Shown in pieces: positions 1 to 49,148 of a DNA stretch of 49,148 nucleotides (its first letter is position 1; every line of letters starts with the position of its first letter). Source of the stretch: an uncultured bacterium (GTDB lineage: Bacteria > Desulfobacterota > Dissulfuribacteria > Dissulfuribacterales > UBA3076). Location of the stretch: assembly GCA_965539945.1 (NCBI GenBank), contig CBETWD010000002.1, forward strand, positions 1-49,148. Direction: 5' to 3'. The notes below the pieces were generated by a model that worked only from the letters and a program-made list of their open reading frames with translations, did no database searches and had not been told where the DNA came from. The translations under genes were made by a program, and so were the position numbers.

Positions 1-92
1 CCCTTTTTTACCGGCAATTTATTCTGGGAAGTGATGATATTAAGTTTCATTTTTTTCTCCTGTGATTTCTCACGCTATTCCTTTTCTTCCTC

Positions 93-246
93 GTAACCGT
101 TCACGGGATTACAACGCCCGTTTCAACCCACCGAACTGTAAGCGTTTACATGGTGCTGCAGATGCGAGGCGGAGGGTACGCAGACGTACTCCCTGTACTT
201 CAAGTGCCCGACAACAAAGCAGATGCGGTGCCATGTGAACGCTTAC
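93..246 (-). mobile_element. MITE copy 1 (154 bp, reverse orientation), IS66-like termini, 8-bp TSD TCTTCCTC at 85-92 and 247-254
   Basis: The ends are GTAACCGTTCAC...GTGAACGCTTAC. The sequence matches 16483-16642 and 40585-40743 in reverse complement. The flanking 8-bp direct repeat is perfect. There is a ~6-nt internal deletion relative to the other copies and no ORF. Confidence 0.85.
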
Positions 247-2654
247 TCTTCCTCTTCTTTTTGCATGAAGAGCTTAGCCTCTTCAGCAAGTTTTTTCAGC
301 CTGTCATTTACTTTTGCAAATACTGAATCTTCCGGATAGCTTCCGTCAGGTCCGGGGATTCCGGCAGGTTGGCCTGTCAATATCTCCATGCCTTCTTCCA
401 CCTTGGATATGGCCCAGATCTGAAACTTGCCCTGCTTTACTGCCTCTATCACTTCGGGTTTGAGCATCAGGTCCTTGACGTTGGTTTCCGGGATTATTAC
501 TCCCTGCTCTCCGGTCAAGTTCCTCGCCTTGCAGATGTCGAAGAAACCCTCGATTTTTCTGGTGACACCCCCTACGGGTAGAATTTCTCCTTTTTGGCTC
601 ATAGCCCCGGTTACGGCAATGCCCTGGTCAAGCGGCACGTCAGAGAGCGCTGACAACAGGGCGAACAGCTCTGCACCGGAGGCGGAGTCTCCATCGACCA
701 TGCCGTAGCTCTGCTCAAAGCATATGGAGGCGGTGAGGCTTAATGGGCGGTCTGCCGCAAAGTGGGCCTTTAGATACCCGGCCAGGATCATCACGCCTTT
801 GGTGTGAATGCTGCCGCTGAGATCAGCCTCTCTTTCCAGGTTTACAACACCTTCTTTGCCGAGAGCTATATTCACAGTGATCCTGGAGGGTTTGCCGAAT
901 ATATAGTCACCAAGATCATAGATGGACAGCCCATTTACCTGGCCCACGGCCTTACCGGTTGTTTCCACCTTAAGGATATCTTTTTTGAGCATTTCATGCA
1001 GATGATCCTCATACAGGCTGCACCTATAAGCCTTTTCATCAATTGCTTTTTGGATATGCTTATCCTCGATAAGTTCGCTGTTTTCAGATTTTGCCCAGAA
1101 ATCCGCTTCTCGTAACAAGTCTGCAAGATCCGATATTTTTAGACTGAGCTTTTCCTGGGACCCTGCCAGCTCGGAGCTGAACTCTATAAGACTTGCGACT
1201 CCGCTCATGTGCATGTCCCTAAGATTTTCCCGCTCTACAAGGGCCTTGGTTGAGCGCATGAATTGCTCCAACCTCTCTTCGTTCCTGTCAACATGGACGT
1301 CAAGGTGGGCCTTGACTTTGAAAAGTTCTTTAAAGTCTTCGTCGTAGTTATAAAGTAGTTGATAAATGAACGGATTTCCCATAAGTACTATCTTTATACG
1401 CAAAGGGATCGGTTCGGGTTTCAAAGCCTTGGTTGTGAATAGTCCGAACTGTTCTCCAGGGTCTTCTATCTCGATTTTTCTATTTCTTAATGCCCTTTTC
1501 AGGGCTTCATATGAAAAAGGCCATTTTAAGAGATCAAGGGCCTTTATGAGTAGATAACCGCCGTTTGCACGGTGAATTGCGCCTGACTTGATCATGGTAA
1601 AATCTGTAAAAAGGGCACCGAACTGGGCCTTACGTTCAACAACACCAAACAGGTTTGGATAGCTCGGGTTGCTTTCTATAACAACGGGTGCCCCCTTGGT
1701 CTCTGAATTATCAACCAGTATGTTTACTTCGTACTGGGTAAAGGACGGACCAGCTCCTGGAAATGGAAAGGGCAAAGCCTGAGTAGCTTCGCTTTTAGGG
1801 CGGAAGTCATCCATGTGCCGGACCACGTCGTCTCTTACATCAGCAAAGTAGTCACAGAGTGTTTTGATTGATTCATATTTTTTCTTCAGGGGTTCCAGTA
1901 AGGAGTCAACTGTCTGGCTGACAACCTCCTGATTCAGCTCTTTCAGCTTCCGGCGCACGGACTGTTCTGACTGTTGAATGCGCCTCATGGCATCTCCCAT
2001 ATCCTTGTGGAATGCTTCACTCTTGGCCTTGAGCTCTTTCCGCTCCTCTTCAGACATCTTTGACAGATCCTCAGGGGTGAGAGCCGTACCGTCTTCCTTT
2101 GCCGGAACTACCATCATGACTGACTGATCTGACTGCAGTAGAAAGCCATTTTCGCGCACCTTATTATCCAGCTTCTGGAATACATTTTTCCGGTCTTTAT
2201 TGAATGCCTTTATCACCTCTTCCTTCCGGGAAATATACGTCTCGGCTTCAAAGACTTTAGGTATTTGGAGCTTCAGTTCATCCAGCAAGTCTGCCATGTC
2301 CTTCTTGAATTCCCGGCCCTTGCCCTCCTGAAGCTCCACTCCGGAAGGTTTGTCCGGGTTACGGAAGTTGTAGACATAACACCAGTCAGAAGTTTGAGGG
2401 TGAGTGTCTTTGGCTACTTCCTCTACATAAGACCGGGCCAGTTCGGAAAGCCCTGTTTCATTGATCCCTGCAACATATATGTTGAAATCAGGATGTTCCA
2501 TCCTCAGGCCGAAAGTGAGGGCCTGGATGGCTCTTTCCTGGGCCACTAAAGGCCTTTCCTCAGTCTTAAGCCGGCTCAGTTGTTGAAATCCCAGGCTTTG
2601 AGGATCTATGTTCAGACGGAGTTTTTCCGGATCCAGTGGTACGATGGTAGTCAT
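243..2654 (-). CDS. Lon-like protease (COG1067/LonC-like) with degenerate ATPase motifs
   Basis: 803-aa ORF. The C-terminal Lon proteolytic domain has Ser context VDGDSASGAELFALLSAL and Lys context GGVTRKIEG. The AAA-like N-terminal half has no GK[ST] at the Walker A position (GINETGLS), and the Walker B position reads GGYLLIKALD rather than DE. There is a long charged helical insertion. The stop codon TAA (243-245) lies inside the MITE terminus. Confidence 0.85.
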   Translation of the reverse strand: MTTIVPLDPEKLRLNIDPQSLGFQQLSRLKTEERPLVAQERAIQALTFGLRMEHPDFNIYVAGINETGLSELARSYVEEVAKDTHPQTSDWCYVYNFRNPDKPSGVELQEGKGREFKKDMADLLDELKLQIPKVFEAETYISRKEEVIKAFNKDRKNVFQKLDNKVRENGFLLQSDQSVMMVVPAKEDGTALTPEDLSKMSEEERKELKAKSEAFHKDMGDAMRRIQQSEQSVRRKLKELNQEVVSQTVDSLLEPLKKKYESIKTLCDYFADVRDDVVRHMDDFRPKSEATQALPFPFPGAGPSFTQYEVNILVDNSETKGAPVVIESNPSYPNLFGVVERKAQFGALFTDFTMIKSGAIHRANGGYLLIKALDLLKWPFSYEALKRALRNRKIEIEDPGEQFGLFTTKALKPEPIPLRIKIVLMGNPFIYQLLYNYDEDFKELFKVKAHLDVHVDRNEERLEQFMRSTKALVERENLRDMHMSGVASLIEFSSELAGSQEKLSLKISDLADLLREADFWAKSENSELIEDKHIQKAIDEKAYRCSLYEDHLHEMLKKDILKVETTGKAVGQVNGLSIYDLGDYIFGKPSRITVNIALGKEGVVNLEREADLSGSIHTKGVMILAGYLKAHFAADRPLSLTASICFEQSYGMVDGDSASGAELFALLSALSDVPLDQGIAVTGAMSQKGEILPVGGVTRKIEGFFDICKARNLTGEQGVIIPETNVKDLMLKPEVIEAVKQGKFQIWAISKVEEGMEILTGQPAGIPGPDGSYPEDSVFAKVNDRLKKLAEEAKLFMQKEEEE

Positions 2655-2693
2655 GGAAATCGCAACCTTTCGTAATTTATTGTAAATTTAAGT

Positions 2694-3016
2694 GTAACCG
2701 TTCACGGGTTCAGGGTTACACATTAAAGGATGAACGTCGAACATCGAACATCGAACGTCCAACATCGAATGAAAAACAAATATCCAATACCGAGCATTCA
2801 ACGGCTATTTCTGTTTCCTCTAAAATATCATTTAGTAGTTCAGATTTTTTAATTAGCAGCCTTTCTTCCAGGTCATAAGTCTGTTTCTTCATCTTTTCCC
2901 ATTCAAAATTCGATGTTGGACGTTCGATGTTCATCTTTTCCTTGTCCCTTGACCCTTGACCCCTGCCCCTTGAACCCCTGAACCCTGAACCTTTGAACCC
3001 CGAACGGTCACGGTTT
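2694..3016. repeat. Composite palindromic repeat block (IR-like GTAACCGTTCACGGG end, TCGAACATCGAAC-type inverted repeats, 7-8-bp GGTTCA-type array)
   Basis: 2694-2720 reads GTAACCGTTCACGGGTTCAGGGTTAC. The inverted pair 2731-2770 (gaacgtcgaacatcgaacatcgaacgtccaacatcgaa) and 2906-2935 (ttcgatgttggacgttcgatgttcatc) flanks about 135 bp. 2941-2998 holds reverse-oriented GGTTCA-type units, and the block ends GAACGGTCACGG. Confidence 0.7.
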
Positions 3017-3021
3017 TTCTA

Positions 3022-4044
3022 TCACCTTCTCTTACGATCTAAGTGCTCATAGGCAAGATCTGTTGCAATCCTGCCTCTGGAGGTCCTGTGCATGTAGCCT
3101 CTTTGTATTAAAAAGGGCTCATAGACATCTTCCAGTGTGCCTTTTTCTTCTCCTACAGATGTGGCAAGGGTATCAAGCCCGACCGGCCCGCCCTTGAACT
3201 TGTCTATGATGGAAGCGAGAATTTCACGGTCCATGCGGTCAAGACCCTGATGGTCAACTTCCAGCAAACGCAGGGCCTTGTCTGCTATCTGACGGGATAC
3301 GCTTCCGTCGGCCCTGACCTCAGCATAGTCCCGGACTCTCCTTAAGAGCCTGTTTGCTATTCTAGGGGTACCTCTTGACCTCTTTGCGATCTCAAGAGCA
3401 CCTTGTTGGTCAATTTCAATGACCATGAGCCCGGCAGACCGGTTAACAATTGTGCATAGTTCGTCATCCTGGTAAAAGTCTACTCTCAGTACTACCCCAA
3501 AGCGATCCCTGAGGGGCGGTGAGAGCAGCCCGGCCCTTGTAGTTGCCCCAACCAGAGTAAAATGCGGAATATCAATCTTGATGGTCCTTGCACTGGGGCC
3601 TTGTCCGATTATCAGATCCAACTGAAAGTCCTCCATTGCAGGGTAGAGTATTTCCTCCACCACAGGACTCAGCCGGTGAATTTCATCAATGAACAGTACG
3701 TCTCCCTGCTGTAAATTGGTCAGTATGGCAGCCAGATCTCCCGGCCTTTCTATCACAGGACCAGAGGTGGATCTGAAGTTCACCCCAAGCTCTGTTGCAA
3801 TTATGTGGGCAAGAGTGGTCTTGCCCAGGCCGGGCTGCCCGTGGATCAATACATGGTCAAGGGCCTCGCCTCTTTTTCTTGCTGCAGTAATAAAGACATC
3901 GAGGCTGGCCTTAACCTCCTGTTGGCCTATATATTCAGAAAGAGATTTAGGCCTTATCCCAGGCTCGAAAGATTTGTCTTCCTGCAAGGGTTCAGGGCTC
4001 AGATTCGTGTCATCCGTTCTGTTTGCGATGTTTTCTGCTGTCAT
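3022..4044 (-). CDS. ruvB: Holliday junction branch migration helicase RuvB
   Basis: 340 aa. Walker A is [11 protein letters not shown] and Walker B is FIDEIHRL, with a typical RuvB C-terminus. The start overlaps the ruvA stop by 4 bp (ATGA). Confidence 0.97.
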
Positions 4045-4676
4045 GCCTGTTTTGTACGACTTTTTGCCAGACCCTGCAGGGCTTTTTTCACCAGATCTTC
4101 AAGGCTTGCACTATCACCTGCAGATGCAAAAGCCCTGGCAAGGGCGGCTTTTGTCTCAGATGAACCATAACCAAGATGCGTAAGTGCTGAGAGTGCGTCA
4201 TCCCACAGGTCTCCCTTACCCGGTTGCTCAATATGCGGGGATGATTCCATATCCCACTGTCTCTTCGTTAGTATGGCCTTGGCCTTTTCCTTTAGATCAA
4301 TACACAGTCTTGCCGCGGTCTTTTCGCCTATACCTTGGATGGCCCTAAGTCTTTTATTTTCTTCTCTGGCCAGTATCTGTAAAAGTTCTTCAGCAGAGAG
4401 CATTGACAGGATATTCAGTGCCAGTCTGGGGCCTACTCCTGAAACTTCCAGCAACAGCCTGAACATGTCCCTGGCTTCAATTGTTTCAAATCCATAGAGT
4501 GAAAGCGTGTCGTCCTTCCACACAAGGTGGGTAAAGACTGTCAGTTCATTACCGGATGGAGGCAATTTGGCCAGGGATGAAGAGGGCATCTGAATTTCAT
4601 AGCCGACTCCATTCACATCAATTATAACACCCCTGTCCCATTGACCCTGTTTCTCGCCCCTGATATAGCCGATCAT
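4041..4676 (-). CDS. ruvA: Holliday junction DNA-binding protein RuvA
   Basis: The ORF is open to 4736, but the canonical RuvA N-terminus MIGYIRGE starts at the ATG at 4676-4674. That ATG overlaps the ruvC TGA (4678-4676) by 1 nt. HhH motifs are present ([23 protein letters not shown]). Confidence 0.93.
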
Positions 4677-5188
4677 CAGCCTTTCCTTTTCGCGGAATCG
4701 GGTATTAGCCGGCTGCCCGAAGAGTGGGCATGGCATATAGCCACAGCAAGTGCATCCGCAGCATCCTGGGCGGGTTTTTTGGACAGGTTGAGGAGTACCC
4801 TGACCATGTGTTGCACCTGAGTCTTTTCCGCCCTGCCGTAGCCAACCACTGCCTGTTTAACCGTCATTGGCGAGTACTCGAATACAGGGAGACCTCCATG
4901 GACTGCCGCCAGAATTACCGCCCCCCTGGCATGACCAAGTAGCAAAGCAGCCCTGGCGTTAACTGAATGAAAGACTCCTTCCACTGCTGAGACTGTTGGA
5001 TTGTGCCGGCCTATTACTTCCTTTAGACCTGAATAGAGTCTTTCGAGCCGCTCTGCAAAGGTGAGTTCCGCGCGCGGACGGATGATACCTGCATTGACAA
5101 AATGGAGCCTGTTATCCTGCCATGACACAATTCCATAACCGGTAGCCCGCGATCCGGGGTCAATACCCAGGATGATCTCCCTTGGCAT
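4676..5188 (-). CDS. ruvC: Crossover junction endodeoxyribonuclease RuvC
   Basis: 170 aa. The N-terminus ILGIDPGSRATGYG is the RuvC catalytic Asp motif. The gene sits in the conserved yebC-ruvCAB order. Confidence 0.95.
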   Translation of the reverse strand: MPREIILGIDPGSRATGYGIVSWQDNRLHFVNAGIIRPRAELTFAERLERLYSGLKEVIGRHNPTVSAVEGVFHSVNARAALLLGHARGAVILAAVHGGLPVFEYSPMTVKQAVVGYGRAEKTQVQHMVRVLLNLSKKPAQDAADALAVAICHAHSSGSRLIPDSAKRKG

Positions 5189-5190
5189 CC

Positions 5191-5940
5191 TTAGCCGACC
5201 TTTTCAAGGATTTTATCAGGAATATCAAAGTTGGCGTAAACGTTCTGGACATCGCTGTTTTCTTCCAGTGCCTCCATAAGTATCAGGAGTTGGCCTGCCT
5301 GCTTCTCGTCCTCGATACTGACTGTGTTGCCGGGTAACATGGTGATTTCGGCGGACAGTACAGGGATGTTATCGGCCTCCAGGGCGGACTTTACGTCTTC
5401 AAAGGCTTCAGGGGCAGTGTATACCTCCCATTCGAATTCCTGCTCTTGTATATCTTCGGCATTTGCTTCAAGGGCTATAGTCATAAGGGTTTCTTCATCG
5501 GCCTTGTCCTTCTCAACCAGTATGAGTCCTTTTTTCTCGAATATCCAGGCCACGCTTCCCGGCTCTCCAAGGTTGCCGCCCCTTTTAGCAAAGAGATGCC
5601 GCACATCCGCTACGGTGCGCTGGCGGTTGTCTGAAATAGTTTCAACCAGTATTGCCACTCCTCCCGGACCGTAACCCTCATATGTGACTTCCTCGTAATT
5701 TGCCCCCTCAAGTTCGCCGGTACCCTTCTTAATTGCCCGCTCTATATTGTCCTTGGGCATATTTTCGGCCTTTGCAGCCGCTATTGCAGTCCTCAGTCTT
5801 GGGTTGGCTGCAAGGTCTCCACCACCTATACGGGTGGCTACCGTTACTTCCTTTATGATCTTGGAGAAAGCTTTACCACGCTTGGCGTCCTGTGCCGCCT
5901 TTTTATGTTTTATTGTGCTCCACTTTGAATGACCGGACAT
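5191..5940 (-). CDS. yebC: YebC/PmpR family DNA-binding transcriptional regulator
   Basis: 249 aa starting [23 protein letters not shown], the hallmark YebC N-terminus. Confidence 0.95.
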
Positions 5941-5970
5941 AAGGCCTCCATTTTAAGATTTTTTGTAGAC

Positions 5971-6028
5971 GTTCAGAGGTTCAGAGGTTCAAAGGTTCAG
6001 GGTTATCTCTGAACCTCTGAACGGTTAC
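5971..6028. repeat. GTTCAGAG-type 8-bp array forming a hairpin, ending in an IR-like TGAACGGTTAC
   Basis: The sequence is gttcagag gttcagag gttcaaag gttcaggg ttatct ctgaacctctgaac ggttac. It is intergenic, between the yebC start and the GTPase gene end. Confidence 0.8.
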
Positions 6029-6078
6029 AATTTTTTCAAGATACTATAAAACCCAAGATTTTTCTAAAAGGCAAGGCA

Positions 6079-7440
6079 CTAAATGCGTTCGAAAAAATGA
6101 CTTAGGTCTTTATCGAGAAAGTGCTTTATCTTTCCAAGGTAGCGGCCATGTGTAATCAATATCTGTCTCCTGGCTTGGTCCTCTATGAGTTTATGTATCC
6201 GGTGTTTCACCCTGTTCCAGAGATCCTTTTTGTAGGCGGTCTCAAGGGGGATCAAGTTATCAAGGTCTTTTAGAGTATTTTTTGTGAATTTGGGAAAAAG
6301 TATCCGTTGAACATACAGAGAAGCTAATGCCACGACCAGCATGGCCCACACAATCGGCCAAAGGAAATGTTCAAAACTCATATTCCCGGCCAGCAGGGCC
6401 CCTGCAAGCGGGGTGTCCGGATAACCGGTTAAAAGATTTATAATCAGATCTCCAAAGAAGAAGGCCAGTATGGCGGCCATACCCCATGTGCGGAGGACCC
6501 CTTTGAATTTATGAATGAATCGTTTTTGGAAAGCGACCATGGCCTCTATTTCCAGGCCAAGTTCCCTTACGACTCGATCCACTTCCTGGAGTATGTGGTT
6601 TAGTCTCATCTTTGGTGCTGAACTCATGGTCTGTTTGAGTTCTTCCCGTTCATTCATCCATGCTTCAAAGCCCGTGGGAGGCACTTTGCCCTCCTGAGGC
6701 GCAAAGGTAAGATATATCCTTGGCATATCCTTTCTGCCTGTCATCTGTGAAAGATTCCAGCACAAGGTCCCATAAGACCTCAAAAGGTCGGACACGCTTT
6801 CGCATTCGTCAATTCGATTCAGTACGTAAATGACCCTGTCTTCTCCGGTGGAGCCGGGGAGAGTACTCCGGATGGCCTGATAAGTTTCCTTTATTGTTCC
6901 TGCCTTGTGGGGATCGAACATCAGGATGATGAGGTCTGCCAGCTTTGCTAGTTCTCCCACTACACCAAGGTAATCATAGCCCCTATCCTTTTCTGTGACC
7001 GAATCCAGCATTCCCGGGGTATCTATGATGGCAAAATCTTGGAGTATGGGAGTATTTGTCACCCTTTTTAAACGCATATGGGATAGAAGGCTTTCACCAA
7101 AGTGCCTCAGGGGAGCAAAAGGGAGACGCTCATCATTTACTACTGTGCCGCCGGGTACTTCTCCCTCCGGTTCGTTGGGCTCTGGTGCGGCCAGGATGGT
7201 AAAACTGTCATCAGTAGGTGCCTGACCTGTGCGCTGGATTTGGCTTCCCAGGATTTCGTTGATAAAGGTCGATTTCCCGGATGAGTAGTTGCCGATTATA
7301 AGGACCACCGGCTTCCATTTAAGGGGAGTAAGCAGGTCCTTGATGTCCAGGCCGTAACGCTCAAAAAGTGGCCCCATCTTGTTCCGCAGTAGTTGTTCAA
7401 GCTCTTTTGTCAGGGTCTCAGCGGCCCTTCCTGTTTCCAT
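6079..7440 (-). CDS. Dynamin-family (EHD-like) GTPase with a C-terminal membrane hairpin
   Basis: 453 aa. G1 is GNYSSGKSTFIN, G3 is IIDTPG and G4 is NRID. A hydrophobic stretch AAILAFFFGDLIINLL...IVWAMLVVALASLYV lies near the C-terminus. Confidence 0.75.
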   Translation of the reverse strand: METGRAAETLTKELEQLLRNKMGPLFERYGLDIKDLLTPLKWKPVVLIIGNYSSGKSTFINEILGSQIQRTGQAPTDDSFTILAAPEPNEPEGEVPGGTVVNDERLPFAPLRHFGESLLSHMRLKRVTNTPILQDFAIIDTPGMLDSVTEKDRGYDYLGVVGELAKLADLIILMFDPHKAGTIKETYQAIRSTLPGSTGEDRVIYVLNRIDECESVSDLLRSYGTLCWNLSQMTGRKDMPRIYLTFAPQEGKVPPTGFEAWMNEREELKQTMSSAPKMRLNHILQEVDRVVRELGLEIEAMVAFQKRFIHKFKGVLRTWGMAAILAFFFGDLIINLLTGYPDTPLAGALLAGNMSFEHFLWPIVWAMLVVALASLYVQRILFPKFTKNTLKDLDNLIPLETAYKKDLWNRVKHRIHKLIEDQARRQILITHGRYLGKIKHFLDKDLSHFFERI

Positions 7441-7834
7441 ACAGAACTCCTCACAGGCACTTGCATTCCTGATACAAGGGCAATTCTATAGTCAAGTTGG
7501 TTGCAATATAGGACCTTATCATAGCAATTAACAGCACAGTCACCAATAGTATCGTTGAAAAGTCTTGATGCCTGTCCAAAATGTAGTCCATCAATTGGTC
7601 TGAGGCTATAGATTTTCAGATAAATAATTTCAACTGAGCCATTTGGAAAGCTTAGAATTTTATTAATTGGCTTATACCACTACTGGTAGTGGTATCATAG
7701 GAGGGTTCTGTCATTATAGGAATTATGGAGAATAGTAAGGATATGACATAGATTATGATTAAGCCGCCGGTTTGGCAGATAGCCCGAGTCTGTGTTCGTC
7801 TTGTGTGTCGAGCGAGCGGAGTGAGGGGGTGGGG

Positions 7835-7879
7835 AATTTACATGCCTGGGGTTGATGAAAGCCCCGGGCATGTAAATTT
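7835..7879. other. Strong hairpin (about 17-bp arms) downstream of the FmdB-like gene
   Basis: The arms are aatttacatgcctgggg and ccccgggcatgtaaatt around a 10-nt loop. No U-tract follows on either strand, so this is not a canonical intrinsic terminator. Confidence 0.4.
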
Positions 7880-7924
7880 AGGTTTCGATCGCGAGCAAAA
7901 TTACAATTGCCGGCTCCGGACCTA

Positions 7925-8176
7925 CTAGACCTTTCCGCAGCAGGACCCTGGACCTGCACAGTTCGGGGCCTCTCCGGGGCTGAAACCGCAGCAACTCGTA
8001 TCGCCGGGGCCGGGAAGTCTTGAGCCCTGGGAGCCGGTAAAGGATGAGCTTGAGGATATCAATTTTGTAAGATCTTCAGATCCGCAGGAAGGACACTTCA
8101 CCTCGGGTTGGTTGGGAAATACCAACATCTCGTTAACGTTTCCACAGGCTTCACATCGGTATTCATAGATCGGCAT
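7925..8176 (-). CDS. FmdB-family zinc-ribbon protein with a Cys-rich tail
   Basis: MPIYEYRCEACGN...CPSCGSEDLTKLISS is the CxxC...CxxC FmdB signature. The ATG at 8176 is preceded by AGGTGA. The ORF track extends to a GTG at 8185. Confidence 0.8.
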   Translation of the reverse strand: MPIYEYRCEACGNVNEMLVFPNQPEVKCPSCGSEDLTKLISSSSSFTGSQGSRLPGPGDTSCCGFSPGEAPNCAGPGSCCGKV

Positions 8177-8228
8177 AGCATTCACCTGTTACTTAGTGCC
8201 TGAACGAAAAGGCCGTTCAGGCACAATT

Positions 8229-8313
8229 TTGAATTCTAAATTCTAAATTTTGAATTGAGGAAGAAAGAAATTATTTAATTTAGCATTCAACATTCAAAAT
8301 TCAACATTCAAAG
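8229..8313. repeat. AT-rich 7-8-bp array (TTGAATT / ATTCAAC units in opposing orientation)
   Basis: The two halves read ttgaattctaaattctaaattttgaattg and gcattcaacattcaaaattcaacattcaaag. The units are the same type as at 29325-29418. Confidence 0.65.
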
Positions 8314-8335
8314 TTTTCCCCACGGTGACAAACTT

Positions 8336-8701
8336 TTAATGTTGACACTGATGGCCTTCCTCGCCGTGTCCTTGACATGTGGGGCCTGTTATACCTTTGA
8401 GGCGGTTGGCAAGGAAGTCCTCCATCAACCGCGCCGGGTCCATAGTAGTCACACCTGCAATGACTTGTACCCCGGCAGCCGCTATTAATTCCACGGCCCT
8501 GCCTCCAATTCCTCCACATATTAAATGTGTAGCTCCCAGTTCGTGAAGCCATTGCGGCAGTGAGCCCGGCTCATGGGGAGGAGGTACAAGGAGTTGGGTC
8601 TTTGCGATATTTCCATTCTCAACATCTATTATAGCGAATTGGGCCGCATGGCCGAAATGGCTGCTCAGCATCCCGTTTTCAATTGGTATTGCAATTTTCA
8701 T
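8336..8701 (-). CDS. NifX/NifB-like (dinitrogenase Fe-Mo cofactor family) domain protein
   Basis: 121 aa. MKIAIPIENGMLSSHFGHAAQFAIIDVENG is typical of this fold family. The tail CQGHGEEGHQCQH is rich in His and Cys. The start overlaps the upstream gene's stop by 4 bp. Confidence 0.8.
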   Translation of the reverse strand: MKIAIPIENGMLSSHFGHAAQFAIIDVENGNIAKTQLLVPPPHEPGSLPQWLHELGATHLICGGIGGRAVELIAAAGVQVIAGVTTMDPARLMEDFLANRLKGITGPTCQGHGEEGHQCQH

Positions 8702-9615
8702 GTATTTGATTCCTCTTTCTTTTCCTTATTCTCTTCAGCTAGGGCCTGTGTGACATTAATTACGTTTCTCCCAATTTTTTGAAAGGCGTCTGCTGTATGG
8801 CTGTTGGGATATGAAGCAACAATCGGCCGTCCGGCATCCCCTGTGGTGACGACCCTCGGGTCAACAGGGATGCGACCGAGGAAGGGAATATCCAACTCTT
8901 CAGCCAGTCTCTCTCCACCGCCTTTTTTAAAAATGTCTATAGCCTTGCCGCAGTGTGGACAGATCATGCCACTCATATTTTCTACAATGCCTAAGACCGG
9001 CATGTTGATTTGTTTACAGAAGCTTATGGATTTTCTGACATCCAGAAGTGATACCTCTTGGGGCGTAGTTACTACTATTGCATAGGCGTCGGGTATGGTC
9101 TGAGCCACAGTCATCGGCTCGTCACCAGTCCCCGGTGGTGCATCAATTATCAGATAGTCAAGCTTTCCCCACTCGATTTCGTAAACAAACTGCCTTATAG
9201 CAGATGTCTTGAGGGGTCCACGCCATATAACCGCAGAATCTTTTGTGGGCAAAAGGGGTTCTATAGACATAAATTTCAGGTTGGGCGAGTAGTAAACAGG
9301 TCCAACCGTGCCATCCGGCCGTTGTTGAAGTTCTCCTTTTTCCACACCCAACATCTTGGGCACATTAGGCCCGTGCAGATCTACATCCAGGAGGCCGACA
9401 TAATAATTTTCAAGGGAAAGCCCGATTGCCAGGTTTATGGATACAGTGCTTTTACCAACACCGCCCTTGCCGCTCATTACCATGATTTTATTGTCTATAT
9501 TCCGTAGTTTTTCCTGAATCCTTTCGTCCTGCTCCTCAAGAACAGGATTTGTCATAGGATTTGCTGGTTTTTCCTTCAATCGTCTATTCTCCCTATAATT
9601 AGTTCTTTTGGCCAA
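8698..9615 (-). CDS. apbC: Mrp/NBP35/ApbC-family Fe-S cluster carrier ATPase
   Basis: It has the deviant Walker A SGKGGVGKST and a CPHCG (CxxC) motif. The start is uncertain: TTG at 9615 or ATG at 9555. Confidence 0.9.
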   Translation of the reverse strand: MAKRTNYRENRRLKEKPANPMTNPVLEEQDERIQEKLRNIDNKIMVMSGKGGVGKSTVSINLAIGLSLENYYVGLLDVDLHGPNVPKMLGVEKGELQQRPDGTVGPVYYSPNLKFMSIEPLLPTKDSAVIWRGPLKTSAIRQFVYEIEWGKLDYLIIDAPPGTGDEPMTVAQTIPDAYAIVVTTPQEVSLLDVRKSISFCKQINMPVLGIVENMSGMICPHCGKAIDIFKKGGGERLAEELDIPFLGRIPVDPRVVTTGDAGRPIVASYPNSHTADAFQKIGRNVINVTQALAEENKEKKEESNT

Positions 9616-9684
9616 AATCCTGCGGCCACTGTTAATGATGATGACTAATTTATCCTATTAACGGATATTTTGCACCATGCACTT

Positions 9685-10566
9685 TTACTTTTTCTTTTGA
9701 TTAAGGGCAATCTTTTCTAATTTCTTCCACATTTCTCTGATAGCCATGGCACCTGGCCCGTCTGAGTTTTCTACCAGGGGTCTGCCGGCAACCACGCTTG
9801 ACACGGCGTCGGGATCAAATGGAATCAGCCCCAACATGGAAATTTGTCTTTTTAAACAGGTCTCTTGGATTTTTTCTGCAACTTCCCTGTTCAGGTCTGA
9901 TTTATTTATACATACGCATGTAGGGAGCTTAAAGTGTTCCGCAAGATCTACTACGCGGTTGAGGTCATGGAGTCCGGATGTTGTCGGTTCTGTAACCACG
10001 AGTATCAGGTCAGCGCCGGCAAGAGATGCTATCACAGGACAGCCGATGCCGGGTGATCCATCAACCAGTATCCAATCGGCCTTTATTTCCTCAGCAATGG
10101 CCCTGGTCTCTTTTTTTACCAGGCTGACCAGCTTTCCGGAGTTTTCCTCCCCCATGCCAAGTTGAGCATGGACCATTGGCCCGTAATCAGTATCTGAAAT
10201 AAACCATGAACCGCACAGATTGTCCTTGAGGTTTATGGCCTCTTCCGGGCAAAATTCAGCACAGACTCCGCATCCTTCACAGGACAGGGGATCAACCTCC
10301 GCTGATTCAAGGGTTGTTATTGCACCAAACTGACAAATTTCTTCACAGATCCCACATGCCGTACATAATGATGGGTCCACCTCTGCGGTTACACCGGACC
10401 AGAACTCTGTTTCCTTTTTGATTTTTGGATTAAGCAGCAGGTGTAGATCCGCAGCATCTACGTCACAGTCAGCCAGAACTGTGTTGGGTACAAGTGCTGC
10501 CAGAGAACCAACCACTGTAGTTTTCCCGGTGCCCCCTTTACCGCTCAAGATCAGAATTTCCCTCAT
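9685..10566 (-). CDS. MinD/ParA-superfamily P-loop ATPase with two inserted 4Fe-4S ferredoxin motifs (COG1149-like)
   Basis: It has SGKGGTGKTT plus CTACGICEEIC and CEGCGVCAEFCP. It overlaps the upstream paralog by 4 bp. Confidence 0.88.
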   Translation of the reverse strand: MREILILSGKGGTGKTTVVGSLAALVPNTVLADCDVDAADLHLLLNPKIKKETEFWSGVTAEVDPSLCTACGICEEICQFGAITTLESAEVDPLSCEGCGVCAEFCPEEAINLKDNLCGSWFISDTDYGPMVHAQLGMGEENSGKLVSLVKKETRAIAEEIKADWILVDGSPGIGCPVIASLAGADLILVVTEPTTSGLHDLNRVVDLAEHFKLPTCVCINKSDLNREVAEKIQETCLKRQISMLGLIPFDPDAVSSVVAGRPLVENSDGPGAMAIREMWKKLEKIALNQKKK

Positions 10567-11396
10567 TGTACAAGTTCCTCCAGTAGGGACTCAAAGCTGC
10601 TGCGCAGGTCCGGCCGGCTTATAATAAGGGGCTCTCCTCTGGCGTAACCTTCGGCAATCCTACGGTCAAATGGGATATTTAGATGTATAGGTATATTTTC
10701 CTGCCTGCACCACGTCCCAACATCTCCATTCCCCAAGTCTGAGCGGTTAAGGATTACACCAAAGGACCGCTTGAGCTTTCTGAGCATTCCCACTGCCAGC
10801 TTGAGGTCATAGAGGCCAAAGGGCGTGGGCTCGGTAACAAGCAATGTATAGTCTGCATCATTCACAGTGGCGATCACCGGGCACGAGGTGCCTGGCGGCG
10901 AATCCAGAATAACCAGGCATTCGGGCGATGTTTCTGCCTCTGCCTTTACCGCCTTTATGAGAGGAGGAGACATGGCTTCGCCTATCCTTAATTTGCCTTG
11001 CACAAAGGATATCCCGTTGGCATGGCCTTTTTCGACAAACCCGATTTCCCGTTCTGTTTCAGCCAGAGCATCCTCAGGGCAGATCAGAAAGCAGCCACGG
11101 CAGGAGTGGCAGAGTTCCGGAAAGGTCATTATGATTTTGTTAAAGACCGTAATAGCATTGAATCTGCATATATCACGGCACTTGCCGCAATATGTGCAAT
11201 TGCTCTCAATTACAGATGGGATTGTGAGGGTGCATCGTTTTGTCTGTTCGATCGAAGGGCTAAAAAAGATATGGGCATTTGGTTCCTCCACATCGCAATC
11301 CAGGAGCTGAACAGGTCCCTTAGCTGCCAAAGCCAGGCTTACTGAGACTATAGTCTTGCCGGTCCCACCCTTTCCACTTGCCACTGCAAGTTTCAT
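10563..11396 (-). CDS. MinD/ParA-superfamily P-loop ATPase with 4Fe-4S ferredoxin motifs (paralog)
   Basis: It has SGKGGTGKT plus CTYCGKCRDIC and CHSCRGCFLICP. Confidence 0.88.
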   Translation of the reverse strand: MKLAVASGKGGTGKTIVSVSLALAAKGPVQLLDCDVEEPNAHIFFSPSIEQTKRCTLTIPSVIESNCTYCGKCRDICRFNAITVFNKIIMTFPELCHSCRGCFLICPEDALAETEREIGFVEKGHANGISFVQGKLRIGEAMSPPLIKAVKAEAETSPECLVILDSPPGTSCPVIATVNDADYTLLVTEPTPFGLYDLKLAVGMLRKLKRSFGVILNRSDLGNGDVGTWCRQENIPIHLNIPFDRRIAEGYARGEPLIISRPDLRSSFESLLEELVQ

Positions 11397-11431
11397 AATA
11401 ATTTCCTTATCCTTATCTGTCCTTAAGTGCC

Positions 11432-12025
11432 TTAACTTTCTGAGTCGTTGCCCATACCACGGCCTGTTCCGCTACCGCCACCCATTCCGCCGCCGCCTCC
11501 TCCGCCCATGCCGCGACCGCCGCCGCCCATGCCGCGACCTTTGCATCCTCCTCCCATTCCGCGACCTCCTCCGCCGATTCCGCGACCTCTGCCTCCTCCT
11601 CCCATACCACGGCCGCCGCCTCCCATGCCGCGGCCTCCAAACGATGGATCAAAGGTTTTGCCTGAATTTGCCGCAGCACTGGGACCTTTGTCCGGTGATG
11701 GAATCGTCCCCTTTCTATACTGTTCTATAGCTTCCCCGACAGTTCCGCTTACGTTTGATATCATCTTGATTCCACTTGCCTGGAGGACTTCAAAGGCTTT
11801 GGGTCCTATTTGTCCTGTCAAGACTGTCTGAGCACCTGATCCGGCTACAAGAGTGGCGGCATTAATACCTGCTCCCTGGGCGGCATCCTGGGCTGCCAAG
11901 TTATCGATAACGTTGACTATATTTCCTGATTCCGTGTCCACTATTATGAAATAGCCGGCCCTTCCAAACCTGGGGTCTACAGCAGAGTCCAGGTCTTTTC
12001 CAGTTGCACTAATCGCGATTTTCAT
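11432..12025 (-). CDS. NifX/NifB-like domain protein with a C-terminal Gly/Arg/Met-rich repeat tail
   Basis: The N-terminal ~115 aa (MKIAISATGKDLDSAVDPRFGRAGYFIIVD...) are NifX-like. The tail is FGGRGMGGGGRGMGGGGRGRGIGGGGRGMGGGCKGRGMGGGGRGMGGG.... Confidence 0.8.
   Translation of the reverse strand: MKIAISATGKDLDSAVDPRFGRAGYFIIVDTESGNIVNVIDNLAAQDAAQGAGINAATLVAGSGAQTVLTGQIGPKAFEVLQASGIKMISNVSGTVGEAIEQYRKGTIPSPDKGPSAAANSGKTFDPSFGGRGMGGGGRGMGGGGRGRGIGGGGRGMGGGCKGRGMGGGGRGMGGGGGGGMGGGSGTGRGMGNDSES
11450..11635 (-). repeat. Imperfect ~24-bp coding tandem repeat encoding (GGRGMGGG)n
   Basis: The unit CCnCCnCCCATnCCGCGnCC recurs on the plus strand. The overlapping Pro-rich and Ala/Glu-rich ORFs in other frames are shadows of this repeat. 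Confidence 0.8.
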
Positions 12026-12623
12026 ATGATTTTCTCCTTTTTATCTTTAAGTACCTTAGTAATTATTTTCGCGTTTTTTCCGGCAGAAAATTTTGAAACA
12101 CAATCAATTTTTTATCTTCAAACCTGTTTGGTTTCGGCTTGTCCGAATTAGTTAATAATTCTTTCTGCCTGCGACTTAGCTCAGGGCCGTTCTTCTATAT
12201 TACTTTTTCATGTTTTATTCAATGGCGACACAAAGATTTGCGGGATTTTTTATATTTAATTTCCTGTAATTTATAAGAAAATAAAGCCTGATTTTATTAA
12301 ACATGAATCTCATTTATAAAAGTCTATGATTCTCATAACTATAGGTAACTATTCATAATATAGTTAAATTCCACAATTTTTCCTTAAGAGGTTCCAAATC
12401 AGGAACCCAGTTAAAGGAAAGTCATCCCCAATTAATTGCAAGCCAGTCTCTATAGCAATTTACAAATTATGTCCGGACTGGTACCTTGTCAATAGTTTTT
12501 TTTGAGCGTATGATCTTTTCTGATAGCAGTAATGTCAGAAATTTCTTGTACTTTTATGGCATTGGGTGCTATTGCTTTTAAAGGATCTTTTACGTCTGAG
12601 ATAATAACACTGGAGGAAGGATT

Positions 12624-13979
12624 ATGGAAAAGGGTGAAAAACTGGTAGTTATCGGCTGTGGCGGTGTCGGCGGTCCTGCCGCAATGTTGTCAAAAAAACT
12701 TATGCCGGATGTTGATGTAACCATTATTCGGAAAGAAGAACGATTTATCGTTAGGTGAGCTTTGCCTCATGTTGTGGCCGGTCTGGCCACTGTTGATTCC
12801 ATCACAAATCCAGGTGCCATGTTCAAAAAAGCAGGTATTACTGACATTATTACAGAAGTAACCCACGTGGATACTGAAAAAAAGATAGTTGAATTATCAA
12901 ATGGTACTTCTATTGATTATGACAAGATTATTTTAGGAACCGGGGCAAACCAAGTGATACCTGAATTTGAAGGGGTTGACCTCGAGGGAGTATTCACTTT
13001 AAGGAACGTACCGGATGCAGAAAGAATAACAAGTTTTATGGAAGAGAAAAAGGCCAAAAACCTTGTTTTCATAGGGACAGGATTTATTAATCTTGAACTG
13101 GCGGCATTGCTTTCGGTAACCAAGCCGGATTACTACAATATAACAATTATTAAGTATATGACATTAGGACCTCCTCTGGCCCTTATGCTTGACGCGGACA
13201 TGGCGATCAAGATACAGGAACGTATGGTTGAAAAGGGTCTCAATATGAATATGGAGTCCAGGGCCACAAGGATTCTGGGCCGGGATGGAATAGTCACAGG
13301 CGTGGAACTTGAAACCGGCGAAAAAATCGATGCAGATATGGTCATGGTTTCAGTGGGTGCAAGGCCGAATCTGGAGCTGGCAAAGGATATGAACCTCGAA
13401 CTTGGAAAGTTCGGCGTCAAGGTGAATAAATATCTGGAAACATCAAATCCGGATATCCTTGCAGGTGGAGATTGCGTTGAAAAAATTCATTTTGTGACCA
13501 AAAAACCTACATCTTCGCTACTACGTGGCCCTTCAGTTATTCAAGGACGTCTTGCAGCCAAAAGACTGGCAGGGTATGAAATTGAATTTCCCGGAGTATT
13601 AAACAACTCCGCGGTCAGAATCTTTGACAAATATATAGCTGCTACAGGCTTGACAGATAAGCAGGCACAAAAGGAGGGGTTTGAAACTGTCAGCGTTGTA
13701 GTAAATTCCAGAAGTAAGCATGGTATGATACCAGGCGTCAAACCCTGGACGCTGAAGCTTGTCTTTGACAGAGAGACTCAAAGGCTGCTGGGTGGACAGA
13801 TTATCAGTGATTGTGGTGCACCTGTGAAGGAGATCGATACGATCAATGCCCTGATTATGGGTGAAAAAACCATCCCTGAATTAACCACATTTATGTGCGC
13901 GGGAAATCCCGACTGTTCCTCTGAACCGAGTCTTGAACCTATTACAGTCGCTGCGGAGCAAGCGCTACAGAAATTGTAA
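12624..13979 (+). CDS. Pyridine nucleotide-disulfide oxidoreductase (CoA-disulfide reductase/NADH oxidase-like), probable selenoprotein with UGA-Sec at 12756-12758
   Basis: The ATG at 12624 is preceded by GGAGG (12612-12616) and is in frame with track ORF 12762-13979. The N-terminus VVIGCGGVGGPAA is a GxGxxG motif. The single in-frame TGA aligns with the active-site Cys: RFIVR-U-ALPHV here versus TVLVP-C-GIPYI in the paralog. Confidence 0.8.
12774..12790 (+). promoter_or_regulatory. Candidate bacterial SECIS apical hairpin
   Basis: GUGGCC-GGUCU-GGCCAC has a 6-bp stem and a 5-nt loop and starts 15 nt after the in-frame UGA. The loop begins GGUC, like the apical loop of the E. coli fdhF SECIS. 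Confidence 0.55.
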
Positions 13980-14019
13980 CCAGTTCACAGGTTCACAGGT
14001 TCAGGGTTCAAAGGTTCAG
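13976..14019. repeat. IR-like GTAACCAGTTCACAGG followed by a GTTCA-type 7-8-bp array
   Basis: The sequence is gtaaccagttcacag gttcacag gttcagg gttcaaag gttcaga. The TAA stop of the upstream gene (13977-13979) lies inside GTAACC. Confidence 0.8.
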
Positions 14020-14291
14020 ATCCGTTGAATCGTGAGTTCTTCCTGCCCGCTCGCCAAGCTTGCGAGGCAGGCGGGAATGGAGAATGTATGAGAATAGAAC
14101 AATAGAGCAATGATAAATCATCAATCAACAATCAACAATCAACAATTTCGCTAGAGGCCGCAGAGAGGACGGAGATAAAGTAAAGACAAAAGCATTCACC
14201 ACAAGAACACAGAGACCACATAAATAAGAAACAAGAGTAGTTTTTTCTGTGTGCTCTGCGCGCTTGTGGTGAATATAGTCCTGCTCATAAA

Positions 14292-15644
14292 TCAGCAATT
14301 CAGTTTTTTGACTATTACTTCCACTGCCATCAAAAAAGGATATGTTATCGGTGATCCTGTAAGAAGCGGATGAGTTCCGATCTGGGCTGTGAGCGCAGAA
14401 TAAACAGTCATCCTATTCTGGATGATAATGCTGATAAAATTGATAAGTTCGCCTGTGCCGCCTCCGCCGATAACCGAACCGCCGAGCAACAAACCGGATT
14501 TGGGACTGGCTATAAGCTTTATAACCTGTTTTTCGGCTCCGGGTAATGTTCCCGGGTGCTTAAAAATTCCTTCAAAAGTTCCTGTTACTATATCAAACCC
14601 CTCTTTTTTTGCCTGATTTTCAGTTATTCCTGCTGCACCAAAAGCTGTATCTCCTATGGCAGTACAAAATATCGGAATCGTCCCATTAAATGTCTTCATA
14701 AAAGCTATATTATATAGATTCATACCGGCAATTCTTGCTTCCACGCATGCTGTTGAAGCAAGCATAAGTCCTGTCTTTCTTCTCAAGAGAAAATCATATT
14801 TTGCAGCACAATCGCCCACAGCAAAAATATCAGTATTTTTTTCCGTGCGCATATATTCATCTACCCTGATAAAACCCATATCATTGAGTTCCAGGCCGGA
14901 TTTTTCCGCAAAAGCTGTATTTGGTCTGTATCCGGTGGATAAGATCACAGCATCTACATCGATCTTTTCGTCGTTATTTAACAGGACTCCGGCAGCTTTT
15001 TTATTTCCCAAAATTTCCTTAACACCGCTTCCGGCCTTTATGTTGATCCCTCTTGATATAAGAATTTCCTCGGCTCGAATCGCGAGTTCATCATCAAAAG
15101 CAAGGGATAAAACATGAGGCAAAAGTTCAACTATAGTCACATTTTTGCCCAGTTTCCCAAGTTCGTCAGCGACCTCAACACCGATAAAACCGCCGCCTAT
15201 GACAGCAATGTTTTTACATCCGTCAAGTTTTTCCTTAACACCATCCAGATACTCTTTGTCTTTTGGTATTAAAAAAACATTTTCAAGATCAGCTCCTTTC
15301 AACCATCCAGGCACAGCAGGTGTTGAGCCTGTTGCTATAATAAGTTTTTCAAAGCTGATTTCTTTACCGTCTACGGTCTTACAGGTTTTGTTCTCCGCAT
15401 CAATTTTTTCAACTTCACCTATTTGGATTTTTACACCTGCATTTTCCAAAGGAGCATCAGGTATCACATTTTTATCACTTGATTTAAGCGTGCCGAATAT
15501 ATACGGAATTCCGCACGGAACAAGAACAGTTGATTCTTTTCTTATCACCGTAACTTCCTTGTCCGGATAAAAAGATTTTCCGGTTCTTGCAGCCACAATA
15601 CCTGCTGCACTCCCTCCGATTACAAGCACATCTGTTTTTCCCAT
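14292..15644 (-). CDS. Pyridine nucleotide-disulfide oxidoreductase (CoADR/NADH oxidase-like), Cys form
   Basis: 450 aa. It has VLVIGGSAAGIVAA (FAD), the active-site context LVPCGIPYIFG, and a second GGGFIG dinucleotide motif. The RBS is AGGAGG. Confidence 0.9.
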   Translation of the reverse strand: MGKTDVLVIGGSAAGIVAARTGKSFYPDKEVTVIRKESTVLVPCGIPYIFGTLKSSDKNVIPDAPLENAGVKIQIGEVEKIDAENKTCKTVDGKEISFEKLIIATGSTPAVPGWLKGADLENVFLIPKDKEYLDGVKEKLDGCKNIAVIGGGFIGVEVADELGKLGKNVTIVELLPHVLSLAFDDELAIRAEEILISRGINIKAGSGVKEILGNKKAAGVLLNNDEKIDVDAVILSTGYRPNTAFAEKSGLELNDMGFIRVDEYMRTEKNTDIFAVGDCAAKYDFLLRRKTGLMLASTACVEARIAGMNLYNIAFMKTFNGTIPIFCTAIGDTAFGAAGITENQAKKEGFDIVTGTFEGIFKHPGTLPGAEKQVIKLIASPKSGLLLGGSVIGGGGTGELINFISIIIQNRMTVYSALTAQIGTHPLLTGSPITYPFLMAVEVIVKKLNC

Positions 15645-15727
15645 TTTATCCTCCTTTCACTCTTGATATAATTGACGAAATTCTTCCAGCGATATCTTCT
15701 AAGGCCTCTATTAAACCTAAAGTGATC

Positions 15728-15762
15728 GGTTCAAGGTTCAGTGTTCAGGGTTCAAAGGTTGT
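15728..15762. repeat. GTTCA-type array enclosed by a short inverted repeat (AGTGAT...ATCACT)
   Basis: The sequence is ggttcaa ggttcagt gttcagg gttcaaag gtt. Confidence 0.7.
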
Positions 15763-16252
15763 AATCACTTGACATCCAACACATTATTAAATAATTCGTC
15801 TATTTGCTTCTTTCACCTATTGGGTGAAACATACTTATGCCCTCAATTGAGGCATTATCCTTTTGATATGAACCCGTTAGGGCTTTTCAACCTGGAACCG
15901 TGAACGCTGAACCGCTCAACCTGGGTTAAAGAGGCACAAGCGCCTTAATGAAGACAGCAGCCAAATTTTTACAAAAGCTCATAGATTAAAGTTTCTGCTG
16001 TTCATTTACAACAAGTATTCCTTTCGGTCCGCGCAGCCTTGGAATATCCGGACCATAAACGCCAACATCCATGAGTTTAACTTCATATATACCCCTTATT
16101 TATAAGTTGCAAGAGGTATTCAGGCAAGAGAACAGAGCCCAATGTTCAGATATCAAGAGAACTTGGGAACTTTAATCAACGCCCTTGACAAAAACCGAAT
16201 TAATGTAAATATTGTGAGCATATGATAATAACCAAAAAGGAGGTGAAAAAAT

Positions 16253-16471
16253 ATGCCTAGAATGGATGGAACAGGACCTGCCGGAACAGGTGCTCCAGGT
16301 AGAGGACTTGGTCCCTGCGGTAAAGGAACACAGGCCCAACCCGAAAGATTTACCTCCGCACAAGACAATTTTAGAAGCGGGGGACGCGGTGGCGGCTTTG
16401 GTCGGGGGCGTCGACAAAGGCGCAGAATTTCCTTTGTAGGTTTTTCTGGTAACGATCCAGCCAACAATTAA
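16253..16471 (+). CDS. DUF5320-like small Gly/Arg-rich protein
   Basis: The N-terminus MPRMDGTGPAGTGAPGRGLGPCGKG matches my recollection of the DUF5320 N-terminal signature. The RBS AAGGAGGTG is very strong. The tail is GGRGGGFGRGRRQRRR. Confidence 0.75.
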   Translation: MPRMDGTGPAGTGAPGRGLGPCGKGTQAQPERFTSAQDNFRSGGRGGGFGRGRRQRRRISFVGFSGNDPANN

Positions 16472-16482
16472 TCTCAACACAG

Positions 16483-16642
16483 GTAAGCGTTCACAGGGCA
16501 CCGCATCTGCTTTGTTGTCGGGCGCTTGAAGTACAGGGAGTACGCCTGTGTACCCGTGCGCCTCGCATCTGCAGCACCCTGTAAACGCTTACAGTTCGGT
16601 GGGTTGCGGTAAAACGGGCGTTGTAATCCCGTGAACGGTTAC
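16483..16642 (+). mobile_element. MITE copy 2 (160 bp, forward), 8-bp TSD CAACACAG at 16475-16482 and 16643-16650
   Basis: The ends are GTAAGCGTTCAC...GTGAACGGTTAC and the flanking direct repeat is perfect. The element lies 4 bp after the stop of the DUF5320-like gene. Confidence 0.9.
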
Positions 16643-16844
16643 CAACACAGAAATGGTATTACCCAGATTCGTGCGAAAAAATATATTGTAGAGGCCATTT
16701 CGATTTTGCACGCCGGGAAATATCCTGCCTCAAATTTTTGATTGATCATTTTATCAAAGACAGCTAAGAACAGAATTGTTTAATGCAGATTCGGATTTCG
16801 AATTTCTGACCAAGAAAACCAGCCAAAAACAAAGGAGGCAACAA

Positions 16845-17261
16845 ATGGCAAAATTAACACAGGACATGAAGGACATTATGGGAAAGAGCAGGGGGTATGC
16901 CGTGGCCACATGTGACAAGGATGGCGTTCCAAACGTGGTCCCGATTCATTTTGTCAAGATCCTTTCGGATGATGAGATCATGATGGCTGATGTGTTTATG
17001 AAAAAGACATTAGAAAATATTAAGCAAAGACAAGTCATGGCTGTCTCCGCATGGGATTATGAAGTCAAGCCTCGCAAAGGCTTTCAGTTCAAAGGGACCC
17101 CCAGAATCGAGACATCAGGCAAGATTTACGACATGGCGGTTGAGATGGTTAAGGCGGAAAAACCCGACTTGACAGCGAAGTCGGCTGTTGTGCTTAAAAT
17201 TACGGATATCTTTGTTACCTCTCCCGGCCCAAATGCCGGGAAGAATGTGAATGAGATTTGA
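16845..17261 (+). CDS. Pyridoxamine 5'-phosphate oxidase-like (flavin-binding split-barrel) family protein
   Basis: The ATG at 16845 is preceded by AAAGGAGG. MAKLTQDMKDIMGKSRGYAVATCDKDGVPNVVPI is typical of this fold. The ORF track starts upstream at 16776, which is unlikely. Confidence 0.7.
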   Translation: MAKLTQDMKDIMGKSRGYAVATCDKDGVPNVVPIHFVKILSDDEIMMADVFMKKTLENIKQRQVMAVSAWDYEVKPRKGFQFKGTPRIETSGKIYDMAVEMVKAEKPDLTAKSAVVLKITDIFVTSPGPNAGKNVNEI

Positions 17262-17365
17262 AGGCGATAGAAATAGTGTCTGACAGGGTGGTGAAAAGAA
17301 AATGAAAGGATAGGTTGCTTTTTTTCTAAATTTTTGTCCTAATAGAGGAGGGCGCATTGATAAGA

Positions 17366-17453
17366 GCCCGGGTGGTGAAATTGGTAGACACAAGGGACTT
17401 AAAATCCCTCGGTATAATATACCGTGCCGGTTCGACTCCGGCCCTGGGCACCA
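17366..17453 (+). tRNA. tRNA-Leu (anticodon UAA), CCA encoded
   Basis: It folds as a cloverleaf. The acceptor stem is GCCCGGG/CCTGGGC and the D arm is GTG..CAC. The anticodon stem AGGGA/TCCCT carries the loop CTTAAAA. There is a long variable arm, and the T arm is GCCGG-TTCGACT-CCGGC. Confidence 0.95.
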
Positions 17454-17507
17454 ATTAAAAAAAGCTGGGCCAAAACGACCCCGCCTCTGATCAATTTTCC
17501 ATAAGTA

Positions 17508-17549
17508 AAGGCTCCACTGCCATTAGACAGTGGAGCCTTCTTTATTATT
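17508..17549 (+). terminator. Rho-independent terminator after the tRNA (possibly bidirectional)
   Basis: The 12-bp stem aaggctccactg/cagtggagcctt has an 8-nt loop and is followed by CTTTATTATT. Confidence 0.7.
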
Positions 17550-17626
17550 GAGTCCGGTTGTTGCCTGGGGCATGAAGCACGTCACGTCTCCAGTATAAGT
17601 GTCATATTATAATATTTAGTTTTGCA

Positions 17627-19324
17627 CTAACTACCAAACCTTACTGCATCGGCACAGGTACTTGTAGAGCCGCCTTCAGAGACGATTACTATCTTTGCTG
17701 TGCCGCTAAAGGTGTAATTGCCCAGTACATTCCATTTCCCGCCATTGGCCTTTTGGTTTACCTCTACGGTATCAAGCAGGGTATCCCCGTCGTATATTCT
17801 TATAGGGACACCGGTGTTTCGACTCGGCCATTCTGTCCACCACAGCGAGACTTCACAGGATCCGTTGATAGGAGCACTAAAGGTGTATGTGGCGCCTGCT
17901 GTTCTGCTGTAAAGCGATTCAGCTCCATAGGGATTTTCACCTCCGGATTTATACCAGTTTCCAGTAGATGATGTACCGGCTTCATCGTTATCGACGATCA
18001 CCTCTGAGGGAGGAGTTGGAGGAGGAGTTGGAGTTGGAGGTGGGGGAGCAGTAGCAGTACCAAACCTTACTGCATCGGCACAGGTACTTGTAGAGCTGCT
18101 TTCAGAGACGATTACTATCTTTGCTGTGCTGCTAAAGGTGTAATTGCCCAGCGCATTCCATTCCCCGCCATTGGCCTTTTGGTTTACCTCTACGGTATCA
18201 AGCAGGGTATCCCCGTCGTATATTCTTATAGGGACACCGGTGTTTCGACTCGGCCATTCTGTCCACCACAGCGAGACTTCACAGGATCCGTTGATAGGAG
18301 CACTAAAGGTGTATGTGGCGCCTGCTGTTCTGCTGTAAAGCGATTCAGCTCCATAGGGATTTTCACCTCCGGATTTATACCAGTTTCCAGTAGATGATGT
18401 ACCGGCTTCATCGTTATCGACGATCACCTCTGAGGGAGGAGTTGGAGGAGGAGTTGGAGTTGGAGGTGGGGGAGCAGAGTCCACCTGAGCAAGGTATATT
18501 TCCGCTGAATTACCCTCACCAGCCATCCAAGCGATATAATTTCCGCTGATACAGGGGTATCTGTCATCCAGGTTATTATTGGTAACCTGTTCAAAGCCGT
18601 TTTGACCATTTTTGCGAATAATGATATCCCAGCCCGAACCATCATTCCACATTGAGACGGTTAGATCTCCATCAGTCTGCGGGCTGTCCTTCCAGATGAA
18701 ACCTTCAGAGGCTTCCTGTGTAGTTCCTTGAGAGATATCGTGAATAAACAAGACGCTGTTATCCGCCCCATCGGTCTGAATCCAGATAACAGACTCGCTG
18801 TTAATCCTGGGGGAACTGTCATCCTGTTGATTGTGAGTGAGTTGATCGTGTTGTCCTGTATTAATGTCATAAATCTTAATTTCTCCAGGTTCAACTGAGT
18901 CTGTAACCTGGTGTGATGCCCATACAACCCGGCCGTCTGCAATCTGTGGAGGTGAATCCACGTTACTATCGTTGGTGATTTTAGTGGTTTCCTTGGTCGC
19001 TATATTATATCGAAAAATCTCACCGCCTTGATTGCAGGCACCGAACCAGACCACATATTCACCGTCTGTCCGGGGTGAAATGCTGTCGTAGTTATTGTTC
19101 GTAATCCGGGTAGTCTCTTCATCTTCTATGTTGTATAAGAAGATCTGCCAGTGGCCGTTCTCATGCCCTTGCCAGACCACATAATCGCCATTGATATTTG
19201 GAAAACTATCATTATAGGAATTTGATGTAACCTGGGTTGTGGTGGTGTCAGCCTGGGCTGAGACATTCAAGCCCATGACAGTGATAAATGATATTATTAA
19301 TGAAATAAGTATTTTTCTTTTCAT
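17627..19324 (-). CDS. Secreted beta-propeller-repeat protein with two tandem near-identical C-terminal beta-sandwich (golvesin-C-like/carbohydrate-binding-like) modules
   Basis: The signal peptide is MKRKILISLIISFITVMGLNVSAQA. About six repeats of type D..SP.I.G.YVVW follow. Two 142-aa modules come next, each preceded by a PPPPTPTPPPTPPSE linker. The module family name is from memory and unverified. Confidence 0.7.
   Translation of the reverse strand: MKRKILISLIISFITVMGLNVSAQADTTTTQVTSNSYNDSFPNINGDYVVWQGHENGHWQIFLYNIEDEETTRITNNNYDSISPRTDGEYVVWFGACNQGGEIFRYNIATKETTKITNDSNVDSPPQIADGRVVWASHQVTDSVEPGEIKIYDINTGQHDQLTHNQQDDSSPRINSESVIWIQTDGADNSVLFIHDISQGTTQEASEGFIWKDSPQTDGDLTVSMWNDGSGWDIIIRKNGQNGFEQVTNNNLDDRYPCISGNYIAWMAGEGNSAEIYLAQVDSAPPPPTPTPPPTPPSEVIVDNDEAGTSSTGNWYKSGGENPYGAESLYSRTAGATYTFSAPINGSCEVSLWWTEWPSRNTGVPIRIYDGDTLLDTVEVNQKANGGEWNALGNYTFSSTAKIVIVSESSSTSTCADAVRFGTATAPPPPTPTPPPTPPSEVIVDNDEAGTSSTGNWYKSGGENPYGAESLYSRTAGATYTFSAPINGSCEVSLWWTEWPSRNTGVPIRIYDGDTLLDTVEVNQKANGGKWNVLGNYTFSGTAKIVIVSEGGSTSTCADAVRFGS
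17632..18477. repeat. Tandem duplication, 2 x 426 bp period (17632-18051 and 18058-18477 aligned)
   Basis: The two units differ at only 6 positions. All 6 differences fall in the first ~115 bp of the unit, and the remaining ~305 bp are identical. Confidence 0.95.
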
Positions 19325-19348
19325 GACTGCAATTCCTCCTTTATCAGA

Positions 19349-21550
19349 TTACCAATTGATGGGATCAGACCCGCCATATGCGCCCATGTCGTTATTGTCG
19401 TCTCCAGCGTTTTCCGCCGGTGAGCCTGACAGCAGATGGTAATTGTCATTGGCTGCATCCACAAATAATGGGTTGGCAAATATCTCACCAAGGTTTTCTC
19501 TACAACCTCCCAGTTGCATTAATATGCAAAAATACGGCGGGCCAATACAGGTGTCAGTATCTATTCCATTGTTGCGACACAGAAGGTTAAAGTCCCGATT
19601 TTCAGGGCAGGCATAGCTAGTCCCGATTTTGACATTGATACCGGCCTTTACATTATTTGTGCAGATGTTGTTTTTGATCGGTATATCATCTGGAGCATAA
19701 CCGCCGGGGCTGTCATTAACCGCACCTGCGAGGTCGTCATATACAATGCCGGCTCCTCTATCCTCTTGGCCGTTTCCAACCACAGTATTATTGACTATTT
19801 GACCGATATAATCTCCAAACCTGATGCCTGCCATGTAGTTTCCATAGACCAGATTATTATTAATGATGCCATCGGCGTGTCTTACGTCAATACCACCGCC
19901 GTAACCAGTCTGCCCATTACGATAGACCTTATTCTGTCTGATGGTGAGGAGAGCATCACCAGGTATCCCGGTGAAACCACCGCCATCTGCTTCATCGGTT
20001 CCGGTATGTATTCCCCCGCGGGCATTATCATAGATTTCATTCCTGGTGATTTCCAGCGTACAAGCACCTCTAATTGCGATCCCTGCCCTGGTGTTTTGAT
20101 AGATATTATTTTGATCAATGGTCACATCATCGCTTTCGTTGATGTCTATGCCGGCATAGACATTATTATAAATATCATTCCCTGTAACAGTTAAGTGGTT
20201 AATAACTGAGGAGGGTCCGTAATCAGATATTCCAGCCATACCATTGCCATAGATGTCGTTTTCTTCGATGTTTACTGAGTCAGCACTTGCGATATGTATG
20301 CCTGCCTTGGTGTTCTCCCGGATAGAATTGTTTGCGATAGTTGCAGTGGACCCTGAATGATTTATATTGATTCCAGCAAATTGATGTTGAGTGCCATTCA
20401 AATAGATATCATTTCCAGTTACAATTAGTGAACTGGCACCCGCATTATGTATGCCCGCCTGTCTATTCTCATGAATGAGGTTATCTTTTATGGTTAGCTG
20501 ATCGGTACCGCTCATAGTCCTTATACCGCCCATGGCATTACTATATATGTCGTTATTCTCAATAACGGCATTGCTGATCCCATCCAGCCGTATCCCTGCT
20601 AAAGAGTTCCCATATATAATATTATCGATCAGTGTACCGCTTTCACCGATAGTTACGTTAATTGTTCCTGAATCACTAGCAGTACGTTTCATGCCTATGC
20701 CGGCTCTGCCGTTATCTCTAATGATATTCCCTTTAATAGCCGGTATGTTCAGGGTGTCACCATTTGCCTCGATTCCAAAGCCATAACTCCCTATCCCTGC
20801 CTGATTATTTTCAAGGAGGATATTGTTTTCAATTGTGGGCGAAGCGTTCCCCATCAATCCAATGCCCGGGGCATCATCATCCTCTTGATCACCACTTATA
20901 CCACAGCCCCAGATCTCATTAGATGTAATTATTGCATGGCTGTTCGGGCCGTTTCCTATACCCGGGCCCTGGACACTATGGATGAGATTCTTTTCAATGG
21001 TGGGGCTGACTTCTGCGCCGAAACCCTGTAGACCGATGCCGCCGCTGTGACCAATACCCTCATTGTTGCGGATGATATTATTCCGGATGATCGGTGACCC
21101 ACCCCCAACTCTGATTAGAAACATATCAGCCACGCTGGCATTTTCGATAGTAAACCCGTCCAGAATAACTTCAGTATCAAGATCAGGGATTCTTACCACG
21201 CTGTCTGAGCCATTTCCGTGAATAATGGTCCGGGTGGCCCTCTCTAGCGCTGTGGTTGTGTGGTCGCTACCGGTATAGGATGTGGCTGTATCAGCTCCCT
21301 CGCTTACCACATTAATACCTTTTATTATGCCAATATTTTCGTAGTAGGTCCCTGCTCCCACAACTACTCTATCACCTGGAGATGCCATAATGATGCCAGC
21401 CTGGATAGATGTGCAATCACAGCCTGAAGAGCAGACGGTTATATCGGCTGCCACAGCCGGATTAACAATCAGAAACCCTCCCCACAGAAAGAAAAAAATT
21501 GAACAAAGCGTACTGAGAATTATGCCTCCCTTAGGTTGCCTAAATTTCAT
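19349..21550 (-). CDS. Secreted right-handed parallel beta-helix (PbH1/NosD-like) repeat protein
   Basis: The ATG at 21550 is preceded by AGGAGG with 7-nt spacing. The signal/anchor is ILSTLCSIFFFLWGGFLIVNPAVAA. There are many repeats of type N.I..N...GI. Confidence 0.8.
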   Translation of the reverse strand: MKFRQPKGGIILSTLCSIFFFLWGGFLIVNPAVAADITVCSSGCDCTSIQAGIIMASPGDRVVVGAGTYYENIGIIKGINVVSEGADTATSYTGSDHTTTALERATRTIIHGNGSDSVVRIPDLDTEVILDGFTIENASVADMFLIRVGGGSPIIRNNIIRNNEGIGHSGGIGLQGFGAEVSPTIEKNLIHSVQGPGIGNGPNSHAIITSNEIWGCGISGDQEDDDAPGIGLMGNASPTIENNILLENNQAGIGSYGFGIEANGDTLNIPAIKGNIIRDNGRAGIGMKRTASDSGTINVTIGESGTLIDNIIYGNSLAGIRLDGISNAVIENNDIYSNAMGGIRTMSGTDQLTIKDNLIHENRQAGIHNAGASSLIVTGNDIYLNGTQHQFAGININHSGSTATIANNSIRENTKAGIHIASADSVNIEENDIYGNGMAGISDYGPSSVINHLTVTGNDIYNNVYAGIDINESDDVTIDQNNIYQNTRAGIAIRGACTLEITRNEIYDNARGGIHTGTDEADGGGFTGIPGDALLTIRQNKVYRNGQTGYGGGIDVRHADGIINNNLVYGNYMAGIRFGDYIGQIVNNTVVGNGQEDRGAGIVYDDLAGAVNDSPGGYAPDDIPIKNNICTNNVKAGINVKIGTSYACPENRDFNLLCRNNGIDTDTCIGPPYFCILMQLGGCRENLGEIFANPLFVDAANDNYHLLSGSPAENAGDDNNDMGAYGGSDPINW

Positions 21551-21898
21551 AATTTCGCCTCCTTTTTGTTTCATTAGTATGAAACCGACTCTTGTCCATA
21601 ATATTTAAAATTTAACCTCTTCTAAATGATAACATCGCAAAAATCCCTATCAACGAACAAAGACGTCAGTGTTTGCAACTATCGTAAAAAATGATGTATA
21701 TTTACCTCTTACAATATTAAATATAGCAGTTACTCAATGGATCTTCAACCCAAATAATTCATTTCCCTGTTTTAGTCGACCCGAGGTGTTACTAATTCTG
21801 ATATTGTGCTACAATAGAATAGTACAGCAGGCAAATCATTCCCGGTCAAAGACTTGCTGCATACATAATCCGGGTTCAAGTAATTCGGTTGAGAGGAT

Positions 21899-23146
21899 CT
21901 ATTTGTGGGTAGGAACTAATCTTCGGATGGCCTTGATTCGCTCAAGGACGGGCGGATGACTGTAGCCCATGAAGACCTTGAACGGATGTGGTGTGAGATT
22001 AGAAAGGTTGTCCACACTCAACTTTTTCAGCCCGTTGATCATGGCATCAGCATCTCCGTATGTCTCCACGGCAAAGGCATCAGCTTCATACTCGTTTTTT
22101 CTTGAAATAATGTTCTCCACGAGTCCTATCAACATCGCGATGGGTGTATAGAGGAAACCAAAGAAAAAAAGACTGGCGTAAACAGACAGGTGCTCCATTT
22201 TGAACGCAGCAAACAACTGTTCATTCTCCATAAAAAGGGATAGCAGAAAAAGCGTCAGTCCCATTATAATTATTGACCTGGCTATTGCCTGGACAATATG
22301 TTTTTTCTTGTAGTGCCCCATTTCGTGCGCGAGGATCGAAACAAGCTCATTTACAGAGTGCTTCTCTATTAATGTGTCGAACAGCACAATTCGGCGTAAA
22401 CGCCCGAAGCCGGTGAAAAACGCGTTGCTTTTGGACGATCGCTTGGAGCCGTCCATCTTGAAGACGCCCTTCATCTTGAAATTCTGCGCCTTGGCGTAAT
22501 TTTCAATTGCAGTCCGCAACTCACTTTCTTCAAGCGGCACAAACTTATTGAAAATAGGCATGATAACCACAGGGGCAATAAACATGAAGAAAATCTGGAA
22601 CAACGTAATCGCCACCCAGCAATAAATCCATGCCGGGTTGCCGGTTTTTTCAAAAAACCAGAGAACAGCGGCAAACACGATTCCACCGATCAAAGCGGTC
22701 AGTATTAATGATTTAACAATATCCAGCAAGTATGTCTTGGGCGTGGTCTTGTTAAAACCGTATTTTTCTTCTATCACAAAGGTATTGTATATGGAAAACG
22801 GCAGGCTCAGGATCTTGCTTGCAAAAATCAGTATTCCCGCAAAGACGAGTCCTGTAAGAATTGGCCCCTGCCCAAGGCCTATTGCTATCCGGTCTACAAA
22901 ATTGAAACCGCCAACCAGAACAAACACGATTGTTATAAGTGTCTGGAGTGTGTCTACGCAGATTCCGAATCCGGTGTTTTCCCGCAGGTAATTCTGTGAT
23001 TGCCTGTATTTCTCAGCATCATAGTAACCTTTAAACTCCGCCGGAAGCTCAGTCGATACGTGTCGGACGTTCAGCCAGTCCGAGACCAGATCAAGCAGGT
23101 AACGGATGACAAGAATCAGCAGGATGACTATAAGATAAGTGTTCAT
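21899..23146 (-). CDS. M48-family (Ste24/HtpX-like) membrane zinc metallopeptidase
   Basis: It has HEMGHYKKKH (HExxH) and multiple TM segments. The likely start is MNTYLIVILL at 23146, while the ORF is open to 23218. Confidence 0.88.
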   Translation of the reverse strand: MNTYLIVILLILVIRYLLDLVSDWLNVRHVSTELPAEFKGYYDAEKYRQSQNYLRENTGFGICVDTLQTLITIVFVLVGGFNFVDRIAIGLGQGPILTGLVFAGILIFASKILSLPFSIYNTFVIEEKYGFNKTTPKTYLLDIVKSLILTALIGGIVFAAVLWFFEKTGNPAWIYCWVAITLFQIFFMFIAPVVIMPIFNKFVPLEESELRTAIENYAKAQNFKMKGVFKMDGSKRSSKSNAFFTGFGRLRRIVLFDTLIEKHSVNELVSILAHEMGHYKKKHIVQAIARSIIIMGLTLFLLSLFMENEQLFAAFKMEHLSVYASLFFFGFLYTPIAMLIGLVENIISRKNEYEADAFAVETYGDADAMINGLKKLSVDNLSNLTPHPFKVFMGYSHPPVLERIKAIRRLVPTHK

Positions 23147-23489
23147 ATAGATTTCTGATGTTGCCAAAAGGAATTCGTATTTTCCCGGGTCTGTCAGGCA
23201 AGTGATGTTATATACCACGAGGCAGTATTTATGGCACGGATAGAAATGAATCAGTGATTAAATAATAACCAGACTGTTGCTGGAAATAAAAAAATTTTTT
23301 CATTGAAGGGAGATAAATTACTCCTATTTTTTTCTCTTATCTAAATTTCGGTACGGCACAGGAAAATTTCGCTCTTATTTTGTTTTTTAAAACGGTATGA
23401 ATCTTGCGACTTGGTAGGTATTTACAAGATAAGTCTGATTATAGAGGTCTACACGTATCATGTTTTAAGGAGGAAAGCAGCTATTTTTT

Positions 23490-23978
23490 TTGCATACGAT
23501 CATGAACGATTTAATTGCTCATTCACTAGAATACAAACAAAGATGCCGCTTTGATCGCAGGAAAGCAAGAGTATCAATATTTTCCAGGCATTGGCTGACA
23601 GGAAGGCGCAAAGCAGTCAGAAGGGAGCCCGATAGGCAAAAGTCCTATCAAATTGATACATACGGCCCCAAGACCCTTGCAGCCATTTTAATCATTATTA
23701 CACTCAGCATTTTAGATGCACTATTTACCCTTTTTCTGATTAGCCACGGAGCAACAGAAGTCAACCCGATAATGGCCTATTTTTTGGACATGGGACCATC
23801 TGTGTTTATTGCGGCGAAATATGTGATGACTGCCGTTTGTCTCATACTTATATTAGCTATTAGAAATTTCTACTTGTTTAATACCAAAGCCCGAGTAAAA
23901 ATTCTGTACATTTTCTTTATGATTCCTTTTGTTTTGGTTGTTAAATGGGAGATGTATTTAATCATCTTCGCAATTTAG
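23490..23978 (+). CDS. DUF5658-like small membrane protein with a basic Arg-rich N-terminus
   Basis: The N-terminus contains FDRRKARVS..GRRKAVRREPDR, followed by three hydrophobic segments. The start is uncertain: TTG at 23490 or ATG at 23502. Confidence 0.6.
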   Translation: MHTIMNDLIAHSLEYKQRCRFDRRKARVSIFSRHWLTGRRKAVRREPDRQKSYQIDTYGPKTLAAILIIITLSILDALFTLFLISHGATEVNPIMAYFLDMGPSVFIAAKYVMTAVCLILILAIRNFYLFNTKARVKILYIFFMIPFVLVVKWEMYLIIFAI

Positions 23979-24012
23979 GGTCCGAATTTATCCCCGTCCG
24001 TGAAATTCTATC

Positions 24013-24948
24013 CTACGAAGGTTTTATATCTACATTCTTGAGATAAGGGACTTTTTTCTTTAATGTGTCCTCCATCTCGTCTATCTTTGCCCCTACTGTC
24101 CTGGTGATTCTGTTGGAAAAGGCTGCGCAGAACTGCAGGAAATCGCCAAATGTCTCAATCCCCCGGAAGTCATCTCTCAGGCTGTCCTCCATTTCCTCTA
24201 TGAGGAGATAGCCGTTAAACTCGACTTCAGCACGGATCCGGTGCTCGTACGGTGTCAGGACGATCATCCGGATGTCCTTGATATCTTCCACGAGCGGAAA
24301 AGAGGATAGCTGCTTTCTTGCTTCATCTTGCAGTTCTTTAGGAGAGGCCTTTTCAATGAGATTATGCAGATTCTCCCGCATAAGAACTATTGCAATGACT
24401 GCCAGGATGATACCTATGATTATCGACCCGATGGAGTCCCAGTAGACCTTACCTGTATATTTTGTGAGAAACAGGGTGATAGCAATCAGGATCACTCCAA
24501 AGACCGCTGCGCTGTCCTCCATGAGTACTGCCAGGTTTGCAGTATCCCCCTTTTTTCTGTCAAGCCAGGCAACTACCAGTGAACCTCCTTCAGCCAGAAA
24601 GGATATCGCAAGGACAATGACTGTCCATTGATTGATTTCAGGCTCGTAGGGATGGAAGAGTCCGTGGATGCCGTGATAGATGGTGACTCCGGCACCTACA
24701 AAGAATACGCCGCATGCGGATATAAGCCCCCAGACAAACCGCTCCTGACCTCTTCCAAAGGGAAATTTACGGGATGGACCAATGCGACTTCTGCGAATAC
24801 CTATCCACAGCAAGGCCTGGTTTGCAGTGTCAGCCAAAGAGTGTATGGCCTCTGCGAACATAGATGCACTGCCTCCCGTCAAGGCGACAATAAACTTCAG
24901 ACAGCAGACCAGGGCGTTAGAGCTAATAGCTACCTTTACTGACCTCAT
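24013..24948 (-). CDS. Cation diffusion facilitator (CDF) family metal efflux transporter
   Basis: 311 aa. It has the HSLADTANQ motif, six TM segments and a C-terminal cytoplasmic domain. Confidence 0.88.
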   Translation of the reverse strand: MRSVKVAISSNALVCCLKFIVALTGGSASMFAEAIHSLADTANQALLWIGIRRSRIGPSRKFPFGRGQERFVWGLISACGVFFVGAGVTIYHGIHGLFHPYEPEINQWTVIVLAISFLAEGGSLVVAWLDRKKGDTANLAVLMEDSAAVFGVILIAITLFLTKYTGKVYWDSIGSIIIGIILAVIAIVLMRENLHNLIEKASPKELQDEARKQLSSFPLVEDIKDIRMIVLTPYEHRIRAEVEFNGYLLIEEMEDSLRDDFRGIETFGDFLQFCAAFSNRITRTVGAKIDEMEDTLKKKVPYLKNVDIKPS

Positions 24949-24969
24949 TTTTCATATTCCTTAAATTTC

Positions 24970-25030
24970 CAAAAAAGAAAAGTTTCGCGCAAAGGCGCAA
25001 AGAAAATCAAAAAAAATTTGTGCCTTTGCG
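24970..25030 (-). terminator. Rho-independent terminator after the M1/ChaN/PDZ gene
   Basis: The hairpin arms are 25017-25030 and 24988-25001 (14-bp arms, one mismatch). On the minus strand it is followed by TTTTCTTTTTT. Confidence 0.7.
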
Positions 25031-25041
25031 TTCTGAGTAAG

Positions 25042-28000
25042 TTATTTATTTCTGCTTCCCTTACTGGAATGGTGAAACGACATTTTCAGAGGTTTAAAAG
25101 GCCCTACTGTAAGTTCAAGGACCTTGTCGCGTGCAAACCTTTTTATTCTTTTGACTCCGATTTTTGCGGTGTCCCCCTCCTTCTTAAAAAGCAAGGCGAG
25201 CTTGAGGTCGGAAATGTCCTTAACAGGCTCTCCGTCAAAGCTCAACACCAAATCCCCGGACTTCAGGCCGGATTTCTGTGCAATACTGTTATGCATGACT
25301 TTCTTCAGCACCACTCTATTGTCCTCATCATTCAGAATTACTCCCAGCTTGGCGGAAAAGGGCGGCTGTACCATAGGAGGGAACAGGAAGAAGTCTGCCA
25401 TGTCCTGTTCTATGCTATCACAGGTTGCATTAGCTATTATTATTGCCTGATCGTATTTCCCGCGCCTGCAAGTCCTTGAGGGGATACCGTCGCCAAAGGC
25501 AATGTGTCCGTTGCCTGCAAGCACCACCATCTGACGGTCCGGATTATTGCTCAGGTAATCATGGACGCTCTGCGCCATTGTTTCATCCCAAAGGACCTGG
25601 GCCTGATAAAAGTCGTCAAAATTTTCGACTTTGCCTTCAGGGTGTTCTTTAAAAATTTGTCTTAAACGCGTTTTATAGACTGTATTTGACCAGTCAAGCT
25701 CCACCGGCACCTGCTCCAACTCTTCGTCTGACAGGGACTCAAGGCCCTTTCTTGCCACCTTTTTTGAAATTTCCGCCGGAAGGTTGAGCGCCAGTATCGG
25801 AATACAATGCTCCTTGCAGTATTCTATGATCGGGCGGTAGATGTGATAATCATACCTCCATCTTTTAAGGTACTCGCTCTCTTTCAGGAAGGTCTTTTCG
25901 TCTATTTGACCGTCCAGATACCTGTCAAGTACATCCTGAAACGGGCGCTGGAACATCTCCATGCCTACTGCAATGTTGCGATTCTGTCTGTCGAGTCCCT
26001 GGATGACCCTCAGTTGGGCCATGTGATGGCTAAACCTGTCGTGACGTTCTCCAACATAGATCACCCGCTTTTCAGATACGTCGTTGATTATCCGGTCCAC
26101 CGGAGAAAGATCGCTGGCAGCAATCCCCATAATTTCATTTTGCAGTGCCAGGCGTATTCCATTCTGAGTGCCTGCTGTGTGTTTTTCCATCAGTTTGCCG
26201 TCCTTGAACCTTAATGTGCTGTAGGACCCGTAGTGAGTAAGTTTTCTTAAGATAAGCTCCAGTTCTTTTGAAGAACCGGCCTTTACCAGGGCCACAACAT
26301 CTGTTGGGTTTATGGGATTTTCTTTAATAGTGATGATGACTCCACTGTCCGGGCCAGGCATTTCCCCAGTCAGTCGTTCAAGCCTCGGAGCAGGGTCTCC
26401 CAGTATGAGCAAGGAGCCTTTGTTCAGGTCTGAGTCAGTCAGGCTGTCAATGTTTTTTTCTTCCAATCCCAGTGATTGAAGAAAAACAGCAAATTGACCA
26501 TAGATTTCCGGACTTTGCGAAGGGAGTACAAAAAACTTGTGTTCTGATCCCAGGAGGCGGGAGAGCACAGGGGGAAACTCAGAGGAATCCAATTTGCGCA
26601 TTAGATCGTAGTCCGGGTCCAAAGTCACGCAAAGGGGCTGCCCTTTGACTTTGATTTCCACAGATTCCTTTTCAGTCTTTACACGGACACTGCGGCGCAC
26701 TTCCCCGGATGTGGTTTCTAATACCAGGGGCACCAACAGGGAGTAAGGGCTTTCCGTACCTTGGTGTATAGTCACTTTTAGGTTTTGAAGCCCGCTGCCC
26801 GGATAAGTGATATTTTCCTTGCTAATGGTGAGTACCGGCACGTCTTTTCTCTCAAGCCATTGGTCAAAAAAGACAGATAGGTCCTTTTTGCTTGTATCTG
26901 AAAAGATGGTTTCCAATTCGCTCCAGCCAGCCATCTTGAACCGGTAATCCAGGACAAATCTTTTCAGAGCCTTGTTAAAGGTATCTTTACCTATCTCCTG
27001 TTCCAACATGTGAAACAACATCGCCCCTTTGCCATAACCTACGGCCTTTGAGGCTCTGTCTGTCCTGAACCTGAACTGTGCAAGGGACATGGCCTTGTCT
27101 TTATGGACGTAGCTCTGGTAGTCCACAAGCAATCGATGCCTGTAGTCGCTGCCCCGGTCTTTCTGTTTTTCATACAGGTAGTCTGCCAGGTATGTGGTAA
27201 GTCCTTCACTCCAGTTACCTTCTTTTGGGTCCGCATAGACAGAATTTCCAAACCAGGAGTGGAGTATCTCGTGGCCCAGGGAGGTGTCAACAATGAATGG
27301 GAGTCTTGCCACCTCTTGTCCGAGAAGGGTGTAAGTGGGGAGGCCATAGCCCGTAGGGGCACGGTTTTCCACTATTGCAAATCGCTTAAACGGGTATGGG
27401 CCGAGGATGCCTTCATAGAGATCAAGATAGTGTCTGGACTTGTCAATGTATTTCTGGGCGAGTTCTTTATCCTCAGGGAAAAAGTATGCTGCAATCTCAA
27501 TACCCTTGTGACGTTCCAGGCTGACCTGATACGGGCCTGCAACCAGTGAAATACCGGTCCTTGGATGGGGAAATTCAAAGGTATAGATACTTGTCTTTTC
27601 CCTGTATTCCACCTTCACGGCATCTGCCTCGGATATGGCCTTAAAATAAGCAGGCACCGCGGCTTTGAGTTCGTAGCGGGCAAGCCCCTCCAATGTCGGA
27701 CACCAGCCATCAAGCAATACAACGCCTTTTGTGTCTATGAAGCTATCCGTCATTGTATGGTCATTTTTTGCGCCGGTCCCGGGGCTCAAGTGTGGAAAAT
27801 TTCTATGAAATTGAATCCTGAGCAACCTGTTTCCGCCGGAAGCTACAACACTAAACGAGTCTTCTTCAATGGTAGGATTTATGGTTTGCCCCGCAAGGGT
27901 GACACGGTCTAACTCCACGCCTCCCACATGTATCCGCACAGGTTTTTCCATGGGGAGTTCTGTTGAGGCCTTTCCCTTTGTCCGGCGGTTTTCCATATCC

Positions 28001-28134
28001 AGTGTCACGTCGATACTAACCATGAGGATATTATCCTTATTTTTGTTTACTTCAGACCAGGCCGGGGGGGCAAAGGCTGTTAAAAACGACAGGAAAAATA
28101 GGGATAATGACAGAAAATACGAGGTTTTTTTCAT
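25042..28134 (-). CDS. Secreted tri-domain protein: M1 gluzincin aminopeptidase-like, ChaN/haem-binding (Tiki-TraB superfamily)-like, and PDZ
   Basis: It has a signal peptide. GHEILHSWFGN...WSEGLTTYLADY gives HExxH-x18-E. The ChaN-like region includes GERHDRFSHHMAQL...LAGNGHI. The C-terminal PDZ-like region reads GLKSGDLVLSFDGEPV. Confidence 0.8.
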   Translation of the reverse strand: MKKTSYFLSLSLFFLSFLTAFAPPAWSEVNKNKDNILMVSIDVTLDMENRRTKGKASTELPMEKPVRIHVGGVELDRVTLAGQTINPTIEEDSFSVVASGGNRLLRIQFHRNFPHLSPGTGAKNDHTMTDSFIDTKGVVLLDGWCPTLEGLARYELKAAVPAYFKAISEADAVKVEYREKTSIYTFEFPHPRTGISLVAGPYQVSLERHKGIEIAAYFFPEDKELAQKYIDKSRHYLDLYEGILGPYPFKRFAIVENRAPTGYGLPTYTLLGQEVARLPFIVDTSLGHEILHSWFGNSVYADPKEGNWSEGLTTYLADYLYEKQKDRGSDYRHRLLVDYQSYVHKDKAMSLAQFRFRTDRASKAVGYGKGAMLFHMLEQEIGKDTFNKALKRFVLDYRFKMAGWSELETIFSDTSKKDLSVFFDQWLERKDVPVLTISKENITYPGSGLQNLKVTIHQGTESPYSLLVPLVLETTSGEVRRSVRVKTEKESVEIKVKGQPLCVTLDPDYDLMRKLDSSEFPPVLSRLLGSEHKFFVLPSQSPEIYGQFAVFLQSLGLEEKNIDSLTDSDLNKGSLLILGDPAPRLERLTGEMPGPDSGVIITIKENPINPTDVVALVKAGSSKELELILRKLTHYGSYSTLRFKDGKLMEKHTAGTQNGIRLALQNEIMGIAASDLSPVDRIINDVSEKRVIYVGERHDRFSHHMAQLRVIQGLDRQNRNIAVGMEMFQRPFQDVLDRYLDGQIDEKTFLKESEYLKRWRYDYHIYRPIIEYCKEHCIPILALNLPAEISKKVARKGLESLSDEELEQVPVELDWSNTVYKTRLRQIFKEHPEGKVENFDDFYQAQVLWDETMAQSVHDYLSNNPDRQMVVLAGNGHIAFGDGIPSRTCRRGKYDQAIIIANATCDSIEQDMADFFLFPPMVQPPFSAKLGVILNDEDNRVVLKKVMHNSIAQKSGLKSGDLVLSFDGEPVKDISDLKLALLFKKEGDTAKIGVKRIKRFARDKVLELTVGPFKPLKMSFHHSSKGSRNK

Positions 28135-28151
28135 AATTTACTCTTTTCAAA

Positions 28152-29231
28152 TCAATACATGAGAAAATATATAATACCCACTATTATAACGCTTATAATA
28201 CGCAGAGTTTGACCCATCATGAGTATGATTATACCCATTTTCGGCTGAAAGATGCCCAGATATCTCGGAAGTTGGTGTCTCAGGGCCCTTACAGGGGTTG
28301 CAATTATATTTCCGAAAAGAAGTGCCAGTACGGTTTCTTTCACAGTAAGCACCCCTGCACTCAGCATGGCCCCGGCTGCGGCAGCTCCGGCTGTGAATTC
28401 CGCAACTATACTGAATACTACCACAGATATGCCTTCCACAGGCAGGGCCTCAATGGCAATGATTGATGCACTCTTGTCCTGAAGCCACTCAAAAAATTCC
28501 CATTGCTGAAGGAGAACTACCACAATGTAGATGGGAACGGTATACATGGCGATCTGGCCCAGGCGGCCCGGGACGTATTGGGCCAGGAGTTTTTTTACTC
28601 GTTCCTTTCGTGGTTCCAATTCTTCTTTGTTTTGATGTTCCTGCCCTGGTTTCCCCATTTTCTTTGGTGATGACAGGATTAAACGGCCCAGGATGAGGAC
28701 GATTACGGTCCTGAGCAATGCAGCCACAAGGGTTAGGCTTACGTATATCAATCCGGCTGTCCCGACCAGGGGTATAATGATGGCAATGGTAGTTGGCAGA
28801 TGCAGCGTGTAGGAAGGAAGCCCCAGGTTCAAGAGTGTGGACAGAAGCATCTCTCGTCTGCTTAATTTTTTCTCTTTATACGCATTCCATAGAATGGTAT
28901 TTGCGGCGACACCTGATAGAAAGGCTGTTGTAAAGGCAGTCCCGCTCCAGTCACTGAAGTTGCCCGTACGCATGAGTGGTCTGGATAGTCTTGCAACTAT
29001 TTCAGACCAACCCATGCCTTCTACCAGAGCACTCAAGCCGAGGCTAAGGGCCATGATTATCAAGAGACGGCTGAGTGGCCAGGCTATTCTATGCACGACC
29101 AGCGGCAGATCCACCCCGGGTGCTATGAAAAGGAGCCCTATAGACAGGAAGGTAATTGCTCCCCAGACATATGGTGCCGGTTTCGGCCTCTTCTTATGCT
29201 TTACGTTATTTTGTCTGCCGGGCTGTGCCAT
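28152..29231 (-). CDS. Polytopic membrane protein (possibly nucleoside-recognition/FeoB-gate-like domains)
   Basis: 359 aa with 8 or more hydrophobic segments. The family assignment is only a resemblance from memory. Confidence 0.45.
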   Translation of the reverse strand: MAQPGRQNNVKHKKRPKPAPYVWGAITFLSIGLLFIAPGVDLPLVVHRIAWPLSRLLIIMALSLGLSALVEGMGWSEIVARLSRPLMRTGNFSDWSGTAFTTAFLSGVAANTILWNAYKEKKLSRREMLLSTLLNLGLPSYTLHLPTTIAIIIPLVGTAGLIYVSLTLVAALLRTVIVLILGRLILSSPKKMGKPGQEHQNKEELEPRKERVKKLLAQYVPGRLGQIAMYTVPIYIVVVLLQQWEFFEWLQDKSASIIAIEALPVEGISVVVFSIVAEFTAGAAAAGAMLSAGVLTVKETVLALLFGNIIATPVRALRHQLPRYLGIFQPKMGIIILMMGQTLRIISVIIVGIIYFLMY

Positions 29232-29324
29232 AGATATGCATTCTTACCAATTGACACTGAAATCTGCAAAGAGTCCTGAGACATGATTCCGCTCAAAATG
29301 CTCCGGATGCATCCCTTTATAGGC

Positions 29325-29418
29325 AATGTTGAATTGTGAATGTTGAATGCTGAATTGTGGAAGAAGATTTAAAAGACATATACCCTAATTCAAAATTCAA
29401 CATTCAGCATTTAACATT
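29325..29418. repeat. Long imperfect AT-rich hairpin built from TGAATG/ATTCAA 7-8-bp units
   Basis: The arms aatgttgaattgtgaatgttgaatgctgaattgtgg and cctaattcaaaattcaacattcagcatttaacatt match at roughly 28 of 36 positions. The element lies between divergent genes. Confidence 0.7.
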
Positions 29419-29476
29419 TATTGTGCGCAGCAGATGGGGTATTTTCAGCGGAATCATATATGCTATTATGTGGTAG

Positions 29477-31270
29477 ATGCTTAATAGATCCGTACAAACT
29501 TTAAAAGAATATACAGGACCGCTCTTATTGGCATTGGTCATCGGGGCACTTGCCGGCCTGGGAGTGGTTATGTTCAGGTGGCTGATACTTTTTGGCCAGG
29601 AGGTCCTGTGGCCTGCCGGCGCTAACTTTGTAGAACAGGTCCAACATGCCGGATGGTGGTGGAAGCTCCTTATTCCTGCTGGTATGGGCCTGTTGGTAGG
29701 ACCCATAATTACTTTTTGGGCACCCGAGGTCAGAGGACCCGGCGTGCCGGAAGTAATGGAGGCCCTTGCTCTTAAGGGCGGTCGAATAAGGCATCGTGTT
29801 ACCCTGATAAAGGCCTTTGTCACAGCAGGGCTTATCTCAGCAGGTGCCTCGGTCGGGCGTGAAGGTCCTGTGGTCCAGATTGGTTCCTCCATTGGCTCTT
29901 CCCTTACCCAGATGTTAAAGCTGGGGCGGGATTCAAGGAGGCTGGCTGTTGCCTGTGGGGCAGCAGCCGGCATAGCAGCTACCTTTCAGGCCCCTATGGC
30001 CGGGACTCTGTTTGCAGTGGAGGTGCTGCTTTTCGACCTTGAAATCGCCTCGCTCAGCAACATAGTAATAGCTGCTGTTACGGGTACGATGGTTTCCAGG
30101 GCGTTTTGGGAAGGGGCGCAGATATTTGTGATCCCCGATTTCTTTATGGCACATCCTGCTGAGCTGCTCCTATATTTTTTCCTGGGGCTTGTCGCGGGTA
30201 TTATAAGCCTGGTGCTTATGGGAGCGATTTTTTCCTTGCCCAGGTTTTGGAAAAGGATAGGGGTGCCGGGCTGGTTGAGTCCCGCCCTTGGCGGACTCCT
30301 GATAGGGATTGTTGCCCTCTATTGTCCTTGGGCTTTGGGTGTTGGGTATGAAAGCATAGATGCCGCCCTTGCAGGCAAGGTGTCCTTGGTATTTGCCTTA
30401 ACGCTGCTTGTTGCCAAAATCGTGGCTACAGGCTTTTCCATAGGATCGGGAATGAGTGGTGGAATATTTGCACCATCCCTGTTTATAGGAGCAGCACTGG
30501 GGTCTTTAGTAGGCCTCGTAGCCCAGTCACTGTGGCCGGAATCAGGTCTTGTTCCTGCCCACTATGCCCTTATAGGCATGGGGGCCATGGTGAGCGGAAC
30601 CACTCTGGCTCCCATAACAGCGGTGCTCACCATCTTTGAGCTTACATATAGTTACCAGGTGATATTGCCCCTGATGGTATCATGTATTGCAAGCCTTACT
30701 GTGGTCCGTCTGCTCCATGGCTACTCAATATATGAGACAAAGCTCCTTCTTAAGGGAGTGAATATTGTAAAAGGGCACGAGGTCAACGTCTTGAGGGGTA
30801 TGAGAGTAGGCGAACACATGAGCATGGACTTGCAGATCTTACGCACAGATACCCCCTTCAGTGAGATTGCGTCTGCCATGGAGCAAAGCCCTTTTCCTCA
30901 CTTTCTTGTACTTGATTCACAGGATCGCCTGTCAGGAGTATTGACCTTGAGGGATTGCAGAAAGTACTTTGCTCATCCGGAGTTGTGCACACCTGATACC
31001 ACCGCGAGTTTACTCATGTTCAAGGAAATAGTCTTAGTTGACGAAAAGACTGATATGGAAACGGCCTTTCACATTTTTGCCCGGCATAACATTTCTTTCC
31101 TTCCGGTTGTGAGTTCTGATGACCCGAAGACCGTGGTCGGGCAACTGAAAAAGACGGACCTGTTTGCCGCCTATGACCAGTATGTGCTCAAGGAACGCCT
31201 GCTTCCTCCCATGGGATGGGTGTGTTCTCTGCCTCTCACGGGTTCAAAGGTTCAAAAGTTCAAAGGTTAG
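29477..31270 (+). CDS. ClC-family chloride channel/transporter with C-terminal CBS pair
   Basis: It has the GREGP, GSGMSGGIFAPS (GxFxP) and GSSIGS selectivity motifs, with CBS-like repeats at the C-terminus. The last ~11 codons are encoded by a GTTCAAAG array. Confidence 0.92.
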   Translation: MLNRSVQTLKEYTGPLLLALVIGALAGLGVVMFRWLILFGQEVLWPAGANFVEQVQHAGWWWKLLIPAGMGLLVGPIITFWAPEVRGPGVPEVMEALALKGGRIRHRVTLIKAFVTAGLISAGASVGREGPVVQIGSSIGSSLTQMLKLGRDSRRLAVACGAAAGIAATFQAPMAGTLFAVEVLLFDLEIASLSNIVIAAVTGTMVSRAFWEGAQIFVIPDFFMAHPAELLLYFFLGLVAGIISLVLMGAIFSLPRFWKRIGVPGWLSPALGGLLIGIVALYCPWALGVGYESIDAALAGKVSLVFALTLLVAKIVATGFSIGSGMSGGIFAPSLFIGAALGSLVGLVAQSLWPESGLVPAHYALIGMGAMVSGTTLAPITAVLTIFELTYSYQVILPLMVSCIASLTVVRLLHGYSIYETKLLLKGVNIVKGHEVNVLRGMRVGEHMSMDLQILRTDTPFSEIASAMEQSPFPHFLVLDSQDRLSGVLTLRDCRKYFAHPELCTPDTTASLLMFKEIVLVDEKTDMETAFHIFARHNISFLPVVSSDDPKTVVGQLKKTDLFAAYDQYVLKERLLPPMGWVCSLPLTGSKVQKFKG

Positions 31271-31285
31271 GGTTCAAGGTTTACC
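31237..31285. repeat. GTTCAAAG-type 8-bp array overlapping the ClC 3' end
   Basis: The sequence is cacgg gttcaaag gttcaaaa gttcaaag gttaggg ttcaagg tttacc. Confidence 0.8.
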
Positions 31286-31414
31286 GAATTTGGTGGTCGA
31301 AAGTTGTAATGTGACTGGTCCGGCATATTTCGGAAAATTGGGAAATGTGTTATATTGATTTATAAAATAATTATATTTTATGGATTTTTTTTAAGCTATT
31401 AGGAGTTAATCAGT

Positions 31415-31924
31415 ATGTTTAATGTTGGCGATCTAGCAGTGTATCCCGCACATGGTGTGGGTTTGGTCGAGGGTATAGAGGAAAAGTCAATATCCGGGAT
31501 TGAACATATTTTTTATGTGATACGTATTCTTGACAATGACATGAAAATCATGATTCCCAGGGAAAACGCCGAACACATCGGACTCAGGAGAGTTATTTCA
31601 GGTAATGAGGTCGAACAGGTCTATGCCATCTTAGAGGAGAAGGACGTAGAGTTTACTCCTCAGACATGGAACCGTCGTTACCGGGAGTACATGGATAAGA
31701 TAAAAACAGGTTCGATTTTTGATCTGGCAACAGTCTTGAGGGATCTCTATATCCTGCAAATGGATAAGCCCCTTTCATTTGGTGAGAAAAAAATGCTGGA
31801 TACTGCCAAGGGTTTACTCGTCAAGGAACTTTCCGTTGCCAAGGATAAAGAAGAAGAAGAGATCACCGAGGGAATCGAATCTATCTTTAATGTTGTGGAT
31901 ACAGCGGTCGAGGTTGAAGTCTAG
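31415..31924 (+). CDS. carD: CarD/CdnL-family RNA polymerase-binding transcription factor
   Basis: The N-terminus FNVGDLAVYPAHGVGLVEGIEEK is typical of the CarD_CdnL_TRCF domain. Confidence 0.9.
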   Translation: MFNVGDLAVYPAHGVGLVEGIEEKSISGIEHIFYVIRILDNDMKIMIPRENAEHIGLRRVISGNEVEQVYAILEEKDVEFTPQTWNRRYREYMDKIKTGSIFDLATVLRDLYILQMDKPLSFGEKKMLDTAKGLLVKELSVAKDKEEEEITEGIESIFNVVDTAVEVEV

Positions 31925-32017
31925 GCTGTTTCATACTGCTCTCCAAGGTTTGGGGGCGCGGACCAAAGGCGCTCCGGTTCCTCGTTAAAGCATGGATTGG
32001 GATGGGCGTCACGTAGT

Positions 32018-32971
32018 ATGGCAGACATCGCCAAGCACGTATTTATAAAGGTAAATGACGATGGTGCCGGAAATAGACTGGATAAATTTCTTGCCTTAAA
32101 GGACCTTGGGTTCTCAAGGTCGCAAATTCAAAACCTCATACACCACGGCCATATAAAAGTCAGAGGACGTGCCGGAACGTCCTCAAGTCTCAGAATCCAG
32201 GCCGGAGACAGCATTGATATTCATATCCCTGCCTTAAAACCGTTGTCTGTTGAACCTGTTCCGATCCCCCTGGCAATCGTTTACGAAGACAGCCACCTGC
32301 TTGTGCTGGAAAAGCCAGCCGGTCTTGTTGTCCATCCAGGGGCAGGGGATGAGGATTACACCCTGGTTCACGGCCTTCTGCACCATTGCCAGGATCTTTC
32401 GGGTATAGGCGGGTATCTCAGACCGGGCATTGTACACAGGCTTGACAAGAACACATCAGGCCTGATGGTCGTAGCAAAGGATGATGAGGCACACCGGGGA
32501 TTAGCAGAGCAATTCAAGGCGGGAAAGATAGGCAAGACCTATCTGGCCTTGGTTCGGGGCAGGCTCCGGGACAGGAGCGGTCGTTTGGATTTAGCCATTG
32601 GACGTCACCCTGTTAATCGCAAGAAGATGTCCATCAGATCCAGAAATGGAAGATTTGCCATTACCGAGTGGCAGGTTGTTGAAGAGCTCAGGGGCGCAAG
32701 CCTTTTATCTTTAAAAATACGCACAGGGAGAACACACCAGATCCGTGTCCATATGAGTTCCTTGGGGCATCCTGTCCTGGGAGATTCCCTATATCGTGGG
32801 CCAACGGAATTCAGGGTTGGACATGCAGTTATACCGATTCGAAGACAGATGCTTCACGCCGCCTGTTTGCAGTTTATTCATCCCATCACAGGGGAAAAAA
32901 TGAAATGGGAAAGCAATCTGCCCGCAGACATGGCCTCTGTCCTTGAGAGGCTCAGGAGTCTGAATGGCTGA
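32018..32971 (+). CDS. rluD: RluA-family 23S rRNA pseudouridine synthase (RluD-like)
   Basis: It has an S4-like N-terminus (RLDKFL) and the catalytic HRLDKNTSG motif. The start is ATG at 32018, although the ORF is open from a TTG at 31997. Confidence 0.9.
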   Translation: MADIAKHVFIKVNDDGAGNRLDKFLALKDLGFSRSQIQNLIHHGHIKVRGRAGTSSSLRIQAGDSIDIHIPALKPLSVEPVPIPLAIVYEDSHLLVLEKPAGLVVHPGAGDEDYTLVHGLLHHCQDLSGIGGYLRPGIVHRLDKNTSGLMVVAKDDEAHRGLAEQFKAGKIGKTYLALVRGRLRDRSGRLDLAIGRHPVNRKKMSIRSRNGRFAITEWQVVEELRGASLLSLKIRTGRTHQIRVHMSSLGHPVLGDSLYRGPTEFRVGHAVIPIRRQMLHAACLQFIHPITGEKMKWESNLPADMASVLERLRSLNG

Positions 32972-33404
32972 TGATCCTACCGCACCGTCATTGTTGCCCC
33001 GATGACTACCGCAGATAATGATTATTCGTAACCGTTCAACGTTCGATGTTGGACGTTCGATGTTCATTACTAAATTCAGGTCCCCCAACATGTGAATGCG
33101 CCCGTCGGTGTCTATGGAGTATCGGGTGTGGGTTTTTATGAAACGCATGATATTGTTACGTCATTGGCGCATAAGAGTCAACTTAATCCGCCTGAGAAAG
33201 ACGTCAGTATGATGGACAGTGTTTCTGGATGAACTTGAGTTACACCGTTTTGATTTCACAGGAATTGACATATTTTTTGCCCTTAACTATAACAATTTAT
33301 GAGGATCAAAATATCATTGATTATCCTGATGTCGAGACGGTGTGGTGAAAGGGATAGGGGAAAAGCAGGAAATGACAATCATCATTATCCACAGGCTGAT
33401 GAAA

Positions 33405-35567
33405 TCAAAGCAGACTGTATGGGTCCACATCCACTTCCATTCTTACACCGGATGGTACCATGTCTGCTTTCCTTGATAGAAGACCAGAGCACAGTGCCCT
33501 TAGATTCGAAAGCGATGAGGACTTTAAGAGTATCTGCCACCGATAACGGTCTTTGATTTTTGCCCTGGGTGCCGGAGCAGGCCCCAGGACCTCAACTTGA
33601 GATCCATTGGTACCCTTGATACCTTTTGCGAGGTTTTTTGCCAATCTTGCCATACTGCCCGTAGTGTCGCAGACTTGGGCCTTTTTCCGGCCTGAGAAGC
33701 GAAGATTAATCAATCGTCCAAAAGGCGGATATCCCAGGGCTTTTCTAAACTTCGATTCCTTTTCATAAAAGGTATTAAAGTCATGGGTCGTTGCGCAATC
33801 CATGGCATAGTGATCAGGCAACCATGTCTGAATTAAAACCCGGCCGGGCCGTTCTCCGCGTCCTGCCCTGCCCGCCACCTGGGCAAGGAGCTGAAAAGTC
33901 CTCTCGGTTGCATGATATTCGGGGAAATTCAGGGATAAATCAGCGCACAATATGCCTACGAGGGTAAGACCGGGAAAGTCATGACCTTTGGTGATCATCT
34001 GGGTACCCACAAGTATATCAAGACGCCCTTTCCGGAAATCAAGGACAACCTCCTCCATATGCCTTCGGGCTCGTACTGTATCCCGGTCCAGCCGTGCAAT
34101 CCCGGCATCTGGGAAAATCTCCTCAAGGTCGGCTGCAATTCTTTCAGTGCCATAGCCAAATGTCTTGACTGCCTGCCCCTTGCATTGCGGGCAGGCAGGC
34201 AGGGCAGGCGATTCCATCCCGCAGTAGTGGCAGCGAAGCACCCCATCTTTTTCGCTTTTTGTCCTTTTGTCTCCACGATGCCACGTAAGCGTGACCTCAC
34301 AGTGGGGGCACCTGAACACATGTCCGCAATCAGGACAAAAAACATAGGTTGCAAAACCTCGCCGGTTAAGAAACAGCAGGACCTGCTCTCCTCTTGCTAA
34401 TGTATCCCTTGTTGCCTTTTCAAGTTCTTTAGAGAGCCATTCAGGTCTTGCTGACTCTAATTTATGATGTTGATCCTTTTTCTCTTTTTTCCTGCGATCT
34501 ACCACTACTACTTCGGGAAGAGACCGTTTGGCCACTCGTTTTTCCATAGTAACCAACTGATATTTGCCCGAGAGGGAGTTCTTAAAACTTGATACGGACG
34601 GAGTGGCAGATCCCAGAATCACTGTTGCCTCTGACATCCGGCCACGTAACAAGGCCATATCCCTTGCCTGATATCGAAATTTTTCAGACTGCTTGTATGA
34701 GGGATCGTGTTCCTCGTCCACTACAATAAGACCAATATCAGATAAAGGGGCAAAAATGGCGGATCGGGTCCCAATAACTATCCTGCTCTTTCCCTCTTTT
34801 ATCCTGAACCACTGATTACGCCTCTGGGCCTCTGTCAGGCCACTGTGAAGCACTGTCACCTCCTCACCGAACCTGGAAACAAACCAGCCCACGGCCTGGG
34901 TGGTCATGGCAATCTCAGGCACCAGCACCAACACGCTGCGGCCTTGTCTGACACACTCTTTGGCGGCCCGAAGATAGACCTCTGTTTTTCCGCTGCCGGT
35001 CACTCCGTGCACAAGTATGGGGTGATAGGACCTGGTAGCAAGGGCATCACAAATGGCATTAAATACTTTTCCCTGCTCTTCGGTGAGCTGCAAAGGAACC
35101 TCGGTTGACCAGGGTAGAAACTCCGGCCGGCAGTCCCTGCTTTTTGGCAAACCGTTACTAATTTGGGATATGCGTCGATTCCGGGCGGATAAAAGCCCCG
35201 GTGGCAAGGCCTCTGCTATCACCTGTCCTATGGGATAAAAATAATATGATGAGGTCCATTCAAGAAAACTGATAAGAGATTCAGGTAAGATAGGTCCTTG
35301 GTCAAGTATGCTTTTGACCTTTTTCAAATCCACAGAGGGCGGCTTTTTTGCAGGGGTTCCCCATGCCACCCCGACCATGTTCCTGCGACCTACAGGAACC
35401 AGGACCCTGGAACCTTTAGCGGGGAAAAGAGTATGTCCTGAGAGGATGTAGGTAAGGGCCGTGTATATGGGCAAGGGCACTACAACATCTATCAGTTGAT
35501 TGCAGCCGGGGGAATTAATTTCAACAGGTGTTCCGTCCCTTGCCTGAGAAGAACATTCCTCAATCAT
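33405..35567 (-). CDS. priA: Primosomal protein N' (replication restart helicase PriA)
   Basis: It has GVTGSGKTEVY, DEEHD and the Cys-rich zinc fingers CPDCGHVFRCPHC...CHYCG...CPQC. Confidence 0.95.
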   Translation of the reverse strand: MIEECSSQARDGTPVEINSPGCNQLIDVVVPLPIYTALTYILSGHTLFPAKGSRVLVPVGRRNMVGVAWGTPAKKPPSVDLKKVKSILDQGPILPESLISFLEWTSSYYFYPIGQVIAEALPPGLLSARNRRISQISNGLPKSRDCRPEFLPWSTEVPLQLTEEQGKVFNAICDALATRSYHPILVHGVTGSGKTEVYLRAAKECVRQGRSVLVLVPEIAMTTQAVGWFVSRFGEEVTVLHSGLTEAQRRNQWFRIKEGKSRIVIGTRSAIFAPLSDIGLIVVDEEHDPSYKQSEKFRYQARDMALLRGRMSEATVILGSATPSVSSFKNSLSGKYQLVTMEKRVAKRSLPEVVVVDRRKKEKKDQHHKLESARPEWLSKELEKATRDTLARGEQVLLFLNRRGFATYVFCPDCGHVFRCPHCEVTLTWHRGDKRTKSEKDGVLRCHYCGMESPALPACPQCKGQAVKTFGYGTERIAADLEEIFPDAGIARLDRDTVRARRHMEEVVLDFRKGRLDILVGTQMITKGHDFPGLTLVGILCADLSLNFPEYHATERTFQLLAQVAGRAGRGERPGRVLIQTWLPDHYAMDCATTHDFNTFYEKESKFRKALGYPPFGRLINLRFSGRKKAQVCDTTGSMARLAKNLAKGIKGTNGSQVEVLGPAPAPRAKIKDRYRWQILLKSSSLSNLRALCSGLLSRKADMVPSGVRMEVDVDPYSLL

Positions 35568-36438
35568 CCAGATCAGCGACCAGTTTCTTCAGGTACTCCT
35601 TAAATCTTCCACCAAGATCCGAATGTGCAAGGGCATAATTCACAGTAGCCTGAAGGTATCCCATTTTATCTCCGGCGTCATATCTACTGCCCTTGAACTC
35701 ATAAGCATAGAGTCCCTGTTCTTTTCGGAGACAGTCCAGGGCGTCTGTTAGCTGGATTTCACCGCCTACCCCTGGAAGAGTCCTGTGAAGGCAACCATAT
35801 ATCTCAGGCCTTAATACATACCGGCCGATTATGGCAAGATCGGATTTGGAAGTACCAGGCGCAGGCTTTTCAATAAGTCTCTCTACCTTGTAGACCCCTT
35901 CCGCCACTTCTTCACCCTCTATGATCCCATATCTGTGAGCTTCATCCAAAGGGACCTTTTGTACAGCGACAACGGATTCCTGAAATTCTTCAAAGACCTT
36001 TAACATCTGAAAAACACACGGGACCTTGGCCTCTACCATGTCGTCGCCGAGCACAACTACAAATGGCTCATTGCAGATTACCGGTTCTGTGACCTTTACA
36101 GCGTGTCCAAGGCCCAGAGGCTCTTTCTGACGGACCGAAACTATCTCGATAAGATCGGATATGTGACGAACCTCCCTGAGAAGGTCCAGCTTACCCTTCT
36201 GGGCCAAAAAAATCTCAAGTTCAAAGGAGTAATCAAAATGATTTTCAATGGCTGACTTCCCGGAGGCAGTTACCAAGACAACCTCTTTTATGCCGGATGC
36301 AACTATCTCTTCCACAATGTACTGAATTGTTGGCCGGTCCACTACGGTCAGCATCTCTTTGGGAATGGCCTTTGTGGCAGGCAAAAATCTTGTTCCAAGG
36401 CCCGCCACCGGGACCACGGCCTTTCTAACCTTCATCAT
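35560..36438 (-). CDS. galU: UTP-glucose-1-phosphate uridylyltransferase
   Basis: It has AVVPVAGLGTRFLPATKAIPKEML and the VEKP-like motif LIEKP. Confidence 0.93.
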   Translation of the reverse strand: MMKVRKAVVPVAGLGTRFLPATKAIPKEMLTVVDRPTIQYIVEEIVASGIKEVVLVTASGKSAIENHFDYSFELEIFLAQKGKLDLLREVRHISDLIEIVSVRQKEPLGLGHAVKVTEPVICNEPFVVVLGDDMVEAKVPCVFQMLKVFEEFQESVVAVQKVPLDEAHRYGIIEGEEVAEGVYKVERLIEKPAPGTSKSDLAIIGRYVLRPEIYGCLHRTLPGVGGEIQLTDALDCLRKEQGLYAYEFKGSRYDAGDKMGYLQATVNYALAHSDLGGRFKEYLKKLVADLDD

Positions 36439-37171
36439 TATTCTCCCTTATCGCTTTTGAGGCCATGGCCAGCCTGGAATCCACAACCACCCAGTTAACT
36501 CTTGCCAGCCAGGCATCCAGATAGGCCAGAGGTTGCCCTATAAAGTCCAGTATATACGCATGCTCAGCCATATCCACAACCAGCAAGGGTTCAAGCCCCA
36601 GGGGCCATTCTGAGTCATTGTCCAGACCAAAAATTACCAGTCGCCTTGATTGATTATCCCGCGCAAGTATGCCCCAAGCCCTTACTGCCATTGCAGTGGC
36701 CCTGAATTTTACCCACCACTGATCAAAAGAACCAAATGATTCCTCCAGGGCCTTGCCGATCTTTTGGCTTGGTTTAACGCTCCTGGGTGTCAATGCGTCA
36801 AAATACAATTCATGAAGTCTGACTGCGTTGTGCAGCTCGATCCAGGCCAGGACATGATTGCGCCATTTGCCGGCAAGGGGATCGGCCAAAGCAAGATCAA
36901 TTGTCCGATTTTGTGATTCCACTTCGGACAATTCCTGGCGATATCTTTCAAGAAGGGCCAGATGTTCCCGAATAATCGTTGCCGAGAATCCATCAAGTGC
37001 TCCGATCAAACCCCTGTATTTTTGGATATCGGGAATAGCTGTTTTTTGCCCAGCCTTTGCTATCCCCGCTGACGGCTCTTCTGCTGCGGCCTCTGAAAGG
37101 CCGGTTACCATGACAGCGGCACCGGCTAATCCTTGTAAAAAGCTGCGACGGTCAAGGTTAGGTTCGTCCAT
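36425..37171 (-). CDS. Tat-signal Fe/Mn superoxide dismutase-like protein (divergent)
   Basis: The twin-arginine signal is DRRSFLQGLAGAAVMVTG. The C-terminal motif DMAEHAYILDF resembles the SOD motif D-x-W-E-H-A-Y-Y. The N-terminal ligand region is divergent. Confidence 0.65.
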   Translation of the reverse strand: MDEPNLDRRSFLQGLAGAAVMVTGLSEAAAEEPSAGIAKAGQKTAIPDIQKYRGLIGALDGFSATIIREHLALLERYRQELSEVESQNRTIDLALADPLAGKWRNHVLAWIELHNAVRLHELYFDALTPRSVKPSQKIGKALEESFGSFDQWWVKFRATAMAVRAWGILARDNQSRRLVIFGLDNDSEWPLGLEPLLVVDMAEHAYILDFIGQPLAYLDAWLARVNWVVVDSRLAMASKAIRENNDEG

Positions 37172-37255
37172 TATGTACCTTTTCTACTGTGAAGGCTTAG
37201 GGCCTTAATTCAACATTCTAATTTTATGCTAAACCAAGATATAATCAAATTTTAT

Positions 37256-37466
37256 AAATTAGTTGGCATCCTTCATTTTGTAGTTTACACTTTTCGAGGT
37301 TGGTTCTTTAGTCATCCATTTTGAATATCGAACCGCAGAACAAGGAACCGCAGAATTTCGAAGGTATTATTTCGACATTCGATATTTCTTGTTCGATATT
37401 CTGCGGTTCAAAAAAATAAAAAGTGTAAACTACTTTTATGCCTATATGAAGGATGCCAATTAGTTT
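37256..37466. repeat. Nested palindromic element (~211 bp) with terminal inverted repeats AATTAGTTGGCATCCTTCAT...
   Basis: The outer arms are 37256-37294 and 37419-37466, with a perfect 15-bp core aaaagtgtaaactac plus atgaaggatgccaa. The inner inverted pair is gaaccgcagaat/attctgcggttc. A solo copy of the end motif lies at 48237-48264. Confidence 0.75.
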
Positions 37467-37508
37467 AACTGAAGAAGCCACAAATTCAAGAGGGGGTATT
37501 TTAAGTGC

Positions 37509-38144
37509 CTAAAACACTTCCTCCTCCACCTTGGCCTTGCATTCAAAAAAGACCTTGTAAGCTATTTCCTTGGCCTCAAGGGCCTGGGAGAGAATTTCGG
37601 AAAGATTTTCTGGGTCGGAAGGACTTATTGTTACATCTGCTCCCATTGAAAAGGCCTGCATGGAATCAAGGCGATTTCCTCTCGGATGGACATAAACCAC
37701 GAAGATTTTTCTACGCATGTCCATCAGAAGAGAGCTTATATATTCCTGAATATTAGAAAGATCGTCTTCCGGCTCAGGTCCATTTTGGCACAAAAGAATT
37801 AGGTCATATATATGATATCTAAATCTGGACCTGATATCATCCTGTTGATTGATCAACCTTACCTCATACCCCAAACCGGACAGTTCTTTCTGCAACAATT
37901 CCCTTGTCTGGGACTCAGGACAATAGACAAGTGCTGTCTTAGTGCCCGGCTCAAAAGATTCAAAGCCTTGCGATTCGGTAGTAACTGTCTTTTCACTTGT
38001 AGACAGCGAAATTGTCTTGGAGGGGGCCTCGATCTTTATTTTTTCTTTACAGTTTGGACATGTAAAATATACTACGCCATCTGACGGCAACTTTTCTTCA
38101 GCTATTTTGTAATGCCTGCTACAGCCGGTACAAATTACATCCAC
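37509..38144 (-). CDS. MJ0042-type zinc-ribbon protein with a receiver-like (CheY-fold-like) C-terminal domain
   Basis: The GTG at 38144 is preceded by AGGAGA with 7-nt spacing. The N-terminus is VDVICTGCSRHY...FTCPNCKEKIKI. The C-terminal half (ALVYCPESQTRELL...YDLILL) resembles a receiver fold. Confidence 0.6.
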   Translation of the reverse strand: MDVICTGCSRHYKIAEEKLPSDGVVYFTCPNCKEKIKIEAPSKTISLSTSEKTVTTESQGFESFEPGTKTALVYCPESQTRELLQKELSGLGYEVRLINQQDDIRSRFRYHIYDLILLCQNGPEPEDDLSNIQEYISSLLMDMRRKIFVVYVHPRGNRLDSMQAFSMGADVTISPSDPENLSEILSQALEAKEIAYKVFFECKAKVEEEVF

Positions 38145-38161
38145 CTTATGATCTCCTGTGC

Positions 38162-39340
38162 TCAAAAAAGACCCTTGGGTTTTTCTTCCCAATCAGCATC
38201 TATGCTCAATCCATCGATATCAGATGTCTTCTCACCTCTCCTGCTCTTGACCTGATCTATTCCCTGACGCACGCTTGCCCGACTGCTGGCATATGCTAAT
38301 GATGTCTTTTCGTCGATAAGGCCTTGTTCGAAAAGTCGAACAATATGCTGGTCAAAGGTCTGCATATTATACGCCTGACCATTTTCTATGATCTCGTAAA
38401 ATGTCTTTCCCTCGCTTTCTCCATTTATGATAGAGTCCTTGACACGGATGTTATTCTGCATAATCTCAAAAATGGCCACCCTTCCCCCCTTTATTTTGGG
38501 CAACAGTCTCTGCCCAACCACCCAGCGCAAGGAATCCGCCAGTCGGGACCTGACCTGGCGTTCTTCCTCTGTTGAGTACATTCCCAGGATACGATTGATG
38601 GTGTGGCCGGCACTTGTCGTGTGGAGAGTACTGAATACAAGATGACCTGTCTCTGCTGCGTTGAGGGCCACATCCACTGTCTCTCTGTCACGGATTTCTC
38701 CAACCAGTATTACATGGGGTGCCTGGCGCAGGGCTGCTCTCAATCCGCCGGCAAAGGCATCAATGTCTTTGCCGAGTTCCCTCTGGTTAAAAGTGGCCTT
38801 TTTGTGAGGATGGACAAATTCAATAGGATCCTCCAGGGTAATCACATGGAGTTGTTCTGTCCTGTTAACCTCATCCAAAATGGCGGCAAGAGACGTGGTC
38901 TTGCCGGTGCCGGTGGCGCCGGTAAAGAATATTATCCCATTTTTTTCTTTGCCCATTGCCTTGAAGCAATCCGGCAATTTGAGATCCTCAACAGTAGGGA
39001 CCTTGCTTTCCAGCTTGCGCATTACAATGCTATAGACCCCTCGTTGGGAAAACACATTTACACGAAACCTCGGGCCACCAGGCAAATCGTAGGAAAAGTC
39101 GCATGAGCCGTGACGAAACAAGTCTGCCAAAAGGCGCCTGTCATCATTTATTAAAGCCAGGGCGAGCTGCTCTGTCTGAAAGGGGATCAGATGACTGGTG
39201 GCAAGATCCATTGCAACAGGCTGAAGCTTACCATCTGCTGCTACTTGACATGGCCGGCCGACTGTAAAGTTCAAATCAGATATCCTTGGATGGGCACTAA
39301 GCATACCGGCTAGGATTCGATCCAGGTCTGCCCGTTTCAT
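38162..39340 (-). CDS. PilT/PilU-family type IV pilus retraction ATPase paralog
   Basis: It has Walker A GATGTGKTTS, the Asp box, Walker B ILVGEIRD and the His box TLHT. The ATG at 39340 is preceded by GAGG and lies 1 nt after the pilT stop. The ORF track extends to 39406. Confidence 0.88.
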   Translation of the reverse strand: MKRADLDRILAGMLSAHPRISDLNFTVGRPCQVAADGKLQPVAMDLATSHLIPFQTEQLALALINDDRRLLADLFRHGSCDFSYDLPGGPRFRVNVFSQRGVYSIVMRKLESKVPTVEDLKLPDCFKAMGKEKNGIIFFTGATGTGKTTSLAAILDEVNRTEQLHVITLEDPIEFVHPHKKATFNQRELGKDIDAFAGGLRAALRQAPHVILVGEIRDRETVDVALNAAETGHLVFSTLHTTSAGHTINRILGMYSTEEERQVRSRLADSLRWVVGQRLLPKIKGGRVAIFEIMQNNIRVKDSIINGESEGKTFYEIIENGQAYNMQTFDQHIVRLFEQGLIDEKTSLAYASSRASVRQGIDQVKSRRGEKTSDIDGLSIDADWEEKPKGLF

Positions 39341-39341
39341 C

Positions 39342-40427
39342 TCAACTAACCTCTGTGAAGTCTGCAGGCGCGCTTTTGGCAAAAGGTTTAAACTTCGCCT
39401 TGTCAACGCACTTGTTATATGCCTCGTCCGGATCTATCCATCCATTTTGCATCAGTTCCATTATGGCATCGTCCAAGGTCTTCATGCCAAATTTTTTGCC
39501 TGTCTGCATGGATGACGGGATCTGATAGGTCTTTCCCTCGCGGATAAGATTTCTCACAGCCGGGGTGGCAATCAAGATCTCAAATGCAACACATCTCCCT
39601 TTTACATCAATCCGCTTGAACATGGTTTGCGATATCACAGCCCTCAAGGCATCAGCAAGGGTCGCCCGGATTTGGGGCTGCTGGTTGGTAGGAAAGATCT
39701 CAATGATCCTGTCGACAGTCTTTGCTGCACTTATGGTGTGCAAAGTACCCATAACCAGGTGACCTGTCATTGCCGCCTCAATGGCCAGAGAAATTGTTTC
39801 CAGATCTCTCATTTCACCCACCAGGATTATGTCCGGGTCTTCACGGAGGGCCCCTTTCAGGGCTGCACTAAAGGACTTGGTATGGGAACCCACTTCCCTG
39901 TGATTTACAAGACACCCTTTGCTTTGGTGGACAAACTCAATAGGGTCCTCTACAGTAATAATGTGATCCTTACGATTTGCATTTGCATAATCCAGAATTG
40001 CGGCAAGGGTGGTGGATTTCCCGCTTCCAGTAGGCCCTGTGACCAAGACCAGACCCCTGGGAAGCATCGACAGCTTTGTCATGATATCCGGGAGTCCTAG
40101 CTGCTCGGCGGTCAGGATTTTACTTGGAATTTCCCTGAATACAGCACCGACCCCGTTTTTTTGCATAAAAAAGTTGGCCCTGTATCTGGCAAGACCTGGA
40201 ATTTCATATCCAAAGTCAATGTCTCCGGTTTCTTCAAAGACCTTGACCTTATTCTCAGGGGCAATTTCATAGAGCATTGCCTTTAATTCATCATTTTCCA
40301 TCATTTTGTATTTTATACGATGAAGGTCGCCTCTAATGCGAAGAATGGGAGGAGAACCCGATGCCAGATGGAGGTCCGACCCCCCTTGTTCATTTAGCAA
40401 TTTAAAAAAAGCGTCTATCTTGGCCAT
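39342..40427 (-). CDS. pilT: Type IV pilus twitching motility ATPase PilT
   Basis: It has MAKIDAFFKLLNEQGGSDLHL, GPTGSGKSTT, ILVGEMRD and GTLHT. Confidence 0.93.
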   Translation of the reverse strand: MAKIDAFFKLLNEQGGSDLHLASGSPPILRIRGDLHRIKYKMMENDELKAMLYEIAPENKVKVFEETGDIDFGYEIPGLARYRANFFMQKNGVGAVFREIPSKILTAEQLGLPDIMTKLSMLPRGLVLVTGPTGSGKSTTLAAILDYANANRKDHIITVEDPIEFVHQSKGCLVNHREVGSHTKSFSAALKGALREDPDIILVGEMRDLETISLAIEAAMTGHLVMGTLHTISAAKTVDRIIEIFPTNQQPQIRATLADALRAVISQTMFKRIDVKGRCVAFEILIATPAVRNLIREGKTYQIPSSMQTGKKFGMKTLDDAIMELMQNGWIDPDEAYNKCVDKAKFKPFAKSAPADFTEVS

Positions 40428-40584
40428 AGTAACAAGTGTACCTCCTGGTGAGATATTACAAGCTTATTTATCTGAGGCTCTGGCTTTTTTATCGGCCTAA
40501 TGTGTTAAAAGACTTAAATGAAAGGTAACCCTTGATCGTCTGTTCCTTGGAAGCTATACTGCCTTTATCGAAACCGGAAATTAG

Positions 40585-40743
40585 GTAAGCGTTCACAGGG
40601 CACCGCATCTGCTTTGTTGTCGGGCACTTGAAGTACAGGAAGTACGTCTGCGTACCCTCCGCCTCGCATCTGCAGCACCCTGTAAACGCTTACAGTTCGG
40701 TGGGTTGCGGTAAAATTGGCGTTGTAACCCCGTGAACGGTTAC
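40585..40743 (+). mobile_element. MITE copy 3 (159 bp, forward), 8-bp TSD GAAATTAG at 40577-40584 and 40744-40751
   Basis: The ends are GTAAGCGTTCAC...GTGAACGGTTAC and the flanking direct repeat is perfect. The element lies 85 bp upstream of the ftsE start. Confidence 0.9.
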
Positions 40744-40827
40744 GAAATTAGGTAACGCATCTACATCTTTAGTATTGTTTCCAATTTCCAATTTCAAGTT
40801 TCACTGCCAAAATACAAGATCAACAAT

Positions 40828-41502
40828 ATGACCTCTATTGAATCATCCATTATTCGACTTAAAGATGTTTCCAAAAAGTATTTCACGGACAATGTTGTCT
40901 TTTCCGGCATTGATCTGGAGATTGAAAAGGGTGAATTTATTTTCCTGACCGGTCCCAGCGGTGTAGGGAAAAGCACTATCCTACGCATCCTTTTTTGTGC
41001 TGAACGGCCTACATCAGGAGAAATCTGGGTGGATGGTGTGGCGCTCTCATCCCTTTCAAATGCCCAAGTGCCATACCTGCGGAGAAAAATCGGTGTAATT
41101 TTTCAAGACTTCAAGCTCCTCTTAAATCGCACCATATTTGATAATGTTGCCCTGAGTCTGGAAGTAATCGGCCTGGGAAGGAAGCAGGCAGAACAAAGAG
41201 TAAAGCAAGTGTTGGAAGGGGTCGGGCTTACAGGAAAAACGAGTCACTATCCGTTGCAGCTATCAGGAGGTGAACAACAGCGTGTAGCTATTGCCAGGGC
41301 CGTGGTCAATAGACCTTCCATAATTCTTGCTGACGAACCCACAGGAAACCTGGATATGCAACGGACTAAAGAAGTAATGATGCTTATGGAAGAGCTGAAT
41401 GCCAGGGGGGCAACTATTATTTTTGCAACCCACGATGACAGATTATTTGAAAATACCCATCGCAGGGTGCTGAGACTCCTTAACGGAAAAATCAGGATAT
41501 AA
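40828..41502 (+). CDS. ftsE: Cell division ABC transporter ATP-binding protein FtsE
   Basis: It has [17 protein letters not shown] and [11 protein letters not shown], and is followed by ftsX. Confidence 0.93.
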
Positions 41503-41504
41503 TA

Positions 41505-42389
41505 ATGACTTTTGCTATCCTTTGCCGCAGGGCATTTTCCGACCTTAGACAAAATTTTTGTACACAGTTTATAACCACAATAGTGGTCAGCCTTTCCATT
41601 CTGATTTTTGCCTTTTTTACCTTGCTTTACTTTAACCTCCAGCACTTTATTGATAGATTTGGTGCAGAGCTTGGCCTGGTGGTCTTTCTTACTGAAGATA
41701 CACCAAAAGACCGGATTCCATCACTCTATCAGAAGCTTACAGGACTGTCGGAAGTAGAGAAAGTAACTTACATATCTTCAGAAGAAGCCTTTGGAAGGTT
41801 GGAGAAATTTCTAAAAGACGAAAAAGAAGTGCTTGAAGGAGTTGATCCCCAGTTCCTGCCCCCTTCTTTTGAAATCCAGGTCAACAGGGCTGTGTTCCAG
41901 TTGAAGAGAATTAAGCAACTTGCCGGAGAAATAGACAGGTGGCCTGAAGTATCCAAGGTCCAGTTTGGGCAGGAGTGGATAGACAGATTGTATGTTTTTT
42001 CAGGTCTTGTTCGAACTATTGTGGCAATAACCGGCCTCCTTTTATTGTTCACCGCTGCTTTCGTGGTCACGAATACCATAAAGCTCACTGTCTATGCCAG
42101 ACAAGAAGAACTGAAGATAATCCGCCTTGTTGGAGCAACAAAGATGTTCATGCAAGGTCCTTTCCTGGTCGAGGCCTTTTTGCAGGGCCTCCTGGGCTCA
42201 AGCCTTGCGTTAGGAGTCGTTTTTGCGTGTTATAGATTTTTACAAAGACTTGAAGCCAAGTCCGAGCTGCTCAGGGGTGTGAATATCTGTTTTATTCCTT
42301 GGCAGTATACCGTTGCTATAATAGCAAGCAGCGTATTGCTCTGTGTACTGGGTACTGCCTTGGCCATGCGGAGGTCCTTGCGTCTGTGA
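41505..42389 (+). CDS. ftsX: Cell division ABC transporter permease FtsX
   Basis: 294 aa with four TM segments and a large periplasmic loop, positioned directly after ftsE. Confidence 0.88.
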
Positions 42390-43582
42390 TAAAGCGAAAC
42401 CGGCTGTGGCTTATTGCTCTGATAATATTATCAATACACGCTTATGCATTTGGCGAAGAGGATCTGGTCACAAAAGAACTTGAAGTCCAACAGCAAAGGC
42501 TCAAGTCCCTGCAAGAAGAGATAGCAACTCACCAGGAAAAAGCATCTGAGATAGAATCAAGTAAACGCTCATTATTCAAAGAACTAACAGAATTGGATGA
42601 AAAAATAGCTCAGCAGTGGGAAAATCTTCAAAAAACTCGACAGGAGTGGACAATAAAAGAACTCGCACTTATTGAGACCCAGAAGGATTATGCCGGCCAG
42701 AAGCAGGCCCTTCAGGCACTGAAATTCCAGGTAGAAAGTAGGCTCATGGCACTCAGTGAGATGGGTGAAGTGGGTAGTTTAAACATGTTGTTCGCTGCAG
42801 AGACCCTGCCGGAACTTCTGTCAAGAGAGACCTATTTCAGGCTTATACTGGATCATGACAGAGAGCAGAGATGCCTTTACATATTAAGTATCAAGAAACT
42901 TGCCGAGAATGAAACCAAACTGGAACAACAGAGAGAAGCTCTTAAAGCGGCTGCTGATGAAATTGAGACTCAGGCCCTGCTTTTTGAAGAACGGAAACAG
43001 GAAAAACGGGCCTTTCTGGACGAGCTTAAACAACAGGGAAAGCTGTATGGGATGATGTTAAAAGAGCTTGAATATGCTGAACAATCGCTTCAGGGTATTA
43101 TAAAACGTCTTAGCAGCAAAAGTGCCGGGGGATTCATTTCAGGTCCGGTTTCACCGGCAATGTACGACTTTAGATTACAGAAAGGCAAGCTAAGCCCACC
43201 TGTAGTAGGACGGCTATTAAGGACCGGTGATAATGGCTGGAGGAATGATAGAGAATGCCCTGGTGTAATTTTCTTAACACCCAGGGGCAGTGAAATCAGA
43301 GCAATTTTTGACGGCATAGTTGAATACAATGGTAGCGTACCTGGTTATGGAAAGGTCTTGATAATCGATCACGGAAACGAATATTTCAGCCTGGTAAGTA
43401 ATGGGGCACAGTTCTTTAAGACAGTTGGACAGGATGTCACAGAGGGGGATATTATAGGTCTGACTGGTGGGGGGTCCTGGATCCAGGAGGGCATATATTT
43501 CGAAATAAGGCATGAAGAACATCAAGAGGACCCCCTCGAATGGCTTGACCCGCGAGCCATAGAAGCAAGTCTTTCAAAATAA
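42386..43582 (+). CDS. envC: EnvC-like murein hydrolase activator (coiled coil plus M23/LytM domain)
   Basis: The GTG at 42386 overlaps the ftsX TGA (GTGA). It has a signal/anchor LWLIALIILSIHAYA, a long coiled coil, and a C-terminal LytM-like region (GKVLIIDHGNEYFSL..GLTG...IYFEIRH). Confidence 0.82.
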   Translation: MIKRNRLWLIALIILSIHAYAFGEEDLVTKELEVQQQRLKSLQEEIATHQEKASEIESSKRSLFKELTELDEKIAQQWENLQKTRQEWTIKELALIETQKDYAGQKQALQALKFQVESRLMALSEMGEVGSLNMLFAAETLPELLSRETYFRLILDHDREQRCLYILSIKKLAENETKLEQQREALKAAADEIETQALLFEERKQEKRAFLDELKQQGKLYGMMLKELEYAEQSLQGIIKRLSSKSAGGFISGPVSPAMYDFRLQKGKLSPPVVGRLLRTGDNGWRNDRECPGVIFLTPRGSEIRAIFDGIVEYNGSVPGYGKVLIIDHGNEYFSLVSNGAQFFKTVGQDVTEGDIIGLTGGGSWIQEGIYFEIRHEEHQEDPLEWLDPRAIEASLSK

Positions 43583-43644
43583 GCTGAAAATTCCTAAAAA
43601 AGCGATTTCCTGTCAGCTAATAGCACCTAAAGTTTAAGCAGTTA

Positions 43645-43881
43645 TTGCCGATTAATAAAACAGGGGTTAATATTTTGGATATCACAATTGGCGGCATGCC
43701 TATTATAAAAAAAGATCCGCCGGAAGAAAAAGCCGCTTTGCGTTCAGATACAAAGACGCTTCGCAAAGACCGGCGAAAAAGTGCGCGGGATCGTCGAAAG
43801 AGCGTAAGGGACGGTGTCTTTGTTTCGCTTTCGCATAAAAAAGATCGTCGAAAGCAGCGAGATAGAAGAAAAAGTCACTAA
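43645..43881 (+). CDS. Hypothetical small, highly basic protein with DRRK repeats
   Basis: The sequence is KDRRKSARDRRKSVRDGVFVSLSHKKDRRKQRDRRK. The start is unclear (TTG at 43645 or ATG at 43696) and there is no strong RBS. Confidence 0.3.
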   Translation: MPINKTGVNILDITIGGMPIIKKDPPEEKAALRSDTKTLRKDRRKSARDRRKSVRDGVFVSLSHKKDRRKQRDRRKSH

Positions 43882-43927
43882 GGAACTGTCCGCAAATAAC
43901 TTGATAGTATAGGAATTTCCATTTTTG

Positions 43928-43985
43928 GACAGGATCAACAGGATTGTCAGGATAAAAAATATTAAGAAATCCTGTTGATCCTGTC
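43928..43985. repeat. Perfect 18-bp inverted repeat hairpin (22-nt loop)
   Basis: The arms are gacaggatcaacaggatt and aatcctgttgatcctgtc. It lies between convergent genes, and no U-tract follows on either strand. Confidence 0.7.
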
Positions 43986-44055
43986 AGAGAAGTCCGCCCG
44001 AAGGGCGCTAAGTCCATTTCTCTGTCCTGTTTCGTGTTTTCGTGATAGATCCAAA

Positions 44056-46737
44056 CTATTTATTCTCAAGCTTGGCCCAATTAACTCCCCATCCAACATC
44101 TACCTTCAGAGGCACGGCAAGATCCATTACATTTTCCATGGTCTCTTTCACCATCGTGGTGACTTTTATTATTTCTTTCTCCGGCACTTCGATTATCAGT
44201 TCGTCATGTACCTGGAGCAACATCCTGCAGGGTGTTTTTTCTGCCTGGATATTTGAGTCAACTTGTATCATGGCCAGCTTTATTATATCTGCTGCAGTGC
44301 CCTGAATAGGTGTGTTAATAGCGGTTCTTTCAGCGAATTCCCTTACAGTCCTGACCCTGCTTTTAAGGTCAGGGATATAGCGCCTGCGACCAAGGAGCGT
44401 AGTGACGTGCCCCTGTTCCTTGGCCTTTTCTACAGTTTCCTTTATGTAGCGTTTTACACCGGGATATTTTGCAAAATAGCGATCGATAAACTCCTTTGCC
44501 TGTCTGTTTCCAATGCCCAGTTCCTTTGCCAGACCAAAGGCGCTTATTCCGTATATTATTCCAAAGTTAACGGTCTTGGCTGCTCTGCGCATTTCCGGCG
44601 TAACCAGCTCGGGGAACACACTAAAGACCTCTGCTGCGGTAAGACGGTGAATGTCTTTATCATTTTTAAAGGCATTTACCAATGCTTCATCCCCGGAATA
44701 GTGGGCAAGGACCCTAAGCTCTATCTGGGAGTAATCCGCGGATAAGAGAAAGTTCCCCGGAGCAGGGATAAAGAGCGCCCTGATTCTCCTGCCTTCTTCC
44801 GTCCTGACAGGAATGTTCTGGAGATTGGGATCACTGGATGAGAGTCTGCCTGTGGATGTGACAGTCTGGTTAAAGGATGTGTGGACCCGCCCTGTGTCAG
44901 GATTGACCATCCTTTTTAACCCGTCCACATAAGTGGACTTGAGCTTTGACAGGTTTCTATAGGCAAGGAGTTGTTGCGGAAGCTCGTGAGACTGGGCAAG
45001 TTCCTTGAGTACCTCTACGTCTGTGGAGTACCCGGTCTTCTTGCGGGTCTTTTTTTTCTGAGGAAGTTTGAGCTTTACAAAGAGTATTTCCGCTAGTTGT
45101 TTCGTGGAGTTTATGTTGAACGGCTCTCCTGCAAGCTCGATAATTTTTTTATCCAAATCAGAGAGCCTTTTAGAAAATTCTGTTGACAGCGCATCGAATC
45201 CTTTTATATCAACCAGAATTCCGGCCATCTCCATTTGAGCGAGAATCCGTATCAAAGGCACTTCAACCTGTTCAAACAGTTCCAGCAGGCCGCTCTCTTT
45301 TAACCTCTTCCACAGGGCCTTTTGGACAAGAGAAGTTACATGAACGTCTTCGCAAGAGTAATCCCTGGCAAGAGGTAAGGGCACACAGGCAAAGTTTTTG
45401 ACCCTTTTTTGCGTTTCAGTTACCTCTTTAAAAGTTATCATACGGTGCCCCAACACCTCTTGTGATATCTCAGCAAGGTTGTGACGGCGCTTTGAGGGGT
45501 TAAGGAGGTAAGAGGCCACCATTGTGTCTCCGGATATTCCATTCAGCTCCATTCCGTGGTTGGCAAGGACAATCAGGTCATATTTTATGTTCTGCCCGAT
45601 TTTTTCGATTTTCCGGTCTGAAAATATTGGTCCAAGGGCTTCGGCCACCTGAGACAAATTAAGCTGGGGCTCCCGGCTCTCGTGTCCAACAGGGATGTAA
45701 GCGGCCTTTGGTGGTGTAATGCAGAGAGAGATCCCAACAAGCTTTGCCTTCATTGGAAATTCGCTTGTGGTCTCTGTGTCGATGACTATTGTGGCGGCTT
45801 TTCGTGCCATCTCCGCCCAGCGGGCAAGATCCGTCGGGGATTGTATCAGCTCATATTCCTTAAATGAGATGGTCTGTTCCGGTACCATCTGGTCTAAAAA
45901 GCGGGTAAGATTGAATTGTTTAAAGAGCTGTCTCAGTTTTCGCTGGTCAGGCGGGTTTCTGCGAAACGCGGTAATGTCAAGGGGAACGGTTATATCGTCT
46001 GCAAGGCTCACAAGCCTGCGCCAAAGGTCTAGGCGGTCCTTGTTGGTTTCAAGCCGCTCTTTTAATTTTCCCTTGGGGATCTCATCCAGGTGCTTGATAA
46101 GGTTATCCACTGATCCATAGCTCTTTATGAGCTTTAGCGCAGTCTTTAAGCCAATTCCGGGCACGCCGGGGATATTGTCCGAGGTGTCACCGGTCAGTGT
46201 CATTACCTCCAGGAATTGAAGCGGTTCGATGCCGAATCGTTGGTGAAAGGCATCAAGATCTGTAACTTCGTCCTTCATAGAATCCCATATGCTGACTTGT
46301 GGTCCGATCAACTGAAGGAGGTCTTTGTCGCCGGAAACAATCATAATGGTCTGATTGGTGATGCGCCGTGCGAGTGTGGCAATTATATCGTCTGCCTCAT
46401 AGCCATTTTTCTCAAGCTGTGTGAGCCCCAAGGCATTTACTATTTCTCTTACATGTGGGATCTGAACGCTCATATCATCAGGCATCGCAGGCCTGTTTGC
46501 CTTGTAATCGGCATAGAGGTCGTGTCTGAAGTTAGGGCCTTTAGCGTCCCACACAATAGCCACATATTCAGGGTCTTTTTCTTTTAGTACCTTCCAGAGC
46601 ATATTCGTGAGGCCGTAGATTACCTTGGTAGGAAACCCATCATGGGTAGTCAGGGGCTGACGTATGGCAAAGTAGGCCCTGTAGAGATACGAGCTGCCAT
46701 CTATCAGGAATAGTGAGGAGTCGGATTTTTTGTTCAT
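44056..46737 (-). CDS. polA: DNA polymerase I
   Basis: It has the 5'-3' exonuclease N-terminus LFLIDGSSYLYRAYF, a 3'-5' exonuclease region and the polymerase motifs (DYSQIELR, QVHDEL). The ATG is at 46737, and the upstream ORF extension is encoded by a simple repeat. Confidence 0.95.
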   Translation of the reverse strand: MNKKSDSSLFLIDGSSYLYRAYFAIRQPLTTHDGFPTKVIYGLTNMLWKVLKEKDPEYVAIVWDAKGPNFRHDLYADYKANRPAMPDDMSVQIPHVREIVNALGLTQLEKNGYEADDIIATLARRITNQTIMIVSGDKDLLQLIGPQVSIWDSMKDEVTDLDAFHQRFGIEPLQFLEVMTLTGDTSDNIPGVPGIGLKTALKLIKSYGSVDNLIKHLDEIPKGKLKERLETNKDRLDLWRRLVSLADDITVPLDITAFRRNPPDQRKLRQLFKQFNLTRFLDQMVPEQTISFKEYELIQSPTDLARWAEMARKAATIVIDTETTSEFPMKAKLVGISLCITPPKAAYIPVGHESREPQLNLSQVAEALGPIFSDRKIEKIGQNIKYDLIVLANHGMELNGISGDTMVASYLLNPSKRRHNLAEISQEVLGHRMITFKEVTETQKRVKNFACVPLPLARDYSCEDVHVTSLVQKALWKRLKESGLLELFEQVEVPLIRILAQMEMAGILVDIKGFDALSTEFSKRLSDLDKKIIELAGEPFNINSTKQLAEILFVKLKLPQKKKTRKKTGYSTDVEVLKELAQSHELPQQLLAYRNLSKLKSTYVDGLKRMVNPDTGRVHTSFNQTVTSTGRLSSSDPNLQNIPVRTEEGRRIRALFIPAPGNFLLSADYSQIELRVLAHYSGDEALVNAFKNDKDIHRLTAAEVFSVFPELVTPEMRRAAKTVNFGIIYGISAFGLAKELGIGNRQAKEFIDRYFAKYPGVKRYIKETVEKAKEQGHVTTLLGRRRYIPDLKSRVRTVREFAERTAINTPIQGTAADIIKLAMIQVDSNIQAEKTPCRMLLQVHDELIIEVPEKEIIKVTTMVKETMENVMDLAVPLKVDVGWGVNWAKLENK

Positions 46738-46738
46738 A

Positions 46739-46790
46739 GTTTGTAGTTCGTGGTTCGAAGATCGTAGTTCGTGGTTTACGGTGAATTCCG
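46739..46790. repeat. GTTCG-type 8-9-bp array directly upstream of polA
   Basis: The sequence is tagttcgtg gttcgaag atcgtagttcgtg gtttacgg tgaa. Confidence 0.65.
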
Positions 46791-46845
46791 GGCGCGGTTT
46801 GACTTTTTTGAATGATCTAAGTATCCTCAATGGCCGCAAAAGTAA

Positions 46846-48159
<1,314 letters not shown>

Positions 48160-48438
48160 CCAAAACAAAATTAGCTCAAAGCTGAAAGCTCAAAGAGCTA
48201 TCGCAATCAACCCCTTTCAGCTTCAGGCTTTCATGGATTAACTGGCATCCTTCACTGTAATAGGCGCTAAAGAGCTTGACTAGGTTGCGATATGGAAATA
48301 ACATACCGTAAGGTAAGGCAATTGTAAAAGGACTGGTTTGCGCTTGACTGGATGGATTTGTTGTTTGGCGCTTTTCTGAAAAAAGGAAATTCCTATACTA
48401 TAAATTTAGTTTAAACAAAGGAGAAGGGGGTAAGCTAA

Positions 48439-48876
48439 GTGAAACTAAAGACTGTTTTTGAAAATAATGGGTTTATGCCTGCGAAATATACATGCGATGC
48501 CGGTGACAATAATCCAGAATTCATAATAGAAGATGTGCCGGAAAAGACAAAGAGTTTTGCTATGACAATGGAAGACCGCGACTCTCCAATAAGAACAATG
48601 GTTCACTGGATTATCTTTAATGTCCCAGCGGATATAAGAGAAATAAAAGAAAATACTATTCCTCAAGGAAGTATACAGGGAACAAATGATTTTGGGAAGC
48701 AAAGTTATAAAGGGCCCTGTCCTGATTCGGCCATTCATAGATATGAATTCCGCTTATATGCTCTGGATAGAGTTCTCGAAGTTGATGAAAAAACGAAAAA
48801 AGCCGAGTTAGAGAATTTAATGAAGGGTCGTACTCTAGCAGAAGAAGTATTAACAGGATTATATTCAAGGGACTAA
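48439..48876 (+). CDS. YbhB/YbcL (PEBP/Raf kinase inhibitor-like) family protein
   Basis: It has the DRDSP..TMVHW and GPCPDSAIHRYEFRLYALD motifs. The GTG start is preceded by GGAGAAGGGGG. Confidence 0.85.
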   Translation: MKLKTVFENNGFMPAKYTCDAGDNNPEFIIEDVPEKTKSFAMTMEDRDSPIRTMVHWIIFNVPADIREIKENTIPQGSIQGTNDFGKQSYKGPCPDSAIHRYEFRLYALDRVLEVDEKTKKAELENLMKGRTLAEEVLTGLYSRD

Positions 48877-49027
48877 AAAAGCGCAGTGTACTTGTGGTGG
48901 AGTACATGAGCATTTTCGACTTATCTGCGTGCGACGCACAGGCAGGCGAGCAACGCAGCCATCGGGTCATTGATCCAGGAACGGCAGTTCCGGCAAAAGA
49001 TGGGTTTTGCGAACGGCTCTAAAGAAA

Positions 49028-49059
49028 AAGGCGGCAGTTAAAGCCGCCTTTTCTTTTTT
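49028..49059 (+). terminator. Rho-independent terminator
   Basis: The stem aaggcggc/gccgcctt has a 7-nt loop and is followed by TTCTTTTTT. Confidence 0.75.
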
Positions 49060-49148
49060 GTAACCGTTCACGGGATTACAACGCCCGTTTTACCGCAACC
49101 CACCGAACTGTAAGCGTTTACAGGGTGCTGCAGGTGCGAGGCGTACGG
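49060..49148 (-). mobile_element. MITE copy 4 (reverse orientation, truncated by the window end)
   Basis: It starts GTAACCGTTCACGGGATTACAACGCCCGTTTTACCGCAACCC. The first 51 nt are identical to the reverse complement of copy 2. It is inserted directly after the terminator T-tract. Confidence 0.8.

Follow-up and report, generated by a model that had tools for sequence, protein, structure and literature searches.

A single-operon version of the orange protein complex gene set in an uncultured member of the Dissulfuribacterales

Described systems around the orange protein

The orange protein (ORP) complex of Desulfovibrio has reportedly been studied since the work of Fievet in 2011. In D. vulgaris Hildenborough its genes form two divergent operons, orp5-orp4-orp3 and orp7-orp8-orp9, which together with OrpR span DVU2103-DVU2109 (PMC6345978, Fievet 2014, PMC8359166). 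According to the available sections of these papers, a complex of Orp3, Orp4, Orp5, Orp8 and Orp9 has been purified (PMC6345978, PMC8359166), Orp3, Orp4 and Orp8 co-purify, and an Fe-S cluster can be transferred in vitro from MrpORP to apo Orp3-Orp4-Orp8 (PMC6345978). OrpR is described as turning on the orp operons solely at low redox potential, and in 2021 the investigators termed the physiological role of the complex unclear while favouring a link to cell division (PMC8359166).

The orange protein of D. gigas reportedly binds a linear [S2MoS2CuS2MoS2]3- cluster non-covalently (as cited in PMC6345978). IssA of Pyrococcus furiosus is described as binding thioferrate, and as consisting of an IPR003731 domain and a tail, cationic and rich in glycine, in which the protein's single cysteine is found (Vaccaro 2017, PMC5524996). 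A preprint presents a neighbourhood in which an ATPase of the ParA clade, bearing a ferredoxin insert, occurs with a NifX protein and a glycine-rich protein whose helix is charged, and proposes for it a role in metal-cofactor biogenesis; the available part of its text does not name the ORP complex (10.64898/2026.10.19.760177).

Gene content and conservation of the operon

The window analysed here, meaning the whole stretch of 49,148 nucleotides, contains six co-directional minus-strand genes at 7925-12025, as a preliminary description of this DNA had stated. Both PF02579 (Nitro_FeMo-Co) proteins, g1 (11432-12025; 197 aa, 84.2 bits) and g5 (8336-8701; 121 aa, 66.4 bits), are recognized by Pfam, so that the claim of two small NifX-like proteins bracketing the ATPases holds. 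Between them lie g2 (10563-11396; 277 aa) and g3 (9685-10566; 293 aa), each with a P-loop of the CbiA/ParA kind and Fer4, and g4 (8698-9615; 305 aa; PF10609, 333.6 bits). The last open reading frame, g6 (7925-8185; 86 aa), matches PF09723 Zn_ribbon_8 at 55.8 bits. Two 4-bp ATGA-type overlaps had been noted, and the sequence has both: the g2 stop and g3 start share 10563-10566 (GTACAATGAGG), the g4 stop and g5 start 8698-8701 (AATACATGAAA).

What did not stand is the view that this neighbourhood lacks an assigned function or name. It is the orp gene set, for which NCBIfam holds a MrpORP equivalog (NF041136), and the six-gene operon is a single-operon version of this known system. Judged from sequence, the parts can be assigned jointly with high confidence: g1 is of the Orp8/orange-protein type, g2 and g3 are of the Orp4 and Orp3 types, g4 and g5 represent a split MrpORP (Orp9), g6 is an accessory Cys-rich zinc ribbon, and a DUF5320 gene nearby is the usual small partner. 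The putative equation of Orp5 with DUF5320, and of Orp3/Orp4 with the B- and A-type ATPases, was derived from the gene order of a Maridesulfovibrio metagenome-assembled genome (MAG) and the published operon order. That MAG has the canonical set, in which a fused MrpORP (538 bits, above the cut-off) is accompanied by two NifX-like genes and an OrpR-like regulator, and at a second site the order DUF5320-ATPase-ATPase-CGGC-zinc ribbon.

As in D. vulgaris, we find two paralogous MinD-ferredoxin ATPases, an orange-protein-type NifX, an Mrp with a Di-Nase domain and, within the genome, a small DUF5320-type protein, all in an anaerobic host of the same phylum. Unlike there, the genes form one co-directional operon instead of two divergent ones, MrpORP is split and has altered ligand motifs, the orange protein is extended by a Gly/Arg/Met tail, the operon has an additional FmdB zinc ribbon and no Orp7-like gene, and DUF5320 is displaced by 4.2 kb. 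There is also neither a sigma-54 promoter nor an adjacent OrpR; an OrpR-like regulator with a PAS Cys motif is encoded on contig C18. Upstream of g1, the divergent, AT-rich intergenic region (12026-12623) gave zero matches to the sigma-54 element TGGCAC-N5-TTGC with up to two mismatches allowed, no GG-N10-GC pair on the operon strand, no Fur box (the best match has 7 mismatches of 19), no inverted repeat and no Rfam family. The 150-bp spacer between g5 and g6 holds a hairpin with an 11-bp stem (8196-8224), which is not followed by a T-run on the operon strand.

The DUF5320-like gene that had been placed at 16253-16471 (plus strand) is confirmed as a short form of 72 aa with a pI of 11.9, which matches PF17253 at 31.2 bits (cut-off 27). 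It lies 4.2 kb from the operon on the opposite strand, behind two flavoprotein genes, and was the single match when the whole genome was searched with our own DUF5320 profile. The same profile finds a protein of 69-73 aa (18-30 bits) in 4/4 same-genus loci that reach far enough. By position only, it probably corresponds to Orp5.

How widely is this arrangement kept? A neighbourhood survey, proposed in the preliminary description, found the linkage conserved both in kin genomes and across many phyla, where the loci surveyed were those of the best 80 of 449 confirmed matches. Genes in these loci were classified with our own jackhmmer profiles in same-strand windows of 3-5 kb, and a sample was checked with Pfam. 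Among these best 80 of 449, two ATPases occur in 70 loci, a NifX gene beside the ATPase in 66, Mrp in 38 (30 separate, 8 fused), a zinc-ribbon gene within 3 kb in 26, and DUF5320, as a free gene or in fusion with NifX, in 47. A DUF5320-like gene stands on the same strand within 5 kb in 41 of these loci, such genes being found upstream 47 times as against 2 downstream; in 10 loci, by our own profile, NifX bears a fused DUF5320-like tail, and Pfam found PF02579 and PF17253 together in 5/5 sampled fusions. The order A-type before B-type ATPase is kept in 70/70 loci of the same set that hold two. An exact 4-bp overlap within the ATPase pair recurs in 23 of 70 other two-ATPase loci from this set and is therefore a family trait rather than chance. 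Closer to home, the order g1-g5 is kept in 9/10 kin loci and g5 is followed by g6 in 7/10; of 31 relatives, 26 have the ATPase, as do 93 of the 151 genomes in a phylum sample.

The locus also resembles the neighbourhood of the preprint, as far as its available text describes it (10.64898/2026.10.19.760177). The architecture of g2 and g3, with a 4Fe-4S ferredoxin insert between beta2 and beta3, is that of its ParA-clade NTPase, and NifX is again joined by a glycine-rich protein, the equivalent of DUF5320, whose C-terminal helix is charged. ARMT1, a member of that neighbourhood, also adjoins one surveyed locus (L088); the HTH, radical SAM and MBL genes described there are absent from the window.

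The NifX-like proteins and the split MrpORP

Residues 1-111 of g1 very probably form an orange-protein (Orp8/ORP)-type NifX-like domain. Residues 2-111 align with residues 6-115 of PDB 2WFB, the D. gigas 'ORP', over its full chain (E 3.4e-25, 52/110 identical, 47%); MTH1175, an IssA-type structure, matches more weakly (1.3e-18). The Orp8-like protein of the Maridesulfovibrio MAG is 47% identical to g1, and in a tree of 157 NifX domains both fall into one 59-row clade with a support of 83.

Unlike the D. gigas protein, g1 adds 86 C-terminal residues (112-197; 11435-11692, minus strand). This cationic, Gly/Arg/Met-rich tail contains 45 Gly, 8 Arg, 3 Lys and 7 Met as well as the only cysteine of g1, C161, and has a pI of 11.55 versus 4.85 for the domain. 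Its coding DNA is made of imperfect 21/48-nt tandem repeats (11489-11637), and PF17253 does not match it. Tails of 25-140 aa are present in 10/10 kin loci, and on the tree Gly/Arg tails are seen in 13 of 59 rows of the ORP clade, 8 of 52 others and 0 of 46 in the Di-Nase clade. A paralogue of 112 aa on contig C64, 71% identical, has no tail. The layout recalls the IssA/'IssX' clade, in that roughly 110 N-terminal residues form the IPR003731/PF02579 domain and a disordered cationic glycine-rich tail contains the sole cysteine; compared with IssA as its published description gives it, however, the g1 tail is Met-rich and almost devoid of aromatic residues (2/86 versus 14/70; PMC5524996).

The other NifX-like protein belongs with g4. 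That g4 is a CxxC-bearing Mrp is borne out by its PF10609 match and by CPHC at residues 219-222, and GKGGVGKS is present at residue 49. Against NF041136, this Mrp/NBP35 Fe-S carrier ATPase covers model positions 2-262 (384.2 bits) and g5, a stand-alone Di-Nase (NifX-like) domain, positions 265-364 (111.5 bits); neither alone reaches the cut-off of 450 bits, but jointly they span positions 2-364 of 365. They thus read as the P-loop half and the C-terminal half of MrpORP (Orp9/DVU2109, Dde_3202), whose Walker A and CxxC motifs are retained in g4. In the tree, g5 sits in a 46-row clade (support 99) alongside all 8 Mrp-fused domains. Among the best 80 of 449 matches, the two halves are more often separate (30 loci) than fused (8). 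In contrast to MrpORP, g5 reads HFGHA instead of HFGHC, and its C-terminus is a His/Cys-rich tail rather than CDH. The cysteine of HFGHC and the CDH are the cluster ligands proposed for Di-Nase in the available part of Pardoux 2019 (PMC6345978), and g5 may therefore bind something else, or nothing.

Downstream, g6 encodes an FmdB-family zinc ribbon (CxxC...CxxC; TIGR02605, 58.3 bits, cut-off 31.3) with a Cys-rich C-terminal tail. Since the TIGR02605 profile begins at residue 4, translation probably starts at ATG 8176 (MPIYEYRC), giving a gene at 7925-8176 on the minus strand and a protein of 83 aa with 9 cysteines.

Could the NifX-like proteins instead carry NifB-co or FeMo-co precursors for a nitrogenase encoded elsewhere in the genome? 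The absence of nitrogenase genes that had been reported holds for the 49,148-nt window, where none was found, but not for the genome: nifH on contig C85 scores 452 bits, above the cut-off, and there are four Oxidored_nitro matches (C71, C85), NifB on C71 and a NifX-like gene. Along with the PF02579 matches of g1 and g5, this would favour such a role. However, the nif genes on C71 and C85 have their own NifB and NifX-like gene, and these rows fall outside the ORP and MrpORP clades that contain g1 and g5. In the phylum sample, 72 of the 93 ATPase-bearing genomes are without a nifH match (E<=1e-90), upholding the earlier point that the neighbourhood is independent of nitrogenase, and nifH is as frequent with the ATPase (21/93) as without it (12/58; cross-tabulated by hand). 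We consider a nitrogenase accessory role highly improbable.

The ATPase pair and a proposed mechanism

The two CxxCxxCxxxC motifs ascribed to each ATPase were located at C67/70/73/77 and C96/99/102/106 in g2 (A-type, Orp4 by position) and at C68/71/74/78 and C96/99/102/106 in g3 (B-type, Orp3 by position), where each pair makes up a 2x[4Fe-4S] ferredoxin insert in a MinD-type fold. Across 63 A-type and 77 B-type sequences, ten cysteines per subunit are conserved; Cys172/176 is kept in 98% and 100%, respectively. The AF2 model of g3 (pLDDT 93.3) finds its nearest solved folds in MinD, FlhG, FleN, Soj, ATPase-type HypB and NifH.

This kinship with MinD, FlhG, FleN and Soj also speaks for a reading in which the ATPases place the septum or a cargo in the manner of MinD/ParA, while the Fe-S clusters just sense redox. 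A dynamin-family GTPase gene (6079-7440) adjoins g6, as in kin loci L112, L114 and L117, and the available sections on D. vulgaris report morphological defects upon OrpR inactivation, a polar MrpORP and proteins 'putatively involved in cell division' (PMC8359166, PMC6345978). Yet the D. vulgaris link is indirect and a hypothesis according to its authors (PMC8359166). Moreover, the classified partners of the ATPase pair in the best 80 of 449 loci are NifX-like proteins, Mrp and DUF5320, each subunit conserves its ten cysteines, and the natural NifX-DUF5320 and Mrp-NifX fusions point to metal-cluster chemistry. A role in division or positioning appears improbable.

Structure prediction of a complex, which the preliminary description had suggested, yielded a heterodimer for g2 and g3 with ipSAE values of 0.65, 0.64 and 0.65 against 0.00 for the best control, a partner pLDDT of 88 and at least 92% of contacts agreeing between runs. 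The ipSAE mark used as benchmark is reached by 116/157 solved complexes and 2/215 mismatched pairs, and the pass may reflect likeness to solved MinD dimers. At the predicted interface lie both P-loops along with residues 168-172 and 172-176, in which Cys172 and Cys176 are located; each chain also contributes its second Fer4 region (97-105).

The invariant cysteine lies 7 residues past the Walker-B Asp, as does its counterpart in the NifH of this genome (YDVLGDVVCGGF), a residue that we take to be a cluster ligand. With their MinD-like fold, deviant Walker A and predicted ATP-sandwich dimer, g2 and g3 share this feature with NifH, BchL, CfbC and MinD of the SIMIBI class. Unlike in the reductases, their clusters sit in an inserted ferredoxin domain; an equivalent of the second NifH ligand cysteine is missing, and neither MinC/MinE nor a catalytic partner is known for them.

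Such likeness raises the idea that g2 and g3 act like NifH, BchL or CfbC and pass very low-potential electrons to an enzyme partner, with the NifX-like proteins as maturation factors only. NifH and BchL are indeed among the structural matches (e.g. 1g20_H at 8e-9), the cysteine spacing agrees, and the clusters are predicted at the dimer interface. The partner could be one of the neighbouring CoADR-type flavoproteins, or a sulfur/persulfide reductase. Two flavoproteins had been noted nearby, and Pyr_redox_2 frames are present at 12624-13979 (plus strand) and 14292-15644 (minus strand), both of the CoA-disulfide-reductase/NADH-oxidase (CoADR/Nox) type. The first, divergent from g1, has an in-frame TGA (12756-12758) aligned to its paralogue's cysteine; read with TGA as U it gives 451 aa and its Pyr_redox_2 score improves from 129.7 to 151.6 bits. 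A hairpin lies within the gene (12774-12790), tRNA-Sec is found on contig C58, and judged from these features the protein is a probable selenoprotein. The second is a Cys form of 450 aa; at L110, L112 and L114, loci of the same genus, it is conserved together with a PNPOx-like gene and DUF5320. Also in favour of this reading, the position divergent from g1 is occupied by a CoADR-type flavoprotein both here and, within the order's genomes, at 5/10 kin loci, and a rhodanese domain is present in 3/3 tested. Among the best 80 of 449 loci no catalytic partner is conserved, whereas NifX, Mrp, DUF5320 and the zinc ribbon are. We regard an ATP-dependent reductase as doubtful.

The earlier suggestion of a metallocluster delivery or electron-transfer role was a sensible one. 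Our proposal, to which we give even odds, is an ATP-gated machine that handles Fe-S or metal-sulfide species. By analogy with the in vitro transfer in Desulfovibrio, a g4 Mrp dimer with a [4Fe-4S] cluster bridging its CPHC motifs would load the ferredoxin inserts of g2 and g3. These would form an ATP-sandwich heterodimer that, as modelled, brings the second ferredoxin clusters and the invariant switch-II cysteine of each subunit to the interface. ATP binding and hydrolysis might then control when the dimer and the NifX-like proteins exchange low-potential electrons or a cluster. Finally, g1 and g5 would bind anionic iron-sulfide or metal-sulfide species non-covalently, and the polyanion may be steadied by the cationic glycine-rich tail of g1 or by free DUF5320.

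Taken as a whole, the best explanation, at a probability of roughly 0.6, is that 7925-12025 encodes the ORP complex of strict anaerobes and that it would work by this mechanism.

The cluster as a variant of the orange protein complex

The cluster at 7925-12025 consists of six genes on the minus strand, g1 to g6 in operon order. The first, g1 (11432-12025, 197 aa), encodes a NifX-like protein of family PF02579; g2 (10563-11396, 277 aa) and g3 (9685-10566, 293 aa) each encode a MinD/ParA P-loop protein with two Fer4 motifs; g4 (8698-9615, 305 aa) encodes a PF10609 protein with a CPHC motif, and g5 (8336-8701, 121 aa) a second PF02579 protein. The last gene, g6 (7925-8185, 86 aa), encodes an FmdB zinc ribbon (TIGR02605, 58.3 bits against a cut-off of 31.3) of the form CxxC...CxxC, with cysteines at 8, 11, 28 and 31; the ATG at 8176, from which the protein begins MPIYEYRC, is its more likely start. 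All six open reading frames of the preliminary description are present, both of its ATGA overlaps can be read in the sequence, and Pfam and NCBIfam uphold every one of its domain calls.

The spacer between g5 and g6 holds a hairpin with a perfect 11-bp stem at 8196-8224 (GTGCCTGAACG...CGTTCAGGCAC), bordered by AT-rich direct repeats (gaattttgaatgttgaat) and with a T-run on the plus-strand side only. Directly downstream of g6 lies the gene of a dynamin-family GTPase (6079-7440, minus strand, 453 aa) with a hydrophobic C-terminal part, an adjacency also found in L112, L114 and L117, three loci of relatives in the order (kin loci). The remaining window is ordinary chromosome, with a Lon-like protease, RuvABC, YebC, the dynamin-like GTPase, FtsEX, PolA and PurA; it is contig C2 of a 2.6-Mb genome in 317 contigs that is 92% complete. 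A 15-mer, GGGCACCGCATCTGC, occurs on the plus strand at 16496-16510 and 40598-40612, with a one-base variant, TGGCACCGCATCTGC, on the minus strand at 219-233, and may belong to a dispersed repeat. At 17627-19324 (minus strand) a 565-aa protein that looks secreted carries two Golvesin_C domains; its second half is approximately a repeat of the first, and the small overlapping reading frames 17718/18144 and 17753/18179 are identical.

The gene content recalls the orange protein (ORP) complex of Desulfovibrio vulgaris Hildenborough. As described in the published accounts, it comprises the MinD-like Orp3 and Orp4 with two [4Fe-4S] motifs each, the small Orp5, a homologue of a [2Fe-2S]-binding protein, the orange protein Orp8 with one Di-Nase (NifX-like) domain, and Orp9 or MrpORP, which joins an Mrp to a Di-Nase domain. 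The operons orp5-orp4-orp3 and orp7-orp8-orp9 lie on either side of orpR, whose product is a sigma-54 activator with an Fe-S PAS domain, active at low redox potential only, and in vitro MrpORP transfers Fe-S clusters to apo Orp3-Orp4-Orp8 (Fievet 2014, PMC3897727; Pardoux 2019, PMC6345978; Fievet 2021, PMC8359166).

The MrpORP equivalog model NF041136 (NCBIfam) matches g4 over positions 2-262 (384.2 bits) and g5 over positions 265-364 (111.5 bits). Instead of a fused MrpORP, which would be one protein of at least 450 bits, the window has the two halves in adjacent genes with a 4-bp overlap. As a member of the Mrp/NBP35/ApbC family, g4 scores 333.6 bits with PF10609 and has the deviant Walker A motif GKGGVGKS besides its CxxC, CPHC. 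The two MinD-type ATPases with two [4Fe-4S] ferredoxin motifs each are g2 and g3, and g1 is a single Di-Nase protein of the Orp8 type: its residues 2-111 align with the entire chain of PDB entry 2WFB ('ORP') at E 3.4e-25 with 52/110 residues identical, against an E value of only 0.0078 for g5.

For comparison, a Maridesulfovibrio MAG carries a canonical set consisting of an OrpR-like gene (PAS, Sigma54_activat and HTH_8 domains), two NifX-like genes and a fused 417-aa MrpORP (538 bits, above the cut-off); elsewhere in this MAG the order is DUF5320 - ATPase - ATPase - CGGC - Zn_ribbon_8. In a FastTree phylogeny of 157 NifX domains, built on few columns and with many open forks, g5 and the C-terminal domain of the Maridesulfovibrio MrpORP share a clade of 46 rows (local support 99) that takes in all eight Mrp-fused domains. 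The Maridesulfovibrio Orp8-like protein groups with g1 in another clade of 59 rows (support 83), 47 of which lie upstream of an ATPase pair. Taken together, the 2WFB alignment, the tree and the Maridesulfovibrio set make g1 Orp8-type, g4 plus g5 a split Orp9, and g2 and g3 Orp4 and Orp3, the last two by position. DUF5320 is tentatively equated with Orp5, by position only; the operon itself holds no small Orp5-type gene, and the window's DUF5320 gene lies at 16253-16471 on the opposite strand.

The cluster is thus a variant of the ORP set: a single operon that lacks OrpR/sigma-54 control, whose orange protein has a tail and whose MrpORP is split and changed in its motifs. The preliminary description had seen a conserved, nitrogenase-independent neighbourhood related to metal clusters, and this holds. 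Its view of an unnamed system was not borne out: NF041136 matches g4 and g5, the complex has a name, and the window brings no new system.

The published arrangement of sigma-54 promoters with an adjacent OrpR is absent at the window. In the 598-bp region upstream of g1 no sigma-54 (-24/-12) element was found, the best match to a Fur-box consensus had 7/19 mismatches, and 12026-12626 yielded no palindromes or inverted repeats. Rfam gave nothing credible over 7500-12800, neither a Moco nor any other riboswitch; its gathering score was reached by one tRNA only (17366-17450). An OrpR-like activator is encoded at C18:14974-16848, on another contig of the same genome. Its PAS cysteine motif has the form C-x8-C-x3-C (CHEVFDGPFCGSRC), and it is the genome's only sigma-54 activator that both carries this motif and aligns over its full length to the Maridesulfovibrio OrpR-like protein (314 bits). 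About 2 kb upstream of this gene, among FtsX-like and LolA-like genes, lies a divergent 133-aa NifX-like gene (L014:1378-1779).

In four RNA libraries from three studies (sample labels: cold seep, marine sediment or metagenome) there are contigs that match stretches of each of the six genes with 92-99% likeness. The g3/g2 junction is spanned by single contigs in libraries X1 and X3 (10091-10649), the g5/g4 junction by others in X1 (8607-8838) and X7 (8232-8909). As such contigs prove neither transcription nor a single transcript, they hint only weakly at expression of these genes by relatives in sediments. The bin 12228-12391 was without cover in any of the four runs, and many bins were empty in X3, X5 and X7. 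The depth is very high at 11408-11571, but this is low-complexity Gly-repeat DNA and the value is uninformative; three contig joints with short sides or single-contig origin were not taken as real.

Conservation of the neighbourhood and its companions

The neighbourhood was surveyed across genome contigs with an alignment of g3 relatives as query. Of 449 stretches confirmed by tblastn, the best 80, which are 45-62% identical to g3, were taken. The titles of these 80 loci place them in more than ten phyla, naming Thermodesulfobacteriota, Chloroflexota, Planctomycetota, Acidobacteriota, Bacillota, Omnitrophota, Armatimonadota, Elusimicrobia, Synergistaceae, Bacteroidota and one Methanocellaceae archaeon. 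The few named g3 homologues carry the labels Desulfobulbaceae, Desulfobacterales or Thermodesulfobacteriota.

Gene classes were assigned with jackhmmer profiles made here, counting same-strand genes up to 3 kb away, and the linkage proved conserved among these best 80 of 449 loci as well as among the 43 of them with at least 3 kb on either side. Two ATPases were found in 70/80 (42/43 of the well-flanked), at least one NifX gene in 66/80 (42/43) and at least two in 51/80 (37/43). A separate Mrp occurs in 30/80 (16/43), an Mrp-NifX fusion in 8/80 (5/43), any Mrp in 38/80 (21/43) and a zinc ribbon in 26/80 (17/43). In all 70 two-ATPase loci of the best 80 of 449 the g2-like A-type precedes the g3-like B-type, and in 23/70 the two genes overlap by exactly 4 bp. 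The window's six-gene order recurs in L015 and L016; among ten loci of relatives, g1-g5 order is kept in nine, followed by g6 in seven. The ATPase is present in 26/31 relatives, a count that includes 14/17 genomes of the same genus, and in 93/151 genomes sampled from the phylum, and the pair has one copy only in the window's own genome.

DUF5320 is a frequent companion of this gene set. With a working profile seeded by the Maridesulfovibrio 94-aa protein, a free DUF5320-like gene was found on the same strand at most 5 kb away in 41/80 loci (best 80 of 449), and such genes lie mostly upstream of the ATPase pair (47 upstream, 2 downstream; median gap 496 bp). NifX proteins with a DUF5320-like tail occur in 10/80 of these loci, and 33/43 well-flanked loci have a free or fused form. 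Pfam checks agree: 20/20 sampled free matches hit PF17253, 18 of them above the cut-off, and 5/5 sampled fusions combine PF02579 with PF17253 (L019:7511-8113, L021:6987-7544, L034:4339-5184, L039:7054-7608 and L076:1170-2162, the last with two NifX domains). These fusions tie both families together.

The window's own DUF5320 protein (16253-16471), the sole one in its genome by the profile made here, scores 31.2 bits against PF17253 (gathering cut-off 27). It is a short form that covers positions 1-62 of 99 and lacks the C-terminal helix, and used as a jackhmmer seed it gave no matches in the best 80 of 449 loci. Each of the 4 same-genus loci of sufficient extent has a 69-73-aa match to the DUF5320 profile (18-30 bits), which in L110, L112 and L114 is flanked by the second flavoprotein on one side and a PNPOx-like gene on the other. 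Because of the survey counts (41/80, best 80 of 449) and this same-genus placement, the suspected link of DUF5320 to the cluster is right for the family but loose at the window locus.

Another recurring neighbour is a flavoprotein of the CoA-disulfide-reductase/NADH-oxidase (CoADR/Nox) type, divergent from g1 in the window and in 5/10 kin loci. All three kin flavoproteins tested have a C-terminal rhodanese domain; these 566-aa CoADR-type proteins, likewise divergent from the g1 homologue, are encoded at L113:12322-14022, L116:11938-13641 and L117:11914-13611. The window's flavoprotein (12624-13979, plus strand) is probably a selenoprotein. Its frame contains a TGA at 12756-12758 (FIVR-TGA-ALPHV), followed by a GC-rich hairpin at 12774-12790, and a 450-aa paralogue has a cysteine (VPCGIPY) at this position. 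Reading TGA as selenocysteine gives a protein of 451 aa and raises the Pyr_redox_2 score from 129.7 to 151.6 bits; a tRNA-Sec with anticodon TCA is found on contig C58.

An October 2026 preprint (10.64898/2026.10.19.760177) describes a ParA clade with a ferredoxin insert that has NifX as partner, along with ARMT1 and a protein that is rich in glycine and has a charged helix, and suggests a role in metal-cofactor biogenesis. Searches of the literature on DUF5320, Orp3/Orp4/Orp8 and COG1149 found no functional study beyond those cited here, and under the names Orp3/Orp4/Orp8 nothing on the ORP system later than 2021.

The ATPase pair and its independence from nitrogenase

The AF2 model of g3 (pLDDT 93.3) is nearest to the solved folds of MinD, FlhG, FleN, Soj, ATPase-type HypB, NifH and BchL, with MinD giving the best Foldseek matches (E ~1e-13). 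A MinD-like fold, a KGGxGK[ST] P-loop and a predicted ATP-sandwich dimer place the pair in the MinD/ParA (SIMIBI) class. No Foldseek or sequence match listed covers the P-loop fold and the ferredoxin insert together. Beyond the eight ferredoxin cysteines, a cysteine in a DCD motif is present in 100% of 63 A rows and 91% of 77 B rows, and another in a GCP motif, seven residues past the Walker-B aspartate, in 98% of A and 100% of B rows.

In the NifH of the same genome the Asp-Cys spacing is equal (YDVLGDVVCGGF) and GCDPK stands opposite DCD; the NifH cysteine at this Walker-B spacing is a ligand of the [4Fe-4S] cluster. This switch-II comparison rests on motif spacing judged by eye, because hhalign of the B-type alignment against this NifH aligned only the C-terminal 60 columns.

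The preliminary description had also suggested predicting pairwise complexes. For g2 with g3, from alignments of 27 rows each, three ipSAE values of 0.65, 0.64 and 0.65 were obtained against 0.00 for the best control, with a partner pLDDT of 88 and at least 92% contact agreement between runs; the ipSAE mark is reached by 116/157 solved complexes and 2/215 mismatched pairs. In the predicted interface lie both P-loops, the segments 168-172 and 172-176 and, from each ferredoxin insert, residues 97-105. The prediction supports binding of g2 to g3, yet it may mirror likeness to MinD dimers rather than provide independent evidence, because such dimers have already been solved.

The window contains no nif genes, as had been noted from its sequence, but the genome does have them. 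On contigs C71 and C85 (L012; C85:6036-6857) lie nifH (452 bits, above the cut-off), NifB with its radical SAM and NifX domains, four Oxidored_nitro matches, a NifX-like gene of 105 aa and the gene of a ModA-like binding protein; the organism probably fixes nitrogen. The linkage to and dependence on nitrogenase genes that would mark a NifX/NafY protein are lacking, with the nif genes on other contigs. In the phylum sample of 151 genomes, 33 have a nifH match, and a cross-tabulation of such matches by hand counts 21 with ATPase and nifH, 72 with ATPase but no nifH, 12 with nifH but no ATPase and 46 with neither. The ORP cluster is independent of nitrogenase.

A tailed orange protein and a possible metal-sulfide store

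Behind its NifX-like domain, g1 has a tail of 86 residues, which include 45 Gly, 8 Arg, 7 Met, 3 Lys and, at position 161, the one cysteine of the protein; imperfect 21/48-nt repeats encode the tail. Its pI is 11.55, against 4.85 for the domain, and with PF17253 of Pfam it did not reach the score. Gly/Arg-type tails of 25-140 residues occur on the g1 homologues of 10/10 kin loci; among the 157 NifX rows they are found in 13/59 of the ORP clade, 8/52 of the others and 0/46 of the Di-Nase clade. On contig C64, next to a desulfoferrodoxin-family gene, lies a 112-aa tail-less orange-protein paralogue (L010:1465-1803), 71% identical to the g1 domain.

IssA, as published, consists of an IPR003731 domain and a glycine-rich, cationic tail; this tail holds the single cysteine and is proposed to wrap anionic thioferrate. 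The same paper defines an uncharacterised 'IssX' clade (Vaccaro 2017, PMC5524996). The layout of g1 is like that of IssA, with an IPR003731 domain ahead of a glycine-rich tail that is cationic and holds the only cysteine, and it also fits the layout given for the 'IssX' clade. Unlike IssA, the g1 tail is nearly without aromatics (2 Phe in 86 residues against 14 in 70).

The split Di-Nase partner differs in its motifs. Most of its clade has HFGHC, but g5 and its kin in L015 and L016 have HFGHA, with a C-terminal His/Cys/Gly-rich stretch in place of CDH; HFGHC and CDH have been proposed as Di-Nase [3Fe-4S] ligands (Pardoux 2019, PMC6345978).

That the complex handles Fe-S or metal sulfide under ATP gating is inferred from homology, conservation and one structure prediction. 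In a bolder reading, to which we give roughly one chance in five, the ORP cluster would use ATP to load and unload an inorganic iron-sulfide store of the IssA type that is similar to thioferrate, or else a store of thiometallate. ORP-type NifX domains would nucleate a linear, anionic chain of metal sulfide, and the Gly/Arg tails, of which DUF5320 would be the free-standing form, would wrap it. The g2/g3 heterodimer would act in a NifH-like manner, supplying low-potential electrons for the release of [4Fe-4S] units, which Mrp and the Di-Nase domain would hand on; sulfide would come from the neighbouring CoADR/rhodanese flavoproteins.

The ORP complex was named 15 years ago and is widespread in anaerobes. 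The analysis offers four handles on it: the predicted obligate A/B ATPase heterodimer with clusters and an invariant cysteine at its interface, the natural fusion of an orange-protein domain to DUF5320, the confinement of Gly/Arg tails to non-Mrp NifX clades, and the recurring CoADR/rhodanese neighbour. Each of the four suggests that an anionic metal-sulfide species is being handled, and each is testable in Desulfovibrio. If such a store were the true role of the system, the classic orange protein's Mo-Cu cluster would be a look-alike, a non-native ligand.

What the first reader, a model, noticed from the sequence alone, without database searches (positions are those of the whole stretch)
12624..13979. 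In-frame UGA at the catalytic-Cys position of a CoADR/NADH-oxidase-like flavoprotein: probable selenoprotein with a Cys paralog next door
The ORF track starts this gene at 12762. An ATG at 12624, preceded by GGAGG at 12612-12616, is in the same frame. It encodes MEKGEKLVVIGCGGVGGPAAMLSKKLMPDVDVTIIRKEERFIVR, which is the GxGxxG FAD-binding N-terminus that the truncated ORF lacks. The only interruption is TGA at 12756-12758. The translated context is RFIVR-U-ALPHVVAG. The convergent paralog (14292-15644) has TVLVP-C-GIPYIFG at the equivalent position. The CoA-disulfide reductase/NADH oxidase/peroxidase family carries its single redox-active Cys in exactly this SFxxC(A/G)LPY context. Fifteen nt after the UGA there is a hairpin, GUGGCC-GGUCU-GGCCAC (12774-12790). 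Its apical loop starts GGUC, like the E. coli fdhF SECIS. With the upstream segment the protein is 451 aa, against 450 aa for the paralog. An adjacent Sec/Cys paralog pair is a natural experiment on the cost and benefit of Sec.
Basis: partly seen in the sequence, partly recalled or inferred. Interest (0 to 1): 0.8.

Follow-up and report, generated by a model that had tools for sequence, protein, structure and literature searches.

The report
Selenocysteine flavoprotein gene, mis-called as truncated
The apparent stop codon inside this gene almost certainly encodes selenocysteine at the catalytic site of a CoA-disulfide-reductase/NADH-oxidase-like flavoenzyme, a type of selenoprotein already catalogued, though this divergent clade is annotated as a truncated protein in every public record I examined.

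Summary
ATG 12624, preceded by GGAGG, opens a 451-codon frame interrupted only by TGA 12756-12758. That TGA aligns with the redox-active Cys of solved CoADR/Nox enzymes.

In 80 related genomic loci (58-97% identity) the codon is always TGA. The 44 upstream codons are under purifying selection (dN/dS 0.09). The hairpin at 12774-12790 (loop GGUCU) meets the published bacterial SECIS model in 77 of 79 sequences, against 1% of background positions. It coincides with the strongest dip in synonymous variation in the gene and shows compensatory synonymous changes. TGA is otherwise a normal stop codon in the window.

A Sec-containing "NADH oxidase/CoADR" family has been known since 2004 (Geobacter metallireducens). 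This gene is only 30% identical to that protein, and its active-site and C-terminal motifs differ. Its nearest full-length relative is 41% identical and carries Cys. No Cys ortholog was found within the clade. RefSeq and UniProt list the Desulfosarcina widdelii copy as a 400-aa fragment.

The neighbouring Cys "paralog" is only 32% identical and sits next door only in the closest relatives, so it is a poor Sec/Cys natural experiment. Sec machinery in this genome could not be checked.

Verdict: genuine selenoprotein gene, new member of a known kind, moderate interest.

The parts
12612..12616 (+). Shine-Dalgarno-like GGAGG, 7 nt upstream of the true start codon
   Evidence: Read directly from the sequence.
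12624..13979 (+). Full-length coding sequence of 451 codons plus stop for an FAD-dependent pyridine-nucleotide-disulfide oxidoreductase of the CoADR/Nox/Npx group, with Sec at residue 45
   Evidence: Translation. Pfam Pyr_redox_2 covers residues 6-291 and Pyr_redox_dim 333-418. TIGR03385 covers 6-433. All 80 orthologous loci match residues ~1-451. dN/dS is 0.09 for codons 1-44 and 0.13 for the rest.
12654..12671 (+). FAD-binding GxGxxG (G11-C-G-G-V-G16), which is lost if the gene is started after the TGA
   Evidence: Translation, clade conservation, and the Pyr_redox_2 match beginning at residue 6.
12756..12758 (+). UGA codon 45, read as selenocysteine, at the column of the single redox-active Cys of the family. 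Context is FIVR-U-ALPHVVAG.
   Evidence: TGA in 81/81 sequences. It aligns to Cys in PDB relatives, the paralog, the nearest full-length homologs, and to Sec in the G. metallireducens selenoprotein.
12774..12790 (+). Bacterial SECIS core hairpin. The stem is 12774-12779 paired with 12785-12790, and the apical loop GGUCU is at 12780-12784. The loop starts 21 nt after the UGA.
   Evidence: Part of the MFE structure. 6 bp, loop GGUCU, -11.3 kcal/mol, passes all four bSECIS constraints, as do 77/79 orthologs. Lowest synonymous variation in the gene. G-C to A-U compensatory changes occur at two pairs, and loop G25/G26 are invariant. The GGUCUG core is the same as in E. coli fdhF.
13896..13916 (+). 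C-terminal Cys-bearing loop C425-A-G-N-P-D-C431, which replaces the (A/G)YAPP(F/Y)S or xHPxLT motif of relatives. A candidate second redox thiol (hypothesis only).
   Evidence: Alignments. At least one Cys lies in this loop in 76/78 orthologs, in two forms. It maps to about residues 417-423 of S. aureus CoADR.
14292..15644 (-). Convergent Cys-containing homolog (450 aa, 32% identical), a different subfamily with canonical GxGxxG motifs and a THPLLT C-terminal motif. Context, not part of the selenoprotein gene.
   Evidence: Adjacency holds only in L001-L005, with a copy nearby in L064 and L069.
8698..12025 (-). Divergently transcribed ORP-complex-like cluster: Mrp/ApbC-type ATPase, two MinD-like ATPases with 2x[4Fe-4S] domains, and a Nitro_FeMo-Co domain protein. 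A recurrent neighbour of this selenoprotein gene.
   Evidence: Pfam and NCBIfam. Homologs lie within 10 kb of the ortholog in 13-19 of 80 loci (clusters). ORP complex composition is taken from PMC6345978.

Best explanation
The gene at 12624-13979 encodes one 451-residue FAD-dependent flavoprotein of the CoA-disulfide-reductase/NADH-oxidase/peroxidase group. Its single redox-active residue, position 45, is selenocysteine encoded by UGA 12756-12758. During translation, the hairpin at 12774-12790 (6-bp G+C-rich stem, apical loop GGUCU, 21 nt after the UGA) acts as a bacterial SECIS element. It recruits SelB carrying GTP and Sec-tRNA(Sec) to the ribosome, so Sec is inserted instead of terminating (inferred from the established E. 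coli fdhF mechanism). The enzyme then presumably takes a hydride from NAD(P)H onto FAD and uses the flavin to reduce an oxidised Sec45 species. That species could be a selenenic acid or a Se-S mixed bond with a low-molecular-weight or protein (per)sulfide. The redox partner is not established. Shown here: the reading frame, the conservation of TGA, the RNA-level constraint on the hairpin, and the homology. Inferred: actual Sec insertion, and the chemistry. The gene belongs to a distinct clade of Desulfobacterota in which every member examined has TGA. The clade is separate from the published Geobacter metallireducens Sec 'NADH oxidase'.
For: Frame and start: an SD sequence plus ATG, with TGA as the only interruption. 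Without the upstream part, the protein lacks the FAD GxGxxG and the catalytic residue. Column: the TGA aligns with the active-site Cys of solved CoADR/Nox structures, the paralog and the nearest Cys relatives, and with U in the Geobacter selenoprotein. Conservation: TGA in 81/81 sequences spanning 58-97% identity and several orders. All 120 best database homologs are N-truncated at the same point, as are more distant fragments of 47-54% identity. Coding constraint on both sides: dN/dS is 0.09 upstream and 0.13 downstream, and the other two frames are closed upstream. SECIS: 77/79 pass the four published bSECIS constraints against 1.0% of background positions (model from PMC13188914). Synonymous entropy is 0.33 bits at codons 51-55 against 1.8 bits gene-wide, the minimum of the gene. 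The helix is 90% paired, against 20-58% for slid controls, with G-C to A-U double changes at two pairs made through synonymous third positions. The GGUCUG core matches fdhF. No code reassignment: TGA terminates 14 of 34 long ORFs in the window. Sec decoding exists in genomes carrying the ortholog: a Sec-HdrA (CxxU) in L077 and a Sec-MvhD-like gene in L080, each with a SECIS-like hairpin. Literature: a Sec form of this enzyme family is an accepted predicted selenoprotein family, and Deltaproteobacteria are the richest Sec users.
Against: No selA, selB, selD or tRNA-Sec gene lies in the 49-kb window, and the rest of this genome could not be searched. No other selenoprotein gene is present in the window. 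The hairpin is short, and its folding energy alone is not distinguishable from shuffled sequence. Part of its sequence conservation is forced by the conserved peptide V-A-G-L-A. Covariation is modest: three pairs have double changes, and RNAalifold supports only the 4 central pairs. No proteomic or 75Se evidence exists for any member of the family, so Sec insertion is a prediction. The substrate is unknown: scores are far below the CoADR equivalog cut-offs, and the SFxxC and YAPP(F/Y)S motifs are absent.
Confidence: 0.88

Rival explanations
1. The TGA is a genuine stop, and the locus is a pseudogene or a naturally N-truncated gene that starts at TTG 12762 or at GTG codon 51, as public annotation has it.
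For: Gene callers and RefSeq/UniProt annotate it this way. GTG at codon 51 is present in 72/78 orthologs.
Against: A truncated product would lack the FAD-binding GxGxxG fold and the catalytic residue. The 44 upstream codons are more conserved than the rest, at 82% against 68% identity and dN/dS 0.09. The upstream ATG is present in 75/78. TTG at codon 47 is present in only 22/78. The GTG at codon 51 is explained by its place in the conserved hairpin. A pseudogene would not keep one identical nonsense codon, and no others, in 81 lineages.
Confidence: 0.03
2. The UGA is read through, but not as selenocysteine. Instead Trp, Cys or Gly is inserted by near-cognate decoding or another stimulated read-through, with the hairpin acting as a general read-through stimulator.
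For: No Sec machinery was seen in the window. Nothing computational can identify the inserted residue. UGA can be miscoded at low level when selenium is limiting (general knowledge).
Against: The UGA sits exactly at a redox-active Cys column, the hallmark of Sec/Cys pairs. The hairpin meets the specific bSECIS geometry and the GG(U) loop rule and shares GGUCUG with fdhF. Neighbouring genes of known selenoprotein families use the same arrangement in related genomes. Trp or Gly at the catalytic position would inactivate the enzyme, and if Cys were what is needed a TGC/TGT codon would serve, yet 0/81 have one.
Confidence: 0.05
3. The hairpin is not a SECIS. It is a by-product of the conserved peptide VVAGLA, or an intragenic terminator or attenuator, and Sec insertion (if any) depends on something else.
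For: The simple scan flags 12774-12790 as terminator-like. Amino-acid conservation forces many of the bases. The energy z-score is not significant.
Against: Four-fold degenerate third positions inside the hairpin are nearly fixed: GTG 72/76, GCC 73/78, GGT 75/78, CTG 63/64. Flanking conserved residues use all synonymous codons freely. When those positions do change, they change in pairs that keep base-pairing: GUA with GCU, and GCA with CUU. The U-rich tail needed for a terminator is absent in most orthologs.
Confidence: 0.04

Closest known systems
[quoted passage not shown] The prototype is Geobacter metallireducens WP_011365774.1, with members also reported from the Olavius delta1 symbiont and GOS (PMC1794560, PMC1976440, PMC2398784, PMC9312934, PMC13188914).
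   Same: Same superfamily (COG0446 / TIGR03385 / PRK09564 homology). Same length (451 aa). Sec at exactly the same alignment column, that of the single redox-active Cys. Predicted by the same logic of a Cys/UGA pair plus a SECIS. Found in Deltaproteobacteria/Desulfobacterota.
   Different: Only 30% identical. The Geobacter protein is a canonical CoADR type, with SFSA-U-GIPYYVG, GYAPPFS and TIGR03385 at 446 bits. The window protein has FIVR-U-ALPHVVAG, a Cys-bearing NPD loop and 268 bits. The listed family motif UGxP is not matched (U-A/S-L-P). The Geobacter Sec form is a lone lineage whose close relatives carry Cys (PMC1794560 Table S3). The window clade has TGA in every member seen, and its nearest full-length relative, at 41% identity, carries Cys, so an independent Cys-to-Sec origin is likely.
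Structurally characterised Cys enzymes: Pyrococcus horikoshii CoADR (PDB 4fx9, 5l1n, 3kd9) and Archaeoglobus fulgidus NoxA-3 (6pfz)
   Same: These are the best solved-structure matches (E 1e-57 to 2e-59) and align over nearly the whole length. The FAD and NAD(P)H Rossmann domains, the dimerisation domain and the single active-site residue at the same column are all shared.
   Different: They carry Cys, not Sec, and identity is about one third. They have AYAPP(Y/I)S in the C-terminal loop where this clade has CAGNPDC or SACNPDI. The third Gly of the NAD(P)H GxGxxG is Asn or Ser in this clade.
Escherichia coli fdhF SECIS (formate dehydrogenase H, UGA codon 140)
   Same: A hairpin lies immediately 3' of the UGA inside the coding region, and the apical loop begins GGUC within the same hexamer GGUCUG. 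In both genes this stretch encodes V-A-G-L. The loop starts 18 nt (fdhF) or 21 nt (window) after the UGA.
   Different: The fdhF element is a longer, interrupted helix, and (from memory) carries a bulged U needed by E. coli SelB. Here the conserved core is a plain 6-9 bp stem. The host SelB is unknown.
Mammalian-type thioredoxin reductase, the classic Sec-containing pyridine-nucleotide-disulfide oxidoreductase
   Same: An FAD/NAD(P)H disulfide-reductase fold that uses Sec in redox catalysis.
   Different: From established knowledge: in TrxR the Sec lies in a C-terminal GCUG extension and receives electrons from an N-terminal CxxxxC next to FAD. Here the Sec itself is the FAD-proximal residue, and any C-terminal partner would be a Cys. 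In addition, eukaryotic SECIS elements lie in the 3' UTR.

Membership tests
Bacterial selenoprotein gene (SelB/SECIS-dependent UGA recoding) | In-frame UGA with protein-coding conservation on both sides in the same frame | tested here: met
   dN/dS is 0.09 upstream and 0.13 downstream, and ATG is conserved in 75/78.
Bacterial selenoprotein gene (SelB/SECIS-dependent UGA recoding) | UGA aligns with Cys (or Sec) in homologs | tested here: met
   Cys in PDB relatives, the paralog and P0122 plus eight other full-length homologs. U in the Geobacter selenoprotein.
Bacterial selenoprotein gene (SelB/SECIS-dependent UGA recoding) | UGA conserved in orthologs from independent assemblies | tested here: met
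   81/81 TGA. All 120 top database homologs are truncated at that point.
Bacterial selenoprotein gene (SelB/SECIS-dependent UGA recoding) | bSECIS hairpin: loop of 3-9 nt, stem of 4-16 bp, G in the first two loop positions, 16-37 nt from the UGA, MFE <= -7.5 kcal/mol (PMC13188914) | tested here: met
   Window: GGUCU loop, 6 bp, 21 nt spacing, -11.3 kcal/mol. 77/79 orthologs pass, against a 1.0% background.
Bacterial selenoprotein gene (SelB/SECIS-dependent UGA recoding) | RNA-level selection on the hairpin (suppressed synonymous change, compensatory substitutions) | tested here: met
   Entropy minimum of the gene at codons 51-55. 90% of cells are paired, and there are double changes at pairs 18/36, 21/33 and 24/30. 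Covariation is modest.
Bacterial selenoprotein gene (SelB/SECIS-dependent UGA recoding) | selA, selB, selD and tRNA-Sec present in the same genome | not testable with these tools
   None in the 49-kb window, and the rest of the genome is not available. Indirect evidence only: other selenoprotein genes beside the ortholog in L077 and L080.
Bacterial selenoprotein gene (SelB/SECIS-dependent UGA recoding) | Selenium actually incorporated at the UGA position | not testable with these tools
   Requires 75Se labelling or mass spectrometry.
Sec-containing FAD-dependent oxidoreductase (CoADR/NADH oxidase) selenoprotein family (prototype G. metallireducens) | Homology to CoADR/Nox (TIGR03385, PRK09564, COG0446) over the full length | tested here: met
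   TIGR03385 E 9e-80 over residues 6-433 and PRK09564 E 5e-65. PDB CoADR/Nox hits at E ~1e-58.
Sec-containing FAD-dependent oxidoreductase (CoADR/NADH oxidase) selenoprotein family (prototype G. metallireducens) | Sec at the redox-active Cys column | tested here: met
   The pairwise alignment puts the window's position 45 on U45 of the Geobacter protein.
Sec-containing FAD-dependent oxidoreductase (CoADR/NADH oxidase) selenoprotein family (prototype G. metallireducens) | Listed Sec motif UGxP | tested here: not met
   The clade has U-A-L-P (71/78) or U-S-L-P (7/78).
Sec-containing FAD-dependent oxidoreductase (CoADR/NADH oxidase) selenoprotein family (prototype G. metallireducens) | Orthology with the prototype (same subfamily) | tested here: not met
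   30% identity to the prototype, whereas a Cys-containing relative is 41% identical. The C-terminal and active-site motifs differ.
CoA-disulfide reductase sensu stricto (EC 1.8.1.14; NCBIfam equivalogs TIGR03385, NF007123, NF010037) | Score at or above the curated equivalog cut-off | tested here: not met
   268.6 against 578.8, 219.9 against 458, and 154.8 against 394 bits.
CoA-disulfide reductase sensu stricto (EC 1.8.1.14; NCBIfam equivalogs TIGR03385, NF007123, NF010037) | SFxxC active-site motif and (A/G)YAPP(F/Y)S C-terminal motif, as seen in the Geobacter, P. horikoshii-type and NoxA-3 sequences | tested here: not met
   FIVR-U and CAGNPDC/SACNPDI are found instead.
CoA-disulfide reductase sensu stricto (EC 1.8.1.14; NCBIfam equivalogs TIGR03385, NF007123, NF010037) | NAD(P)H-dependent reduction of CoA disulfide | not testable with these tools
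   Needs an enzyme assay.

The most novel reading that the evidence does not exclude
This is not just another Sec version of CoADR but a separate enzyme lineage that appears to depend on Sec. It is widespread in sulfate-reducing and syntrophic Desulfobacterota, including Seep-SRB2-type partners of methane-oxidising archaea. It has its own active site (R-U-A-L-P-H), and no Cys ortholog was found above about 41% identity. A Cys-bearing C-terminal N-P-D loop is predicted by homology to reach the partner subunit's active site. That loop could form a selenenylsulfide relay with Sec45, arranged the opposite way round from thioredoxin reductase. The enzyme may work with the ORP/Fe-S/Mo-S cluster-handling genes that recur beside it, for example by reducing a persulfide or polysulfide. 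It would then be an unrecognised selenoenzyme that current pipelines truncate in every record I examined.
Probability: 0.3. Interest if true: 0.55.

Novelty: new member of a known kind. Interest (0 to 1): 0.38.

Why it matters
It corrects an annotation. The real product is a 451-aa selenoprotein, not a 400-406-aa flavoprotein lacking its FAD-binding fold and catalytic residue. The same error is present in all 120 closest database entries, including RefSeq WP_231715769.1 and UniProt A0A5K7Z1W4 of the cultured Desulfosarcina widdelii.

It adds a second, probably independent, Sec lineage within the CoADR/Nox superfamily. This lineage has no Cys orthologs among the sequences found, which is unusual for bacterial selenoproteins and suggests that Sec is needed here rather than interchangeable with Cys.

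It also implies a selenium requirement in Seep-SRB2-type and other sulfate reducers. The cultured D. widdelii strain is a tractable organism in which to test the function.

None of this overturns current understanding. Selenoproteins are common in these bacteria, and the family was first predicted in 2004.

Tried and rejected
1. Rfam scan and ARAGORN on the window found no SECIS family hit and no tRNA-Sec, only tRNA-Leu. This is uninformative, because bacterial SECIS elements are too variable for a curated family.

2. Single-sequence folding significance gave z = 0.36. The hairpin is too short for this test, so I replaced it with comparative tests.

3. I searched the window for other selenoprotein genes. 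The candidates at TGA 46869 (upstream of polA) and TGA 29988 (antisense to a CLC channel gene) were rejected after translation.

4. The look-up of encoding contigs for the paralog found the window's genome is not in the collection, so its Sec machinery could not be sought.

6. The listing of cluster members does not accept U. The X-substituted full-length D. widdelii protein is not on record.

7. tRNA scans of 60 related loci found no tRNA-Sec nearby.

8. I had first taken the C-terminal C-x5-C to be clade-invariant, from 14 close sequences. The full set shows two loop forms and two sequences with no Cys, so the claim was weakened.

9. Literature searches for selenium use in Seep-SRB2 and for the S. 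aureus CoADR Tyr361'/Tyr419' residues found nothing usable. The Tyr419' mapping therefore rests on my memory plus the coordinates.

10. A sigma-54 promoter upstream of the gene, of the kind that drives orp operons, was looked for by eye only and not found convincingly. The sigma-70 scan gives only weak matches.
Full report
**1. Observation**

- GGAGG is at 12612-12616.
- ATG is at 12624.
- The 451-codon frame ends at TAA 13977-13979.
- TGA at 12756-12758 is the only interruption.
- The perfect 6-bp hairpin GUGGCC-GGUCU-GGCCAC is at 12774-12790.

The mechanical ORF list starts the gene at TTG 12762. With the TGA read through, Pfam Pyr_redox_2 matches from residue 6, and the CoA-disulfide-reductase model TIGR03385 matches residues 6-433. 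The upstream segment therefore supplies the FAD-binding GxGxxG fold that the truncated ORF lacks.

**2. The TGA column**

- Against solved structures, the best matches are A. fulgidus NoxA-3 (6pfz) and P. horikoshii CoADR (4fx9, 5l1n, 3kd9). The TGA falls on their redox-active Cys (...RCGLPYYV... / ...PCGIPYVV...).
- The convergent neighbour at 14292-15644 is 32% identical and has Cys there.
- Nine more distant full-length homologs also have Cys there.

**3. Orthologs**

All 120 best hits in the 5.8-billion-protein database (67-97% identity) are 358-407 aa and cover only about 82-90% of the query, so every one was called from a start after the TGA.

A scan of one genome per species returned 80 loci at 58-97% identity.
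- They come from Desulfobacterales, Syntrophobacterales, Desulfobulbaceae, Desulfobaccales and unclassified Thermodesulfobacteriota.
- Two are cultured isolates: Desulfosarcina widdelii PP31 and Desulforhopalus sp. IMCC35007.
- One is the E20 Seep-SRB2 MAG.
- In most of them tblastn aligns residues 1-451.

Every locus has a stop at codon 45, in the context FIVR-*-(A/S)LPH(V/A)(V/I)AG, and the codon is TGA in 81 of 81 sequences. Two loci have frameshifts further on, which are probably assembly errors.

The upstream segment evolves as coding sequence in this frame.
- The upstream 44 residues are more conserved than the rest, at 82% against 68% identity to the window.
- ATG is the first codon in 75 of 78.
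- dN/dS is 0.09 for codons 1-44 and 0.13 for the remainder.
- The other two frames of the upstream segment are closed by stop codons in most sequences.

TGA terminates 14 of 34 long ORFs in the window, so the genetic code is standard. Sequencing error, a pseudogene and a natural internal start are therefore excluded for practical purposes.

**4. The hairpin**

On its own the 60-nt segment does not fold better than shuffled sequence. The comparative evidence is strong.
- Among conserved residues with four or more synonymous codons, codon-usage entropy averages 1.8 bits across the gene. It falls to 0.33 bits over codons 51-55 (V-A-G-L-A), the lowest five-column window of 128. Codon counts there are GTG 72/76, GCC 73/78, GGT 75/78 and CTG 63/64.
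- In a 79-sequence alignment, the helix at columns 17-24 / 30-37 is paired in 90% of cells, against 20-58% when the 3' arm is slid.
- Pair 21/33 switches G-C to A-U in five distinct sequences and pair 24/30 does so in one. All are synonymous third-position changes.
- Pair 18/36 occurs as G-C, C-G, A-U and U-A, although it is unpaired in about half of the sequences.
- Loop positions G25 and G26 are invariant, and U27 is present in more than 90%.
- RNAalifold supports only the four central pairs, so the covariation is real but modest.

The published consensus model (PMC13188914, Fig. 2) requires a 3-9 nt loop, a 4-16 bp stem, a G in the first two loop positions, 16-37 nt of spacing and an MFE of at most -7.5 kcal/mol. 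The window meets it with GGUCU, 6 bp, 21 nt and -11.3 kcal/mol.
- 77 of 79 orthologs pass all four constraints.
- The other two miss only the energy cut-off.
- 1.0% of positions across the window pass the same test.

E. coli fdhF, fetched for comparison, has UGA at codon 140 followed by ...GUU GCA GGU CUG CAC....

**5. Sec machinery**

The window holds no tRNA-Sec, no sel genes and no second selenoprotein gene. Its genome is not in the searchable collection.

In DNA the window is 93-97% identical to the Seep-SRB2-type loci L001-L003, so it comes from a related but different genome.

There is indirect evidence from the flanks of orthologs.
- L077 has an HdrA gene with ...NDCAM-U-VISPKL... (CxxU). 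14 of 21 homologs have Cys at that position.
- L080 has an MvhD-like gene with ...LVMG-U-HLGECHY.... 15 of 15 homologs have Cys there.
- Each is followed by a hairpin whose loop contains G, 22-23 nt after the UGA.

Genomes carrying this gene therefore decode Sec. For the window's own genome this remains an inference.

**6. What is already known**

- The prototype is Geobacter metallireducens WP_011365774.1, with the listed motif UGxP.
- Members were also reported from the Olavius delta1 symbiont and the GOS data.
- The Geobacter sequence is held in a supplement. It is a canonical CoADR type with SFSA-U-GIPYYVG and GYAPPFS, and it scores 446 bits on TIGR03385.

The window protein is only 30% identical to the Geobacter protein, although Sec is at the same column. 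It scores 268 bits on TIGR03385, far below the equivalog cut-off of 578.8.

**7. A distinct clade**

An exhaustive search of 1.84 billion 50%-identity cluster representatives shows how isolated the clade is.
- There is one full-length-scale representative (P0121, 68% identical), which is itself truncated at the TGA.
- There are also some fragments at 46-89% identity. Three of them, at 47-54% identity, begin at the same point as P0121.
- Scores then drop from 588 to 312 bits for P0122, which is 41% identical, full length, and has Cys (...TRCAIPY...).

No Cys ortholog was found inside the clade. The Geobacter Sec form, by contrast, has Cys-bearing close relatives (PMC1794560 Table S3). An independent Cys-to-Sec origin is therefore the most economical reading. 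This is an inference, because no formal tree was built.

Clade features:
- The active site R-U-(A/S)-L-P-H is invariant.
- C284 in the GGDC motif is invariant.
- The third Gly of the NAD(P)H GxGxxG is Asn or Ser.
- The C-terminal loop is MCAGNPDC (60/78) or TSACNPDI (about 17/78). At least one Cys is present in 76/78.

Relatives have xHPxLT or AYAPP(Y/F)S at that loop position. From the coordinates, the loop corresponds to about residues 417-423 of S. aureus CoADR. As I recall, Tyr419' of the partner subunit there lies beside the active-site Cys. I could not confirm this from the library. A Sec45-Cys' selenenylsulfide relay is therefore a hypothesis only.

**8. Context**

The Cys homolog is convergent and immediately downstream only in the closest relatives L001-L005. 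A copy lies nearby in L064 and L069. At 32% identity, and with different motifs, it is a different enzyme rather than a Sec/Cys isoform pair.

No universal operon partner exists. The gene does recur next to metal-sulfur-cluster-handling genes.
- Orp3/Orp4-like MinD-ferredoxin ATPases: 13 loci.
- Nitro_FeMo-Co (Orp8-like) proteins: 13-19 loci.
- Mrp: 10-14 loci.
- NifU_N/IscU-like proteins: 13 loci, in 11 of them upstream on the same strand.
- CGGC-domain proteins: 9 loci.
- HdrA-like proteins: 12 loci.

In the window, the ORP-complex-like cluster at 8698-12025 is divergently transcribed from the selenoprotein gene. The composition of the Desulfovibrio ORP complex is taken from PMC6345978. This hints at a role insulfide or cluster redox chemistry but does not establish one.

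**9. Annotation status**

In the complete genome of D. widdelii PP31, GenBank BBO75972.1, RefSeq WP_231715769.1 and UniProt A0A5K7Z1W4 all give a 400-aa protein starting at the GTG of codon 51. All 120 closest database entries are truncated in the same way. Current pipelines therefore do not recognise this clade as a selenoprotein.

**10. Verdict**

The finding is a new, divergent member of an already catalogued selenoprotein kind. Its biochemical substrate is unknown, and the 'natural experiment' framing is weak.

Interest is moderate.
- No Cys orthologs were found.
- The active-site architecture is distinctive.
- The mis-annotation is systematic.
- A cultured host exists, which makes follow-up practical.
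- Even so, a specialist would not be very surprised to find one more selenoprotein of this family in Desulfobacterota.

Noticed in passing
window 8698-12025 (- strand); homologs in L008, L010, L025, L026, L035, L037, L039, L061, L067, L068, L076 and others: An ORP-complex-like gene cluster is transcribed divergently from the selenoprotein gene. It comprises an Mrp/ApbC-type ATPase, two MinD-like ATPases with 2x[4Fe-4S] domains, and a Nitro_FeMo-Co domain protein. Homologs lie within 10 kb of the ortholog in 13-19 of 80 loci across divergent lineages, far more than chance for single-copy genes. This suggests a functional link.
   Followed up: partly
L077:12384 (+) and L080:786 (+): Two further in-frame-TGA genes of known selenoprotein families sit beside the ortholog: an HdrA with NDCAM-U-VISPKL (CxxU) and an MvhD-like protein with LVMG-U-HLGECHY. 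Each has a downstream hairpin whose loop contains G. Automatic annotation has probably split or truncated both.
   Followed up: partly
L078 (Desulfosarcina widdelii PP31, NZ_AP021875.1) 10001-11347: RefSeq WP_231715769.1, GenBank BBO75972.1 and UniProt A0A5K7Z1W4 annotate the ortholog as a 400-aa protein starting at GTG codon 51. They miss the Sec codon and 50 N-terminal residues. The same error affects all 120 closest database entries.
   Followed up: yes
window 13135-13164 (residues ~171-180) and orthologs L001-L012, L034: In the window's subclade, the end of the second strand of the NAD(P)H-binding fold reads ...NITIIKYMTLG, with Lys and a 2-residue insertion. Other members have ...VTVIEL--MD, with the usual acidic residue. 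Clade-wide, the third Gly of GxGxxG is Asn or Ser. This may indicate a change of nicotinamide cofactor preference (NADPH rather than NADH).
   Followed up: no
window 13980-14291 (intergenic region between the two convergent genes): The region holds short tandem repeats, GTTCACAG x4.6 at 13983-14018 and AATCAAC x4.4 at 14116-14146, and a G+C-rich hairpin at about 14040-14075. The segment 13977-14100 folds at z = -2.0. No canonical T-tailed terminator was found for either gene.
   Followed up: partly
L024 and L053 (ortholog coding regions): Both orthologs keep the TGA at codon 45 but lose the frame a few codons later (many stops in frame 1). These are probably indel errors in the assemblies rather than real pseudogenes.
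   Followed up: no
L038, L048, L060, L067: Orthologs at 61-62% identity occur in MAGs labelled Fibrobacteraceae, Dehalococcoidia and Phycisphaeraceae, outside the Desulfobacterota. Either the gene has been transferred horizontally or the contigs were mis-binned.
   Followed up: no
window 17366-17453; L001:3270-3357 and 7826-7913; L005:1876-1962: tRNA-Leu(UAA) lies 3.4 kb downstream of the gene in the window and in L003. In L001 a copy also lies immediately upstream of the selenoprotein gene, and in L005 one lies immediately upstream. This suggests local rearrangement around this tRNA in the Seep-SRB2-type lineage.
   Followed up: no

What the first reader, a model, noticed from the sequence alone, without database searches (positions are those of the whole stretch)
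16475..16650. Previously unannotated ~160-bp MITE family with IS66-like ends and perfect 8-bp target-site duplications (4 copies in the window)
The same sequence occurs at 93-246 (reverse), 16483-16642 (forward), 40585-40743 (forward) and from 49060 to the window end (reverse). The termini are imperfect inverted repeats, GTAAGCGTTCAC and GTAACCGTTCAC, matching at 11 of 12 positions. Each complete copy is flanked by a different perfect 8-bp direct repeat: TCTTCCTC, CAACACAG and GAAATTAG. The element has no coding capacity. Different TSDs at each site argue for real transposition events rather than segmental duplication. From memory of the IS literature, IS66-family elements have IRs that begin 5'-GTAA and generate 8-bp duplications. 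An IS66-type transposase located elsewhere is therefore the likely mobiliser. Copies differ mainly in the central ~40 bp, and copy 1 has a ~6-nt deletion.
Basis: partly seen in the sequence, partly recalled or inferred. Interest (0 to 1): 0.72.

Follow-up and report, generated by a model that had tools for sequence, protein, structure and literature searches.

The report
IS66-type MITE family in seep sulfate-reducers
The repeat is a real, recently mobile 160-bp miniature transposon with no gene of its own and the end sequence and 8-bp footprint typical of IS66 insertion sequences; it is common in uncultured marine sulfate-reducing bacteria, which makes it a sound but fairly ordinary discovery, and the enzyme that moves it was not found.

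Summary
The window has three complete copies (93-246, 16483-16642, 40585-40743) and one cut by the window end (49060-49148). Each complete copy has a different perfect 8-bp duplication.

Transposition is shown directly. Close relatives of this genome (SEEP-SRB2 MAG E20 and others) have empty sites with a single 8-mer at copies 1 and 3. The window is itself empty where a relative carries a copy.

In public genomes and metagenomes I found 67 elements with perfect 8-bp duplications, 64 of them distinct. They come from at least 35 MAG assemblies, mostly labelled Desulfobacterales or Deltaproteobacteria. The target is AT-rich and roughly palindromic.

The ends (GTAAGCG / GTAACCG) and the 8-bp duplication match a panel of real IS66 elements examined here.

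No IS66 transposase, and no long element with these ends, occurs in 1.09 Mb around more than 200 copies. The mobiliser is therefore inferred, not shown.

Additional findings:
- The element carries a third, internal copy of the end.
- Its first 110 nt form a hairpin with about 10 fixed G·U pairs on the bottom strand only.
- At least two other short element types share the same terminus.

Verdict: a new member of a known kind, of moderate interest.

The parts
93..246 (-). Copy 1 of the element (154 bp). It is inserted in the last codons of the Lon-like protease gene.
   Evidence: The site is empty in E20SeepSRB2.
85..92 (.). Target-site duplication of copy 1 (TCTTCCTC on the + strand); its partner is at 247-254.
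   Evidence: The relative L115 has a single GAGGAAGA at this place.
243..245 (-). Stop codon TAA of the Lon-like gene, supplied by the GTAA end of the element. The protein is 803 aa here, against 805 aa (...EEEEKK) in the relative without the insertion.
16483..16642 (+). Copy 2 (160 bp), flanked by CAACACAG at 16475-16482 and 16643-16650.
   Evidence: The same site is occupied in MAG AUK005 (L101, 90% identical flank).
16483..16510 (+). Left end (IRL), GTAAGCGTTCACAGGGCACCGCATCTGC. Its first 20 nt match the left end of real IS66 elements at 14 of 20 positions.
   Evidence: The 51-bp derivative L009 keeps only these 28 nt plus 23 nt of the right end and still has a TSD.
16565..16592 (-). Internal third copy of the end (GTAAGCGTTTACAGGGTGCTGCAGATGC on the - strand). 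It pairs with IRL to form the 110-nt hairpin.
16628..16642 (-). Right end (IRR), GTAACCGTTCACGGG on the - strand.
40585..40743 (+). Copy 3 (159 bp), flanked by GAAATTAG at 40577-40584 and 40744-40751. It lies between the divergent pilT and ftsE-like genes.
   Evidence: Relatives L183/L185/L186 have an empty site with a single 8-mer.
49060..49148 (-). Copy 4: the right end and internal repeat only, cut by the window end. It abuts a terminator-like hairpin at 49028-49055.
48301..48308 (.). Empty target site: a single ACATACCG where relative L018 carries a 159-bp copy flanked by ACATACCG on both sides.
5965..6028 (.). A 64-bp palindromic mini-element with related termini (GTAGACGTTCAGAGG... / GTAACCGTTCAGAGG...) and a 7/8 flanking repeat (GATTTTTT / AATTTTTT). 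It is absent from E20SeepSRB2.
4670..4677 (.). Empty target site (GATGATCG on the - strand, at the ruvC stop / ruvA start). E20SeepSRB2 carries here a different 148-bp element with the same type of ends and an 8-bp duplication.

Best explanation
The element is a non-autonomous cut-or-copy DNA transposon (a MITE) of about 160 bp. A transposase supplied in trans binds the two outer ends (GTAAGCGTTCAC... and ...GTGAACGGTTAC). It inserts the element at an 8-bp staggered cut in AT-rich, roughly palindromic targets (about vAAATTTb), and repair of the stagger gives the 8-bp duplication. The transposase is most likely of the IS66 family (a TnpC-type DDE enzyme, either classical IS66 or the single-gene ISBst12 group).

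Shown here: mobility, the 8-bp footprint, the IS66-type ends, the minimal cis requirement (no more than 28 nt on the left plus 23 nt on the right), and recent activity in the SEEP-SRB2 lineage.

Inferred: the identity of the enzyme. Also inferred is any role for the internal third end-copy and the 110-nt hairpin, which may be a second transposase binding site or a structure formed by the bottom-strand transcript.
For: Ends and duplications are exact in the window.

Empty sites with a single 8-mer exist for copy 1 and copy 3, and the window is empty where L018 is filled.

Sixty-seven distinct elements have perfect 8-bp duplications. Of the 65 that start GTAAGC, 64 have different 8-mers. These 8-mers are 66% A+T against a 50% background and have a palindromic profile.

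Deletion derivatives of 51-151 bp keep both outer ends and still have duplications.

The left-end 20-mer was found in more than 113 stretches from 35 MAG assemblies, and 62 further variants were found in metagenomes.

In the panel of real IS66 elements, ends start GTAAGCG (29/38) or GTAACCG (7/38), 43 of 63 have perfect 8-bp duplications, and the left end of L190/L266 is identical to the MITE's left end at 14 of 20 positions.

Literature: the IS66 inverted repeat starts GTAAGCG and gives 8-bp direct repeats (PMC11946415). ISPsk01 has the IR GTAAGCGTCCGG... (PMC12888890). The ISBst12-group element ISDge4 has ends GTAACTGCTCAGCA and an 8-bp direct repeat (PMC12898284).

Two other short element types with the same terminus and an 8-bp duplication point to one shared enzyme.
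Against: No IS66 TnpA/TnpB/TnpC homologue was found by tblastn or by profile HMMs in the window, 113 genome loci, 62 metagenome loci and 7 relatives' contigs, 1.09 Mb in all.

No element of 0.26-6 kb with GTAA...TTAC ends and an 8-bp duplication occurs there.

None of the reference IS66 elements carries GTAA[GC]CGTTCAC.

The outer inverted repeat is only about 16 nt (14/16), shorter than the 20-30 nt usual for IS66.

MAG binning tends to lose multi-copy IS contigs, and only flanks of MITE copies were searched, so absence here is weak evidence.
Confidence: 0.7

Rival explanations
1. It is a MITE, but it is mobilised by a transposase that is not IS66-family. This could be another DDE family that makes 8-bp duplications (ISL3, IS256, IS6, IS1595) or an undescribed one. 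The GTAAGCG start would then be convergence.
For: No IS66 gene occurs in 1.09 Mb around more than 200 copies. Several unrelated short elements share only the 11-12-nt terminus. An exact match to a known IS66 end is lacking.
Against: Both end variants (GTAAGCG and GTAACCG) are exactly the two used by real IS66 elements. The left end matches IS66 left ends in two separate blocks, positions 1-8 and 16-20. From my own knowledge of the ISfinder family table, no other family combines GTAA ends with an 8-bp duplication. The only other transposases seen nearby are IS3-like and IS4-like, with different ends.
Confidence: 0.2
2. Besides being mobile, the element is kept because its bottom strand is transcribed into a functional 110-nt hairpin RNA. 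That RNA could act as an mRNA stabiliser, a processing site, or an antisense regulator of the parent transposase.
For: The bottom-strand RNA folds with a z-score of -5.0, against -2.0 for the top strand. It is the more stable strand in 48 of 53 copies, by 9.8 kcal/mol on average. About 10 stem positions are fixed as G·U on the bottom strand against 1 on the top strand (462 versus 90 cells). The hairpin architecture is conserved in subfamilies that are only 75-80% identical.
Against: The copies share ancestry, so the asymmetry may have been inherited once. RNAalifold finds almost no covariation. There is no Rfam match and no promoter- or terminator-like site. Orientation relative to neighbouring genes is not significantly biased, and leans the other way (28:15). 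Deletion derivatives that lack the hairpin still transposed.
Confidence: 0.12
3. It is not a transposon. It would instead be a repeat spread by segmental duplication or recombination, a REP/BIME-like host palindrome, or an assembly artefact.
For: Some copies lack a duplication, and one sits at a synteny break. Many contigs end inside the repeat.
Against: The flanks of the copies are unrelated, and each copy has its own exact 8-bp duplication. Orthologous empty sites carry a single 8-mer. The same element occurs in independent assemblies from many projects.
Confidence: 0.01

Closest known systems
IS66 family insertion sequences (IS66, ISEc8, ISCro1; single-gene ISBst12 group such as ISDge4)
   Same: The ends start 5'-GTAAGCG or GTAACCG and the target duplication is 8 bp. 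The left 20 nt match IS66 left ends at 14 of 20 positions. Mixed G/C at position 5 between the two ends also occurs in ISCro1 (PMC11946415, PMC12888890, PMC12898284).
   Different: The element is 160 bp with no tnpA/tnpB/tnpC. The outer inverted repeat is only about 16 nt. It carries an extra internal end-copy. No cognate full-length element was found.
Bacterial MITEs derived from other IS families, such as the ISCca4 (IS982)-derived MITE of Cardinium (PMC9769881), MITEPsy1/2 of Pseudomonas syringae (PMC3189936), Correia elements of Neisseria and RUP of Streptococcus pneumoniae (the last two from my own knowledge)
   Same: It is a short, non-coding, multi-copy element with terminal inverted repeats. 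It is mostly intergenic, folds into a long hairpin, shows insertion polymorphism between close relatives, and gives rise to deletion derivatives.
   Different: The duplication is 8 bp rather than TA or 3-9 bp. The termini are IS66-type. It is spread over many species of uncultured Desulfobacterales and SEEP-SRB2 rather than one genus. It has a three-end architecture.
REP/BIME and ERIC-type host palindromes
   Same: It is an abundant intergenic palindromic repeat that can fold in transcripts.
   Different: Those repeats have no fixed target duplication and are not delimited by transposon ends. Here there are exact 8-bp duplications and empty sites.

Membership tests
MITE (non-autonomous DDE transposon) | Short (below about 300 bp) and without coding capacity | tested here: met
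   Length is 154-160 bp in the window and 51-185 bp elsewhere. The longest internal ORFs are 28 aa.
MITE (non-autonomous DDE transposon) | Terminal inverted repeats | tested here: met
   GTAAGCGTTCACAGGG / GTAACCGTTCACGGGA, matching at 14 of 16 positions.
MITE (non-autonomous DDE transposon) | Target-site duplication of fixed length that differs between copies | tested here: met
   Three of three complete copies in the window have one. Sixty-seven elements overall have perfect 8-bp duplications, with 64 distinct 8-mers among 65.
MITE (non-autonomous DDE transposon) | Presence/absence polymorphism with a single target copy at the empty site | tested here: met
   Copy 1 against E20SeepSRB2. Copy 3 against L183/L185/L186. 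Window empty against L018 filled.
MITE (non-autonomous DDE transposon) | An autonomous partner with the same ends in the same or a related genome | tested here: inconclusive
   None was found in 1.09 Mb of flanks. Whole genomes could not be scanned.
IS66 family (as a derivative) | Ends beginning 5'-GTAAGCG | tested here: met
   The left end is GTAAGCG and the right end is GTAACCG. In real IS66 elements read here, ends start GTAAGCG in 29/38 and GTAACCG in 7/38. See also PMC11946415.
IS66 family (as a derivative) | 8-bp target duplication | tested here: met
   In the reference panel, 43 of 63 elements have a perfect 8-bp duplication.
IS66 family (as a derivative) | Inverted repeats of 20-30 bp | tested here: inconclusive
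   Outer complementarity ends after about 16 nt. However, the left-end 20-mer matches IS66 left ends at 14/20, including positions 16-20. The left end and the internal copy pair over 28 nt only if G·U pairs are allowed.
IS66 family (as a derivative) | A TnpC DDE transposase (with or without TnpA/TnpB) that recognises these ends | tested here: inconclusive
   No homologue was found near any copy by tblastn or profile HMM.
Rfam RNA families | Match to a curated covariance model | tested here: not met
   No match at gathering score or at E up to 10.
REP/BIME-type palindromes | Short palindromic units without a target duplication | tested here: not met
   The element has exact 8-bp duplications and transposon-type ends.

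The most novel reading that the evidence does not exclude
The 11-12-nt terminus GTAA[GC]CGTTCA may define a whole guild of non-autonomous elements in seep sulfate-reducers. Members seen so far are the 160-bp family, a 148-bp family, 64-bp palindromes, octamer arrays that begin with the terminus, and cassettes with small ORFs such as a GIY-YIG gene. On this reading they are moved by a transposase that is not a classical IS66 and has not been described. The conserved bottom-strand hairpin, with about 10 fixed G·U pairs, would be a functional RNA of that system.
Probability: 0.1. Interest if true: 0.6.

Novelty: new member of a known kind. Interest (0 to 1): 0.35.

Why it matters
The hosts are SEEP-SRB2 and related Desulfobacterales, the uncultured partner bacteria of methane-oxidising archaea. 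Their genomes exist only as MAGs.

- **Assembly and binning.** At roughly one copy per 5-12 kb (4 in 49 kb here, 4 in 22 kb of E20SeepSRB2), this repeat is a main cause of contig breaks. It also explains mis-binned contigs: two 'archaeal' bins carry it, and for one of them (L018) the flank matches this bacterial window.
- **Effects on genes and genome order.** It truncates and re-terminates a gene, and it marks a synteny breakpoint.
- **Strain markers.** It gives cheap presence/absence markers for these consortia.
- **Transposon biology.** It would add a clear, abundant MITE to the IS66 family, whose mechanism is poorly known. It also defines a minimal substrate of about 28 + 23 nt for a transposition assay.

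Tried and rejected
**Search for the autonomous partner**
- A genome-contig scan with the left-end 20-mer gave more than 113 hits, all MITEs or remnants.
- A metagenome scan used a pattern built to skip canonical MITE copies (20-mer, 50 N, then two non-C bases). It gave 62 hits, all variants or truncated remnants next to ordinary host genes.
- Viral-contig scans with the 26-nt core and the 16-nt end gave nothing.
- BLAST of the element against plasmids gave nothing.
- tblastn and profile HMMs of TnpA/B/C found nothing. The one TnpA hit was the HTH of an IS3 element.
- A weak TnpC hit in L001 was not a transposase.
- Long ORFs following orphan left ends were host genes: a histidine kinase, GspF, Mpl, Pgi, GrpE, BioF and others.

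**Other attempts**
- Look-up of two window proteins by exact sequence failed because the window genome is not in that index.
- I tested whether the internal end-copy serves as an alternative right end. No 110-bp element with a duplication was found.
- I tested for orientation bias relative to neighbouring genes. It was 28:15, not significant.
- I ran no further search on TnpC. Only the best 120 of many thousands of IS66 transposases would be listed, with no way to target these hosts.

Full report

Yes. Reading the four places and aligning them gives three complete copies and one partial copy:
- 93-246, reverse, 154 bp
- 16483-16642, 160 bp
- 40585-40743, 159 bp
- 49060-49148, reverse, cut by the window end

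The copies are 92-98% identical. The 12-mer GTAAGCGTTCAC, allowing one mismatch, occurs 12 times in the window against 0.09 expected.

Each complete copy is flanked by its own perfect 8-bp direct repeat: TCTTCCTC, CAACACAG and GAAATTAG. The longest ORFs inside the element are 28 aa. Rfam has no match at gathering score or at E up to 10.

- The outer inverted repeat extends to about 16 nt (14/16).
- The 12 matches include a third, internal copy of the end in every element (GTAAGCGTTTAC, inverted, element positions 99-110). Positions 1-110 therefore form a long hairpin, followed by a 50-nt tail that ends in the real right end.
- Copy 1 sits in the last codons of a Lon-like protease gene, and the element's GTAA provides the stop codon.

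**2. Whose genome is this?**

The Lon-like protein is 97% identical to that of MAG E20SeepSRB2 (PQXE01). The window is 94-96% identical in DNA to a 7-kb syntenic stretch of that MAG. More distant homologues are from Dissulfurimicrobium and Dissulfurirhabdus. The window therefore comes from a SEEP-SRB2-type sulfate reducer.

**3. Is it mobile?**

This is shown directly by comparing orthologous sites.
- **Copy 1.** At its site E20SeepSRB2 reads ...AAAGAA-GAGGAAGA-AAAGAAATAG..., with one 8-mer and no element, and its Lon protein ends ...EEEEKK (805 aa). The window has GAGGAAGA-element-GAGGAAGA and a protein of 803 aa.
- **Copy 3.** Three relatives (93% protein identity) have a single CTAATTTC between ftsE and pilT.
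- **The reverse case.** Contig L018 is 94% identical to window 48375-48880. It carries a 159-bp copy flanked by ACATACCG twice, where the window (48301-48308) has one ACATACCG and no element.
- **Copy 2.** It is shared with MAG AUK005 at the same site, so it is older.
- **A synteny break.** One E20 copy without a duplication lies exactly where synteny with the window ends. This is what recombination between copies would give.

**4. How wide is the family?**

It returned 113 stretches from 35 assemblies. Nearly all are labelled Desulfobacterales, Desulfosarcinaceae, Desulfococcaceae, SEEP-SRB2 or 'Deltaproteobacteria'. The exceptions are one Saprospiraceae bin and two archaeal bins; for one of the archaeal contigs (L018) the flank matches this bacterial window, so it is mis-binned.

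A metagenome scan designed to skip canonical copies still gave 62 variants.

Over all held sequence, 67 distinct elements have perfect 8-bp duplications. Of the 65 that start GTAAGC, 64 have different 8-mers. Lengths run from 51 to 185 bp, with modes at 158-160 and 150.

The duplicated 8-mers are 66% A+T against a 50% background. Their profile is roughly palindromic (not T, A, A, A, T, T, T, not A), as expected for a symmetric transposase complex.

Deletion derivatives that keep only the outer ends still have duplications. The smallest has 28 nt of the left end plus 23 nt of the right end. No 110-bp element that uses the internal end-copy was seen. The outer ends are therefore the functional ones.

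**5. Which transposase?**

I tested this against real elements rather than memory.
- In an Acuticoccus plasmid and in pO157 (ISEc8), tnpA-tnpB-tnpC units are bounded by GTAAGCGTAC... ends and perfect 8-bp duplications. ISCro1 has one GTAACCG end and one GTAAGCG end, the same G/C difference as in this MITE.
- In 63 loci that encode TnpC relatives, 43 have perfect 8-bp duplications. The 19 distinct end pairs start GTAAGCG (29/38) or GTAACCG (7/38).
- Two of these elements have left ends identical to the MITE's first 20 nt at 14 positions, in two blocks: 1-8 and 16-20.
- Papers state the same signature (PMC11946415; PMC12888890; for the single-gene ISBst12 group, PMC12898284).

The two sequence features that define IS66 ends are therefore met.

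The third feature, a cognate transposase, was not found.
- There is no TnpB or TnpC by tblastn or by profile HMMs in the window, the 113 genome loci, the 62 metagenome loci and the relatives' contigs, 1.09 Mb in all.
- There is no element of 0.26-6 kb with GTAA...TTAC ends and an 8-bp duplication.

This is weak negative evidence. Only the neighbourhoods of MITE copies were available, and MAG binning tends to lose multi-copy IS contigs. I put about 0.7 on an IS66-family mobiliser and about 0.2 on some other enzyme.

**6. Other elements with the same terminus**
- E20SeepSRB2 has a 148-bp element of unrelated interior. Its ends are GTAATCATTCAC... and ...GTGAACGGTTAC, and its duplication is GATGATCG. 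It lies at the ruvC/ruvA junction, where the window (4670-4677) is empty.
- The window has a 64-bp palindrome at 5965-6028. It has ends GTAGACGTTCAGAGG / GTAACCGTTCAGAGG and a 7/8 flanking repeat, and it is absent from E20.
- Many intergenic arrays of the octamer GGTTCANR begin with GTAACCGTTCA.

One enzyme that recognises about 12 nt would explain all of these. That is an inference.

**7. The hairpin**

Folded as RNA, the bottom strand of copy 2 has a z-score of -5.0, against -2.0 for the top strand. Over 53 full-length copies with duplications, the bottom strand is the more stable in 48, by 9.8 kcal/mol on average.

The cause is about 10 stem positions that are G·U on the bottom strand and therefore C·A on the top strand. 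Only one position goes the other way (462 against 90 cells).

Such one-sided wobble pairing is what selection on a single-stranded form gives. There are several reasons for caution:
- the copies share ancestry;
- RNAalifold finds almost no covariation;
- no promoter or terminator motif is present;
- orientation relative to neighbouring genes is not significantly biased (28:15);
- derivatives that lack the hairpin transposed anyway.

I record the asymmetry as an unexplained property and give an RNA role low probability (about 0.12).

**8. Verdict**

The interpretation as a MITE with IS66-type ends is supported by tests done here. The mobiliser remains inferred.

It is a new member of a known kind. 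It is useful for anyone assembling or comparing these genomes, and it is a clean candidate substrate for IS66 biochemistry. It is not surprising to a specialist. Interest: 0.35.

Noticed in passing
window 5965-6028: A 64-bp palindromic mini-element made of GTTCAGAG repeats. Its ends are GTAGACGTTCA / GTAACCGTTCA and its flanks are GATTTTTT / AATTTTTT. It is missing from the otherwise collinear E20SeepSRB2 contig.
   Followed up: partly
window 2968-3000, 5971-6002, 13983-14020, 15728-15772, 31240-31280; also L010, L016, L026, L063, L075, L139: Intergenic tandem arrays of the octamer GGTTCANR. Many begin with the MITE right-end motif GTAACCGTTCA. In L010 such an array replaces the tail of a MITE copy. 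Their origin is unknown; they could be expanded transposon ends or binding-site arrays.
   Followed up: partly
window 2655-3021: A 367-bp spacer between ruvB and lon that E20SeepSRB2 lacks (there the two genes are 2 bp apart). It is bounded by GTAACCGTTCAC... and ...GAACGGTCAC and has no clean duplication. It contains a perfect 25-nt inverted repeat of (GAACATC)n (2746-2770 / 2908-2932) and a 72-aa ORF starting MNIERPTSN with no Pfam family. Related sequence occurs at 33028-33067 and in L016.
   Followed up: partly
L115 7652-7799 (E20SeepSRB2); window 4670-4677: A second MITE family: 148 bp with an unrelated interior, ends GTAATCATTCAC / GTAACCGTTCAC and duplication GATGATCG. It is inserted at the ruvC stop / ruvA start. 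The window has the empty site. More copies are in L020, L101 and L108.
   Followed up: yes
window about 7616; L115 4402-4560: Synteny between the window and E20SeepSRB2 ends exactly at a MITE copy that has no duplication. This suggests rearrangement by recombination between copies.
   Followed up: partly
L143 4475-4701; L082 1-155; L137 1-119: The terminus GTAA[GC]CGTTCAC followed by the repeat GTCATTTCGACCGAAGGGAGAAATC. In L143 this is followed by a small GIY-YIG nuclease gene (Pfam E = 7e-13). All three lie at contig ends, as if part of a longer repeated element.
   Followed up: partly
L159 4-93: A 90-bp perfectly palindromic derivative in which both ends are the left end (35-nt perfect arms).
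   Followed up: no
L116, L128, L133, L141, L151, L157, L172, L173: A subfamily of about 185 bp that carries an extra inserted hairpin (CCCCGTGAAATGCGAAGCCTATTTCACCGGGG) in the centre of the element.
   Followed up: no
window 17632-17931 and 18058-18357: A 300-nt direct repeat (98% identical, 426 nt apart) inside the 565-aa gene with two Golvesin_C domains. It is probably an internal domain duplication.
   Followed up: no
window 11474-11638: A 21/27-nt periodic GC-rich repeat inside overlapping ORFs. It encodes a Gly/Met/Arg-rich low-complexity stretch on the - strand.
   Followed up: no
L018 (CAZOEM010000653.1, 'Halobacteria archaeon') and L096 ('archaeon'): Contigs carrying the bacterial MITE sit in archaeal bins. 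L018 is 94% identical to this bacterial window, so it is mis-binned. This is plausible for ANME/SRB consortia.
   Followed up: partly
L063 275-1332; L033 3935-5146: Unrelated insertion sequences lie near MITE copies: an IS3-type element (OrfA/OrfB) and an IS4-like element. Neither has GTAA ends.
   Followed up: partly
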